From IMG/VR virus record IMGVR_UViG_3300035698_019443, positions 32,001-96,000 of that record: a DNA stretch of 64,000 nucleotides, one strand, 5' to 3'. Below, piece after piece: positions 1 through 64,000 of this stretch (its first letter is position 1; every line of letters starts with the position of its first letter). The notes under the pieces were generated by a model. That model had not been told where the DNA came from and ran no database searches. It worked only from the letters and a program-made list of their open reading frames with translations. Origin of the DNA: a virus. The position numbers and the translations under genes are program-made.

Positions 1-137
1 TTTGGGATCGGCACAGAGTTCGAGTGCCACCTCGACTCGCTCGACGAGAGGTCCGAGCCTCACGGGTTGGACGCCGCCGCGTCCTTTCATCTGCACGAGG
101 TCAGTTGGCAGGAGCCCGAGGCGTGGTGGGGGATCGC

Positions 138-332
138 ATGACTGACCTCACGCCATACGAGAAGAAGGACGTGGTCATGGTCCTCGGCGCGATTCGTGAG
201 CTGGCGACGCGCAGCGTGGACCACGGCGTCGCGGTCGCCGGGGAGCTCCCCGGCCTCGTCCACGCTTTTCGCCGCGTGCTCGACGCCGCGGCGGATCTAT
301 TGCAGGCGGAAGCCCAACGGAGAGCGAAATGA
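138..332 (+). CDS. small hypothetical protein
   Basis: ATG at 138 within ORF 24..332; its stop overlaps the next ATG (ATGA). Confidence 0.5.
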   Translation: MTDLTPYEKKDVVMVLGAIRELATRSVDHGVAVAGELPGLVHAFRRVLDAAADLLQAEAQRRAK

Positions 333-1336
333 CCGTGATCTACGCCCCCGACGGGATCTACAATCCCGCGTTTCGTGACCTGTCCAACATGAACTTCTGG
401 CAGGACGAGGACGTGCTCGCCTGCGTGGGGCGCATCACCAAGTTCTTCAAGCAGGGGAGTATCGAGACGGTGTACACACTGCTCTCGGTCGACCACGCGG
501 TCATCGTCGTTGCAGCGATGGGGGCACAGTGTCGGGTCGTCCTCTACCCCTCGCCAACTATCGAGTGGAACAAACAGTACCGCGCGGTACGGCAGCTCGT
601 GCGCGGCGTGCTTCGCCGCGTCCAGGCGAAGGAGCCGTCGGCGTTCATCGTCGAGAGCGTCGAGGCTCTACGTCGACAAGCCTACGAGGCGGGGTGCGAG
701 CGACTCATTATGTCCAACAGCTGGATGGCGCGCCAGGGGCACAGTATCGCGTCTGTCTCGCCCTCCGCCCAGTGGTGGGGCGATGACGTACTCACCCCCG
801 AAGAGCTCGAGAAGCGAGACGCGAGGGTCCGCCGACAACAGGAGCGCGCCGAGCAACAGCGAACGAAGCAGCGAGCCGCGGCAGCAAGGAGGCGAAAGGC
901 GAAGGCAAAGGAGGCAGCAGAGCTCGTGGCAATAGAAGCCGAGCGAAAGGCCGCGGCGGCGAGACGAAAGGCGAAGCCGAGACCGAAGCCCGCGCCACGC
1001 CAGGTCTATCGTCCCCCAGAGCCCTATTGCCGAGCTAACCACCCGTTCGGCGACACGAAGGGGGCTGCGCTAGCTGCGGAGAGGACAGACGAGAAGGTGC
1101 TCGCTCTCATCAATCGAGTGGACGAGCATCGGACCCCATTCACGCCGTGGGTCGGCGGACGAGGGGGGCAACTTCATGGCACGCCAGAGCAGCGGCAGAG
1201 GTTGGCCCAGGCGTGCGAGAAGCTCGATCGACACCCCATCGGGAGTACAGAGTTTGCGCTTTGGCCCAAGCTAGAAGAGCCGCAGTACGCGGACGATTAC
1301 ATCAACAGCCTCGGGAACGACGGCTACTACTGGTAA
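329..1336 (+). CDS. hypothetical protein with central charged (K/R/A/E) helical segment
   Basis: 335-aa ORF, coupled to upstream ORF, ends 16 nt before the RAMP gene; no family recognised. Confidence 0.7.
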   Translation: MTVIYAPDGIYNPAFRDLSNMNFWQDEDVLACVGRITKFFKQGSIETVYTLLSVDHAVIVVAAMGAQCRVVLYPSPTIEWNKQYRAVRQLVRGVLRRVQAKEPSAFIVESVEALRRQAYEAGCERLIMSNSWMARQGHSIASVSPSAQWWGDDVLTPEELEKRDARVRRQQERAEQQRTKQRAAAARRRKAKAKEAAELVAIEAERKAAAARRKAKPRPKPAPRQVYRPPEPYCRANHPFGDTKGAALAAERTDEKVLALINRVDEHRTPFTPWVGGRGGQLHGTPEQRQRLAQACEKLDRHPIGSTEFALWPKLEEPQYADDYINSLGNDGYYW

Positions 1337-1352
1337 CGAAGGAGAGAGAACG

Positions 1353-2219
1353 ATGACGAAAGAGAAGACGATGGTCGAGAAGAAGATCAAAGAGACCGCA
1401 GCGATGGCAGCTACTCGACGGCTCGAACGATCCCGCGGCGTGCTCGTGCATCCCGCAGACCTGCTCGGCGCGACCTACGACGAGGCCGACAAGCTCTACG
1501 CGATCTACGAGGTTGGGATCAAGTTCCGCGATCGTTGCCTCGGCGGACGACCGAAGCTCATCGACGTCGCGATGGCGGCGCTCGAGGCGAAGGCACGAGC
1601 GGGCAAGATGCCAGAGGACGTCCTAGAACGAGCGAAGGCCGACATGCGCGAAGCCTACACCGACGCCGAGAAGGCGCGAGAGAACGGCGACGTCAGCGAC
1701 GAGGCCTACGAGCTCGACGGGGCGAAGGACTCGATGAGCCAGGCGTGGAACGGTTTCTACTACGACGGCGTCGGGATCTATCTCGAGCAGCGCGTCATCA
1801 AAGCCTGCCTGAAGTCCTGCTTCACGCAGCTCGGCATCTTCAAGACGAAGAAGGTCGGACCTGGGGGGACTGTCGGGGCGAAGCAGACGCACAATACAGG
1901 GTTCTTCGTCTGCCCTGGCCGGGTCTACTTCGAGCGCGACGGCGAGATCCTCAAACGCCCCGATGGCTACGAGGACATGCCAGCTCACGTCACCGACCAA
2001 AAGACAGGAGCCCCTCGATCGATCCTCTCGCGCATCGACTACGTCACCGAGGCGGAGATGACCTTCATCGCCAAGCCGCTCATCGGGGGCGCCATCGACG
2101 AGCATGACCTCCTCCGTGCCCTCGCCCTCTCCCGCGACGTGGGGCTCGGCGCGAAGCGGTCGCAGTCCTTCGGTCAGTTCGAGCTCACAAAGGTCCAGCG
2201 TCTCGGCATCGGACGCTAG
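1353..2219 (+). CDS. stand-alone Cas7/Csm3-like RAMP-superfamily protein
   Basis: N-terminal strand plus glycine motif YEVGIKF..CLGGRP; GIYLEQRVIKACLKS sits where Cas7-group RAMPs have P(Y)IPGSSLKG.LR; C-terminal G-rich loop GLGAKRSQSFGQF followed by a final strand; GGAGAG RBS upstream. Confidence 0.8.
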   Translation: MTKEKTMVEKKIKETAAMAATRRLERSRGVLVHPADLLGATYDEADKLYAIYEVGIKFRDRCLGGRPKLIDVAMAALEAKARAGKMPEDVLERAKADMREAYTDAEKARENGDVSDEAYELDGAKDSMSQAWNGFYYDGVGIYLEQRVIKACLKSCFTQLGIFKTKKVGPGGTVGAKQTHNTGFFVCPGRVYFERDGEILKRPDGYEDMPAHVTDQKTGAPRSILSRIDYVTEAEMTFIAKPLIGGAIDEHDLLRALALSRDVGLGAKRSQSFGQFELTKVQRLGIGR

Positions 2220-2285
2220 ACGACCAACACGAACACGTAGGAAACGCGCGGATAACGACATGACAACGGTCAAACAACAAACCAC

Positions 2286-3140
2286 CGACCGACTTGACAT
2301 CACTTCGCCAGCCTACGCTTTCCAGCAGGCCGGACTACACCCCACCCTCCTTTCCTCGACGACTCGCCAGAGCGCTCTCCACCAAGCTGCGCCAAGCCTC
2401 GCTGCGCGACTACCTATTCCGACCTACTCTTCGCCCTACTATGCCAAGCCCTCCTCGCGACTTGCCAGACTAATCCGGGCTTCACTAGCCTCACCCGACA
2501 ACAGGCCAAACTCCTCTTTTCTCGCCTGCCTGCCGACTTGCTATTCTTCGCCTCACCGGCTCGTCCTGCCGACCTGCCATATCGCCCCCTTCACGCCTTT
2601 CGGCGAGCTCTTGCACACTGCTCTTTGCCGAACTATCGACAGACACACAAACCAAACCGTCCTGTCGACCAGCCGAGCCGTGCCCGGCTGTGCTCCCCTC
2701 CCGACTGGCTACACCCCTCTTCGCCTGCCTGGCCTTTACGACAAACACGACCGCACTACACTCTTCTGCGCTCTCGACTTGCCTCGCTCTTCTCTGCCTC
2801 GCTGCGCCGCCCCTCTCGACGGACCAAGCCGCGCCCCCCTTCGTCGACCTCGCGACAGGCCCGGCTACGCTACGCGCACCTTGGCTCCCGACTCACCAGG
2901 CCGCGCGGCGCTTTGCTACGCTGCCCCTACCCAGCCACGGTCTGCGCTCCACGGCTCTCGTCCGCGCTCCCGACTATCTTGTCTACCCCGCCCCCTACTA
3001 CAACGACGACAATCCAACCCCTCCACGCCCCGCCTCGACGACCTCGCAACTTGCCCGCTCCAGCCGAGCTCCGCTGTGCTCGACGACTGCACATACCCGT
3101 CTATGTCCACCTCTCGACGCACTGCTCTCTTCTGCGCTCT
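2286..3140 (+). ncRNA. putative guide-RNA array: CGAC-delimited ~36-nt units with internal (NN-NCY) 5-nt periodicity; transcribed strand inferred, not shown
   Basis: CGAC at 2420, 2458, 2496, 2534, 2570, (CGGC 2601), 2637, 2666, 2702, 2739, 2775, 2817, 2853, 2889, 2971, 3007, 3039, 3081, 3115. Example 2666: cgac ca gcc ga gcc gt gcc cg gct gt gct cc cct cc. Strong C-rich, G-poor skew; directly downstream of the RAMP gene. Confidence 0.75.
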
Positions 3141-3231
3141 GCGGTAATCCTTGATCCCCGCTCCCAGTCGTGTACGATCACGGCTGGGAGCGGAAGCCCC
3201 CACGAGGCGGAAGCCTGAAGGGAACGAGACG

Positions 3232-4227
3232 ATGGGGAAACGAAAGAACAAGAATCGGCGAAGAGGCAAGAGGCCAGAGAACGCGCAGACGAAAGATGCT
3301 GTGTCCGCGTCAGTTCGGGGCTATTTGCAAGCGGTAGAGTCGCATACAGTCGAGCCCATAGAGCAGATCTACCTTCTAGAGAAAAAGGCAACAAACGCGC
3401 TAACCGCTAGACTAACGAGCCACAAAGAAAGCGAGGCGAAAGAGCTAGCGGATGACGCAGACTTTCATCTGCGGACGGAGAGATCGTGGCCGTTCCCTTC
3501 GTTCATTATCTGTCTTGACGATCGGTTTATTACACGGAGGAGGAGCGTTGCTGCGTTTCTCCCTCCAAACGCCGAGCCGCGAGACAAGATCACCTGTTTG
3601 GGGTTTGTCTTCCAACCGGACCGCGTGTCCGCGCTGTTTCGAGTCGGCGCGGAGCCGCGTTTAGTTCCTATACGATCTAAGCAGGCGTGGCACAAATGGC
3701 CACGTAGTGGGTGGTTCTTCTACGCCTTAACTGCGACGGCTGCACTTCGTCGCGTGTGCTCGCGTCAAGTGCTTCCCCTATTCAGCCTAGCCGGCGTACG
3801 CTCCACCTCCGCGCATAACGTCGAGGCGAGAGAGGCGCTGCGTCCTCTACCCCTCCTGTACTACGAGACCAAGGAGCCCACCGGGTATAGCGTAAACGCC
3901 CCGCCCAACCTCGAGACGAAGGGGACACGAGCTCCGCTGCGGTACAGCTACATGCGGCGGAGCTCTGAGTCGGTCAAGGTGCGGCGAGGAGCTCTACCGA
4001 TCTCTGCCGTGGATCAGGCGGTGCTCGCCGATCTCGTCAAGCGGGGGTATCGAGTCTACGCCGAGCCCACGCGAACGATCCGCGAAGAGGACGCAGCGCG
4101 GCTCGAGCTCCGAGGGAAGCGGCTCAAGCACCAAGACGAGTGGCTCGCGATACTGGCGTGGTCCCGCAGAGCCACGCAGGTCAGGCCAGACCTCGAGCTC
4201 ATTCCATCAGTACGGAGGGTTGGATGA
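3232..4227 (+). CDS. hypothetical protein with basic N-terminus
   Basis: ATG at 3232 (MGKRKNK) in ORF 3151..4227; stop overlaps the next ATG. Confidence 0.65.
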   Translation: MGKRKNKNRRRGKRPENAQTKDAVSASVRGYLQAVESHTVEPIEQIYLLEKKATNALTARLTSHKESEAKELADDADFHLRTERSWPFPSFIICLDDRFITRRRSVAAFLPPNAEPRDKITCLGFVFQPDRVSALFRVGAEPRLVPIRSKQAWHKWPRSGWFFYALTATAALRRVCSRQVLPLFSLAGVRSTSAHNVEAREALRPLPLLYYETKEPTGYSVNAPPNLETKGTRAPLRYSYMRRSSESVKVRRGALPISAVDQAVLADLVKRGYRVYAEPTRTIREEDAARLELRGKRLKHQDEWLAILAWSRRATQVRPDLELIPSVRRVG

Positions 4228-4457
4228 GCCGCTGGCGACGAACCAAGAGACACCCCGAGGGGCTGTGCGACTGCGGGGCTCACTTTGTCCTGGGGGGCGA
4301 GCTCAGCAAACAGCCCACCGTGAAATGCCCTGGGTGTGACGCCGACCACGGGCTCGTGCTCGTCAAAGACGGAAGCAAGCTCGTTTCGCGGATACCTTCG
4401 AGGAAGAACCGACGGAAACAGCGACGGATACCCGCACCACGACCGCATAATACCTAA
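4224..4457 (+). CDS. small Zn-ribbon-like protein
   Basis: CDC...CPGC motifs; ATGA overlap with the upstream gene. Confidence 0.55.
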   Translation: MSRWRRTKRHPEGLCDCGAHFVLGGELSKQPTVKCPGCDADHGLVLVKDGSKLVSRIPSRKNRRKQRRIPAPRPHNT

Positions 4458-4485
4458 GAAACTCAATGATATCAAGTAGTTAGGT
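4452..4485. promoter_or_regulatory. AT-rich imperfect palindrome upstream of the serine recombinase (candidate binding or crossover site)
   Basis: ACCTAA-gaaactcaat-GATATC-aagtag-TTAGGT in an otherwise GC-rich background. Confidence 0.4.
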
Positions 4486-4546
4486 CTCTTTTCGTAGACA
4501 CAGAGGACCACCATAGGGTAGTGTACGGTAGGGCAGGAGGTCCAAC

Positions 4547-5272
4547 GTGGTACGAAAACAGACGCAAACCAGGGACGACCAGCGCGCGATCGGCTACGCG
4601 CGGGTGTCTACCGTCCAGCAAGCACAAGAGGGATACTCACTCGACGCGCAGCGCGAGAAGATCGCGACCTACTGCTCGATGCGAGACCTCGAGCTCGTCG
4701 ATGTCTTCAGCGACGAGGGGGTCAGCGCCTCGATCCCCTTCGCTCATCGTCCTGGCGGGACTCTCGCAGCCGAGACGTTGTCCTCTCACGGCGCGGGACA
4801 CCTCGTCGGGCTGAAGATCGATCGGTTCTTCCGCAACACCGTAGACTGCCTCTCGAGCATCTCTGTGTGGGATGACAGCGGCGTGGCGCTCCACCTCGTC
4901 GACATGGGGGGCCAAGCCATCGACACTTCCACGGCGATGGGGCGGTTCTTCCTGACAATGATGGCGGGCATGGCCGAGTGGGAGCGCAACGTCATCAGCG
5001 AGCGGACGATCATGGCGCTGCAGCAGAAGAAGGCCAAGGGAGACGACCTCGGGGCGGCAGCCTTCGGCCAGCGCTGGAACACGACGACGCACAAGCTCGA
5101 AGAGAACCTCGAGGAGGTCTTCGTGATCAGACGCATTCGAACGCTGCGGCGCAGCGGTCTGAGCTACGCGAAGATCGCGAAGCTACTGAACGACAACGGG
5201 GTGCCGGCACGACACGGCAAGTGGCACGTCAATACCATCGTTCGAATACTGAAGCGCCCGAGGGGTAAATGA
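4547..5272 (+). CDS. serine recombinase (resolvase/invertase family) with C-terminal DNA-binding domain
   Basis: IGYARVST catalytic Ser motif, SLDAQ, DEGVSA, KIDRFFR, AEWER..ISERT; C-terminal GLSYAKIAKLLN..G.P..GKW; GGAGG RBS. Confidence 0.93.
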   Translation: MVRKQTQTRDDQRAIGYARVSTVQQAQEGYSLDAQREKIATYCSMRDLELVDVFSDEGVSASIPFAHRPGGTLAAETLSSHGAGHLVGLKIDRFFRNTVDCLSSISVWDDSGVALHLVDMGGQAIDTSTAMGRFFLTMMAGMAEWERNVISERTIMALQQKKAKGDDLGAAAFGQRWNTTTHKLEENLEEVFVIRRIRTLRRSGLSYAKIAKLLNDNGVPARHGKWHVNTIVRILKRPRGK

Positions 5273-5301
5273 GACCACGCCGTGGCCGAGGAGAGTGGGG
5301 G

Positions 5302-5619
5302 CTACTGAATGAGACGCTGGGTGGGCGCGGGGTCTTCGTAGATCTCGACGATGACGCCGACGTCCTCTGCGTTGAAGTAGCAGGCCTTGGCCGGTTCCGG
5401 CGGAAGAGGTGCGGGCCGAGGCTGTTCCGCTTGCGCGACGAACCAGAGCTCCTCGATCTCGGGGTTCTTTCCAAGCATCCCCTCGAAGTGGACCGGCCCG
5501 TCAGTGGCGCGGCCATCTGACCCCGACGCGAACCCCAGTGCCACGGCGGGCTTGATGTAGACGACTACGGGCTGTCCGTCGAGCTTCTCCATCAGTGCCT
5601 CTACGGTCTCTTTCCTCAT
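5302..5619 (-). CDS. hypothetical protein
   Basis: 105-aa ORF with AGGAGG RBS, coupled to the upstream gene. Confidence 0.6.
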   Translation of the reverse strand: MRKETVEALMEKLDGQPVVVYIKPAVALGFASGSDGRATDGPVHFEGMLGKNPEIEELWFVAQAEQPRPAPLPPEPAKACYFNAEDVGVIVEIYEDPAPTQRLIQ

Positions 5620-6200
5620 GCGATCCTCCTGTTGGGCGGTATCCCAAAGATGTTCCCCTCGATGTTCACCAACGAACCGGGGAAGTCGAATGCCGCGAAG
5701 TCTACCATCTCGGGCACGGGGTTCTCAAGAGTCCCGGCCCAGAAGTCGTCGACGACGCTTCTCGTCGTCTGCGGGATAGAGGACCAACCGAGCGTTCGGA
5801 TGCGAGCTCGGCGGGCCTGTTGTGCTGCCGTCCCCCGGTTCTCCCAGATCGGGTTGACCGGCTGTGAGTAGGCTCGAATGATGCCGGTGAAGGTCGACAT
5901 GCGTGGGGGGCTCGACCCGACGAGCATGAGGTTCTGCGCCATCGCCCAGGTGACCGCCGCCGCCGCCCGCCTGTTTGTCCCGCCAGACTCGCCTACAATC
6001 GCTCGAGCGAGCCAGAGCTTGTCAGCGTTCGTCAACGGGATTGGATCGCCCACAGGGCCATGCAGCGCCCCACCCTGAACATAGACACGCCCCCTCGTTG
6101 GTGTCGTGCCCATCTTGCCGATCGTCCCTCGGACCCGCGAGAGCCCAAACAGCCCTAGCCCTGTGAGGCCGGCGACGAGCGTCCACCAGTACCGCGTCAT
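5616..6200 (-). CDS. membrane-anchored SleB/Hydrolase_2-like cell-wall hydrolase
   Basis: N-terminal TM (YWWTLVAGLTGLGLFGL); LARAIVGESGG...AAAVTWAMAQN...YSQP resembles LAR.I..EA.GE..AVA.V..NR. Confidence 0.6.
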   Translation of the reverse strand: MTRYWWTLVAGLTGLGLFGLSRVRGTIGKMGTTPTRGRVYVQGGALHGPVGDPIPLTNADKLWLARAIVGESGGTNRRAAAAVTWAMAQNLMLVGSSPPRMSTFTGIIRAYSQPVNPIWENRGTAAQQARRARIRTLGWSSIPQTTRSVVDDFWAGTLENPVPEMVDFAAFDFPGSLVNIEGNIFGIPPNRRIA

Positions 6201-6586
6201 TCTTCCTCCGCCTCGGTTGTCGCTTCGTAGCTCTCGGCCCGCATCCAATCCAGTGCTTTTCGTTGTGCCCCTGGTCCGCGAAAGACCGGACCTACCATTG
6301 CACTCTCGTCGGCCAAGAATCGTTGGCTGCGCCAGGAGTCCGCGTCGTAGTCAAAGCGGTAGAGCTTGCCGACCGCTTCGCCCTCAAAGATGATCCAGTA
6401 GCCCTCATTGACCTCGCCTTCGCCCTCGTCCTCCTCGTCGTCCCAGTCGGGCTCGAGGGAGAGTTTCCCTACGAGGCGCTCGCCCCCGTAAGGGAGTATA
6501 GTCGAACTGTCGCTTCGCTTGGACGCGATCAACCACACAAGACCGCCGCCTGCGCCGAGCATCACTATGTCTCGTAGGGTTCCCAT
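6197..6586 (-). CDS. hypothetical protein with N-terminal TM
   Basis: IVMLGAGGGLVWLIA followed by an acidic linker. Confidence 0.6.
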   Translation of the reverse strand: MGTLRDIVMLGAGGGLVWLIASKRSDSSTILPYGGERLVGKLSLEPDWDDEEDEGEGEVNEGYWIIFEGEAVGKLYRFDYDADSWRSQRFLADESAMVGPVFRGPGAQRKALDWMRAESYEATTEAEEE

Positions 6587-6588
6587 GG

Positions 6589-6807
6589 CTATCGCCCCAA
6601 GTTCAGGGGGCGGTCTTCGATGCCCGTCAGGGTCTTGTAGATCGGGATGCCGAACATGAGCAGGAGGAAGAAGACGGAGGCGCCCGCGAAGGCGACGCCG
6701 CCGATCGACCCGAGGTCGCCGAGTGACCCGAGAGAGTCACGGCGCTGATAGGGGTTGCTCCGTCGAATGCGGTAGCGGTTGCGATCGCTGACTCTATTGT
6801 CGTACAT
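6589..6807 (-). CDS. small membrane protein with LGSLGDLGSIGG motif
   Basis: 72 aa: basic N-terminus, Gly motif, TM; AAGGAG RBS. Confidence 0.65.
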   Translation of the reverse strand: MYDNRVSDRNRYRIRRSNPYQRRDSLGSLGDLGSIGGVAFAGASVFFLLLMFGIPIYKTLTGIEDRPLNLGR

Positions 6808-6819
6808 GGTTCCTCTCCT

Positions 6820-7098
6820 TTATGCTACGCAGGATCGGATGGTTCGAGCTCCATCTTTGTACCCGCTGGCGTACATCTCTTGCATATGCTTGTCGTGACT
6901 ACGAGCCATCATCTCCGCAGTGTTCGATGACGTTGTGCTCAACAGCACGACTTCTTCGGGGAAAGAGAGCCCTTCGAGCCTGTCGGGGCTGTTGGGGTCC
7001 GCTCGACGTACCCCGTCGTAGAACCCTTCGGTATACGCCGCGTGTGCGTAGGGTCGAATGAGGTCGAAGATATCGTCGAGGGCTACTTCCATGGGCAT
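6820..7098 (-). CDS. hypothetical protein
   Basis: 92-aa ORF with AGGAG RBS. Confidence 0.55.
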   Translation of the reverse strand: MPMEVALDDIFDLIRPYAHAAYTEGFYDGVRRADPNSPDRLEGLSFPEEVVLLSTTSSNTAEMMARSHDKHMQEMYASGYKDGARTIRSCVA

Positions 7099-7116
7099 CG
7101 CAGACTCCTATCGAAT

Positions 7117-7548
7117 TTAGTCAGGGGCACGGACTCTACCGCGCTGCCTAACGATGAGCCCCTCTCCGGCTAGTTGCGTGAGGACCGCCGTCAGAGGAAC
7201 CAACTTGTTTTTGTGCTGGGCGAACTCCTCGTCGATCTTGTCCATCTCGTCGTTGTCCGCGATCCAGGCGAGAACGAAGCGCCGAGCTTTCTCCCAAGCG
7301 GCGGGCTCGCGGTCCTCGTAGATCTTCTCGGTGGACCAGTCCCAAACACCCTGCCAGAAGGCCCGGTCCCAGACGGGCATCGAGGTCTCACGGCGGTTGA
7401 ACGCGCCGCCCGCCCAGAGCTTTCGATCTGCGGACAACTGTAGCCGATCCGGGGAGCTCGACGCCGCTGACGCCCAGTCCCGCCCCTTCTCGTACCGCTT
7501 CTGGTTCTTCGTGGATCTCATCGAATGGGGCCAAAGGCGTCGACCCAT
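7117..7548 (-). CDS. hypothetical protein, possible C-terminal winged helix
   Basis: 143 aa ending LTQLAGEGLIVRQRGRV. Confidence 0.5.
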   Translation of the reverse strand: MGRRLWPHSMRSTKNQKRYEKGRDWASAASSSPDRLQLSADRKLWAGGAFNRRETSMPVWDRAFWQGVWDWSTEKIYEDREPAAWEKARRFVLAWIADNDEMDKIDEEFAQHKNKLVPLTAVLTQLAGEGLIVRQRGRVRAPD

Positions 7549-16338: not shown

Positions 16339-17805
16339 TCAGATCCCAGTAGGGGTCGTTGCCCCGTCAAGAAGGTCTACAATCGCCACATCAGTCATCA
16401 TCAACAATGTCTTTAGTGCCCCAGTAGTCGGATAGGTACGAGCAGCGACCGCACCCCAAAGGAGCCAGCGGGAGACGCCGAGGTATCCCCCAAGTAAAGG
16501 CTCCATCACAACTACCGGCATGAGACGCTCTTTCGAGTCATATAGGCTCGCCCTGCCTGCCGTTTTGTAGGCCACACTGCTACTGATGCGGTAATACGCC
16601 CCATCCTTTGCGCTTTCAAAGTCACCCCCTACGTCGACCCACACCCGCACCCATTCATTGGCAACAGCGGCAAGAAGGGTATCGGTCATAAGAGCGTCAG
16701 AGTTGTGACAGAGCACGAGAGGGTGAAGATCTCCTACTGCCGTATCAGACATATCATCCAACCACATGGACTGGCTCAACGTGTTTGTCGCATAATACTC
16801 CTGGGCGAAGAAACCGTACTCGCCTGCGGCACTGGGAGTATCATCGGCAGCAAACTGGCATATCGTGGGGACAGTTCCTGCTACCCCCATGGCTTGCGGA
16901 GCCGCATGTGTCCCCTTATCAGACAACGCTTGCTCATCTGTAGCTGTTGGGGCCAGCTTGAAAGTCGGTGATCCTCCTGTATACCCTACGGCTTTCGAGT
17001 AACCAGCAAACCAATAACCGTCATATGTCGCACTATCGTTGATTGCTCGGTTAAATAATATCTCCCGCGTACCGCTGGGATCTTGAATGCGGAACCAGCA
17101 AGAGTCTGCACCAAGCGGGAGACCGAAGGGCGTCGGTGCTCCCCCAAAGAAGTTGTTCTGTCCTGCCTTCTCGCTCGTGAAATGGTCGCCGTGGACCTGA
17201 TAGCAAACAATTGCAATCGTCCCGTCCACAGTCGCATCGGTGATGTCCTCGTTGAGCACGATGTCTGTTGGACCGGAGCCGGTAGTCGATGCGACAGTGT
17301 ACGTCCCATCGTTCCCCGTCGACCCTGCAATGACAACGGGATCGCCCGCACTCAGCCCCGAAGCGTCCTCTGCCACCGTGATGGTTTCGGTCCCTACAGC
17401 GACCCCAGTAATCGAGAACGGGGAGGAACCAGTCTCGGTGGCTCCCCCCGAGGCGATCTCGACCTGGACTGTATCTGCGTCAATGACTGCTGTGATCTCG
17501 GCATTGATCACGTTATTGAGGGCTGTTGGCATCCCGAAGTTTGTAAGATACTGCCCTACCATCGCTGCTGTGAACAACCCGCTTCCTGGTAGTTCGACCT
17601 GCATATGCGTTGCGTCGGGTGTGTCTTTTGTGATGTCGATAGCTCCCCCATCAGTCACCCGGTAAGGCGTCGAATCGCCCGCAGAGTCCTCCCCGCTACC
17701 GCTATCGAGTACCTTCCAGCCGGCAGCTTTGAGGATCTCTTTCAAGTAGTAAAAAAAGGAGTGAGACCCTAGTCCCGCTCGGTTCAGATCTCTTTGAATT
17801 GTCAT
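16339..17805 (-). CDS. beta-rich virion spike/structural protein with an extra inserted domain
   Basis: paralog of 14808..16028 with a longer variable insertion. Confidence 0.7.
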   Translation of the reverse strand: MTIQRDLNRAGLGSHSFFYYLKEILKAAGWKVLDSGSGEDSAGDSTPYRVTDGGAIDITKDTPDATHMQVELPGSGLFTAAMVGQYLTNFGMPTALNNVINAEITAVIDADTVQVEIASGGATETGSSPFSITGVAVGTETITVAEDASGLSAGDPVVIAGSTGNDGTYTVASTTGSGPTDIVLNEDITDATVDGTIAIVCYQVHGDHFTSEKAGQNNFFGGAPTPFGLPLGADSCWFRIQDPSGTREILFNRAINDSATYDGYWFAGYSKAVGYTGGSPTFKLAPTATDEQALSDKGTHAAPQAMGVAGTVPTICQFAADDTPSAAGEYGFFAQEYYATNTLSQSMWLDDMSDTAVGDLHPLVLCHNSDALMTDTLLAAVANEWVRVWVDVGGDFESAKDGAYYRISSSVAYKTAGRASLYDSKERLMPVVVMEPLLGGYLGVSRWLLWGAVAARTYPTTGALKTLLMMTDVAIVDLLDGATTPTGI

Positions 17806-20800
17806 TACACCACCTCCACATACAGGCCAGCGAATCCAAGGTTGAGCGTGTCCCCGACTGTCCCGCCTGTAAGGGACACCGAAACTTCATACATGCGAGC
17901 TGCCGCTGCCAGCGTGCCCGCCGCAGGCCCCCCTGTCAGCGTGAGGGCGCTCGTCTCCTTGTACACCTGGCCAGCAACCGCCGACTCAAGCAGGAACCCT
18001 GCCCCGCTAGTGATGCGTGTGGGCGCGGCAGCGGCGGCAGTAGTGCCGATGTCGTCAATATGCACCGACGCTGTTCCTGCTGCGGCAAAGACCGCATTCA
18101 TCATGCAGCGGAACTTCACCTGCCCGCCAGTTGGCACCTTCGAGGCGTCGAACATGAATTGGCCGACAACGATCTCTGGTCCTGCCCCTGTCACGACGTA
18201 GTCATAGCGTCCAGTCTCGATGGAGGTGTAGACCCCCGTTGACGTGCCACCACCTGTGACCGTATCAGCCCAAACATCAGGGCCAGTGGACACAAGATAC
18301 ATCCACCCGGATTTGCCTGTTGCTGTATTCGTCCCGTCGTCGAGGTAACACGCCCCGACAGCCTCTCCAGTGGGAGCTGCGGCTGCCGGAAGCGACACAG
18401 TGAGACTGCCGCCGACGCGGAGAATCTTGTTGTCGAACTCGCCGTAGATCAGAGGGGTAGCAGTGTCGGTGTTCGCGATGAACAACTTGTTCGAGCCGGT
18501 CGTCTCCAGCCCACCTGCGTTGTAGCCGAGAAGGACATTCAGCGTGCCGGTTGTAAGCTCGTCACCAGCCAGTGCCCCGACCGCTGTGTTGAATCCTACC
18601 GAGGTAGTAACTTTCTCCAGGCACTGGAAACCAATCGCGACATTGCTATCACTGGCTCCCGACGCAGAAAAGGCAGTCATGCCCACAATAGTATTTCTCT
18701 GCCCGTCATTTCGATAGCTGGCCAACGCACCAATGCAGACACTATCGTCGCTATTGATGAGACCATCTCCCGCACGCTCGCCAATACAAACATTGTCGTC
18801 GCCATAGAGCTTAGTGGCTGCTTGGTGGCCTATGGCTACGTTCCGTTGGCCGCTGGAAATAGCGTAGCCGGCTCGATAGCCTATTAGTGTATTCTCATCC
18901 CCGAAAGTTGCACCTTCGCCTGCCTGTGAACCAATGGCAGTGCATTTATCCGCACTAGTAGCAGCCACCATGGCTTGGTAGCCAATAGCAACTGTGTCAT
19001 TGACCGTAAGAGCTTCGCCGGCACGGTAGCCCACAGCGACACAATTGGTAGCTCCAGTTGTCGCATTCTTCATAGCGTCGATGCCAACAGCTACCGTGAA
19101 AGAAGCTAGCGCCGATAGAGACCCGTCGCCGATGGCGATGGTTGAATCACCTCCAGCCGCACTGCCCGTCATCCCGTACCGCCACATCGACTGCTTCCAC
19201 AAATACGTGTAAGCACCCGAAATGGCTATCCAACGAGTAGTGCCCGCGTCGGCAGTAGCGAGGACGTGGGTTGCGTCGTCCGCGTAGGTGCCGACAACGA
19301 CAGCCTCGTAACGGTACATCGACTCGGTCTCGACGCAGTACATCAGGTCGTTATCGGTACCCGTTGCGAGACGAGCCGCAGCAACCGTCGTGTAAGTCGT
19401 CAGACCGCCGCCGCCACCGCCCGCTGCGGCCCAGGAGATGTCGGTCCCGTCAGAGGTCAAGACGTAGGTTGCCGTCCCCGCCGCCAGCCGCGTCGTCGCG
19501 TTCGCGGCGTTTCGGATAATGAGGTCTCCCCTAGTCGTCATCGGGTCGGCGAAGCCCGTGCCGAGCTGCACGGGAGTTCCCGCATCATCAACAAACCACA
19601 GCGTGGTGGGAGCACTGTTGTCGACATAGAGCAGGCCAGTTCCGCCAGCCGCCGAGGGGTCAAAGGGCGCTGCTGCCTGCTCGTCGAGCACCAGGCCCGT
19701 TGGGTCGATCAAGCCAGTGACGGTGAGCTTGCCCTCGATGCGAGCGTCTCCTACGACACGCAGCGTCTCGGCCCCGGCAACCGCTGCCGCGCCCACGACG
19801 AACTTGTCCCCTGTCGCGACGTAGACCACGCCGGTCGTCCCGTCAGAGGTCGAGGCGAGGCGTAGGGTGTCGGATGCGTCCGTCCCACCGTAGAGCACCT
19901 GGCCCCCGCTACGGCCCACGAGCCATGCGGCCCCAGGGTGATCGTCGTCGAGCAGCCCAGCGAGGCTACCGTGGTCGCTCGCGACCCCTGCACTTGCCCG
20001 TGTGACAGACCGGAAGTCGACGTAGTTTGCACCCTCATCAGTAGTGACCACGCGAGCCTGCACCACGTTGCCGTAGCCGTCCGAGGTCTGATAGATCACC
20101 GAGCCGAGGGGTGTGATCTCGGCGAAGGGCAGCCCCGCAGTGACCAGCGAGTTGATCTCAGTGGTCGCACCTTCTCTGGCTTTCCGCTTATTGCTGTATT
20201 CGACCTGTCCCTGGATGGCGATGATGGGCTCGTCGAGGTCGTTCGTGGCGAAAATGTGAACGAGAACGAAATCGTTATTCGTGACCTGGGTCTGCTGCCA
20301 TGCCCCGCCAGTCAGCTCATTCCATGCGAGTCGGTCGGACGCGCCGAAACGCTTGCAGGCGTAGACTGAGGCGGTGTCCTTGTTCCAGTCGGACGCGCCC
20401 GACAGATAGTAGATCGGGGCCGTGAGCTGGGGTGTGAGATCCTGGGGCGATCCATCGGTGAAGCGTAGGTAGATGTCCTCGTCCGCGATCGCGACCGTGC
20501 CGCAGTCGAACTGCGCCGAGGCGTTGACGCCGCCGTCGCCATCGGCTGAGAAGCTGCCGAGCGCACCACCTGAAACCCACTGAGTGCCGAATGCCGCATG
20601 GAGGTATTCATGCGTGATCCCGTCCATGATCGTGCCATGGCGTTCTTCCGCGAAGTAGATCTGGACGGCGGCTGAGACGTCCCAGTAGACGATGGCACAG
20701 ATCGCGTTGTCCCGCAGAATAGTAGTGGACCACGTCTGCGTGGCCTGGAGTACCTCGGAGCTGTCGAGGTAGAAATACCAGAGCCCCTCGGTGTTAGTGA

Positions 20801-21428
20801 TCGCCTTGGTCTTGGCGGCGACGGAGTATTTTACCCCTGAGATCCAGTAATCGAAGGTCGCGCCGGTCGGAGCAACTGTGAGCGTCAACGTCCCGTCGTC
20901 GAAAGCGAGCGTCGATGTTGTGCGGCTGTCAAAACCCGTGGGTTCCGCCAGGGCTGCGAAGGAGGCGCTCGGCGCGGCCAGCCACGCGAGGTCAGACCCG
21001 TCCGAACCCAATACCTCGCCAGACGCACCCAGGCCGAACCGGGCTGTAGCGTTCGCGGCATCGCGAATAATGAGGTCGCCTCGTGTAGTCATCGGGTCGG
21101 CAAACCCCGACGACTCTGCGGCCCAGACGATGTCAGACCCGTCTGAGGCGAGTACCTGCCCGATAGTACCGATGCCGAGACGAGCGAGGACGTTCGCAGC
21201 ATCGCGGACGATAATGTCCCCACGGGTCGTCATCGGGTCGATAAGCGCCGCCACCCAAGCGATGTCTGTACCGTCCGAACCCAGTACCTCGTCGGCGGCT
21301 CCGATCCCGAGGCGAGCTGTCACATTCGACGCATCTCGGATAATGACGTCGCCGCGAGTGGTCATGGGGTCAGAGAAGCCGCCGCCGCCACCCTTGGGAG
21401 AAGTAGAGCCGAAAAGACTACCAGACAT
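17805..21428 (-). CDS. long fibre/adhesin protein with DPMTTRGD repeats and YadA-head-like repeats
   Basis: DPMTTRGD(V/I/L)I(I/V)R x4; many N(T/V)A(I/V)G..A ~14-aa repeats; Gly/Thr/Ala-rich; start MSGSLFG at 21428. Confidence 0.8.
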   Translation of the reverse strand: MSGSLFGSTSPKGGGGGFSDPMTTRGDVIIRDASNVTARLGIGAADEVLGSDGTDIAWVAALIDPMTTRGDIIVRDAANVLARLGIGTIGQVLASDGSDIVWAAESSGFADPMTTRGDLIIRDAANATARFGLGASGEVLGSDGSDLAWLAAPSASFAALAEPTGFDSRTTSTLAFDDGTLTLTVAPTGATFDYWISGVKYSVAAKTKAITNTEGLWYFYLDSSEVLQATQTWSTTILRDNAICAIVYWDVSAAVQIYFAEERHGTIMDGITHEYLHAAFGTQWVSGGALGSFSADGDGGVNASAQFDCGTVAIADEDIYLRFTDGSPQDLTPQLTAPIYYLSGASDWNKDTASVYACKRFGASDRLAWNELTGGAWQQTQVTNNDFVLVHIFATNDLDEPIIAIQGQVEYSNKRKAREGATTEINSLVTAGLPFAEITPLGSVIYQTSDGYGNVVQARVVTTDEGANYVDFRSVTRASAGVASDHGSLAGLLDDDHPGAAWLVGRSGGQVLYGGTDASDTLRLASTSDGTTGVVYVATGDKFVVGAAAVAGAETLRVVGDARIEGKLTVTGLIDPTGLVLDEQAAAPFDPSAAGGTGLLYVDNSAPTTLWFVDDAGTPVQLGTGFADPMTTRGDLIIRNAANATTRLAAGTATYVLTSDGTDISWAAAGGGGGGLTTYTTVAAARLATGTDNDLMYCVETESMYRYEAVVVGTYADDATHVLATADAGTTRWIAISGAYTYLWKQSMWRYGMTGSAAGGDSTIAIGDGSLSALASFTVAVGIDAMKNATTGATNCVAVGYRAGEALTVNDTVAIGYQAMVAATSADKCTAIGSQAGEGATFGDENTLIGYRAGYAISSGQRNVAIGHQAATKLYGDDNVCIGERAGDGLINSDDSVCIGALASYRNDGQRNTIVGMTAFSASGASDSNVAIGFQCLEKVTTSVGFNTAVGALAGDELTTGTLNVLLGYNAGGLETTGSNKLFIANTDTATPLIYGEFDNKILRVGGSLTVSLPAAAAPTGEAVGACYLDDGTNTATGKSGWMYLVSTGPDVWADTVTGGGTSTGVYTSIETGRYDYVVTGAGPEIVVGQFMFDASKVPTGGQVKFRCMMNAVFAAAGTASVHIDDIGTTAAAAAPTRITSGAGFLLESAVAGQVYKETSALTLTGGPAAGTLAAAARMYEVSVSLTGGTVGDTLNLGFAGLYVEVV

Positions 21429-21429
21429 A

Positions 21430-21915
21430 TCAGCCCTCCACGCAAGAGACAGCGACGTAGCCGTCAACAGAGTCGGTGTCTTTCCTAAACGACAGATAGA
21501 CGAAGGTTTTCGGGATGTACTCGTAGGTCGATCCACCCTTGAGGTGCGTCGAGCCATTGCCGACTAGGTTCCCTACATTGGCGCTTCCCCCCGCCGTCGC
21601 TCGGGCGTTGAACCACGCATCGACACTGGGGGTAATGTGGAAGGTTCGATCAGAGGGGTTTAGCGGTCCAAGCTCCTGGCTTGCGGCGAGTAGGGTCATA
21701 CGCCATCCACGGGAGGAAGGGATAAGGTCAATCTGCCGGAATGGATTGATCGTAGTGTCGTCCCCAGCTACGCCACTGATAAGAAACGTCCCGCTAGGCG
21801 TCCCCGAGACGACCTCGATGTATCCATTGTCGTCGGTACGGATCATCCGTCCTTGTCTGTGCGTGACCTGGCGTGCAGTAGACCCTATGATCGTCGCTAT
21901 CGTGCTGTCGCTCAT
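21430..21915 (-). CDS. hypothetical structural protein
   Basis: 161 aa, beta-rich, TAGAAT box 6 nt upstream. Confidence 0.6.
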   Translation of the reverse strand: MSDSTIATIIGSTARQVTHRQGRMIRTDDNGYIEVVSGTPSGTFLISGVAGDDTTINPFRQIDLIPSSRGWRMTLLAASQELGPLNPSDRTFHITPSVDAWFNARATAGGSANVGNLVGNGSTHLKGGSTYEYIPKTFVYLSFRKDTDSVDGYVAVSCVEG

Positions 21916-21946
21916 ACACCCATTCTACTGGGCGCGGCGTGACTAT

Positions 21947-22906
21947 TCAACGCAGGGCGGAGAGGAGAGGAGAGCGGGAGAGCGCGGCATCCCAGGACCA
22001 GTGGTCGCGCACGGAGGGGGCGAAGTTCTCGGCCTTCCGGTGGAGCTCCTCTTCGTTGGCTCGATAGAAGTCCAACGCGGAGTCGAGATCGGACAGGTCG
22101 TCGGCCACACGCACGAGCCCGCCGTCGATCGTGTCCGCCCACTCGGCGTGGCCTGTCGAGGTCGTTGCGACGACTGGCGTGCCGCAGGCGAGCGCCTCGA
22201 GAGGCATCATTCCGAAGCCCTCGGCGCGCGAGGGGGCAACGAGACAGTCGATCGTCTTATACAGAAGCGCCATGACAGAGGGGCGCCGGGATGGTCCGCC
22301 CATGTCGATCGGCACGCCGTGCTTTGACGCCAACACCGCGTCCGTGCCCTTGCGGTCGGAATTGACGGCAGACCGGAAGTGCCGGAAGTTGACAGAGCTC
22401 CGTAGCTTCGTCCAGGGATGAGCTCGTGGGGAGAAGGCGGCGCCGACGCCGTGCTGAACCACGCCGACGGCCCGGTCAAGGCCAGCGTCGAAGAAGGCGT
22501 CGCGGCAATGCGCGGAGGGCGTGAGGATGGCGTCAGCCCGCTCCATATCCGCGACCCATCGGGGGCTTACCCCATTGGCGTAGTCACAGACGTGGTAGCC
22601 CACGACGTGCTCATAGCGGGGCACAGCTCGGAGCCACTCGGGGAAGCCGAAGACGAGAGCGACGCCCCTCCGCCTGAGCTGCGAGTCCTCTCGTGACTTC
22701 GAGTACTGGAGCGCGGCGTTGCGCACTTCGATGTGTAGAGCCTGCGGAGCTCGCGGGATGCAACTCGGCAGGTCGCAGGGCTCGCCGCGCAGATTGACGA
22801 CTTGGAGATCGACCCCCTGGCGCACGAGCCACTGTGCGATCTCCCGGCACACTACCGGGTAGCTCGACCAGCCAGCGAAGTGCCCATAGAAAGTTACCTG
22901 TGACAC
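21947..22906 (-). CDS. glycosyltransferase family 4 (GT-B)
   Basis: PSRAEGFGMMPLEALACGTPVV (EX7E motif), ILTPS, RKG. Confidence 0.9.
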   Translation of the reverse strand: MSQVTFYGHFAGWSSYPVVCREIAQWLVRQGVDLQVVNLRGEPCDLPSCIPRAPQALHIEVRNAALQYSKSREDSQLRRRGVALVFGFPEWLRAVPRYEHVVGYHVCDYANGVSPRWVADMERADAILTPSAHCRDAFFDAGLDRAVGVVQHGVGAAFSPRAHPWTKLRSSVNFRHFRSAVNSDRKGTDAVLASKHGVPIDMGGPSRRPSVMALLYKTIDCLVAPSRAEGFGMMPLEALACGTPVVATTSTGHAEWADTIDGGLVRVADDLSDLDSALDFYRANEEELHRKAENFAPSVRDHWSWDAALSRSPLLSALR

Positions 22907-23844
22907 AATGCCTCCATTGCGAGCGTGACCCGTTGGGCCTCGTGAACGAAGCCCCACGCCCCCACGGCGTAGCTATGGAGGTCTGCCCCCATCTTCCGCA
23001 ACCCGTCTCGTCCGTTCTCGTTGAGCATCCTCGAAACAACACCTTGTACGGCGTGCTTTGTGATCGGCCCGATGACACCCTCGCCTTGGATCGCCTCGAT
23101 CTCGCGCCAGACCCCGCCGGTCCTCGTCGTGATAATCGGCACGCCGCACATCCCCGCCTCGAGCACGGGCACCGATGTAGGATGGTCCCCGTCATTCAGG
23201 CAAATGTAGGCGTCGAGCGAGCGGTACCACCCTCGCATCCCCTCGGCGTCGAGCAGCCCCTCGACCTCCCGACGCTGGAGCACGAGCTCTGCGTCGATCT
23301 CTGCGAACGCCGCCTGTATGATGTCGACGTTCTTGACCGAGCCCCAATTGAGATCCGAGCCCGCCCAGCCGACCCGCAGAGGTCCGCCGTGGTCGCTGTC
23401 GTAGGGGCAGGGGGACCAGAACTCCTGGTCGACCCTGTCGTGCGAATAGATAACGGGCACGCCGAGCTTGACTGCGTTTGGGATCATCGACTGGGTGTTG
23501 ATCACAACGGCGTCGAGCGTCTGCGGCCTGACTGAGACCCGCATGTCAACGCCCTCGTGGCGAATCTCGAGGCGAGCGTCGCGCATCGAAGCGAGGGTCA
23601 ACACCGCCCGTTTGCACAGGGGGAGGACGCCGCGGCGTACCGCATCGTAGTAGACGGGCAACGAACCGAAGCGGACGAGGTCAAAGGACCCCATTCGTTG
23701 CGGCGTGCATTCGTTCTGTAGGATGTTCAGTACCTCCCACCCGGCGTGCGTCGTCTCGCCGTAGTTCACGAGGCCCATTCCGTCGCGGTGGAGGCACCAC
23801 CAGTCGACGTCGGAGACGTAGCAGAACCTCAGTGCGCGTTCCAT
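22894..23844 (-). CDS. glycosyltransferase family 4-like (GT-B)
   Basis: VGWAGS...KN, YRSLDAYIC, PVLEAGMCGVPIITT..GG. Confidence 0.85.
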   Translation of the reverse strand: MERALRFCYVSDVDWWCLHRDGMGLVNYGETTHAGWEVLNILQNECTPQRMGSFDLVRFGSLPVYYDAVRRGVLPLCKRAVLTLASMRDARLEIRHEGVDMRVSVRPQTLDAVVINTQSMIPNAVKLGVPVIYSHDRVDQEFWSPCPYDSDHGGPLRVGWAGSDLNWGSVKNVDIIQAAFAEIDAELVLQRREVEGLLDAEGMRGWYRSLDAYICLNDGDHPTSVPVLEAGMCGVPIITTRTGGVWREIEAIQGEGVIGPITKHAVQGVVSRMLNENGRDGLRKMGADLHSYAVGAWGFVHEAQRVTLAMEALCHR

Positions 23845-25514
23845 GTCACCCCCCGGTTCGCGTCGAGCTCATCGAGAATCGCTCGGTTGCGCTCTCCCTG
23901 CGCGGCTTGCTCGGCGGTGTGCTCGTGTTGGTACTGGGCGACAATGAGCGGGTGGCTATCCGACCGCACCCCACCATGCGCATCGAGGCGTTGCAAGAAG
24001 TCAATGTCCTCTGAGCCCCAGCCCTCGAAGTGCTCCTCGTCATAGCCGCCGGCGTCAACGAGGTCGGAGACGGCGACGGCGACGCAGCCTGTGGCCGGGC
24101 GCTCATTGCCGATGAAGGGCACGAGGTACGTCCCTGGCCGAACGACGGTGGCTACGTGGTCGAGGTAGCCCGTGGGGATACAACAGTCGACGTCGAGGAA
24201 GAAGACGATATCGTAGTCGTCCTCGAGGGCGAAGCGCGCCCCGGCGTTGCGGCAGCGTGCGATCGAGAACTCCCCGCTCTCTGGCGGCGTCGTGCCAATA
24301 AAGGGCACGTCGAACTGTAGCGCGACGTCGTTGGCGGACTCGGCGAAGCCTGCGCGGGACCCCTGGTCGACGACGACCGCCGGGGCACCACCCAACGATT
24401 CGAGCGCCGCGCGCAGGTCGGTCGCGGAGCGATCGCGGAAGGGGATCACGGTGAGCACCCGAGGCTGCGGGCGGTAATCTGTCTTCTCCCGACGAAGGAG
24501 TGCTTTGATCACCGTCGAGAGCTCGCCCCCTACCGCCTCCGTCGTTCCTCGATAGGAGAGACACTTCCGTGCCCCGTCGAAGTGGCCCGAGGCGGCAGCG
24601 ACGCGAAGCGCAGAGCCCACGAGCTCGCCGTGCGTACCACTACGCCAATAGGGAACGTCGTACTCTCGCAGCCACCCGCCGATACGCTGCGGGGCGATAA
24701 TCGCGAGGTCTGCCGCGGCGGCGTCGAGCAGGTAGGGGTCGAGGTCCGAGCGCCCCGTCGTCGAGATATAGACATCAGCCCGATCAAAGATCTTCTGGAG
24801 CATGCCGTGGTGGAGGTCTTCGCCCAACCCGACAAGGGTAATTGAAGGAAGCTCGCCGGCGTCGTCAACGAGCATCGTCCGAGCGAGCGAGCGCGCGTCA
24901 TGGAAAGGGGCGTCAGGGCATACGAGAACGAGCTCGACGGGGCTCGTCGGGCCGAAGGTCTTCACGTACTCATCAACGAGGTGCGAGATGGTCCCCCCGC
25001 TATGCCATCGCCCGATGGCGACGAACTTCGTCGCACCGCGCTCGTGGGGCGTCGAGTAGTAGAGCTCGGGCTGCGCCGGCGGGGCGACGTAGGCCAGACG
25101 CTCGACGCCGGCAGCCGCAAGCACCTTGTATGCGCCCGGCGAGGGGACAATCACACCCTCAAAGTCGTTCAGCCCGTCGACGTACTTCTCTGGGATCGAG
25201 TTGAGGCCCCACTCGACGAGGGCGACGTTGCGTGCTCCCGCCTCCTCGGGCACTCGGATGTACCGACAGGCGTCCGCGACGGTCCCGATGAACAGAACGC
25301 TCTTGTCGCGCTCTGCCCAGGAGTCGCAGCGGAGGTGATGGTCCAGTATCGGGTGCCACGGCTCGGGGGTCGCCCCTCGCTCGACTGCCGCATTTGTCTT
25401 CGCCCGCCAGGTCAGGCGGTAGTCAACCTCCGCCTCGTGGAGCGCCGAGAGGTAACCCCACCCCATCCGAGTCCACCAACTGTCGCCGATCAAGTCGGCT
25501 GTCACAAAGAGCAT
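23829..25514 (-). CDS. GT-B plus GT-A (GT2/GT7-like) fusion glycosyltransferase
   Basis: N-terminal GT-B-like domain; C-terminal VIPFRDR, VVVDQGS, RNAGA, FLDVD, GGYDEEHFEGWGSEDIDF. Confidence 0.85.
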   Translation of the reverse strand: MLFVTADLIGDSWWTRMGWGYLSALHEAEVDYRLTWRAKTNAAVERGATPEPWHPILDHHLRCDSWAERDKSVLFIGTVADACRYIRVPEEAGARNVALVEWGLNSIPEKYVDGLNDFEGVIVPSPGAYKVLAAAGVERLAYVAPPAQPELYYSTPHERGATKFVAIGRWHSGGTISHLVDEYVKTFGPTSPVELVLVCPDAPFHDARSLARTMLVDDAGELPSITLVGLGEDLHHGMLQKIFDRADVYISTTGRSDLDPYLLDAAAADLAIIAPQRIGGWLREYDVPYWRSGTHGELVGSALRVAAASGHFDGARKCLSYRGTTEAVGGELSTVIKALLRREKTDYRPQPRVLTVIPFRDRSATDLRAALESLGGAPAVVVDQGSRAGFAESANDVALQFDVPFIGTTPPESGEFSIARCRNAGARFALEDDYDIVFFLDVDCCIPTGYLDHVATVVRPGTYLVPFIGNERPATGCVAVAVSDLVDAGGYDEEHFEGWGSEDIDFLQRLDAHGGVRSDSHPLIVAQYQHEHTAEQAAQGERNRAILDELDANRGVTWNAH

Positions 25515-25527
25515 GCTTGCCCCCTCC

Positions 25528-25944
25528 TCATACCTTGTGTACGACGTTCTCGTCGATCCTGAATGCCAGCCCACAGATCGTCTTCCCGATGGTCTGCGAG
25601 CAAGTGAGCGCCTCCTCGATGGTCACAACGACTGTTTGGACAACGGGTTCGCCATCGTGGGGGTGGGCAAAGGTCAGGGGCTCTCGACGGTCGACGTGGA
25701 CCGTCTTCTTCCCCCCACTGATATTGAGTTTCTCGCCGCACCTCGGACAGCAGATCTCGATGTCGTAGGGTATCTGCCCCCCCGAGCGCTCGTGCAGGTC
25801 AGCGGCGAGCAGGTCGGCGTCGATCACGAGCCCGTCGATCTCCCCCCCACGGCAGAAAAGGTAGACGGGCAGCCCATTGAATGTTGAGACCCCCCAACGT
25901 CCTCGCTGCCAGGCCTCCGCCGTCTTGCTATCTGGTTTCTTCAT
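25528..25944 (-). CDS. Zn-finger protein
   Basis: CCPRCG ... C..C motifs. Confidence 0.6.
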   Translation of the reverse strand: MKKPDSKTAEAWQRGRWGVSTFNGLPVYLFCRGGEIDGLVIDADLLAADLHERSGGQIPYDIEICCPRCGEKLNISGGKKTVHVDRREPLTFAHPHDGEPVVQTVVVTIEEALTCSQTIGKTICGLAFRIDENVVHKV

Positions 25945-26347
25945 CGTGACTCAACTCCTCGAGCGCCGCCGCCCGTGCCTTGTTTAGCTCTTTCATCGCC
26001 GCTTCACCTTCAGGGTGGCGATCTGGATGGAAGTCGCGAGCGAGCTCGCGGTACGCCTGGTTGACGCCCTCCTTCGTTGCGGTCTTGGGGTCAAGCCCTA
26101 GCAGCGTCCAGTGGTCACTCTGCTCCGCGACCTCCTCTGCTGTCTGATCCCAAGGGAGCTCCTCGTCCTCGTCGAAGAGGCCTTCGATACAGTCATCGCA
26201 GACGACTCGCTTCTTCGCGACGCTGAGCCAGGCATGGTTGGGTTGGGTGAACCTGCCACAGGCGGCACACCCGAAGGTCTGCTCGGCACCGCCGAGGACC
26301 GTCCCGAGCCCGCCGAGCAGTTGGTGGAGGAGGTCATCCATGGTCAT
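25928..26347 (-). CDS. J-domain (DnaJ-like) protein with N-terminal Zn finger
   Basis: CAAC..CDDC; LLGL...AYRELARDFHPDRHP...MKELNKA (HPD motif). Confidence 0.88.
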   Translation of the reverse strand: MTMDDLLHQLLGGLGTVLGGAEQTFGCAACGRFTQPNHAWLSVAKKRVVCDDCIEGLFDEDEELPWDQTAEEVAEQSDHWTLLGLDPKTATKEGVNQAYRELARDFHPDRHPEGEAAMKELNKARAAALEELSHDEETR

Positions 26348-26717
26348 CGGCCTCGAGGTCGAAGCGCGCTGTGTCCACTGCAGCCGTCGCCGCCGCCGTC
26401 TCCTCGAAGAGCGCGGTCACGATGGCGGCTAGGTGTTGCGAGGCAAGGACGCGGACGGAGCGAGCAGTGGAGAAGAGCGGCAGCGGGGCTAGGTCGAGAC
26501 GCCTCGCGACGAAGCCCCAAGTGCGGTCGGCTCGACGAGCCCACCCGAAGCGCCAGCCGCCATCGTCTTGCGCCTCGAGCCACGCCTCGACGCCGGGGTT
26601 CGTCGTCCGCACCCGCTCTTCGAAGCGTTCGATCTCCGCATTGAGCTCGTCTGTCGCCTGGTGCAGGTCGACCGCCCGCTTCCCCAGGCGCTCTATCATC
26701 ACATCGAGGTCATTCAT
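26334..26717 (-). CDS. hypothetical protein
   Basis: 127 aa, coiled N-terminus, TACTCT box 6 nt upstream. Confidence 0.6.
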   Translation of the reverse strand: MNDLDVMIERLGKRAVDLHQATDELNAEIERFEERVRTTNPGVEAWLEAQDDGGWRFGWARRADRTWGFVARRLDLAPLPLFSTARSVRVLASQHLAAIVTALFEETAAATAAVDTARFDLEADDHG

Positions 26718-26749
26718 GCACGGAGAGTACGACGGAAGCTATGGCAGGG

Positions 26750-27931
26750 TCAACGCCTTTTGAGGAAGGAGGAGCCGAGGACGAGGGCGCCGACGATGGG
26801 CACGCCGAGCACAATGCCCCAGGAGAGCTTCGAGCCAGACGCTCGTCGAGCTGCCGCCGCCGCTTTGATGGCGGCAATGTCCTCTCGGATCTGCGCGGTG
26901 GCGACACGCGACGCAGACGCTGCTCGCGCCCGAATGAGGTCCGACTCGAGCCCCATTAGCGTACGCTCGGACTCGAAAGTACGAAGGAAACGAGCCTCCT
27001 CAGCCGGCTGTAACTCCGACCGCTGTATCCGTTGGTCCGCAACCATCGTCCGCAGCGTAGCGAGCGCCGCCATTCGAGTGAGCCCATTGCGAGCTGCCGT
27101 TATTGCTGCCCCATCAACCGTCTCGTTCTCGAGCGCTCGCGCACGCTCTGTGCGCTCCGACGATTCGATGCCACGCTGTATCTGGCGCCTGTTGTGTTCG
27201 GCGCGGTTCGCCCCGTAGATCTTGACGCCAATGCCCACAAGAGCCGCAGCGGCAGCGGCAATCCCCGCTACAACCGAGGCCACGACACAGTAGTCAGGAC
27301 CAGCCGCAACACCTTGGCTCATAATACGGTCGAGGGTCGCGTCGCGGAGAGCTCGAGTAAGCCCACGATGCAACGCCTCATCGGGGTTTACTCCCCGTTG
27401 GATGTCCGCCTTGATACGCTCTTGGATATCGTAGGCATCCGAAGGCGTTCGCGTCATTGCATACTCACGAAGCTCCGTCGAAGGGAAGACCTCCTTGAGC
27501 CTAAACGCTGCCTCTCTTTTGTCCCAGCCGATGGGGACTGGTGGGCGCAGGACCTGGAGGTACTCGTCGATCTTCGCCGCAGCCTCCTGGGGGCTCGCGG
27601 AGATCTGCTTGGCGCCTTCAATGACCCGACGTGCCTCCTGCGGCGCCCACTCCATGATCATCATGTTGAAGATCTGTCGGCGCCGAGCGAGGAGAAACGA
27701 GATCGACGCGACCCGCGTAGCGTCCTCGGGCGTCTCCCCCTCTTCGACCCACTGCTGCGCCCGCTCTCGGACGTTCTGCTCGAGGCTCGGGTGGATCTCA
27801 CTGAGAATGCGAGCGTACTCCGCCCCCCGCTGCCCTGCGGGCTTCTGCTGCGCGGCCTTCATCATATTGCCGACGAAGTCGTGGGCAGTACGAGAGCTAC
27901 GCCACGCCGCCTGGAAGACCGGGCGTGCCAT
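26750..27931 (-). CDS. helical virion membrane protein with C-terminal anchor
   Basis: internal hydrophobic segment; ends WGIVLGVPIVGALVLGSSFLKRR. Confidence 0.7.
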   Translation of the reverse strand: MARPVFQAAWRSSRTAHDFVGNMMKAAQQKPAGQRGAEYARILSEIHPSLEQNVRERAQQWVEEGETPEDATRVASISFLLARRRQIFNMMIMEWAPQEARRVIEGAKQISASPQEAAAKIDEYLQVLRPPVPIGWDKREAAFRLKEVFPSTELREYAMTRTPSDAYDIQERIKADIQRGVNPDEALHRGLTRALRDATLDRIMSQGVAAGPDYCVVASVVAGIAAAAAALVGIGVKIYGANRAEHNRRQIQRGIESSERTERARALENETVDGAAITAARNGLTRMAALATLRTMVADQRIQRSELQPAEEARFLRTFESERTLMGLESDLIRARAASASRVATAQIREDIAAIKAAAAARRASGSKLSWGIVLGVPIVGALVLGSSFLKRR

Positions 27932-28492
27932 CTACTTGCGCCCCTTGAGGAAGTACCAACCTCCGCCCGCAACTGCCACGAGAATGACAGCGCCGACGAC
28001 GTAGGTCCCCATCGAGGATGCGGGCGGGGGAGGTAGCGTTCGGTTGTTGTCCGCGGTGGGAGCTGGGTCGCCGTCGCGCAACGCCGCGAGCTCAGCGAGC
28101 GTCGTGTTCAGCGCCGCCTCGGACGCCTGTGCTGCTTGCGCGCCTGTCTCCATGAGCTGCTCGTGCTCGCGGATGTCCTCTTCCGACTGGGAGTCCCGAA
28201 CGCTACTATAGATCTGGACGACAGCGTCGACTGCTCCCGCAGCAGCCCCAGTAATCGAGTCGATGAGGTCAGTCACGGTCGAGCCCAGTCCGCTCATTCC
28301 GCTAGCCCGGCGAGAGATCGCCTCGGCGAGGGCGGTCTGCAAGGGCACGCCGGCAGAGGTTCTCTGTAGGACATAACGGTCCTGCCCGATCCGCCCCATG
28401 GCGTAATTGAGCGCTGCGGCCCGCACGTTCGGGGGCACGTTCGACTGGCGCAGTTTAGTGATGAGAGCCCTAGCTGCTTGTTGCGAGTTCAT
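27932..28492 (-). CDS. virion membrane protein with C-terminal anchor and MSGLG motif
   Basis: ends YVVGAVILVAVAGGGWYFLKGRK. Confidence 0.7.
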   Translation of the reverse strand: MNSQQAARALITKLRQSNVPPNVRAAALNYAMGRIGQDRYVLQRTSAGVPLQTALAEAISRRASGMSGLGSTVTDLIDSITGAAAGAVDAVVQIYSSVRDSQSEEDIREHEQLMETGAQAAQASEAALNTTLAELAALRDGDPAPTADNNRTLPPPPASSMGTYVVGAVILVAVAGGGWYFLKGRK

Positions 28493-29054
28493 CGTCCTCT
28501 TCCTCCTCGGGTATCTCAGGGGCTGGCGGGGAACCCGACTCCCCCGGCATGGGTGGACGGTTCGGACGCCAACGGTCCCAACCGATCCAACCGAGAGCTC
28601 CGAGGGCGCCCAAGGCGACCACGGGTGGAGCCCACCGACGAAGTGTCAATGCGACCCCCGGCACGTCGATCCCGAGCTCGCCTTGGATCTTTCCTTCGGA
28701 GCCGGCGAGGTATTCGAAGATCGACGAGAGCTGCCATGCCCCTCCGAGCGCGGCGGCAGGACTCGAGCACGCGGCGATCGCGGTCGAAGGCGGGAGTCCC
28801 GCATCGACGTCCGACAACCCTGGCTCGGCGCCAGACAGTAGACGAAGGTAATCGCGCAGTCCGTGCGCTGCCTCCTCCTCGAGCTTGGTGTTTCTCAACG
28901 CCCCTACTCGCTGGGCGAGCTCCTCGGGGCTATGACGTCGCGACCCTCGTCCGAGGATGGCGGCTTGGGTGAGAGCGCGAGCACGATGGTAGTCTGCCAC
29001 TGCGCCCCGAAGTCTATCGTGGGCGACCGTAGCCTCTCGCAGAACGTCAGTCAT
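28470..29054 (-). CDS. membrane protein
   Basis: TM VVALGALGALGWIGW near the C-terminus. Confidence 0.6.
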   Translation of the reverse strand: MTDVLREATVAHDRLRGAVADYHRARALTQAAILGRGSRRHSPEELAQRVGALRNTKLEEEAAHGLRDYLRLLSGAEPGLSDVDAGLPPSTAIAACSSPAAALGGAWQLSSIFEYLAGSEGKIQGELGIDVPGVALTLRRWAPPVVALGALGALGWIGWDRWRPNRPPMPGESGSPPAPEIPEEEEDDELATSS

Positions 29055-29059
29055 GTTGT

Positions 29060-29704
29060 CTATGATACGCGATTTGCGAAAGAGATGTCATCCCAGAGGC
29101 TCTTGGGGATCCACCGCCCGTGAATTTGGTAGAAGGCGAACTGCCCGGTGTGAAACTCTATGGGAGTTCCGAGATGGGTCATTAGGAGCTCTACGGTATC
29201 ACCTTCGTACGCGATGAGATGTACCGGCACGTCACCCCAGTTGTCCATAAGGTTACGGTTGCAGAGTGCCGAGCCTGACGCGATTGTGCCGTAGGAGTCC
29301 GTTTGCATATCCAGCGGGGATAGGCCTGCAATCTTGGTCCCCCACAGCAGGTAGGGGAGCAGCGCGTAGTCTCCGACACTATAGAGGCCAGTAGCCGTCT
29401 GCCCGAGTAGAAACGCGAACTGCACCTGTGAGATGTCGAGGACTAGCCCAGAAGGTACAGTGAACTGCACCATGGACGTCACGACTCCAACTGCCTGGTT
29501 CTTGAAGGGAGCCACGCCTTCCCGTACATAGAAACTCGTCGCGTCCGGCGGTAGGGTGTCGTACATCCCCTGCGTGATTCGAACGAGCTGCGGGCCACGC
29601 TCTGGCTGAACGATCGTCCCTGAGCCAGGTTTACGCACCAGAGGCCGTTGGATCGACCTGATCGACTTCTCTCTGAGCTTTCTCGTATCGTGTTTATTTG
29701 CCAC
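29060..29704 (-). CDS. putative single jelly-roll capsid/structural protein 3
   Basis: beta-rich 214 aa; VQFTVPSG...IAYEGDTVEL...IHGRW pattern recalls vertical single jelly-roll capsid proteins (from memory). Confidence 0.5.
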   Translation of the reverse strand: MANKHDTRKLREKSIRSIQRPLVRKPGSGTIVQPERGPQLVRITQGMYDTLPPDATSFYVREGVAPFKNQAVGVVTSMVQFTVPSGLVLDISQVQFAFLLGQTATGLYSVGDYALLPYLLWGTKIAGLSPLDMQTDSYGTIASGSALCNRNLMDNWGDVPVHLIAYEGDTVELLMTHLGTPIEFHTGQFAFYQIHGRWIPKSLWDDISFANRVS

Positions 29705-29715
29705 GATTGCTCCTT

Positions 29716-30366
29716 CTAGCTCTTCAAGACGTCAAGGCACTGCACGCCCACCATTTGAATGTAGAGCGTTCCATCGGTGCCCGGTGCGACCGAGGGCGTG
29801 ACGTAGAATCGCGCCGTCGAGTTGGGGCCGAAGCCGTCGCCCTCTGGGCCGAGAATCCCGTCTTGGTCCTGTCGGTAGAGGATGTCCGAGGGGATCGCAC
29901 GATCTTGCCGGTCCCGCTCGGCTCGCCCGTCGGAGTACTCCCAGAAGAAGTCGAGCACGTCGTCGACTGGCGATGCCGCGACCTCCTGCGAGCCCGCGAT
30001 GTAAGGGTTGCCGCTCGAGATCGGGCGGAACCTGCCGCTGTTGGTACCGCTCGAGGGCACCCACACCATATGGAGGCGGTCGAGAAAGAACCAACCCTCC
30101 TCGGACACTGCCACGGCACCGCTCGCGCGCTCGGCAGAGCCCGAGGTCAGCGCAACGGAGACGCGGTAGGTAAAGGGGATGATCTTCGCGGCGTTGAGCT
30201 CCGTGTACCGGCGGAAAGAGAGCTGTCGGCCTTCGAGCGCGTCGAGCCGCGCGATGAGTTGGCTGGGATCACCAAACTCTTTGAGTCGCCCGTAGAGCTT
30301 GCGGAGCCCCACCGAGGTGTCCTCTTGCTTGTTTCGGAGTGCAGCGATCGCTTCGTTGATGTTCAC
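29716..30366 (-). CDS. putative single jelly-roll capsid/structural protein 2
   Basis: 216 aa, N-terminal helix then beta-rich, ends GTLYIQMVGVQ; strong GGAGGAG RBS. Confidence 0.5.
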   Translation of the reverse strand: MNINEAIAALRNKQEDTSVGLRKLYGRLKEFGDPSQLIARLDALEGRQLSFRRYTELNAAKIIPFTYRVSVALTSGSAERASGAVAVSEEGWFFLDRLHMVWVPSSGTNSGRFRPISSGNPYIAGSQEVAASPVDDVLDFFWEYSDGRAERDRQDRAIPSDILYRQDQDGILGPEGDGFGPNSTARFYVTPSVAPGTDGTLYIQMVGVQCLDVLKS

Positions 30367-30393
30367 GGTAATCTCCTCCTCTAATGAGGGTAA

Positions 30394-30436
30394 AGCCCCC
30401 GGCGAGGTCGACTTCGCGTGACACTCGGCGGGGGCT
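30394..30436 (-). terminator. GC-rich hairpin downstream of the major capsid candidate
   Basis: AGCCCCC-ggcgag...ctcggc-GGGGGCT inverted repeat followed by TTTA on the minus strand. Confidence 0.55.
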
Positions 30437-30475
30437 CACCTGTCGTTGCAACAGTAAGCTATGTAGGTGTTCTCC

Positions 30476-31084
30476 CTACAGGACGTCGCGGACGTGCAGC
30501 CCATCGATCATGTAGCCGATGGAAACTTCGCCAGCGGTCAGCGCGGTGATGTCTGTGGCGAGGTCTGCAGAACCAAGCGCCGAGACACTCGCGTTGACCA
30601 AGAAGTTTTGCCTCGCCGGAATAGCTATACTTCTCGCCAACTTGCAGATACTTTCCTGGCTCGGTACCCCGTTATTAAAGTAAACGGTTGTGTCCGAACC
30701 GACGTCGCCGAAGAGACCACCACCTGCGGGCAAGTAGAAGGTCGGCGCCGTGAAGGCCTGCTTGTTTTGGATGACCAACTCCCAGAAGAGCTGAGCCATC
30801 GCGTGATGGTACATGATGTGGTCGTTCTGCGACGCGCCGACACAACCGCGGAAGTACAACCAAACACGAAGGGCGAGCACTCGGTAGCTTTGGTCGGATG
30901 GGAACGCGCCTGCGCCCTCCATGTTTGTGAGAGCGACGGCGCCCGTGCTCGCAGCGGTGAACAGCCGGATGGGGCTGTTGGCGATGGTCGTTCGGGGGGT
31001 GAACCCGCCGGCGACGTTGCCTCGGATCAGAGTGTCCCAGAACGGCTGGTGTCGCCGTTCTTTCATTCCACGTACTTTCGACAT
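30476..31084 (-). CDS. putative major capsid protein (single jelly-roll-like)
   Basis: 202 aa, beta-rich: QPFWDT, LF, TNMEGAGAFP, IPARQNFLV, IDGLHVRDVL; AGAGGAG RBS; followed by a hairpin; central in the structural module. Confidence 0.6.
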   Translation of the reverse strand: MSKVRGMKERRHQPFWDTLIRGNVAGGFTPRTTIANSPIRLFTAASTGAVALTNMEGAGAFPSDQSYRVLALRVWLYFRGCVGASQNDHIMYHHAMAQLFWELVIQNKQAFTAPTFYLPAGGGLFGDVGSDTTVYFNNGVPSQESICKLARSIAIPARQNFLVNASVSALGSADLATDITALTAGEVSIGYMIDGLHVRDVL

Positions 31085-31157
31085 CTCTTTGCTCCTCTCC
31101 TCGAAATCCTGTTTCTTTTCTGCGGGTGCGCTCCCACATCTTCCGAGGTGTTATTGC

Positions 31158-32834
31158 CTATCCAGAGAACACACTGCCGGCCAAGATGCCGGTCGATGCT
31201 GGGGAACCGTACTTGCCTGTGATCGGCTTGACGTAGCCAGGGGCTCCGTCAACCGGCCAGTTGCCCGCACTGCGCGGGTAGTCACCGGGTTGATTCGGCA
31301 TGACAGTGACGCCGCCAGCGGGGGCGCCATTGAAGGCTTGATTGACCGCGGAGAGCACGGCAGCGCGAAGCTGCGGAGTGCCCTTGACCATGCCCATGCG
31401 GTTCTTGACTTCGCGGTAGGCGTGGATGGCGGCTTGTTTCGCGTTGGCGCCGGTGGCTGCCGCAGCGTTGGCGGCGTCAGCGATCGCCGCGTGGATCACT
31501 TCATTGCCCTGCGCGGCTTTGTCGCCGAGCACGCCGCCGTGAGTCTCGTTGCCGTAGAGCGAGCCGCCCTCATCAGCGAGACCCTCGTCCGCCGTGATAT
31601 CGAAGCCTGCGACGGCTTCCTCGACTTCGAGGCCCATGCCGGGCTCTTCGATGTACTCGGCGAGACCGTTGTCTACGCTGACGTCGAAGTCGGCGAGACC
31701 GTTGTCAATGCCGATATCGAGACCCATTCCAGGTGTCTCGATGTACTCGCCCATGCCTGGCTCTTCGATGTATTCACCGACGCCGGGCTCTTGGATGTAC
31801 TCACCGATGCCATCGTCCGCCGCGAGTGCGCCGGCCATGCCACCGGAGAGAGCTCGCTCGTAGACATCGAGGTTCGAGCCCATGCCGTAGCCTGCGAGGT
31901 CCTCGGCCAAGAGACCAACGGGCGGGGCGACATAGGCCTGGACGTTGGGCGGAGCGAACTGCGTGAGCAGAGTCTCGGCCAACGAGACAAGCGCGCCGAC
32001 CATCGCTGCCTCGGAGTACTTGTCGAGGGGCTTGAGCGCGGCGACCTTCTTGGGAAGGTAGAAAGCAGCGAGCGCCACAGCGAGATTCGAGATGGCGGGG
32101 GCGTAGGGTCGCACCGACGCCGGAACCGCCTCGAGCTGCATGATCTGGTTGCCCGCCACGCGACCGGCGAAGAAGCCTGCGCCACCAGCCAGGAAGGGAA
32201 GAACCATCGTCTTCAGCGTGGGCACGAGGCCCATGTTGCGACGATAGCTACGACGCTTCGTGGTCTTGCGCCGCTTGGACGCGGTGCTCTTGCGACCGGC
32301 GCGCTTCGAGAAGCGACCGTTCTTCAGACGCTTGCGGCTCGTGGCCTTGCGGCTCGTGCTCTTGCGGCGCTTGGAGGCGGCGACTTTGCGTTTCTTGACC
32401 CGACGTTTCTTTCCTTTGTTGCCCACCCAGACCCACTCGGCCTTCTCATGGACGGCGTCGCGGGGATACCAGCCAGCCCATTCGATCCCAGCAGTCTTGG
32501 CTGCCTTGGAGCGGGCTTTTCGATTGGTGAGCTTGGCTTTCGAGGGGCGCGTGCCGCCCTGGGCTCTTCGCTTCGGGGGGGTCTTCTTCGTGACCTTGGC
32601 ACGCTTGGCCCTCTTGGCCTTTGCGAGATTGGCGGAACGCGTGGCGCGGCCTTTGGCGAGCGCGTCGAGGGTCGCCTGAGAGACCTTCTTCTTCTCTGGG
32701 TTGCGCTTGGCTTTCCTACGCACGGCCTTTTTTCGCTTCTTGGTCACTTTAGAGCCTCCTGCCTTTGCCTTTTTCGGCTTGCCTGGGTTCACCAGGGTGA
32801 GCAGGGTCGGGTTCTCTATCGCGTGGTATTTCAC
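31158..32834 (-). CDS. core/membrane protein: K/R-rich N-terminus, hydrophobic segments, acidic G(M/V/L)GEYIEEP repeats
   Basis: ~200 aa extremely basic region, then hydrophobic helices, then repeats; directly upstream of the capsid candidate. Confidence 0.75.
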   Translation of the reverse strand: MKYHAIENPTLLTLVNPGKPKKAKAGGSKVTKKRKKAVRRKAKRNPEKKKVSQATLDALAKGRATRSANLAKAKRAKRAKVTKKTPPKRRAQGGTRPSKAKLTNRKARSKAAKTAGIEWAGWYPRDAVHEKAEWVWVGNKGKKRRVKKRKVAASKRRKSTSRKATSRKRLKNGRFSKRAGRKSTASKRRKTTKRRSYRRNMGLVPTLKTMVLPFLAGGAGFFAGRVAGNQIMQLEAVPASVRPYAPAISNLAVALAAFYLPKKVAALKPLDKYSEAAMVGALVSLAETLLTQFAPPNVQAYVAPPVGLLAEDLAGYGMGSNLDVYERALSGGMAGALAADDGIGEYIQEPGVGEYIEEPGMGEYIETPGMGLDIGIDNGLADFDVSVDNGLAEYIEEPGMGLEVEEAVAGFDITADEGLADEGGSLYGNETHGGVLGDKAAQGNEVIHAAIADAANAAAATGANAKQAAIHAYREVKNRMGMVKGTPQLRAAVLSAVNQAFNGAPAGGVTVMPNQPGDYPRSAGNWPVDGAPGYVKPITGKYGSPASTGILAGSVFSG

Positions 32835-32931
32835 TTGCTCACCATGCTTTACAGCCTACGCGGGTCGCAGGCGGACTCTCAACTACGCGAAACCCCTAGT
32901 TAGTGGACGTCCCAATACTGTTTCGCGTCGT

Positions 32932-32960
32932 TTGACCGAGTTTGTCGTGGTTGGTAGACT
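32932..32960 (+). promoter_or_regulatory. sigma70-type promoter (TTGACC-17-TAGACT), leaderless start at GTG 32968
   Basis: TTGACC 32932-32937, TAGACT 32955-32960, exact 17-nt spacer. Confidence 0.7.
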
Positions 32961-32967
32961 GGTAAGT

Positions 32968-33252
32968 GTGAAGATACAGCCGAACCGCTACTACGCCGTC
33001 AAAGAGATCGCCGGCTACTTCGAGGTCGTCGACCAAACTATCGTCAATGCAATCAACCGCGGCCAACTCGTGGCGACGAAGTTAATGAATACGTGGCGGA
33101 TAAAAGGCGAGTGGGTGTTGGCGTTCGAGAAGGAAGCAGTGGCGCACGCGAAGGCTATCCGCAAATCCCTGCCGCCAATACGGACAGTCCCGACCCCGCG
33201 AAAAGTGCTACGATCCGGCGCCCGTCCCATGCAAAAAGGGCGTCTCCGTTAG
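32968..33252 (+). CDS. excisionase/MerR-like HTH DNA-binding protein
   Basis: YYAVKEIAGYFEVVDQTIVNAINRGQLVATKLMNTWRI. Confidence 0.8.
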   Translation: MKIQPNRYYAVKEIAGYFEVVDQTIVNAINRGQLVATKLMNTWRIKGEWVLAFEKEAVAHAKAIRKSLPPIRTVPTPRKVLRSGARPMQKGRLR

Positions 33253-33634
33253 GCGAGGAGCAGAGCAGCGTCCCCTTCTTTGGCGTTGACCGATAGAGCT
33301 GATCACCCACACGGATATCCGCCCCGAGGAAGTAGCCGAGCACAGCTGCGGAGTCGGGGTAGTGCTTGAGCGGTGACGATACCGTCTTCGCGCGGACGCC
33401 CTTCGTCGTACCGGCGGGCTCGAAGCACTTTACGCTCTTGCCATGGTCATGGAAGTATCGCTGAATATCCCCGTTCTCGTGCCACTTGTCAGACCCGTAG
33501 TAGGTCGTCTCGGCGGACCCCACGAGCACCCACTTCGTCGGCCACTTCGCGTTGACGTCAATCTCCTTACGGATCTTCTTCTGGTGGAAGAGCTCCCACC
33601 GCTTGCGGGCGCCGGCGATGTCTCGACGTGCCAT
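33155..33634 (-). CDS. hypothetical protein
   Basis: 159 aa with GAGG RBS; 3' end overlaps the convergent HTH gene. Confidence 0.6.
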   Translation of the reverse strand: MARRDIAGARKRWELFHQKKIRKEIDVNAKWPTKWVLVGSAETTYYGSDKWHENGDIQRYFHDHGKSVKCFEPAGTTKGVRAKTVSSPLKHYPDSAAVLGYFLGADIRVGDQLYRSTPKKGTLLCSSPNGDALFAWDGRRIVALFAGSGLSVLAAGICG

Positions 33635-33637
33635 TGA

Positions 33638-33950
33638 TTACCTCTTCAGCAGAAGGAGAGCAGCGAGCGCCCCGATGGCGATCCACTCGAAGGGGACCGA
33701 CGGGACACCCGAGCGGCAGATACAGCCCAATGCGGCCTCGCCCTTGCCGACCTTCCGCGCCAGGAGGGGCAGACGAGGGACGGCAGTGCCGATGGGGACG
33801 CCGATCTTCGCCGCGATAATTCGGGATGCGCGAGGAGCTCCGCCCGTCTGGTAGTAGTCGTAGCCGTCGCCCCGCCAAACGGAGCAGAGGCGCGCTACTT
33901 GCGGAGCCACAGGAATGCCGCCAAGGCCGCGGCGCCACCGATGATCCATG
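33638..33950 (-). CDS. small C-terminally anchored membrane protein (start uncertain)
   Basis: SVW..DGYDYY...WIAIGALAALLLLKR. Confidence 0.55.
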
Positions 33951-34257
33951 TTCTCTCTCCTGCGCTGCGATCGCCCCACCATCCGCTCAGCCCATCAACC
34001 GACCCGCCAGCGTTGAGCATCGGCGCGTTGCCGTACATCGTCGTGCCGGGGACCACTTTGTTGGTGAACGGCGCGAGCGACCCGGCGTCATCGGTCCACC
34101 GAGGGTCGAGCGCCCAGTGTGTCGCGAAGACACCATGTCGGTCTGCGGGTAGAATCGGCCCACCGAAGACGCCGCCACGGTAGGTAACTGGGGCGGGGAT
34201 CTTCGCCACGCCAGTGCCGTGAACGGGACGCCGAACCTGAACGTATCGTCTGCTCAT
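33895..34257 (-). CDS. C-terminally anchored membrane protein
   Basis: start MSRRYVQ; GLSGWWG motif; ends WIIGGAAALAAFLWLRK. Confidence 0.65.
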   Translation of the reverse strand: MSRRYVQVRRPVHGTGVAKIPAPVTYRGGVFGGPILPADRHGVFATHWALDPRWTDDAGSLAPFTNKVVPGTTMYGNAPMLNAGGSVDGLSGWWGDRSAGERTWIIGGAAALAAFLWLRK

Positions 34258-35045
34258 TTGCTTGCCTTCTTTTTGAACAGGGTAGCGATGCGCCCCCCTG
34301 GCGTTCCGTATTTGACGTAGAGCGCGACCCCCGCGAGCACCGAGACCCCGCCAACGACGACCCACGCCGGCACTCCGCCGCCCGCCTTGTCGTCGTCATC
34401 CTCGTCGCTGCTACCGCCGCCACCGTTGCCCGTGTTGGTTACTGGCGTGTGCCCGCCGTAGAGCGACTCTTCCATCGAGCCGCCATCTTCCGCCTCGAGC
34501 ACACTGATGAGATCCGCAGTGATATCAGCTGACGAGTCTCCGGTCACAGACTCTGCCACTGCGCCTATTGGAGAGTACAAGAGAACATTCCGCACCAGCC
34601 TGCTGCTCAGGTCGGTGATGCGTGGATCATAGCGCGAGGCTGGCATCGCTCGCCATCGATCGGAGACTACGAGAGCTCGCCGCACAGCGACGTTCGCATC
34701 ACGGACCAGTTGCTGCAAGACACGGACAGCAGCGACCGAGGGCTGTGGGGGTAGCGCAGAGATCTCTGCCTGCGTGGCCTGTACTCGTCTCGTGCGCGAT
34801 CTTAGCTCTGCCATAATCGGGGAAGCCTCTTCCCCGCAGTCCTCATCAAATGAGTTCCACCACAACGCCGCTGGCATATTCCAGGTGAACTGTCTCGCCA
34901 GCCACCCAGGACGGTCCCCATAGGTTTGTCGACCCTGCTCCGCCCGTTGCTCCAACGAAGCGAAGAGTGTCGCTACGTCATTCAGCCCCCCAGTAAGATG
35001 GAGCACTCGGGCTCGAAGAACCGTCGTTGTCAGTGCGATGGTCAT
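34254..35045 (-). CDS. C-terminally anchored membrane protein
   Basis: Gly/acidic linker then WVVVGGVSVLAGVALYVKY. Confidence 0.65.
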   Translation of the reverse strand: MTIALTTTVLRARVLHLTGGLNDVATLFASLEQRAEQGRQTYGDRPGWLARQFTWNMPAALWWNSFDEDCGEEASPIMAELRSRTRRVQATQAEISALPPQPSVAAVRVLQQLVRDANVAVRRALVVSDRWRAMPASRYDPRITDLSSRLVRNVLLYSPIGAVAESVTGDSSADITADLISVLEAEDGGSMEESLYGGHTPVTNTGNGGGGSSDEDDDDKAGGGVPAWVVVGGVSVLAGVALYVKYGTPGGRIATLFKKKASK

Positions 35046-35048
35046 CGT

Positions 35049-35237
35049 CTACTTCTCCCTCAGTAGCCAGATCGCCCCGCCGAGTACAACGACGGCGCCG
35101 ACGACCCAGAAGGCAGCACGCACTGGCTCCACCGTCCCGAGCGCGGGGCGGGGGTAGCGGTAGAGTTGGTTGCGACCTCGAGGCATACGCGCGAAGCGCC
35201 CGCCGTAGGTCACTGGGGTTCGGGTCTGATACTTCAT
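35049..35237 (-). CDS. small C-terminally anchored membrane protein
   Basis: MKYQTRTP...FWVVGAVVVLGGAIWLLREK. Confidence 0.6.
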   Translation of the reverse strand: MKYQTRTPVTYGGRFARMPRGRNQLYRYPRPALGTVEPVRAAFWVVGAVVVLGGAIWLLREK

Positions 35238-35244
35238 AGTGTCC

Positions 35245-36033
35245 TCACTTCGTCCAACGGTAGATACCGTAGACGAGGGCGGCGAGGCCCGCGGCCCCAA
35301 TGATGTAGACGTAGACGGGGCGCCCCTCGTTGTCGATCGACCCCGTTTCCATAATCGCTTCGAGCGATCCGACCATCGACGCAGCCTTCGCGAGGACGTC
35401 CTCGAGGTGCTGCCACGTCGCGTCCTGTACACCGGGCGGCTTGCCGGCGCCGAGAAAGACCATAGCGGTATAGATGCTGTCGGCTATTTTGTCCCGCAGT
35501 CCTTGATGTGTGGGTTGCATCTCGAGCACCTCGAGTTGCCAGTCCAAGACGTTGGCGAGGCTGCGAAGCGACGACTCCCCGCCAGCCCTTGGCGCCGCAG
35601 CGGACGACGTGAGCATTTTGAGCCCGCCGAGCTGCCCCCGCTCACTCAGCGTCCTCTCCGTCGAAACGAGCAGATCGCGTGCTTGCGAGAACGCCGTCCG
35701 AATAGTCACCATGAAAACGTCTCGACGAGCGAGCCACTGCTCCGCAACTGCCTCCTCTTGCCCAGCCCGCGGCACAAGATAGTCGGGACGGGGGAAGAGG
35801 ATGGCGGCTTCGGGGAAGTCCTCTCCAACACTGTCGGAGAGACGTCGGACGGCCCAGAAGAGGCGAACGAAGGTTGAGCGGACGCGGCTCCAAGGATCGA
35901 TCGTCTTCCCTGTGCCAAGTTGGGTCCAGGTGCTCCCCTCCTCGGCGCGATGAAGCGCCTGTTCGAGCGCCAGCCGTGCAGAGTCAAGCGTGTGCTTGCG
36001 ATCGAGGTAGCCCTGTGCCGCCGCCGTCGTCAT
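35245..36033 (-). CDS. C-terminally anchored membrane protein
   Basis: ends YIIGAAGLAALVYGIYRWTK. Confidence 0.65.
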   Translation of the reverse strand: MTTAAAQGYLDRKHTLDSARLALEQALHRAEEGSTWTQLGTGKTIDPWSRVRSTFVRLFWAVRRLSDSVGEDFPEAAILFPRPDYLVPRAGQEEAVAEQWLARRDVFMVTIRTAFSQARDLLVSTERTLSERGQLGGLKMLTSSAAAPRAGGESSLRSLANVLDWQLEVLEMQPTHQGLRDKIADSIYTAMVFLGAGKPPGVQDATWQHLEDVLAKAASMVGSLEAIMETGSIDNEGRPVYVYIIGAAGLAALVYGIYRWTK

Positions 36034-37121
36034 TTCGACTCCTTAGTCACGGAGTAGATGCCGTATGCGGCAGCCGCCGCCCCACCAAGCCACATGAGCG
36101 GATGGTCCTCGATGGACTGCATGATCTTGTCCTGTAGCGTTGGCTCCTCGACGTCGGGCGTCTCATCCTCGTCGAGCAGCGGCTCGTCGTCCGACAAGAT
36201 CGGGTCTTCGTCAGGGAGCTCGTCTTCGTCGGGGAGCTCGTCTTCGTCGGGGAGCTCGTCTTCCGTGGGCTCGTCGCCATCCTCCGCGGCGAGGTCAATG
36301 ACGAGGGACGTGTTCGTCGTCTTGCCGGTCTTCCTCGTGGTCTGCCCGCCGAAGATGTCTTGGTCCGTGCTCGTTCCACCGATCCGCCCCCCCTTGCCAC
36401 TCGCCGTCTGGCCCGCCTCGATCTCGGTGAGCAAGGTCCGCCCTCCACGGGCGTAGTTACCGAGGTTGAAGTTGAATACACTTGCTGTCCACGCCGTCGG
36501 CTTCGGCCCCGCGAGCATGCGCTCGGCGGCTATGACTGCGATGCGGAACTGAGGGAGCAGCGTTGAGACGAGGCTCGAGTTGCCACTCTTCACAGCCGCC
36601 TCTATCCGCCCCTGCAACATGACCAGGCGACCCTTCACGAGATTGACCGCTGCGATCGTTGGGGCTGCCGAAGCAGCGACGAACGGGGCTTTCTTTGTAC
36701 CGTGCTTGCCGAGGAACTGCTCTCTTGCGATCGCCATCGAAGCCGTGCCTGCGGTCCTCACGGTTCCCGCCCCAACGGCTGCTCCCTTAGCTCGCTGCTC
36801 GGCGAGGAAATCAAAGAGCTGGAAGTGCCGCAGCGGGATGAGGTAGGACCCACCCTGGCTGCCCGCCGGGAGCGACGGGGGGTAGTACTGCCCTGCGCCT
36901 TTGTACCCAAGGCGGTAGATATTTGCGAGCAGGCCAGCGTTCAGGTTCAGCCGGTTGAGCAGCGTCTTCGCGACGTCAGACACACGTCGCCCTGCCACGG
37001 TGTTCGGGGCCGCGGCTCTGATCGCCCCCAGGTCCGTCACGTTCTGGGCGTACTGCTCGGGGCGGTACACCGTAACCGCGATGTTGTTGATCATCCCCGT
37101 CTGGGGTGCGACTTGGCCCAT
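36030..37121 (-). CDS. C-terminally anchored membrane protein with acidic DEDELP repeats
   Basis: ends PLMWLGGAAAAAYGIYSVTKESK. Confidence 0.7.
   Translation of the reverse strand: MGQVAPQTGMINNIAVTVYRPEQYAQNVTDLGAIRAAAPNTVAGRRVSDVAKTLLNRLNLNAGLLANIYRLGYKGAGQYYPPSLPAGSQGGSYLIPLRHFQLFDFLAEQRAKGAAVGAGTVRTAGTASMAIAREQFLGKHGTKKAPFVAASAAPTIAAVNLVKGRLVMLQGRIEAAVKSGNSSLVSTLLPQFRIAVIAAERMLAGPKPTAWTASVFNFNLGNYARGGRTLLTEIEAGQTASGKGGRIGGTSTDQDIFGGQTTRKTGKTTNTSLVIDLAAEDGDEPTEDELPDEDELPDEDELPDEDPILSDDEPLLDEDETPDVEEPTLQDKIMQSIEDHPLMWLGGAAAAAYGIYSVTKESK
36205..36263. repeat. 18-bp tandem repeat x3 (TCTTCGTCRGGGAGCTCG), coding DEDELP
   Basis: read directly from the sequence. Confidence 0.85.
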
Positions 37122-37124
37122 GGT

Positions 37125-38045
37125 CTACTCTCCTTTTCCGCGGGACACGAGCCAACCGACGCCGACTGCCGCGGCAGCCCACATGAGGGGGTTCGCTTGA
37201 ATCGACGCCGTGATCTTCTCCATCAACGTCGGGGGCACGACGATCGGCGGCAGCACGATAATCGGCTCGGGGACGACGGGGGGCTCGGGGTAGACTTCTG
37301 GCGGGTCCAGCTGCGCCTCTTCCTCCTCGTCGAGTATCTGTTGCTCGGTGACCTTGGGGTCCTCGGCCTGGGCCGCGAGCTGCGCCGCGATCTTCGCCTC
37401 CTCTACTCGTTTGTCCGCCGCGGCCTTCGCCTCCGCGAGCTTGTCGGCTGCGGCCTTCGCCTCAGCGATCTTCGCCGCCGCTTCCCGATCTGCCTTGGCC
37501 TTCGCCGCGGCGCTCACCCGTGCCGCCGCGATATCTGTGGCAGCCTTCGCCGCGACTTGCGCCACGTAGAGTTTCTCCTGCGCGTCCTTCGCCGCTGCCT
37601 CCTGTGCGAGCTTGGCGTCCTTCGCTGCGCTGATACGCGCTTGCAGCTCACGTTGTCGAGCGAGATCCGCCGCAGCCTTCGCGTCTAGCGCCCGCTGTGC
37701 CACCGCGCTCTGCTCCATTAGAGTCTTCGCATGAAGCGCGGTCTGCTCCGCAGCCTTCGCCGTGGCCTCTTGCACCTCGGCGGCTTTCGCTGCGACGAGC
37801 GCCGCCTCTTTCGCGGCGAGGTCTGCCTTCGCTGCGATCGACGTCCGCACCGCGAGCTCCTGCGTCCGTGTCAACGAGGCCGCAGGGGCGAGCGGCGAGA
37901 CGGGGACGTACTTCACTGCCTTCTCGGCGAGCGCCTCCTTCTGGACGGCGACGATCTTGGCGACGACGAGCTCTCCCTTGACAGTGGCAATAGAGGGCAC
38001 GATAGGCGCGACCGGCACAAAGGGCTTCGCGTAGTAGTTGATCAC
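37125..38045 (-). CDS. Ala/Lys-rich coiled-coil protein with C-terminal anchor
   Basis: long AAK/AE helix, Pro-rich linker, PLMWAAAAVGVGWLV. Confidence 0.7.
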   Translation of the reverse strand: MINYYAKPFVPVAPIVPSIATVKGELVVAKIVAVQKEALAEKAVKYVPVSPLAPAASLTRTQELAVRTSIAAKADLAAKEAALVAAKAAEVQEATAKAAEQTALHAKTLMEQSAVAQRALDAKAAADLARQRELQARISAAKDAKLAQEAAAKDAQEKLYVAQVAAKAATDIAAARVSAAAKAKADREAAAKIAEAKAAADKLAEAKAAADKRVEEAKIAAQLAAQAEDPKVTEQQILDEEEEAQLDPPEVYPEPPVVPEPIIVLPPIVVPPTLMEKITASIQANPLMWAAAAVGVGWLVSRGKGE

Positions 38046-38453
38046 AATTCCTCCCGAATGCCCTTCTGGCTCACGTAGATCAGCACGCCGCCGATGATGA
38101 CCGCCGCGCCGGCGATGTAGGTGATCGGCTTACTCGTGATCGGGCCGGCGGGGTTGAGCCACGCGACGATGCCCGTCGGGGTCGGCGGATAGTCGGTGTT
38201 GCCGCCGCCACCACCCGTGATCTCCACCCCAGAGGCGACGATGTTCTCGAGCTGTGTAGTCGCGTCGCTGACGGCGACGATGAGGGCGTCCCACGTCGCG
38301 TCGACAATACCTGGCGTGCGCCCTGCGGCGAAGACCGCCGAGGCCTGCGCGAGGCTCGCCGCAGTCTGGTCAATGAGCGGACCATGCGTCGGTTGCTGCA
38401 CGAGTACTGCTGTTTGGAGAGCGAGCCTCTGCGCCAACCCTCGGAGTTCACGA

Positions 38454-38461
<8 letters not shown>
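38042..38461 (-). CDS. C-terminally anchored membrane protein
   Basis: start MTDREL; ends YIAGAAVIIGGVLIYVSQKG. Confidence 0.65.
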
Positions 38462-39017
<556 letters not shown>

Positions 39018-39521
39018 CTACTTTACCTTTCGGGCACGCCGCGCCATGGAAGCGGTGCGTGGCCCTGCGACTGGGTCGATGATTACTGGTTGTTTGTGCT
39101 GGTCGAGGGCGACTGCGAAGACGTGCGTGAAGGAGCCTTTCTCCTTGAATGCGACGCGGACGATCTTGCACTGGATGCCGATGGTCCGCAGGGCAGCGAC
39201 GAGGAAGACCGTCGCGTCGTCACAGTCGCCTACGAAGCGTCCAGTGCGTTGGATCGCCTCGATGACCGCCTCGGGGTCGCGAACGAGCTCGACGTCCCTA
39301 GGGTCTGGGAGAAAGGTGTAGCGCCGATTGAACCAGTCGTAGACCGCTGCGATCTGCGAGAGCTTGTCGCGATCGCGCACATGCCGAACGATGTCCTCGA
39401 CGAGGTTTCGTAGTCGAAGTGACTGCTCCCCACGCGGAGATTGCACGAGTTTCTCCATCTCGTCGACCGTTCTTTGTGTGCCCTGATACTGGACTGTTTT
39501 GTGCGGGGGAAGCTGAGCCAT
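39018..39521 (-). CDS. transglutaminase-like cysteine protease
   Basis: GDCDD (Cys), FTHVF (His), IIDP (Asp) in papain/transglutaminase order. Confidence 0.85.
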   Translation of the reverse strand: MAQLPPHKTVQYQGTQRTVDEMEKLVQSPRGEQSLRLRNLVEDIVRHVRDRDKLSQIAAVYDWFNRRYTFLPDPRDVELVRDPEAVIEAIQRTGRFVGDCDDATVFLVAALRTIGIQCKIVRVAFKEKGSFTHVFAVALDQHKQPVIIDPVAGPRTASMARRARKVK

Positions 39522-39534
39522 GAGTACGATTGTA

Positions 39535-39876
39535 CTACGAGAGAATACTAGTTGCGAGTGAGGCCCCGCCGAAGGTCCCGTGCCAGAAGATGCCGCCGTC
39601 ACGGGCGGCTTCGTCCTCAACGAGCGAGGGACCGACGCCTGGATCGCCGCCGTTGTCCTCGAGCTCAAGCGAGGTGCCGATCTCGATGGGCGGAGCGAAA
39701 GCAGCCTGCGGCACTGCGACCTGCGTTGGCGCCGTCGAGGAGGCCAACGTCGCGAGGACCCCGACCGTCAGTCCGATCACGGCGCCGTTCGTCGTGTCCT
39801 TCTTCAGGAGCTTCGCGCCAACCGCACCCGCAGCCCCGGCCAGTCCAATGTAATACAACGTGCTAGCTAAACTCAT
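39535..39876 (-). CDS. small membrane protein
   Basis: two N-terminal hydrophobic segments. Confidence 0.55.
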   Translation of the reverse strand: MSLASTLYYIGLAGAAGAVGAKLLKKDTTNGAVIGLTVGVLATLASSTAPTQVAVPQAAFAPPIEIGTSLELEDNGGDPGVGPSLVEDEAARDGGIFWHGTFGGASLATSILS

Positions 39877-39894
39877 GCGTAGAACCTTTCCCTT

Positions 39895-40281
39895 CTATCC
39901 TCTTATTGGCGATTGCGTCGCGAACCACACACTCATTAGCTCTCGTTCTCTTGCGGCAAACTCTGCCGCCGTATACGCACCTTCGCTGCGGCTTCTCCCT
40001 GCTTCTTCCGCAAGAACCCGACGGCGTACCAAAGCTCGTTGTTCCTCCTCACCGGGGAGTAACGGTAGGACCATGACTCCGCCCGTGATCCCGCCGTTCG
40101 ATGTGGGCGCCGTCGAAGGAGCACCGCCGCCGTCCATCGTGCGAGGCGTCGTGGGCCGCAAGAGGACAGACCCCCCACTAAGCACGGCTGCGAGCGCCTT
40201 CAGTTCCGGTTTCTTGGTGAGAAGCCCGACAAAGAGGTAGCTCGCTGCAGCTGCGAACCCTGCCTTGAGTACTTGGCTCAT
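39895..40281 (-). CDS. small membrane protein
   Basis: start MSQVLKAG; two hydrophobic segments. Confidence 0.5.
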   Translation of the reverse strand: MSQVLKAGFAAAASYLFVGLLTKKPELKALAAVLSGGSVLLRPTTPRTMDGGGAPSTAPTSNGGITGGVMVLPLLPGEEEQRALVRRRVLAEEAGRSRSEGAYTAAEFAARERELMSVWFATQSPIRG

Positions 40282-40439
40282 GCTCTTACTCCTGGTACGA
40301 GCCCCGAGGTGAGAGCGAGGAGCCCGAGAGCTCCAATCCCTGCGCCTGCGATCGGACTCTGCTCGATTGTGTGTGCGAGAACCGCCCCTGCGCCAGCGGC
40401 GGCAAGGAGCAACCAGAAAGATCCGCTCGTTGGACTCAT
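40278..40439 (-). CDS. two-TM microprotein
   Basis: MSPTSGSFWLLLAAAGAG...; coupled start/stop overlaps. Confidence 0.5.
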   Translation of the reverse strand: MSPTSGSFWLLLAAAGAGAVLAHTIEQSPIAGAGIGALGLLALTSGLVPGVRA

Positions 40440-40726
40440 ATTGACTCCTTCGCCCCAACGCTCGCCCGGTACGCTGCCATCGTGGCTTGGCTCTCTTCCC
40501 ACGACGCGGGGGGCGGCGTCTGCGGTAGCCAGCTCGTCATAGCTGCGATCTCGGCGTCCTGCTCGGCGGGCGTTCGCAGACTGAACGCGAGTTGTCCAAG
40601 GCCCGCCGCAGCCCCAACGCCATACTGCACCATTTGATTATCGGTGAACTTTCCCACGAGCCACCAAGTCGAGTGCCCCGTGAAATACGCGAGGAGCAGC
40701 TTGAGCGGGAGGTCCAGACTACTCAT
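40436..40726 (-). CDS. small membrane protein
   Basis: start MSSLDLP; coupled overlaps. Confidence 0.5.
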   Translation of the reverse strand: MSSLDLPLKLLLAYFTGHSTWWLVGKFTDNQMVQYGVGAAAGLGQLAFSLRTPAEQDAEIAAMTSWLPQTPPPASWEESQATMAAYRASVGAKESI

Positions 40727-41118
40727 ATCGTGTCCCCGTTGTCCCCGCCGTCGTCGTTGATCAGGGAGAGGGCGATGGCAGCGGCGTCGTCGACGGCGTC
40801 CCCAACGGCGCCCGTCGCTTTGTCGACGAGGGTGTTGGCGACGACCGCGGCGCTCTGGTCGACGGCGTACTTCGCGCCGATGCCCAGGAGAGCTCCGACG
40901 ATCGCTCCGGTGACAGCGCTTCGCCCTGTGATGAACGCGAGGAGCCCTGTCGCGCCGGCGCCGATGCCAGCCCACTTCGCCGACTCCGCGTAGTTTGGTG
41001 GAGTGTCCAGCCCGAGGGGGTAGCGGACGACAGCATAGTCAATGGGGGCGACTCGCCCGTTGCGAGAAACCTGTACGCGTTGGTTGTTTGTGCCGTAGGG
41101 GTAACGGGGAGTTCTCAT
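40723..41118 (-). CDS. membrane protein
   Basis: two Gly-rich TMs; TATCCT box 6 nt upstream. Confidence 0.6.
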   Translation of the reverse strand: MRTPRYPYGTNNQRVQVSRNGRVAPIDYAVVRYPLGLDTPPNYAESAKWAGIGAGATGLLAFITGRSAVTGAIVGALLGIGAKYAVDQSAAVVANTLVDKATGAVGDAVDDAAAIALSLINDDGGDNGDTI

Positions 41119-41163
41119 AGATCGAGGATACTAGGCTCAGATCGAGACTGCAAACGGGCGGAG

Positions 41164-41661
41164 TCAGCCCTCCTCTTCGAACTCCAGCTCGTCGGGTCGG
41201 GCGAACAGCTCCCACTCGACCTCCCACCATTCCTCGCCGTCTTCCTCGATCTGCTCCCCCTTCGAGTCCTCGATCATCGCCTCGGGGTCTGCGTTCTCTG
41301 GATCGATCCACTCCGAGCCGTCCCACAAGTAGAGCTCCTCTGGCGGCACGCTGTTACGCGTCTTCCAAGCGTCAGCCAGCGCATCGCGGGTGCCCTCGGT
41401 GTCCTTCTCCGCAGTGATGAGGTCTCGATCGAAGGCCAAGACGACAGGCACCCACCCCTCCTCTGGGTTGTCAGTGTTCGCCTCGGCGTGCTGCTCGAGC
41501 TTGTTGGCCCAGTAGGCGACCGCCTCGAACTCCGTCACAAAGAGCCAGCCCTCGCTGTAGGTTGCGTACCCGCCGCCAAAGGTCTGCCCCGCGCCGGGAA
41601 TGAGCCCGTGCGCTCGGATATTGGCAAGACGGTGTAGGTAGGTAACGTGATAGACCGGCAT
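41164..41661 (-). CDS. ADP-ribosyltransferase-fold protein (Tpt1/DarT/DUF952-like)
   Basis: VYHVT...LANIRAHGLIP...LFVT...VPPEEL. Confidence 0.6.
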   Translation of the reverse strand: MPVYHVTYLHRLANIRAHGLIPGAGQTFGGGYATYSEGWLFVTEFEAVAYWANKLEQHAEANTDNPEEGWVPVVLAFDRDLITAEKDTEGTRDALADAWKTRNSVPPEELYLWDGSEWIDPENADPEAMIEDSKGEQIEEDGEEWWEVEWELFARPDELEFEEEG

Positions 41662-41725
41662 GGGACGAGTGTATCAGGGCTCCCGTGCGGGTGGAAGCTC
41701 GGCGGGCGTCATTAGCGCAGGTGCC

Positions 41726-42028
41726 TCATAGCCCCACGAGCTCTCGCCCGCCGTTCACCGCGTCCTCGGTGATGCGAACCCCTGGAACGAAAGAGAGAGC
41801 CTCGGCCACGGCGTAGCTCCCGTCGGGGTTCTTCTGCTGCGTCGTGATCTGCACGAGACAACCCACACCGGGGATCTCCATCGCCTTCGTCGACTTCATC
41901 CAACCCTCGTCCTCGGATGACGCCTTGCACAAGAGCCGAAACATATCCCCGTCGCCGAAGACCTTGATGTCCTTCACATTGACCCTGGCTTGCGAAACAG
42001 TGCTGTTGTGTAGTGTCTTTTCACACAT
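41726..42028 (-). CDS. phage hypothetical protein
   Basis: KSTKAMEIPGVGCLVQITTQQ...AEALSFVPG; AAGGA RBS. Confidence 0.65.
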   Translation of the reverse strand: MCEKTLHNSTVSQARVNVKDIKVFGDGDMFRLLCKASSEDEGWMKSTKAMEIPGVGCLVQITTQQKNPDGSYAVAEALSFVPGVRITEDAVNGGRELVGL

Positions 42029-42046
42029 GCTGGTCCTTCTTTCCTT

Positions 42047-42400
42047 CTATTCAAAGAGCCCAATGAACTCGTGGACGCAGGAGACGCCGGGGCAGGCGAC
42101 GACGAGGAGTCCCGTCCCGTCCATGATCCCCTCGTCGTCCGTGTAGGCAGTCGTCTCGAAGATGATTGAGCAGAACGGGTCGGGGTTGCCCTCATCGCGG
42201 ATCAGAAACTCCCCACACTCGCCTCCATCGAAAGCCACTGTCCACTCCCCCTCGGCGGCGGAGTAGATGCTCTCGTCGCACGAGCCGTGCGTCGCTGTCC
42301 AGGTGACGGCGTACTCACCTTCCGGCGTGTAGCACTCGTCAATAGGGTCTCCGACGCAAGCCCCGAGAAGCAGCGTGAGGCCGAGCAGTAGATACCTCAT
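42047..42400 (-). CDS. predicted lipoprotein
   Basis: MRYLLLGLTLLLGAC lipobox; Cys-rich mature part. Confidence 0.7.
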   Translation of the reverse strand: MRYLLLGLTLLLGACVGDPIDECYTPEGEYAVTWTATHGSCDESIYSAAEGEWTVAFDGGECGEFLIRDEGNPDPFCSIIFETTAYTDDEGIMDGTGLLVVACPGVSCVHEFIGLFE

Positions 42401-42696
42401 GGCGTCCCCCTTGTGGCGAGCAGCTCGACGATGGCGCAGAGCGCCTCGTTGTTGATGGACAGCGGCGACTCAGACCACAGCTCGTGAAGGCTTGCGGCCT
42501 TCAATGAGAGCGCAACGCCGCCGGGTGTCGCGCCAAACATCGCCCACGCCTCGTCAGCCCGCATGCGGCGTAGGGTGTAGGTGCCAGAATAGGAGCTCAC
42601 GATACTAAACTCCTCGACGCCGATCGACTCCCCAACGAACTTCACGAGGTCTTCGCCGCTTGCCACGGCGCGCACGCCCTCTACTACCTCAACCAT
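42397..42696 (-). CDS. hypothetical protein
   Basis: 99 aa, GAGGAGG RBS, coupled. Confidence 0.55.
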   Translation of the reverse strand: MVEVVEGVRAVASGEDLVKFVGESIGVEEFSIVSSYSGTYTLRRMRADEAWAMFGATPGGVALSLKAASLHELWSESPLSINNEALCAIVELLATRGTP

Positions 42697-43048
42697 GGTC
42701 GTCCTCCTCTATACCGATAAGTTCGATCAGCCGATCGGCCACGCGCCTCGCTCCGCCCCGGTACATCTCCACCGCGAGCCGCAGGAGCTCGATGCGTTGG
42801 ACCGATACGCACCCAAGTCTGAGGAGGGGGTCGACGGAGACGAGCGGCGTCGGTGCGTCCTGTGGGGCGAAGCGCAACTCGGCGAGTCGCGTCCTCCCTT
42901 TGGGGGTTAGCTTCCACGCATTCGACTTGAGGGTAAGGCAACACAACTCCGCGTCGTGCGCCTCGTGGCATATTCCGCCCTTTTTGTGACTGCGTACCAC
43001 GTCGAGGCTCGACAGAAAGTCCAACAGCTTCTGGTCTTTGTCAGTCAC
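42689..43048 (-). CDS. hypothetical protein
   Basis: coupled ORF; WKLTPKGR wing-like motif. Confidence 0.45.
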   Translation of the reverse strand: MTDKDQKLLDFLSSLDVVRSHKKGGICHEAHDAELCCLTLKSNAWKLTPKGRTRLAELRFAPQDAPTPLVSVDPLLRLGCVSVQRIELLRLAVEMYRGGARRVADRLIELIGIEEDDHG

Positions 43049-43325
43049 TGTCGTCACCCCTTGCGTTGATCGTCCGGTGGAGTTGCTCGATACGGTGGTC
43101 ATGCTCGAGGCGCCCGTCCTCGAGATGTCGAATCTCGGCCTCCAGGGACGTGACCTGGAGCACGGACGCATCGACGTACCCCTGTCGGTCTACCAACTCG
43201 CGCTCGGCTCGGCCAAGATCATCTCGGGCGCTCTCTAGTTCCTTGAATGCCTTGGCGCGGTTGCCCTCTTCTTCCGAGAGCACCAGCTCCAGTCCGCGGA
43301 CGATGAATTCTTCCTCTTTGTTCAT
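43041..43325 (-). CDS. coiled-coil hypothetical protein
   Basis: heptad-rich 94 aa. Confidence 0.55.
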   Translation of the reverse strand: MNKEEEFIVRGLELVLSEEEGNRAKAFKELESARDDLGRAERELVDRQGYVDASVLQVTSLEAEIRHLEDGRLEHDHRIEQLHRTINARGDDSD

Positions 43326-43335
43326 GTCTTGCCTT

Positions 43336-43890
43336 TCAGGGCCATTGTTTGCCGCCGATCAGATCGTAGAACCGGCGGGCGTTCTTTGTCGATTTGTGAG
43401 CTCTCGCCCACTCTTCCGTCATACACTGTGAGGACCCGTAGCTCCCCAGCCATCGCCAGGTCGACCCACCGCAGCGATCTCTCGAGTAGGCAAGGAACGC
43501 CGCCCCGGTATAGATCTGGCACTCCGCTCCCTCAAGCGCCTTCGTGCAGTACCCTGGGCGGAAGTTCAGGGCGACCCCGTGCGTCTGCATGAGACCGATC
43601 TCGAAGCGCGGCTCTGGGCCAACGGCGAACTCGTCGAGGTTCGACTCACGCTTGGCAATCGCAACGAGCAGGAGAGGGTCGAGGTGGTTCTCTTCCCCCG
43701 CCAAGTTGAAGAGCTTCGCGAGCCGAAGCGCTTCTACATCGCCGTGCGCTGGTTGGAGTGTTTGGATCGCCGCGGCGGTCTCGGCGGCGTCTTCGTCGCC
43801 ATCCCCGTAAGCTCGTAGCGCCGTCAGGAGAATAGCAACGAAGAGCACCGCCATGACCAAAAGGGTGTCGCGTGTGTCAGGTGATATCAT
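43336..43890 (-). CDS. lytic transglycosylase (SLT domain) with N-terminal TM
   Basis: LLVAIAKRESN (catalytic Glu), IGLMQ, GAAFL, LGSYG. Confidence 0.88.
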   Translation of the reverse strand: MISPDTRDTLLVMAVLFVAILLTALRAYGDGDEDAAETAAAIQTLQPAHGDVEALRLAKLFNLAGEENHLDPLLLVAIAKRESNLDEFAVGPEPRFEIGLMQTHGVALNFRPGYCTKALEGAECQIYTGAAFLAYSRDRCGGSTWRWLGSYGSSQCMTEEWARAHKSTKNARRFYDLIGGKQWP

Positions 43891-44067
43891 TCCCCCGTCT
43901 TCGCACGTTCCTGCCGTTTACGCAAGACCTCGCCCCCTCGCACCTTGTCGGCGTTCACGCACTCGCCGGCGTCGTCACGGATGGGCATCTGCCGCGTCCG
44001 CTCTTCGTAGATCTCAGTCGCGATATTCGACTGTTGGACGACGCGGGGCACTTCGACGCGCTTCTGC

Positions 44068-44505
44068 TTACCCCTCTTTCGGCTCATCTTCGACCTCCTC
44101 CTCCTTGTGGTCCTCGTAGACCGCCGAGGCGTAGTCAACGACGTCCGCCCACACCGTGTCGAGCCTCTGGTCGAACGCCACCAGATCATATAAGCCCAAC
44201 GTCAGCGCAGGCCCCTCGGGTGGCGAAAGTGCGGCGATCAACGTAAACAGGCTCTTCTGCCGCGAAGTTAGCTCCGCGTCAATTGCCGCCGACTCGAATG
44301 CCGGCGCCACCTTCGCTGGCGCGGGGCCGAAGTTCATCGCCTTCAATCCCTCGAACGCCACCTTCCCCACATCCATCAGTCGTACGGCGTCCTTTGTCGG
44401 GACCGTCGAGTCCAGGTGGAACGTGGTCTCCTCTTCCCCCACTTCGACCGAGATGTCGGCTTTGGTGCCGTTGCCCTCGTGCTTCAAGATAATTGACGTT
44501 CCCAC
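44068..44505 (-). CDS. hypothetical protein
   Basis: 145-aa ORF in an operon-like run. Confidence 0.55.
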   Translation of the reverse strand: MGTSIILKHEGNGTKADISVEVGEEETTFHLDSTVPTKDAVRLMDVGKVAFEGLKAMNFGPAPAKVAPAFESAAIDAELTSRQKSLFTLIAALSPPEGPALTLGLYDLVAFDQRLDTVWADVVDYASAVYEDHKEEEVEDEPKEG

Positions 44506-44508
44506 TCT

Positions 44509-44877
44509 CTACTCCTTCCCTTTCTCGTCCGTTTTCTTCGGCAACGGGGCGTTCTCTCGCACCCACGCGGCGATCTCTTCTAGGCGGCAAGCAAAGTCCT
44601 CGACGTCGCCTTGGTACCTCTGGAGAGCCTCCTCTGTCGGCTCAGACCCGCACTCGGCAACAACGGGGTTTGCCGAGACGGTCATCCCGACTTTTCGGTT
44701 GCCGCTGTCAGACCGAACAACCGACACCTCGAAGCACTGGTTGTCCCCCCGAACAAACCCGAGGACGTCAACGCGTGACTCTACCCGCTTCGTCTCCGTG
44801 TCGCACGGACACCGCGTTCCGAGCGCGCGGCCTACGCTGTCCCTAAGAAGTTTGACCTCTTCGACCTCTGTACTCAT
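44509..44877 (-). CDS. hypothetical protein
   Basis: 122-aa ORF in an operon-like run. Confidence 0.55.
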   Translation of the reverse strand: MSTEVEEVKLLRDSVGRALGTRCPCDTETKRVESRVDVLGFVRGDNQCFEVSVVRSDSGNRKVGMTVSANPVVAECGSEPTEEALQRYQGDVEDFACRLEEIAAWVRENAPLPKKTDEKGKE

Positions 44878-44879
44878 CT

Positions 44880-46874
44880 CTATTCCTTCTTATCCCGCAG
44901 CGTATTCAACACTGCGTCGAAATAGCGCTGCCCTGCCATCGTCAGATCTCCGGGCTCAATTCCAAAAAACGTGTGGACCTCGGTGTTTGGCGCCCCTTGC
45001 AGGACGTCGTAGATCGTCGCCCGATCAAGGCTCGTAATCGGGAGGAAGTCAGGGATGAACACGTCGAGCGGCATGTCTTGCTCGACCGCGATCTCGATGC
45101 CCTCACGGATAAGCGCGACCCGCTGCTCCATCGTGAGCTCGGCGAGGTTCGGCGCAGCGGCGGGGGGCGCCGCTTCTGGGGATGGTGGCAGCGCGAGGTG
45201 CGCGCTGTCGATAGCCGCCTGCGCGTTTGCTGTCGACGTCTGACCTTGGTGCTGAGCCCACGCCGCGGCGGCGTCTGCCGCATTGGCCGGCGCCGCACCG
45301 GGGTTCGGCATCGGGGGAGCCCCTGGCGCCCCCATCCGAGCCGCGACGGCGTTGCCGAGAGCCGTGAACCCACTCGATCCGGCGAACTTGCCCGCTGCGT
45401 CGGCGAGCTTGCCCATGGTCGACTCCGCGACGGCAGCACCATCGCCAGCGACGAAGGACGCGCCGAGGCCCGAGGCCACGCCCTTGATGGTCTCGATGTT
45501 CTTCGCGAGGCCCTCGATATTGTCCATCGAGCCGCCCTTCGTCGCTGTGGCGGCGTCAATCTGGGCCTTCGTCAGATCCCCACGGAGCCCGTCGCCCGAG
45601 GCGCGGAGGGTAATGACTTCCGCCCGAAGCTCTGTGTTCGTCTCCCGCATGTCGGTGAGTTGCCCGTTCACGGCATCGAGCCTCGCCTGCATCCCCGTCT
45701 CGGCTGACTTGACCGAGTCGTCTCGTTGCGTCTTCGCTCGATCGCGGTCGTCCCGAGCCCTTTCCCGCTCGTCAAAGATTGCCTTATTGTGCTCGGCGAT
45801 CAGAGTGAGTCGCTCCTCTGCCGTCTTTGCCCGCAAGTCAGAGATCGCCTGCTGATGCCCCAAGGACAGCGCCTGGTCGTTGGCCTGCGCCCGCTGAGCG
45901 GAGTCCGCGATCTCCTTTCGCATCGAGTCGATCTGGCCGAGGAGTGACTTCTCCCGCTCCGAGTCCACCTTCGGCTGTGACTCCATGAGCTTCAGCAACA
46001 TGTCAGCGCTGCGGTCCTGGGGCGGGGGCGCCGGCGGCACAGCGACGATCTCGGCGAGCTTCGCGATCGCAGCCTCGATGCGAGCCGCGCTCCCCTCGGC
46101 TGCCGCGTCGCGAGGAGCCTCTCGATTCTTGAGTAGCGCCTCCAGCTGCATCTCGCTCTGCGCCGACATCTGCGCGACGAGCGCCTTGGCCACGCCACTG
46201 TCGGGCGCCACAACGGGAGCAGGGGCAGCGGAGGGCTGACGGGGAACGTCCTCGAAGCCCCGCGCTTCCCGGCGGACCCGACCTGCCTCAGACTTCGCCG
46301 CGGGGACAGGCTTGCGCTCAATCTGCGGCGCGATGCGAAGATTGTTGTAGCGTCCAAGGATCAGCCGCTCTCGTCCGCCCCGCGGGCCGACGAAGAGGAC
46401 GTGATAGGTTCCCGAGCCGAAGTTTTCGGCGATGAAGTCATCGTCGAACGTGTCTGGCGACTGCTCGATTCGACGGAGCCGTCCCCGCTGGTCGTTGCCG
46501 TTGTCATCGAGCGCCGGCTTGTCTCGGTAGAGCTCGAAGTAGCACCGCTCGGGCTGCGCGATCGCGAACTCCGCAAAGTGGTCGACGAAGGCGAACAATG
46601 TCGCCGCACCGTACCGCTCGTCGTGTTCGAACTTCGTGATGACGGGCTCAGGTCCCTCCGCCGAGGTTGTGACGTCGCCTACTACCTCCTCTTCGTCGAA
46701 GCCGTCATCATCGAACTCTTCGTCCTCACTCGTTGGCACTAGGACCTCCTTCGGGGGTGGGGGCTGCCGGGGCGTCGGCGACGACTTCGAGCTTCGGCGC
46801 TTCGCGGGGGGCTTCGGTTTCGGCGACGACGGCGGTTGTGGCGCCTGTGTCCTCTTCATTGCTCGCGGGGCCAT
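44880..46874 (-). CDS. large coiled-coil protein
   Basis: 664 aa: Pro/acidic N-terminus, small globular domain, long coiled coil, Gly/Ala segment. Confidence 0.7.
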   Translation of the reverse strand: MAPRAMKRTQAPQPPSSPKPKPPAKRRSSKSSPTPRQPPPPKEVLVPTSEDEEFDDDGFDEEEVVGDVTTSAEGPEPVITKFEHDERYGAATLFAFVDHFAEFAIAQPERCYFELYRDKPALDDNGNDQRGRLRRIEQSPDTFDDDFIAENFGSGTYHVLFVGPRGGRERLILGRYNNLRIAPQIERKPVPAAKSEAGRVRREARGFEDVPRQPSAAPAPVVAPDSGVAKALVAQMSAQSEMQLEALLKNREAPRDAAAEGSAARIEAAIAKLAEIVAVPPAPPPQDRSADMLLKLMESQPKVDSEREKSLLGQIDSMRKEIADSAQRAQANDQALSLGHQQAISDLRAKTAEERLTLIAEHNKAIFDERERARDDRDRAKTQRDDSVKSAETGMQARLDAVNGQLTDMRETNTELRAEVITLRASGDGLRGDLTKAQIDAATATKGGSMDNIEGLAKNIETIKGVASGLGASFVAGDGAAVAESTMGKLADAAGKFAGSSGFTALGNAVAARMGAPGAPPMPNPGAAPANAADAAAAWAQHQGQTSTANAQAAIDSAHLALPPSPEAAPPAAAPNLAELTMEQRVALIREGIEIAVEQDMPLDVFIPDFLPITSLDRATIYDVLQGAPNTEVHTFFGIEPGDLTMAGQRYFDAVLNTLRDKKE

Positions 46875-47253
46875 TCGGTACTCCCATCCCTTCGAGGATC
46901 TTCTCGGCGCCGTCGATGATCAGCTGGAGGTCGACGTCTTCGACTTCGCCTCCTGCCGCGCCGATGGCGAGGGCGAGCGCTCGTGCCTGTTGGCAGAACT
47001 CGGCGAGGCCGGGGACGACTTGTTGGACGACGTCCGCCGTGACGGCACCCTCGATTGCCTCGAGGCGGGCGTTCGCGTCACCGAGCCCGTCGTACACCAG
47101 CTCGGTGAGCTTGATGATGAGCTCCATCACCGTACCGTGGACGTCTCGCGGCTGTGCTCCCCGCTTCCGCATCCCCTTTTGGGCTGCCTTGGCCTCCTCG
47201 ATGAGCTCCTCAAGTGCTTCGTCGATCGCCATCTCTTCTGGTTCGTTCGTCAT
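46726..47253 (-). CDS. acidic helical hypothetical protein
   Basis: 175 aa with GAGGG RBS; 3' end overlaps the next gene. Confidence 0.55.
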   Translation of the reverse strand: MTNEPEEMAIDEALEELIEEAKAAQKGMRKRGAQPRDVHGTVMELIIKLTELVYDGLGDANARLEAIEGAVTADVVQQVVPGLAEFCQQARALALAIGAAGGEVEDVDLQLIIDGAEKILEGMGVPNGPASNEEDTGATTAVVAETEAPREAPKLEVVADAPAAPTPEGGPSANE

Positions 47254-47261
47254 TCTGCCCT

Positions 47262-50200
47262 CTAGCCGCGGAGCGCTCGCGCCGCGGCGGATACGTGGTC
47301 AATGAAGGTGAGTACGTCGTCGGTCCCGCCACCAGAGATGCCCTTTCGCATCTCGAGCAGGCGCTCTTTGTTCCTCCGCCAATCGGCGACCCCGCCGGGC
47401 AGGAGAAGGTGGAATATCGTTGGCGCGTAGCCCGAGCAGGCGTAGAGCGTCGCTTCGGTGAGCTCCGTGTGCCCGTCCTCGTCGAGGAAGCGGCGGCAGA
47501 TACGAGTGAGGCGCGTCTCGGGCTCGGGGAGCGCCTCGGCGTCGTGCTGTGCGATCTCGTCGTAGTAGCGGCACCCTCGCAGGCAGACGAACTCCGACTC
47601 ACTGGCCGAGGGGATACGCCCCTCCTCGGGGTTCGTCGAGTCGGGCATCGCTGCCACGGCTGGGTTGAGCGGGGGCTCTTTCGGTATCTCCTCGGGCGTC
47701 TCTGTCTTCTCTGTCACTTCGACCTCTTCCTTCATCTCGTCCCACAGGGACGTCGCCTTCTCTTCCGCCCAGTCGCGATCCATCACGCCGTCGGGGTAGT
47801 CCATCTTCCACGAGACGATCGCCTCGCTGACAATCGCGAAGGCAGAGAAGACGCCGCCCGTCGCGAGCCGCCCCTTGACGACCTTGAGGATCTCCTTCGT
47901 CTTCGACATCTCGAGGTCGTCGACCTCTCCCTCTTTCGGCTCGTAGTTCTCTAGCACTGCGTTGGTTCGAGCTACGATCTCTTCTTCCGTTGCGAGAGTG
48001 TGCTCGTAGGTCTGCCGCCACAGGGCGACTGCGATCTTCGCCATCGACTGGAGCGAGCCTCCGACATTGTCCCCGATCTCCACCGTGATTCGATCCTCGA
48101 GCATGGCGAGCTCGTGGACGATCGCCCAACGCTCTCCTGCGAGGACCATCGCTGCGACGCCATCGTAGTCGTAGCTCGTTCGTCCCTCCCGCCAACGTCC
48201 GACCGCTGCGCCAACGATCTCTGCGGGGTTGTAGCCATCGTCGTCGGCGTAGCGCCGCTCGACAGTCGCGCAGATCTCGGCGTGCAGCGCCTCCTCGGGA
48301 GTCTCCTTCTCCCCCCACGTCGCATACTTCTTTGTGAGCAGGTCCGCATACGTGGCACAAGTGGTCCTGATCTCCGCCTCGCCGATATCAACGGTATCGT
48401 GGGTGCTCCGCCACGCCTCCACCGCCGACTCGATGACGCTGTCCACAGAGGGCAGACCCGCGGAGAAGTAGACTTCGTCGGGGTTGAACAGCTTGTGGAT
48501 CGCGTCCTGTAACGCTGACTCGAGGCTCTCCGCCCCCGTCTGGCAGCCCTGCAATGCGTCGTCGCGCATATCTGCGATCTCCTCATAACTGATGTCGTGG
48601 TCGGGGTAGCTGTTGTTCCATCCGTCAATCGCCGCGTCGACGATGGGCGCCAGCGGCGTGTCGCCGAAGCGCTTCTTCGCTTGGATAGCGTCATCGAGCT
48701 CACGCGCTAGAGCGGCTCGAGGATCGCCGACCGACTTGTCGTAGGCGGCGTCCCAATATCGACGGACGTCTTCCTTTGCCTCGTCGCGGTCTTCGATCGC
48801 TGCGCCGGGGAACTGGCGCCGCCACTGACGAGACGCAACAGCGATGACGAGCTCGACGTCGAGAGACACCCCCTCTGCGTGCTGCTTCTCCGCTGCCACC
48901 TGGAGCTCGTAGTCGAGCAGCGTCTTGGCGTCGACCTGGCCGGCGTACTGCTCGGCGTAGGTGAGCGCTGCCGCAATGTCCTCTTCCGTCGCGTGGGTCT
49001 TGGGGTGCTGTACGCGCCACTTCGCCACGACGTTGTCCTCGAGCTCTCCGAGGCACACCTGCCCGTTGTCCCTCGCCAGTGGAATCACCCGCAACAGCTC
49101 TGTTCGTAGTATCCCTGTGTCGACGAGCGCCCCCCGCTGCTCTCGAGCTCGGACTTGCGCCTTCTCGACGTTGATCTCGGCGTAAGAGTGCCCGGCCAGC
49201 CCGTCCGCTACGATCCGCAATGACTCTTTGAGGTCATCGAGGTCGACGGTTGCGCTGTTCTCCTCTGGAGTCTCCTCTTCGCAGGGTACGCTGCGATCAA
49301 GGCACGGCGCATCGCAGGCATGGCACTCTTCGGACCCGTCGACACCGGCGTACTTCAGCGCCGCGTCGACCTGCACCGCGATCTCCTCTTCGCTGGCGTC
49401 TGTTCCCCGGTGCTCTCGCCGCCATTTCGCCGTGGCTTCTGTGATTGCACCAGCGAGGTCGACGTTGCCCTCTTCGTGTGCTGCGTGGATGGCGCGCATC
49501 AGCGTCCTACCGAGCTCGGTCAGATCAGTGATGACCCCCCAGTGCTTCCACGCGGTCGCCTTCTCGTACTCCCAGCAGAACTCTTCGTTGGGGCGTGTCT
49601 TGTGCCAGGCCTTCGCAGCGGCGTTGATCGCAGCCTGCACGTCCAACTCCTGCCCCGCGTCGTGTTGGGTCTCCACCTCGATGCGAACGAGGCGATTGAG
49701 CTCCTCTTCGATCCTCGTCTTACGGGCGATGGCGTCGATCACCTCGTGGACCACTGTACCCTTCGCTATGGCCGCGGAGGGGTCTTTCTCGCGATACACC
49801 TTCTCCTCGCCGAACAGCTCCTGTTCTCGTCGAGTTGGGGGTAGCGACGAGTCAGCGAGCCGGCGTAGCGCCTCCCGCAAGACGTTGTGCAACGCTGCGC
49901 GGTCGAGGGGCTCGCGCCCGTCCGCGGTCCACACTTCGTTCGCGGCGTCCGCTGCCTCGTGGCGCTCTTTGCCGCCGTCGTCCTCTTCGCCTATAGGCTG
50001 GGCGACATTCCAGTCCTTCCCAGTAGGACTGCTCTCGGCGGGGGAGACCTTGACTGCCTCGACCCGCAGGTCCGCCGTGAGCTCGGCGAGGTCAACCGCT
50101 TTGCCGTCCACTGCCTTCGCGCACAGGGTCTTCCAGTATCGCGTCGCCCCCTCGCGAACCACCTCGTCGAACTTTGCGTCTTTGAGCTCGTACCCAAACC

Positions 50201-50747
50201 GGCGGCGCACGCCCTCTAGCACAGCAGCGACGTGGAGCCCCCCGACAGCCCCGTCGACCGTATCTCTGATCGTGCGGAATAGGTCCTCGTCTGCTCGCTG
50301 GAAGAACGAGCCCGTCGCTGTCGCCTCCCGCTCTGCCCGCTGCGACGCCGCCGCGTTGAGTATCTCCTCTCGCGAGGGTCGATGGTACTCGGCCTCCACG
50401 CCCCCGCTACGTTCGCTTCCGAGGCGCGGAGACCCATTGCCCTCGTTGCTCTCGCTCGAAACGCGCGGGGACGTAGGAGGCGCCCCTTCGCCATCGGTTG
50501 TCGGGGGCTCCTGTTGAAGCCACTTTGCCGCCTCTTCCGGCGATAGCCTCTCGTTGTCCGTCGGTGGGTCGGTCTGCTCGACCATCAGTTTTGGCGGTTC
50601 ACTTCCCCCTCTGCCTTCTCCGCCTTCTATCGAGGTCGCCGTGGCCACCGCGTTACTCGCGTTGGCGACAAGGGGGGTCGGTGTGTGCGGTGTCATCCGC
50701 GGCTTTGTCGTGTGATCATTGCCGTTCAGGCTTTTGAATAATCCCAT
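47262..50747 (-). CDS. 1161-aa acidic protein with ~9 degenerate helical repeats and a C-terminal Cys domain
   Basis: recurrent AI..A...WR..HP.T.A.EE(E/D)IA; C-terminal CLRGCRYY..ICRR..ACS. Confidence 0.8.
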   Translation of the reverse strand: MGLFKSLNGNDHTTKPRMTPHTPTPLVANASNAVATATSIEGGEGRGGSEPPKLMVEQTDPPTDNERLSPEEAAKWLQQEPPTTDGEGAPPTSPRVSSESNEGNGSPRLGSERSGGVEAEYHRPSREEILNAAASQRAEREATATGSFFQRADEDLFRTIRDTVDGAVGGLHVAAVLEGVRRRFGYELKDAKFDEVVREGATRYWKTLCAKAVDGKAVDLAELTADLRVEAVKVSPAESSPTGKDWNVAQPIGEEDDGGKERHEAADAANEVWTADGREPLDRAALHNVLREALRRLADSSLPPTRREQELFGEEKVYREKDPSAAIAKGTVVHEVIDAIARKTRIEEELNRLVRIEVETQHDAGQELDVQAAINAAAKAWHKTRPNEEFCWEYEKATAWKHWGVITDLTELGRTLMRAIHAAHEEGNVDLAGAITEATAKWRREHRGTDASEEEIAVQVDAALKYAGVDGSEECHACDAPCLDRSVPCEEETPEENSATVDLDDLKESLRIVADGLAGHSYAEINVEKAQVRAREQRGALVDTGILRTELLRVIPLARDNGQVCLGELEDNVVAKWRVQHPKTHATEEDIAAALTYAEQYAGQVDAKTLLDYELQVAAEKQHAEGVSLDVELVIAVASRQWRRQFPGAAIEDRDEAKEDVRRYWDAAYDKSVGDPRAALARELDDAIQAKKRFGDTPLAPIVDAAIDGWNNSYPDHDISYEEIADMRDDALQGCQTGAESLESALQDAIHKLFNPDEVYFSAGLPSVDSVIESAVEAWRSTHDTVDIGEAEIRTTCATYADLLTKKYATWGEKETPEEALHAEICATVERRYADDDGYNPAEIVGAAVGRWREGRTSYDYDGVAAMVLAGERWAIVHELAMLEDRITVEIGDNVGGSLQSMAKIAVALWRQTYEHTLATEEEIVARTNAVLENYEPKEGEVDDLEMSKTKEILKVVKGRLATGGVFSAFAIVSEAIVSWKMDYPDGVMDRDWAEEKATSLWDEMKEEVEVTEKTETPEEIPKEPPLNPAVAAMPDSTNPEEGRIPSASESEFVCLRGCRYYDEIAQHDAEALPEPETRLTRICRRFLDEDGHTELTEATLYACSGYAPTIFHLLLPGGVADWRRNKERLLEMRKGISGGGTDDVLTFIDHVSAAARALRG

Positions 50748-50753
50748 GCCCGC

Positions 50754-50783
50754 AGAGTAAGACGGCGACTAGGGGGGCGTCAA
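50754..50783 (-). promoter_or_regulatory. sigma70-type promoter TTGACG-18-TACTCT, leaderless start at ATG 50747
   Basis: reverse complement of cgtcaa 50778-50783 and agagta 50754-50759. Confidence 0.6.
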
Positions 50784-51254
50784 CACATATCGTCACGAGG
50801 CGTGCAAGTAACAAGGCCACGACGAGGGGGCAGGGCTGTAGGTGCAGGAACCACTTGCTTTGTGTCAGGACGACACCTAGCTTTGTGTCATATTGACACC
50901 GTCCTGTGTATCAGAATGTTACACAGGCTTTGTGTCGGTGTGACAACAAGCTCGAGTAGGCGAGGCGGGAGGTGGGAGGTGGAGCGAGCAGGCCGGCAAG
51001 GTAGCCCAAGAATGCCAACAAGCCAGCAAGCAGTCATTGCGAGTACCACAAGGTTGCGCCTAATGTTGCAGGACAGGACGCCAACGAGCCTATTTCGAGA
51101 CAAGTAGTCTAGTCCGTCACTGTACGATCCCGTCGCCCTCCCCTTTACTTCCTATAGAACACCAGCAAATTACCGGCGTCCGGCGAATCCGGCGGGGTAG
51201 GCGTTAAGCCTCTCCCCGACGGACTCGCCAACACCGTCGCCCTCTTCGATTGTT

Positions 51255-51463
51255 TACTCTTTCACTGACCCGTCGACGGACTGCGACGGGGTAGTATAGT
51301 GAATCGCTGGCAGTGCGACATTGTTGGGTTTCTCGGAGATGGTCGAGTAAGTGAAACACTAGGCGATCCCGTCGACGGACAGGGCGACGGGAACATCGTA
51401 AAGGAGAGCCTGTTCTTGGTCTTCCCGTCGACGGACTGCGACGGGATCATCTACTCTTTCACT
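51255..51463. repeat. palindromic direct repeats CCCGTCGACGGAC(T/AGG)GCGACGGG x3 plus TACTCTTTCACT x2 (candidate origin)
   Basis: copies at 51269-51290, 51368-51391 and 51424-51445; adjacent to the helicase stop. Confidence 0.7.
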
Positions 51464-51494
51464 TACTGTTTTTCAGGGGAGGGGGAGGGACGTT

Positions 51495-52676
51495 CTATTT
51501 CGGGACACTCAGACCCCACTGCCCGCCGACCTTGCGGATAGTGCCATCTGAGTACAAAGTCTTCAACGCAGCAGTGACCCGACGGTGTCCGACCCCGATA
51601 GCCTCGGTCAACTTGTTGGCCGACATCGCAGCGTATACATAGGGCTCGTGCCGCTCTTCGAACTCAGCCTCAATCAGTTTGCGGCGGAGGGTGGCGAGCA
51701 CCTGATGCTCTACCTCGGCAGCGCTCAGCGTGGCCTTCTTCTCCTCTTTGGGCGCCTTGGCTGTGTCGACTGAGTCTCTCTCGCCCGACTTGCGGCGGGC
51801 CTTGGGGGGCAGGGAGTGGCCCTCTCTGATCTCGTCGACGAGCATGACAGAGCCGACGTTCGTCGTGTTGTCGATGCCGACCATGACGTCGGCCTCGTGG
51901 GGGCTACTGTCGCGTGTCTCCCACTGGAGCAGGTTCGGCTTGCCCTCGCCCCGGTAGTAGCTATTGATCCAGCCGTCGACCGCCCCCTCGAGCGCCGACG
52001 AGCCACGCATTCGGTCGCCCTCTTTTCGGAAGTGGTGTGTCAGGCAGATCATGGACCCAAACCGCTGAGCGAAATCGCGGTAGGGGCGGAGGAGCTCGGT
52101 GACGGCCCTCGAGTCGTTCTCGTTGAAGTCCGCTTGGTCGATCCCCAGCTCGATGAAGGGGTCGATCGACAGCAACGCCGGAACGCGAGGGACGCGGCTG
52201 TAGATCTCGAGCAGGATGGGGACGACGTCTCGGCGCCAGACGACGCGGAGTGGGATCGACTGCTCGGCGCGGACGCCCATCTGTTTGAGTCGTCTCGCCA
52301 AGCGAGCTCTGCCGTCCTCAATGTTTGCGAGCAGCGCGTGCTGCGGTCCACCGACGATCGGGATCTTCCCTAACCAAGGCGTGCCCGTCGCCACGCAGAT
52401 CGCAAGATCAAGCTGAATGATCGACTTCCGCCCCCTCTTTGGCTCGCCCGCGAGGAGGTAGATACACCCGCTCGCGAAGTGGTTCTGGAGTAGCCACGGA
52501 ACCGCTACTGCCTCCTCCACGAGATCGTGGGCGGCGGCGGTGATCTGGCCGAAAAACTCTGCTACCTCCGCGTCGGACATCGCAGAAACGTCCGACTTTG
52601 CTATCAATTCCCCTATGGCGGACTCACGACGAGCGGCGAGCGCCCGCTTCTTGCGGTCGTCTTCGATTGTTCCCAC
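51495..52676 (-). CDS. RepA-like/AAA_25 SF4 helicase with C-terminal winged helix
   Basis: LLAGEPKRGRKS Walker A, NIED, SIDP, HHFRK, RGSSALEG. Confidence 0.88.
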   Translation of the reverse strand: MGTIEDDRKKRALAARRESAIGELIAKSDVSAMSDAEVAEFFGQITAAAHDLVEEAVAVPWLLQNHFASGCIYLLAGEPKRGRKSIIQLDLAICVATGTPWLGKIPIVGGPQHALLANIEDGRARLARRLKQMGVRAEQSIPLRVVWRRDVVPILLEIYSRVPRVPALLSIDPFIELGIDQADFNENDSRAVTELLRPYRDFAQRFGSMICLTHHFRKEGDRMRGSSALEGAVDGWINSYYRGEGKPNLLQWETRDSSPHEADVMVGIDNTTNVGSVMLVDEIREGHSLPPKARRKSGERDSVDTAKAPKEEKKATLSAAEVEHQVLATLRRKLIEAEFEERHEPYVYAAMSANKLTEAIGVGHRRVTAALKTLYSDGTIRKVGGQWGLSVPK

Positions 52677-52801
52677 ATCCCCGTGATATCACCCTATCGC
52701 CCATCGCGTCAACGACTTCTCTTTTCTCTTGACTCTGTGTTGCGTTCGGACGTAGGCTGCGTGTGGGGTGTGAAACAGTGGGACGAAGCAACAACACGAT
52801 C

Positions 52802-53452
52802 ATGGCCGCGGCGCACATCGCTAGCCTCGTTGGGGACTACGCCGGCGAGGGTGTTCGGCGCAACCTCCGCGAGCTCTGGCAGTACGGAAACGGCGCGAGG
52901 ACGGACCTCGAGCGAGACCTCGCCGTCTCCTGGCTCGTCGAGAGGTACGCGACGCTCGACGGCGCGACAGTGCTTCGCGAGAGAGATGAGGAGCAGAGGC
53001 TCCACGCCGCATCGGCGCACGCCGCAGCCCTCGCCGCACGAGCCGCGATGGGCACGGTGCATCTTGACATCGTCGCGATCGCGGTACGTCATGCCCTCCG
53101 TATTGAGGGGGCGAGCAGCGACGAGCTCTACAAGGTCCTCGCGAGGTACCCGAAACGGGTGGGCATCATTGGCGACCCTCACTTTCCCGCCGTCCGCCGA
53201 GTAAGGGAGGAGCTCAGCGCCCTCTCACCGGACGTGCGTCTTTTCGTCGAGGACGTGCCGGGCGTGGGGAAGCTCGCGAAGCACGGCGCCCAATTCCGCC
53301 ACCTGTCAGTCGAGGTCGTCGACGACGTGGTCGCGCACGTCGATTACCTCGTCGCCTTCGCTGGCGGGAACTACGCGCCGGTCGAAGAGCAGATCGAACG
53401 AGCGCGGGCCGCGGGGCTGAACGTCACTGTGATCAGAGGAGGGGAGCGATGA
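52802..53452 (+). CDS. hypothetical protein, possible C-terminal SLOG-like domain
   Basis: RVGIIGD...VDYLVAFAGG...IERARAAGLNV. Confidence 0.5.
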   Translation: MAAAHIASLVGDYAGEGVRRNLRELWQYGNGARTDLERDLAVSWLVERYATLDGATVLRERDEEQRLHAASAHAAALAARAAMGTVHLDIVAIAVRHALRIEGASSDELYKVLARYPKRVGIIGDPHFPAVRRVREELSALSPDVRLFVEDVPGVGKLAKHGAQFRHLSVEVVDDVVAHVDYLVAFAGGNYAPVEEQIERARAAGLNVTVIRGGER

Positions 53453-53757
53453 AGGGACCACAGACGCAGTTCGCGGTTCTGCGGGACGACGGGAGCTACG
53501 GTCGCATCTTTCGCTCTCGGATGGTCGCAGAGCTCGAGGGAAGACATCGCGTTGTCCCCGTGACGATCCAGCCGGGGAAGGGCTACTGGTCCTGGTGGGA
53601 CTATGAGCACACACGGTTCTCGATGACCTTCCCCTCGTTGATACAGTTCGATACGTGCTTCCCCTGTGGGTACAAAGGCTGGGAGAAGAACGGGGACGGC
53701 GAAGGCGTCGAGGTATCGGTAACGCCATTCCAGTTTATCGAAGAGGAGGCAGGGTGA
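53449..53757 (+). CDS. hypothetical protein
   Basis: RBS present; coupled. Confidence 0.6.
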   Translation: MKGPQTQFAVLRDDGSYGRIFRSRMVAELEGRHRVVPVTIQPGKGYWSWWDYEHTRFSMTFPSLIQFDTCFPCGYKGWEKNGDGEGVEVSVTPFQFIEEEAG

Positions 53758-54023
53758 TGAGACGCATCACGATCACGATCCCAGAGACGGTGGCGGATGC
53801 GATAGAGATCTACCGAGCGGACTACGGGGACTTCAACGTCTCTGCGGTCTGCGCGATGGCACTGAAGGCTGCGTTGCGCCAGAAGGGCGTAGCGGTTGAG
53901 GGGGAGGACCGAGCAGAGAGGCTCCTCTTCGCCGGCATCGCGTGCTGCCCTAAGTGTCAAGGAAACACGCACACTTGTGGCCAGTGTCGCGGCACAGGCT
54001 ACGTCCGTCTGCGGGAGGCATAG
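53757..54023 (+). CDS. ribbon-helix-helix-like protein with C-terminal Zn finger
   Basis: MRRITITIPE...NVSAVC..AL; CPKCQG..CGQCRGTG. Confidence 0.6.
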   Translation: MRRITITIPETVADAIEIYRADYGDFNVSAVCAMALKAALRQKGVAVEGEDRAERLLFAGIACCPKCQGNTHTCGQCRGTGYVRLREA

Positions 54024-54245
54024 AGATGGCTGCCATCGCGTTTCTCGTCGGTATTCTCATCGTCGGGCCGTTTGTGTGCTTCCTCCTCTCGTACCTGCCG
54101 ATGAAGGTGGGGCGCTACTGCGGTACGTGTGAGTCCTACGACAACCAAGACTGGTCCGGTGTCGGGGTCTGTGAGAACCCGAGCAGTATTCACTGTGGCG
54201 TCGTGAACACCGACAACTGCCGCCACTGGGAGAGGAAGAGCTGAG

Positions 54246-55094
54246 ATGTCGAAGCTGACGAAAGAACAAGAGATCGCCTGCTGCAAGTGGCTCCTCAAGC
54301 GGCGAGGCTGCGCCGTTTGGCCGCTATACCGTGAGACTTGCAGGGTAATGGCGTTTGACGTCGACTGTGACGCCAGTGCCGTGCAGGCGTGGGACGACGA
54401 GGACGAGGACGAGGGCACGCTCGACGTCATACCAACGTGCGACGAGAACGTCGGCCCGGCGCGAGTCTATCGACTGAGGCGGCGCATCGAAGTGCTCAAC
54501 GGAACGCCGAGCTACCCAGCCCGAACTGAGGTGCTTCCCCTCCACAGCCACAATGTCGCTATCGGCGCCGAGGCCGGCTACAGCCCCATGGACGCGAAGC
54601 AAGAGGGGGGACGGTGCGTGCGGGGACGGACGTTTACCCCTCAGCGTATCGAGGCGAGTGTGGAGAAGATCCGTCTCGGCTTCGATGCGTCGCGGGCCTT
54701 TGGGCCTGACCCCATCGAGCCCGCCCTGGCGCTCATGCGGATCACGCGGGCGCAGTGCCGAGAGGCGCCATACGGCGTGAAGGCCAAGATCGCAGCGTGT
54801 CAGGAGGCAATAGAGCATATGGCAGGGGGGCAGCATCGAAGGGCTGACGTCTGGGCCGGGTGTAAGGTGCAGATCACCAACGCCCGGCGGGCATATGACA
54901 TGGCGGACATCGTGCGGATCTTCGACGAGAGGGTACTCGAGGTCGCCGAGGCAGAGTTTGTGCGGCTCGGCGGTGTCGTGCCTTGGGCGGCAGCGGAAGG
55001 CGGCGAGGTCATCCCGGCGCGTCCGCTCAATGGACTCGAACGTCCCCGCGAGACGATGGTCGGCAACGTCGTCGTAGGGGGGTCAGGGCGATGA
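54246..55094 (+). CDS. hypothetical protein
   Basis: 282-aa ORF in the early operon. Confidence 0.6.
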   Translation: MSKLTKEQEIACCKWLLKRRGCAVWPLYRETCRVMAFDVDCDASAVQAWDDEDEDEGTLDVIPTCDENVGPARVYRLRRRIEVLNGTPSYPARTEVLPLHSHNVAIGAEAGYSPMDAKQEGGRCVRGRTFTPQRIEASVEKIRLGFDASRAFGPDPIEPALALMRITRAQCREAPYGVKAKIAACQEAIEHMAGGQHRRADVWAGCKVQITNARRAYDMADIVRIFDERVLEVAEAEFVRLGGVVPWAAAEGGEVIPARPLNGLERPRETMVGNVVVGGSGR

Positions 55095-55268
55095 GCCTAT
55101 TCCGCATAGGATTCAGTGTGCTCTTTGCCGCATGGACGGTATTCCTCATTGGGTGGAGTGCCGCAACCGGCAAGATCGACGCGCTAGTGGTGTGCGCGCT
55201 GTGGATGCTCGTTCTCGGCGTCGGCCACGCAGGCGGCTTCGACTTCCGTGAGAAGAAAGAGTAGAGCG

Positions 55269-64000: not shown

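What the first reader, a model, noticed from the sequence alone, without database searches (positions are those of the whole stretch)
2420..3118. Array grammar CGAC-(NN-NCY)6-NN: information held in interspersed dinucleotides
Seen: several units parse exactly to 36 nt. 2534: cgac tt gct at tct tc gcc tc acc gg ctc gt cct gc. 2666: cgac ca gcc ga gcc gt gcc cg gct gt gct cc cct cc. 2739: cgac aa aca cg acc gc act ac act ct tct gc gct ct. 2817: cgac gg acc aa gcc gc gcc cc cct tc gtc ga cct cg. 2853: cgac ag gcc cg gct ac gct ac gcg ca cct tg gct cc. 2971: cgac ta tct tg tct ac ccc gc ccc ct act ac aac ga. The triplets are mostly constrained (GCC/GCT/ACC/ACT/TCT/CCT) while the seven dinucleotides differ in every unit; there are roughly 20 or more units, some of 29-42 nt. 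Inference: the triplets are a protein-binding scaffold and the NN pairs spell a 14-nt address read non-contiguously. If one target base is skipped per pair, the code could ignore codon wobble positions and resist synonymous escape.
Basis: partly seen in the sequence, partly recalled or inferred. Interest (0 to 1): 0.92.

Follow-up and report, generated by a model that had tools for sequence, protein, structure and literature searches.

The report
Phage VIPR guide-RNA array
The five-base rhythm is real and is the guide-RNA array of a VIPR system, a CRISPR-like, phage-borne RNA-guided DNA silencer first described in 2026 preprints, so this is a new example of a known kind and not a new code.

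Summary
Window 2286-3147 is a non-coding, C-rich, G-poor tract. It is the only place in this 104-kb phage genome with strong lag-5 and lag-36 autocorrelation (z 5-6 against dinucleotide shuffles). About 21 units start with CGAC and continue as pentamers nn-N-C-Y. With a per-unit phase, 78% of pentamers fit, against 29% expected.

This is therefore a VIPR locus (bioRxiv 10.64898/2026.04.26.720920). In that system the fixed triplets are held by a Vipr filament, and the NN pairs read dsDNA while skipping every third base. No targets were found above controls.

Differences from the SUSP1 reference system:
- the fixed motif is degenerate (NCY, complement RGN);
- the guides are short and back-to-back, with no structured tail;
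- the C-rich strand is the vipr-sense strand.

This scan has already reported VIPR loci on other DNA, in at least 346 genomes.

The parts
1353..2219 (+). vipr gene: 288-aa stand-alone Cas7-like RAMP (Vipr homologue). G-rich loop GLGAKRSQSFGQF at residues 264-276.
2220..2285 (.). Transition between the vipr stop codon and the periodic array. A/C-rich, with CGAC motifs but no regular pentamers.
   Evidence: Sequence, unit listing. No significant fold on either strand.
2286..3147 (.). vrRNA array: about 21 back-to-back units of 27-47 nt (mode 36-38). Each unit is CGAC followed by 5-8 pentamers nn-N-C-Y on the + strand, which reads (R-G-N-nn)n-GTCG on the - strand.
   Evidence: Runs of four or more NNNCY pentamers span 2300-3138 (475 of the 839 bases lie in such runs).
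3158..3195 (+). 15-bp hairpin directly after the array. It is fully paired on the + strand (with one U.G pair) and has a C/A mismatch on the - strand. Likely transcript end or stabiliser of the sense transcript.
   Evidence: strand folding, (z -4.0 on +, -3.2 on -). Analogous hairpins follow the C-rich strand in L002, L003 and Mae-JY09.
329..1336 (+). 335-aa ORF immediately upstream in the same operon (16-nt gap to vipr). It is a candidate accessory (vap) gene by position only, with a lysine/arginine-rich helical middle.
   Evidence: ORF list. No Pfam or PHROG family. Not conserved next to vipr in related loci. Only weak ESM Atlas leads, scores below 0.9.
24..332 (+). Small ORF (102 aa) overlapping the start of the 335-aa ORF. 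Possibly the first gene of the operon. Membership unproven.

Best explanation
This is a VIPR (Viral Interference Programmable Repeat) locus of an uncultured 104-kb phage. It consists of a Vipr protein gene (1353-2219) and, directly after it, an array of about 21 short guide-RNA (vrRNA) units (2286-3147).

Shown here:
- The protein is a Cas7-like RAMP homologous to the characterised SUSP1 Vipr.
- The tract is built of pentamers with two fixed and three free positions, punctuated by CGAC.
- The same gene-plus-tract pair recurs in distant relatives.
- Arrays of two near-identical phages differ by whole units.

Inferred from the published type II system:
- The array is transcribed and cut into units.
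- One Vipr protomer binds each pentamer and sequesters the fixed bases. These are C-Y on the + strand and R-G on the complement.
- The filament presents the variable dinucleotides, which pair with double-stranded DNA while every third target base is skipped.
- The bound complex silences genes of competing mobile elements or of the host.

Each 36-nt unit would then read about 20 bp through 14 specified bases.

Which strand is the RNA is open. I lean about 60:40 to the C-rich strand co-transcribed with vipr. That would make the fixed motif NCY rather than the canonical GGY.
For: Periodicity and grammar.

Protein:
- AF2 pLDDT 91.9.
- The family profile matches the SUSP1-type Vipr profile at hhalign 95.5%, E 1.3e-8.
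- The SUSP1 195-aa ORF beside YNNGG tracts carries C173, D177, W178, R179, E71, M72 and R138 at the residue numbers given in the structure preprint (preprint read).

Conserved association: a C-rich, pentamer-periodic tract with an xGAC anchor lies beside the gene in L002, L003, L005, L006, L007, L009, L010, L015, L019 and Mae-JY09. Unit lengths step by 5 in L007 (23/28/33/38).

Modular evolution: L009 and L010 are 97-99% identical in their flanks, but their arrays share only 4 identical units.

Context: there is no CRISPR repeat, no tRNA and no Rfam family here. The host record is viral with direct terminal repeats.

Published mechanism.
Against: - The fixed motif is not the canonical GGY. On the - strand it is R-G-N and on the + strand N-C-Y.
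- There is no room for the structured 3' tail of type II vrRNAs.
- Guides are short: 5-8 pentamers, against 9-16 in type II.
- In SUSP1 the GGY strand is the vipr-sense strand. Here the complementary C-rich strand is vipr-sense in 9 of the 10 fetched loci with pentamer runs and also in Mae-JY09; the one exception is L003.
- Six of the SUSP1 base-contact residues map here, and five are replaced: E71->R147, M72->V148, R138->D229, D177->A267, W178->K268. Only R179->R269 is kept. H17 was not mapped.
- No expression data could be obtained.
Confidence: 0.9

Rival explanations
1. It is the same VIPR system, but the guides are the G-rich strand, 5'-(R-G-N-nn)n-GTCG-3', transcribed antisense to vipr. 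The motif is then a degenerate form of canonical GGY/NN, and GTCG is a minimal 3' tail or processing site.
For: - All experimentally confirmed vrRNAs are G-type, and the published variants (NNNGG, YNNNG, NNNNG) all keep G2.
- The best-conserved base here is the + strand C, which is a - strand G.
- In L007 the - strand reads GG followed by a pyrimidine in 71% of pentamers (C 49%), which is close to canonical.
- An anchor at the 3' end would mirror the repeat-then-tail order of type II.
Against: - It requires convergent transcription into vipr for downstream arrays. For upstream arrays it requires a promoter inside the vipr RBS or coding start, because the array ends about 20 nt before the RBS in L009 and L010.
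- Orientation relative to vipr is kept whether the array lies upstream or downstream. Co-transcription explains that more simply.
- The window hairpin at 3158-3195 pairs fully only on the + strand.
- L002 has a hairpin with a U-rich tail on the sense strand.
- The residues that read G1 and G2 in SUSP1 Vipr are not conserved here.
Confidence: 0.36
2. The tract is a C-rich, G-poor 3' untranslated region that acts as a Rho-loading (rut) site or another unstructured RNA or DNA element with no guide function. The pentamer pattern would be a by-product.
For: GC skew of -0.4 over 900 nt. C>G bubbles and YC dinucleotides are hallmarks of rut sites (established knowledge).
Against: - A rut site needs neither a strict 5-nt phase, nor CGAC punctuation, nor unit lengths stepping by 5.
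- The tract co-occurs with a Vipr homologue in unrelated phages, both upstream and downstream of the gene.
- Arrays turn over by whole units.
Confidence: 0.03
3. It is a TIGR-Tas or CRISPR-type array, both of which are other RNA-guided systems. TIGR units are also 36 nt long.
For: The modal unit is 36 nt, as for tigRNAs. The neighbouring protein is a Cas7-like RAMP.
Against: - There are no edge or loop repeats with the UG...CCA boxes.
- No Nop-domain protein was detected; Pfam finds nothing in the neighbours.
- There is no direct repeat of CRISPR length.
- No other cas genes were found.
- The period-5 substructure is absent from both of those systems.
Confidence: 0.02
4. It is a decaying or orphaned VIPR array. 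The degenerate motif (C 85%, Y 93%, third fixed base lost) and the irregular unit lengths would mean the guides no longer work.
For: The fixed motif is weaker than in relatives such as L009 and L002, where CC is 77-94%. 22% of pentamers are off-pattern. No targets were found.
Against: - The vipr gene is intact and well modelled.
- The periodicity remains highly significant along the whole 860 nt.
- All NN strings are distinct and not drifting copies of each other.
- The target searches were badly underpowered.
Confidence: 0.07

Closest known systems
VIPR type II system of Escherichia phage SUSP1 (Vipr + vap1 + GGY/NN vrRNAs; bioRxiv 10.64898/2026.04.26.720920, .720927, 10.64898/2026.10.15.759431)
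   Same: - Phage-borne.
- A lone small RAMP homologous by profile comparison.
- Adjacent non-coding tracts of tandem pentamers with fixed and hypervariable positions.
- No CRISPR repeats and no other cas genes.
- Guides lie directly upstream or downstream of the gene.
   Different: - SUSP1 has four separate vrRNAs of about 100 nt, with 9-16 YNNGG repeats and a structured pseudoknot tail. Here about 21 abutting units of 5-8 pentamers are separated only by CGAC.
- The motif here is NCY/RGN and not GGY.
- Vipr is 288 aa against 195 aa, with an N-terminal helix (residues 2-30) and a helical insert (about 70-130).
- Five of the six mapped base-contact residues differ.
- The G-rich strand is antisense to vipr here and sense in SUSP1.
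Non-canonical VIPR arrays: 'staggered' back-to-back vrRNA arrays and NNNGG / YNNNG / NNNNG or other fixed-trinucleotide repeats (10.64898/2026.04.26.720920, fig. S17-S18 legends and methods; 10.64898/2026.10.21.760802, section 2.3)
   Same: - Units abut with no spacer or tail.
- The fixed motif is degenerate with one dominant position.
- A Vipr-like fold is encoded next to a period-5 tract.
   Different: The figures are not held, so I could not check whether the CGAC/GTCG delimiter, the unit sizes or the strand arrangement seen here are those described. I could not determine which of the seven types this is.
Type III CRISPR Cas7 backbone (Csm3/Cmr4) on crRNA
   Different: - The period is 6 nt in CRISPR, where lag 6 is disfavoured here.
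- crRNA spacers have no fixed internal bases.
- There are no repeats, no Cas10/Cas5/Cas6 partners and no adaptation genes.
TIGR-Tas arrays (PMC12045711)
   Same: Phage-associated arrays with sparse conservation, 36-nt units and split guide information.
   Different: TIGR uses a Nop-domain protein, edge and loop repeats with box C/D, and two contiguous 8-9-nt spacers. None of these is present here.
TRAP (trp RNA-binding attenuation protein) binding sites
   Same: The grammar of a recognised triplet plus a 2-nt spacer repeated many times, read by an oligomer with one subunit per repeat (established knowledge).
   Different: In TRAP sites the spacers carry no information and the protein is a ring of an unrelated fold. 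This is an analogy only.

Membership tests
VIPR | Sequence homology to an experimentally characterised Vipr | tested here: met
   Profile-profile hhalign of A2 (93 sequences) against A4 (34 SUSP1-type sequences): probability 95.5%, E 1.3e-8, 137 columns. Window residues 128-284 align to SUSP1 residues 50-193. The single-sequence comparison is weak, and an HMM search of the SUSP1 genome found nothing.
VIPR | Tandem pentanucleotide repeats with fixed and hypervariable positions in the intergenic DNA flanking vipr (at least 4 units) | tested here: met
   Lag-5 z 5.1-5.9. 102 of 130 pentamers fit nnNCY. Entropy is 0.85 and 1.36 bits at the fixed positions against 1.9-2.0 bits at the variable ones.
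VIPR | Canonical GGY fixed trinucleotide | tested here: not met
   The - strand reads R-G-N: G 85%, the preceding R 93%, and the third base free. The preprints accept related consensuses (NNNGG, YNNNG, NNNNG, others), so this excludes the canonical subtype and not the family.
VIPR | Minimal non-CRISPR locus in a virus: no CRISPR array, no further cas genes | tested here: met
   The record is a 104-kb virus with terminal repeats. No CRISPR-like tandem repeat. Neighbours have no Pfam or PHROG Cas hits. No Rfam family.
VIPR | Accessory vap gene next to vipr | tested here: inconclusive
   The 335-aa ORF 329-1336 lies in the same operon but has no family hit and is not conserved beside vipr in related loci.
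VIPR | vrRNAs are expressed, processed and bound by Vipr | not testable with these tools
VIPR | NN dinucleotides match natural targets under the 1-nt skip rule | tested here: inconclusive
   In the phage's own genome and in related loci, the best NN match is the same for real and shuffled guides at skips of 0-3. Two 9-NN guides gave 1 hit each in IMG/VR, and the reordered controls gave 2 and 0. Guides specifying 10-14 bases are too short for database-wide searches.
VIPR type II (SUSP1 clade) | 9-16 YNNGG repeats followed by a conserved structured 3' tail, on the vipr-sense strand | tested here: not met
   Units have 5-8 pentamers and abut through CGAC only. The G-rich strand is antisense to vipr.
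TIGR-Tas | [quoted passage not shown] | tested here: not met
   No Nop hit in the neighbours. The unit profile shows a single 4-nt anchor and a period-5 interior. Features read.
CRISPR-Cas (class 1) | Direct repeats of about 23-40 nt alternating with unique spacers; multi-subunit effector; 6-nt crRNA register | tested here: not met
   No such repeats. Lag 6 is negative. The RAMP stands alone.

The most novel reading that the evidence does not exclude
In this Vipr clade the guide is the C-rich strand, co-transcribed with vipr. It would have a 5' CGAC handle followed by 5-8 pentamers whose fixed bases are pyrimidines (C-Y or Y-C) in place of GGY, read by a remodelled pocket (E71->R, R138->D, D177->A, W178->K).

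All three free bases might also be read. TAA and TAG are almost absent among 649 sense-strand variable triplets (2 observed against 19 expected). This would be a second recognition code within VIPR, with very short multiplexed guides.
Probability: 0.3. Interest if true: 0.6.

Novelty: new member of a known kind. Interest (0 to 1): 0.3.

Why it matters
It adds a large array (about 21 guides) from an uncultured high-GC phage to the newly described VIPR family. The same clade is present in a cultured phage, Microcystis phage Mae-JY09, which could serve as an experimental handle.

The clade shows short back-to-back guides, a degenerate fixed motif, replaced base-contact residues, and an array strand opposite to that of the reference system. 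These features bear on how flexible the Vipr-RNA code is and on how guides are processed without a structured tail.

The non-contiguous NN code itself is already published and demonstrated, so the finding does not open a new question.

Tried and rejected
- Protein families: Pfam and PHROG scans of seven to nine neighbouring ORFs found nothing except a serine recombinase and weak kinase/HAD hits.
- RNA genes: Rfam and tRNA scans of the window found nothing.
- Phage DNA similarity: blastn of 1-8000 against the phage collection gave no match.
- First structure model: the AF2 model from a 2-sequence alignment was useless, pLDDT 44.6.
- Locus searches: the search for related loci with single proteins or the 2-sequence alignment found nothing in viral or metagenome contigs. 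The 93-sequence alignment was too diverse to search with.
- SUSP1 genome: an HMM search with the window family profile found nothing. Homology appeared only at profile-profile level.
- Promoters and terminators: the scan found nothing useful near the array.
- Targets:
  - No self-match or related-locus match above shuffled guides for skips of 0-3.
  - IMG/VR hits of two 18-base gapped guides (L029, L030) are at the rate of the reordered controls, and no other guide matches those contigs.
  - The contiguous 21-mer made from the variable triplets of unit 2775 has no exact match in IMG/VR or in the GTDB species genomes.
- Codon tests: a codon-usage likelihood does not favour reading the variable triplets as in-frame codons. 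NN pairs do fit a codon position 1-2 model somewhat better than the other frames.
- Candidate vap: the ESM Atlas gave only sub-threshold glycosyltransferase-like leads for the 335-aa neighbour.
- Rejected readings: Rho rut site, TIGR array, CRISPR array, DNA iterons, chance composition.

Full report
**1. The observation.**

Window 2220-3150 lies between two + strand genes and holds no credible ORF. It is 43% C and 19% G, with a GC skew near -0.4.

Against 300 dinucleotide-preserving shuffles, autocorrelation of 2420-3118 peaks at lag 36 (z 6.2) and lag 5 (z 5.1). Satellites fall at 26, 31 and 41, and lag 6 is disfavoured. The 99th percentile of the maximum z over lags 1-90 in the shuffles is 3.6.

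In a scan of the full 104,264-bp genome this tract ranks first for skew, for lag 5 and for lag 36.

CGAC occurs 28 times, against 12.5 +/- 3.5 expected. Fifteen successive spacings fall in 27-45 nt, against 2 expected.

Anchoring on CGAC shows C at +7, +12, +17, +22, +27 and +32, followed each time by a pyrimidine.

With one phase per unit, 102 of 130 pentamers fit nn-N-C-Y, against 29% expected. Entropies per pentamer position are 1.99, 1.94, 1.89, 0.85 and 1.36 bits. All 20 NN strings differ.

The grammar is therefore real. Only C and Y are fixed. The array spans about 2286-3147. Several units (those of 38 nt and a few others) use a shifted phase.

**2. The neighbouring protein.**

ORF 1353-2219 (288 aa) has no Pfam or PHROG family. 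A word-based search found a single relative. An exhaustive HMMER search found 393 representative clusters.

Family members give only weak HMM hits to Csm4, Cas6 and Csm3 through the glycine-rich loop. The protein is a stand-alone, divergent RAMP.

**3. Comparative evidence.**

Relatives of the protein (23-37% identity) were fetched from viral and metagenome contigs and from GenBank (Microcystis phage Mae-JY09).

In L002/L008, L003/L021, L005, L006, L007, L009, L010, L015, L019 and Mae-JY09, a C-rich, G-poor non-coding tract abuts the gene. It has the same build: an anchor (CGAC, xGAC or CAGAC) followed by a variable number of pentamers NNN-(C/Y)(C/Y).

In L007 the units are 23, 28, 33 and 38 nt, stepping by one pentamer.

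L009 and L010 are 97-99% identical in their flanks, but their arrays share only four identical units. They otherwise differ by gain or loss of whole units and by changes at the variable positions. This is what independently evolving guide modules would look like.

No neighbouring protein of the window is conserved in these loci.

**4. Identification.**

[quoted passage not shown] Three related preprints were also found: the structure (.720927), satellite competition (10.64898/2026.10.15.759431), and a language-model survey that recovers 99 period-5 VIPR-like clusters, 21 of them with non-canonical motifs (10.64898/2026.10.21.760802).

VIPR systems consist of a lone ancestral RAMP (Vipr), usually an accessory gene, and vrRNAs made of GGY/NN pentamers. 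Vipr protomers polymerise one per pentamer and lock the GGY. The NN pairs read dsDNA with one base skipped, usually the codon wobble. Binding silences genes of rival phages or satellites.

To test membership I located the SUSP1 locus by its YNNGG runs. These are at 27.8-29.2 kb on the minus strand, with genes of 195 aa and 146 aa between them.

The 195-aa ORF carries E71, M72, R138, C173, D177, W178 and R179 at exactly the residue numbers named in the structure preprint (preprint read). It is therefore Vipr.

A profile of 34 of its relatives matches the window family profile with hhalign probability 95.5%, E 1.3e-8, over 137 columns. The family-level features are met. The type II features are not (see Membership tests).

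**5. How this locus differs, and the strand problem.**

(a) *Motif.* It is N-C-Y on the + strand and R-G-N on the - strand. Relatives show Y-C or C-C (G-R or G-G on the complement). L007 reads GGC on the - strand.

(b) *Architecture.* About 21 abutting units of 5-8 pentamers, with no structured tail. This may correspond to the 'staggered arrays' mentioned in a figure legend I could not see.

(c) *Orientation.* In SUSP1 the GGY strand is the vipr-sense strand. In this clade the C-rich strand is vipr-sense in 9 of the 10 fetched loci with pentamer runs and also in Mae-JY09, whether the array sits upstream or downstream. Only L003 is inverted.
   - Upstream arrays end about 20 nt before the vipr RBS.
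   - The window hairpin at 3158-3195 is fully paired only on the + strand.
   - L002 has a sense-strand hairpin with a U-rich tail.

(d) *Base-contact residues.* SUSP1 contacts map to different residues here: E71->R147, M72->V148, R138->D229, D177->A267 and W178->K268. Only R179->R269 is kept.

Together these points make a C-type guide co-transcribed with vipr somewhat more likely than a canonical G-type guide transcribed antisense, at about 60:40. No expression data were obtainable.

**6. Targets.**

Guides specifying 10-14 bases cannot be placed in large databases.

- In the phage's own genome (array masked) and in the related loci, the best NN match equals that of shuffled guides for skips of 0-3. 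The preprint likewise reports no self-targeting, but this search had no power to show it.
- The two longest runs (9 NN, 18 specified bases), written with one skipped base, gave one IMG/VR hit each (L029, L030). Controls with the NN order reversed gave 2 and 0 hits. No other guide matches those contigs. These hits are chance.
- A contiguous 21-mer made from the three variable bases of unit 2775 has no exact match in IMG/VR or in the GTDB species genomes.

**7. An unexplained detail.**

I read the three variable bases on the vipr-sense strand over 649 well-formed pentamers from eight arrays.

- TAA occurs 0 times (7.5 expected) and TAG 2 times (11.7 expected). These are the two most depleted of all triplets.
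- TAT, TAC and TGA are not depleted.
- The window alone has 0 stop triplets against 4.2 expected.
- NN pairs fit a codon position 1-2 dinucleotide model better than the other frames, but a full codon-usage likelihood does not favour in-frame codons.

CTAG avoidance (a preceding C followed by TAG) could explain part of this. I treat it as a lead only.

**8. Verdict.**

The feature is a VIPR vrRNA array with its Vipr gene.

This is a new member of a known kind, with clade-specific features worth an experiment: the strand, the motif and the short guides. This scan has already reported VIPR loci in at least 346 other genomes.

Noticed in passing
L033:2974-4237 (Microcystis phage Mae-JY09, PP395641.1 37713-38976): A cultured cyanophage carries the same arrangement at the right end of its record. 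An unannotated Vipr homologue (27.6% identity, labelled 'hypothetical protein') is followed by a C-rich CGAC-punctuated pentamer tract of about 400 nt and a perfect hairpin. It could serve as an experimental model for this clade.
   Followed up: partly
L009:3290-3660 and L010:4350-4960: Two phage contigs are 97-99% identical in their flanks, but their arrays (12 and 20 CAGAC-delimited units) share only 4 identical units. Units start with a near-constant CAGAC-AAACC and hold only 2-4 variable pentamers, which is very little information per unit.
   Followed up: partly
window 2360-3147 and arrays of L002, L003, L005, L007, L010, L015, L033: Among the variable triplets read on the vipr-sense strand, TAA (0 of 7.5 expected) and TAG (2 of 11.7 expected) are the most depleted of all 64 triplets. 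TAT, TAC and TGA are not depleted. Unexplained.
   Followed up: partly
window 4547-5272 (+): A serine recombinase / large-serine-integrase-like gene (Resolvase domain E 1e-34; PHROG integrase E 1e-59) lies about 1.4 kb downstream of the array. This suggests a temperate or invertible element context.
   Followed up: no
window 7518-9404 (-): A 628-aa ORF with an N-terminal CxxxCxxC motif and a second cysteine cluster has no Pfam or PHROG family. Not examined here.
   Followed up: no
window 3232-4227 (+): A 331-aa ORF starts 37 nt after the hairpin with a very basic N-terminus (MGKRKNKNRRRGKRPE...). It has no family hit, and its relation to the VIPR locus is unknown.
   Followed up: no
L002:8600-9300: A second C-skewed stretch with a lag-5 signal lies about 2 kb downstream of the first array in this relative. 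It may be a second array.
   Followed up: no
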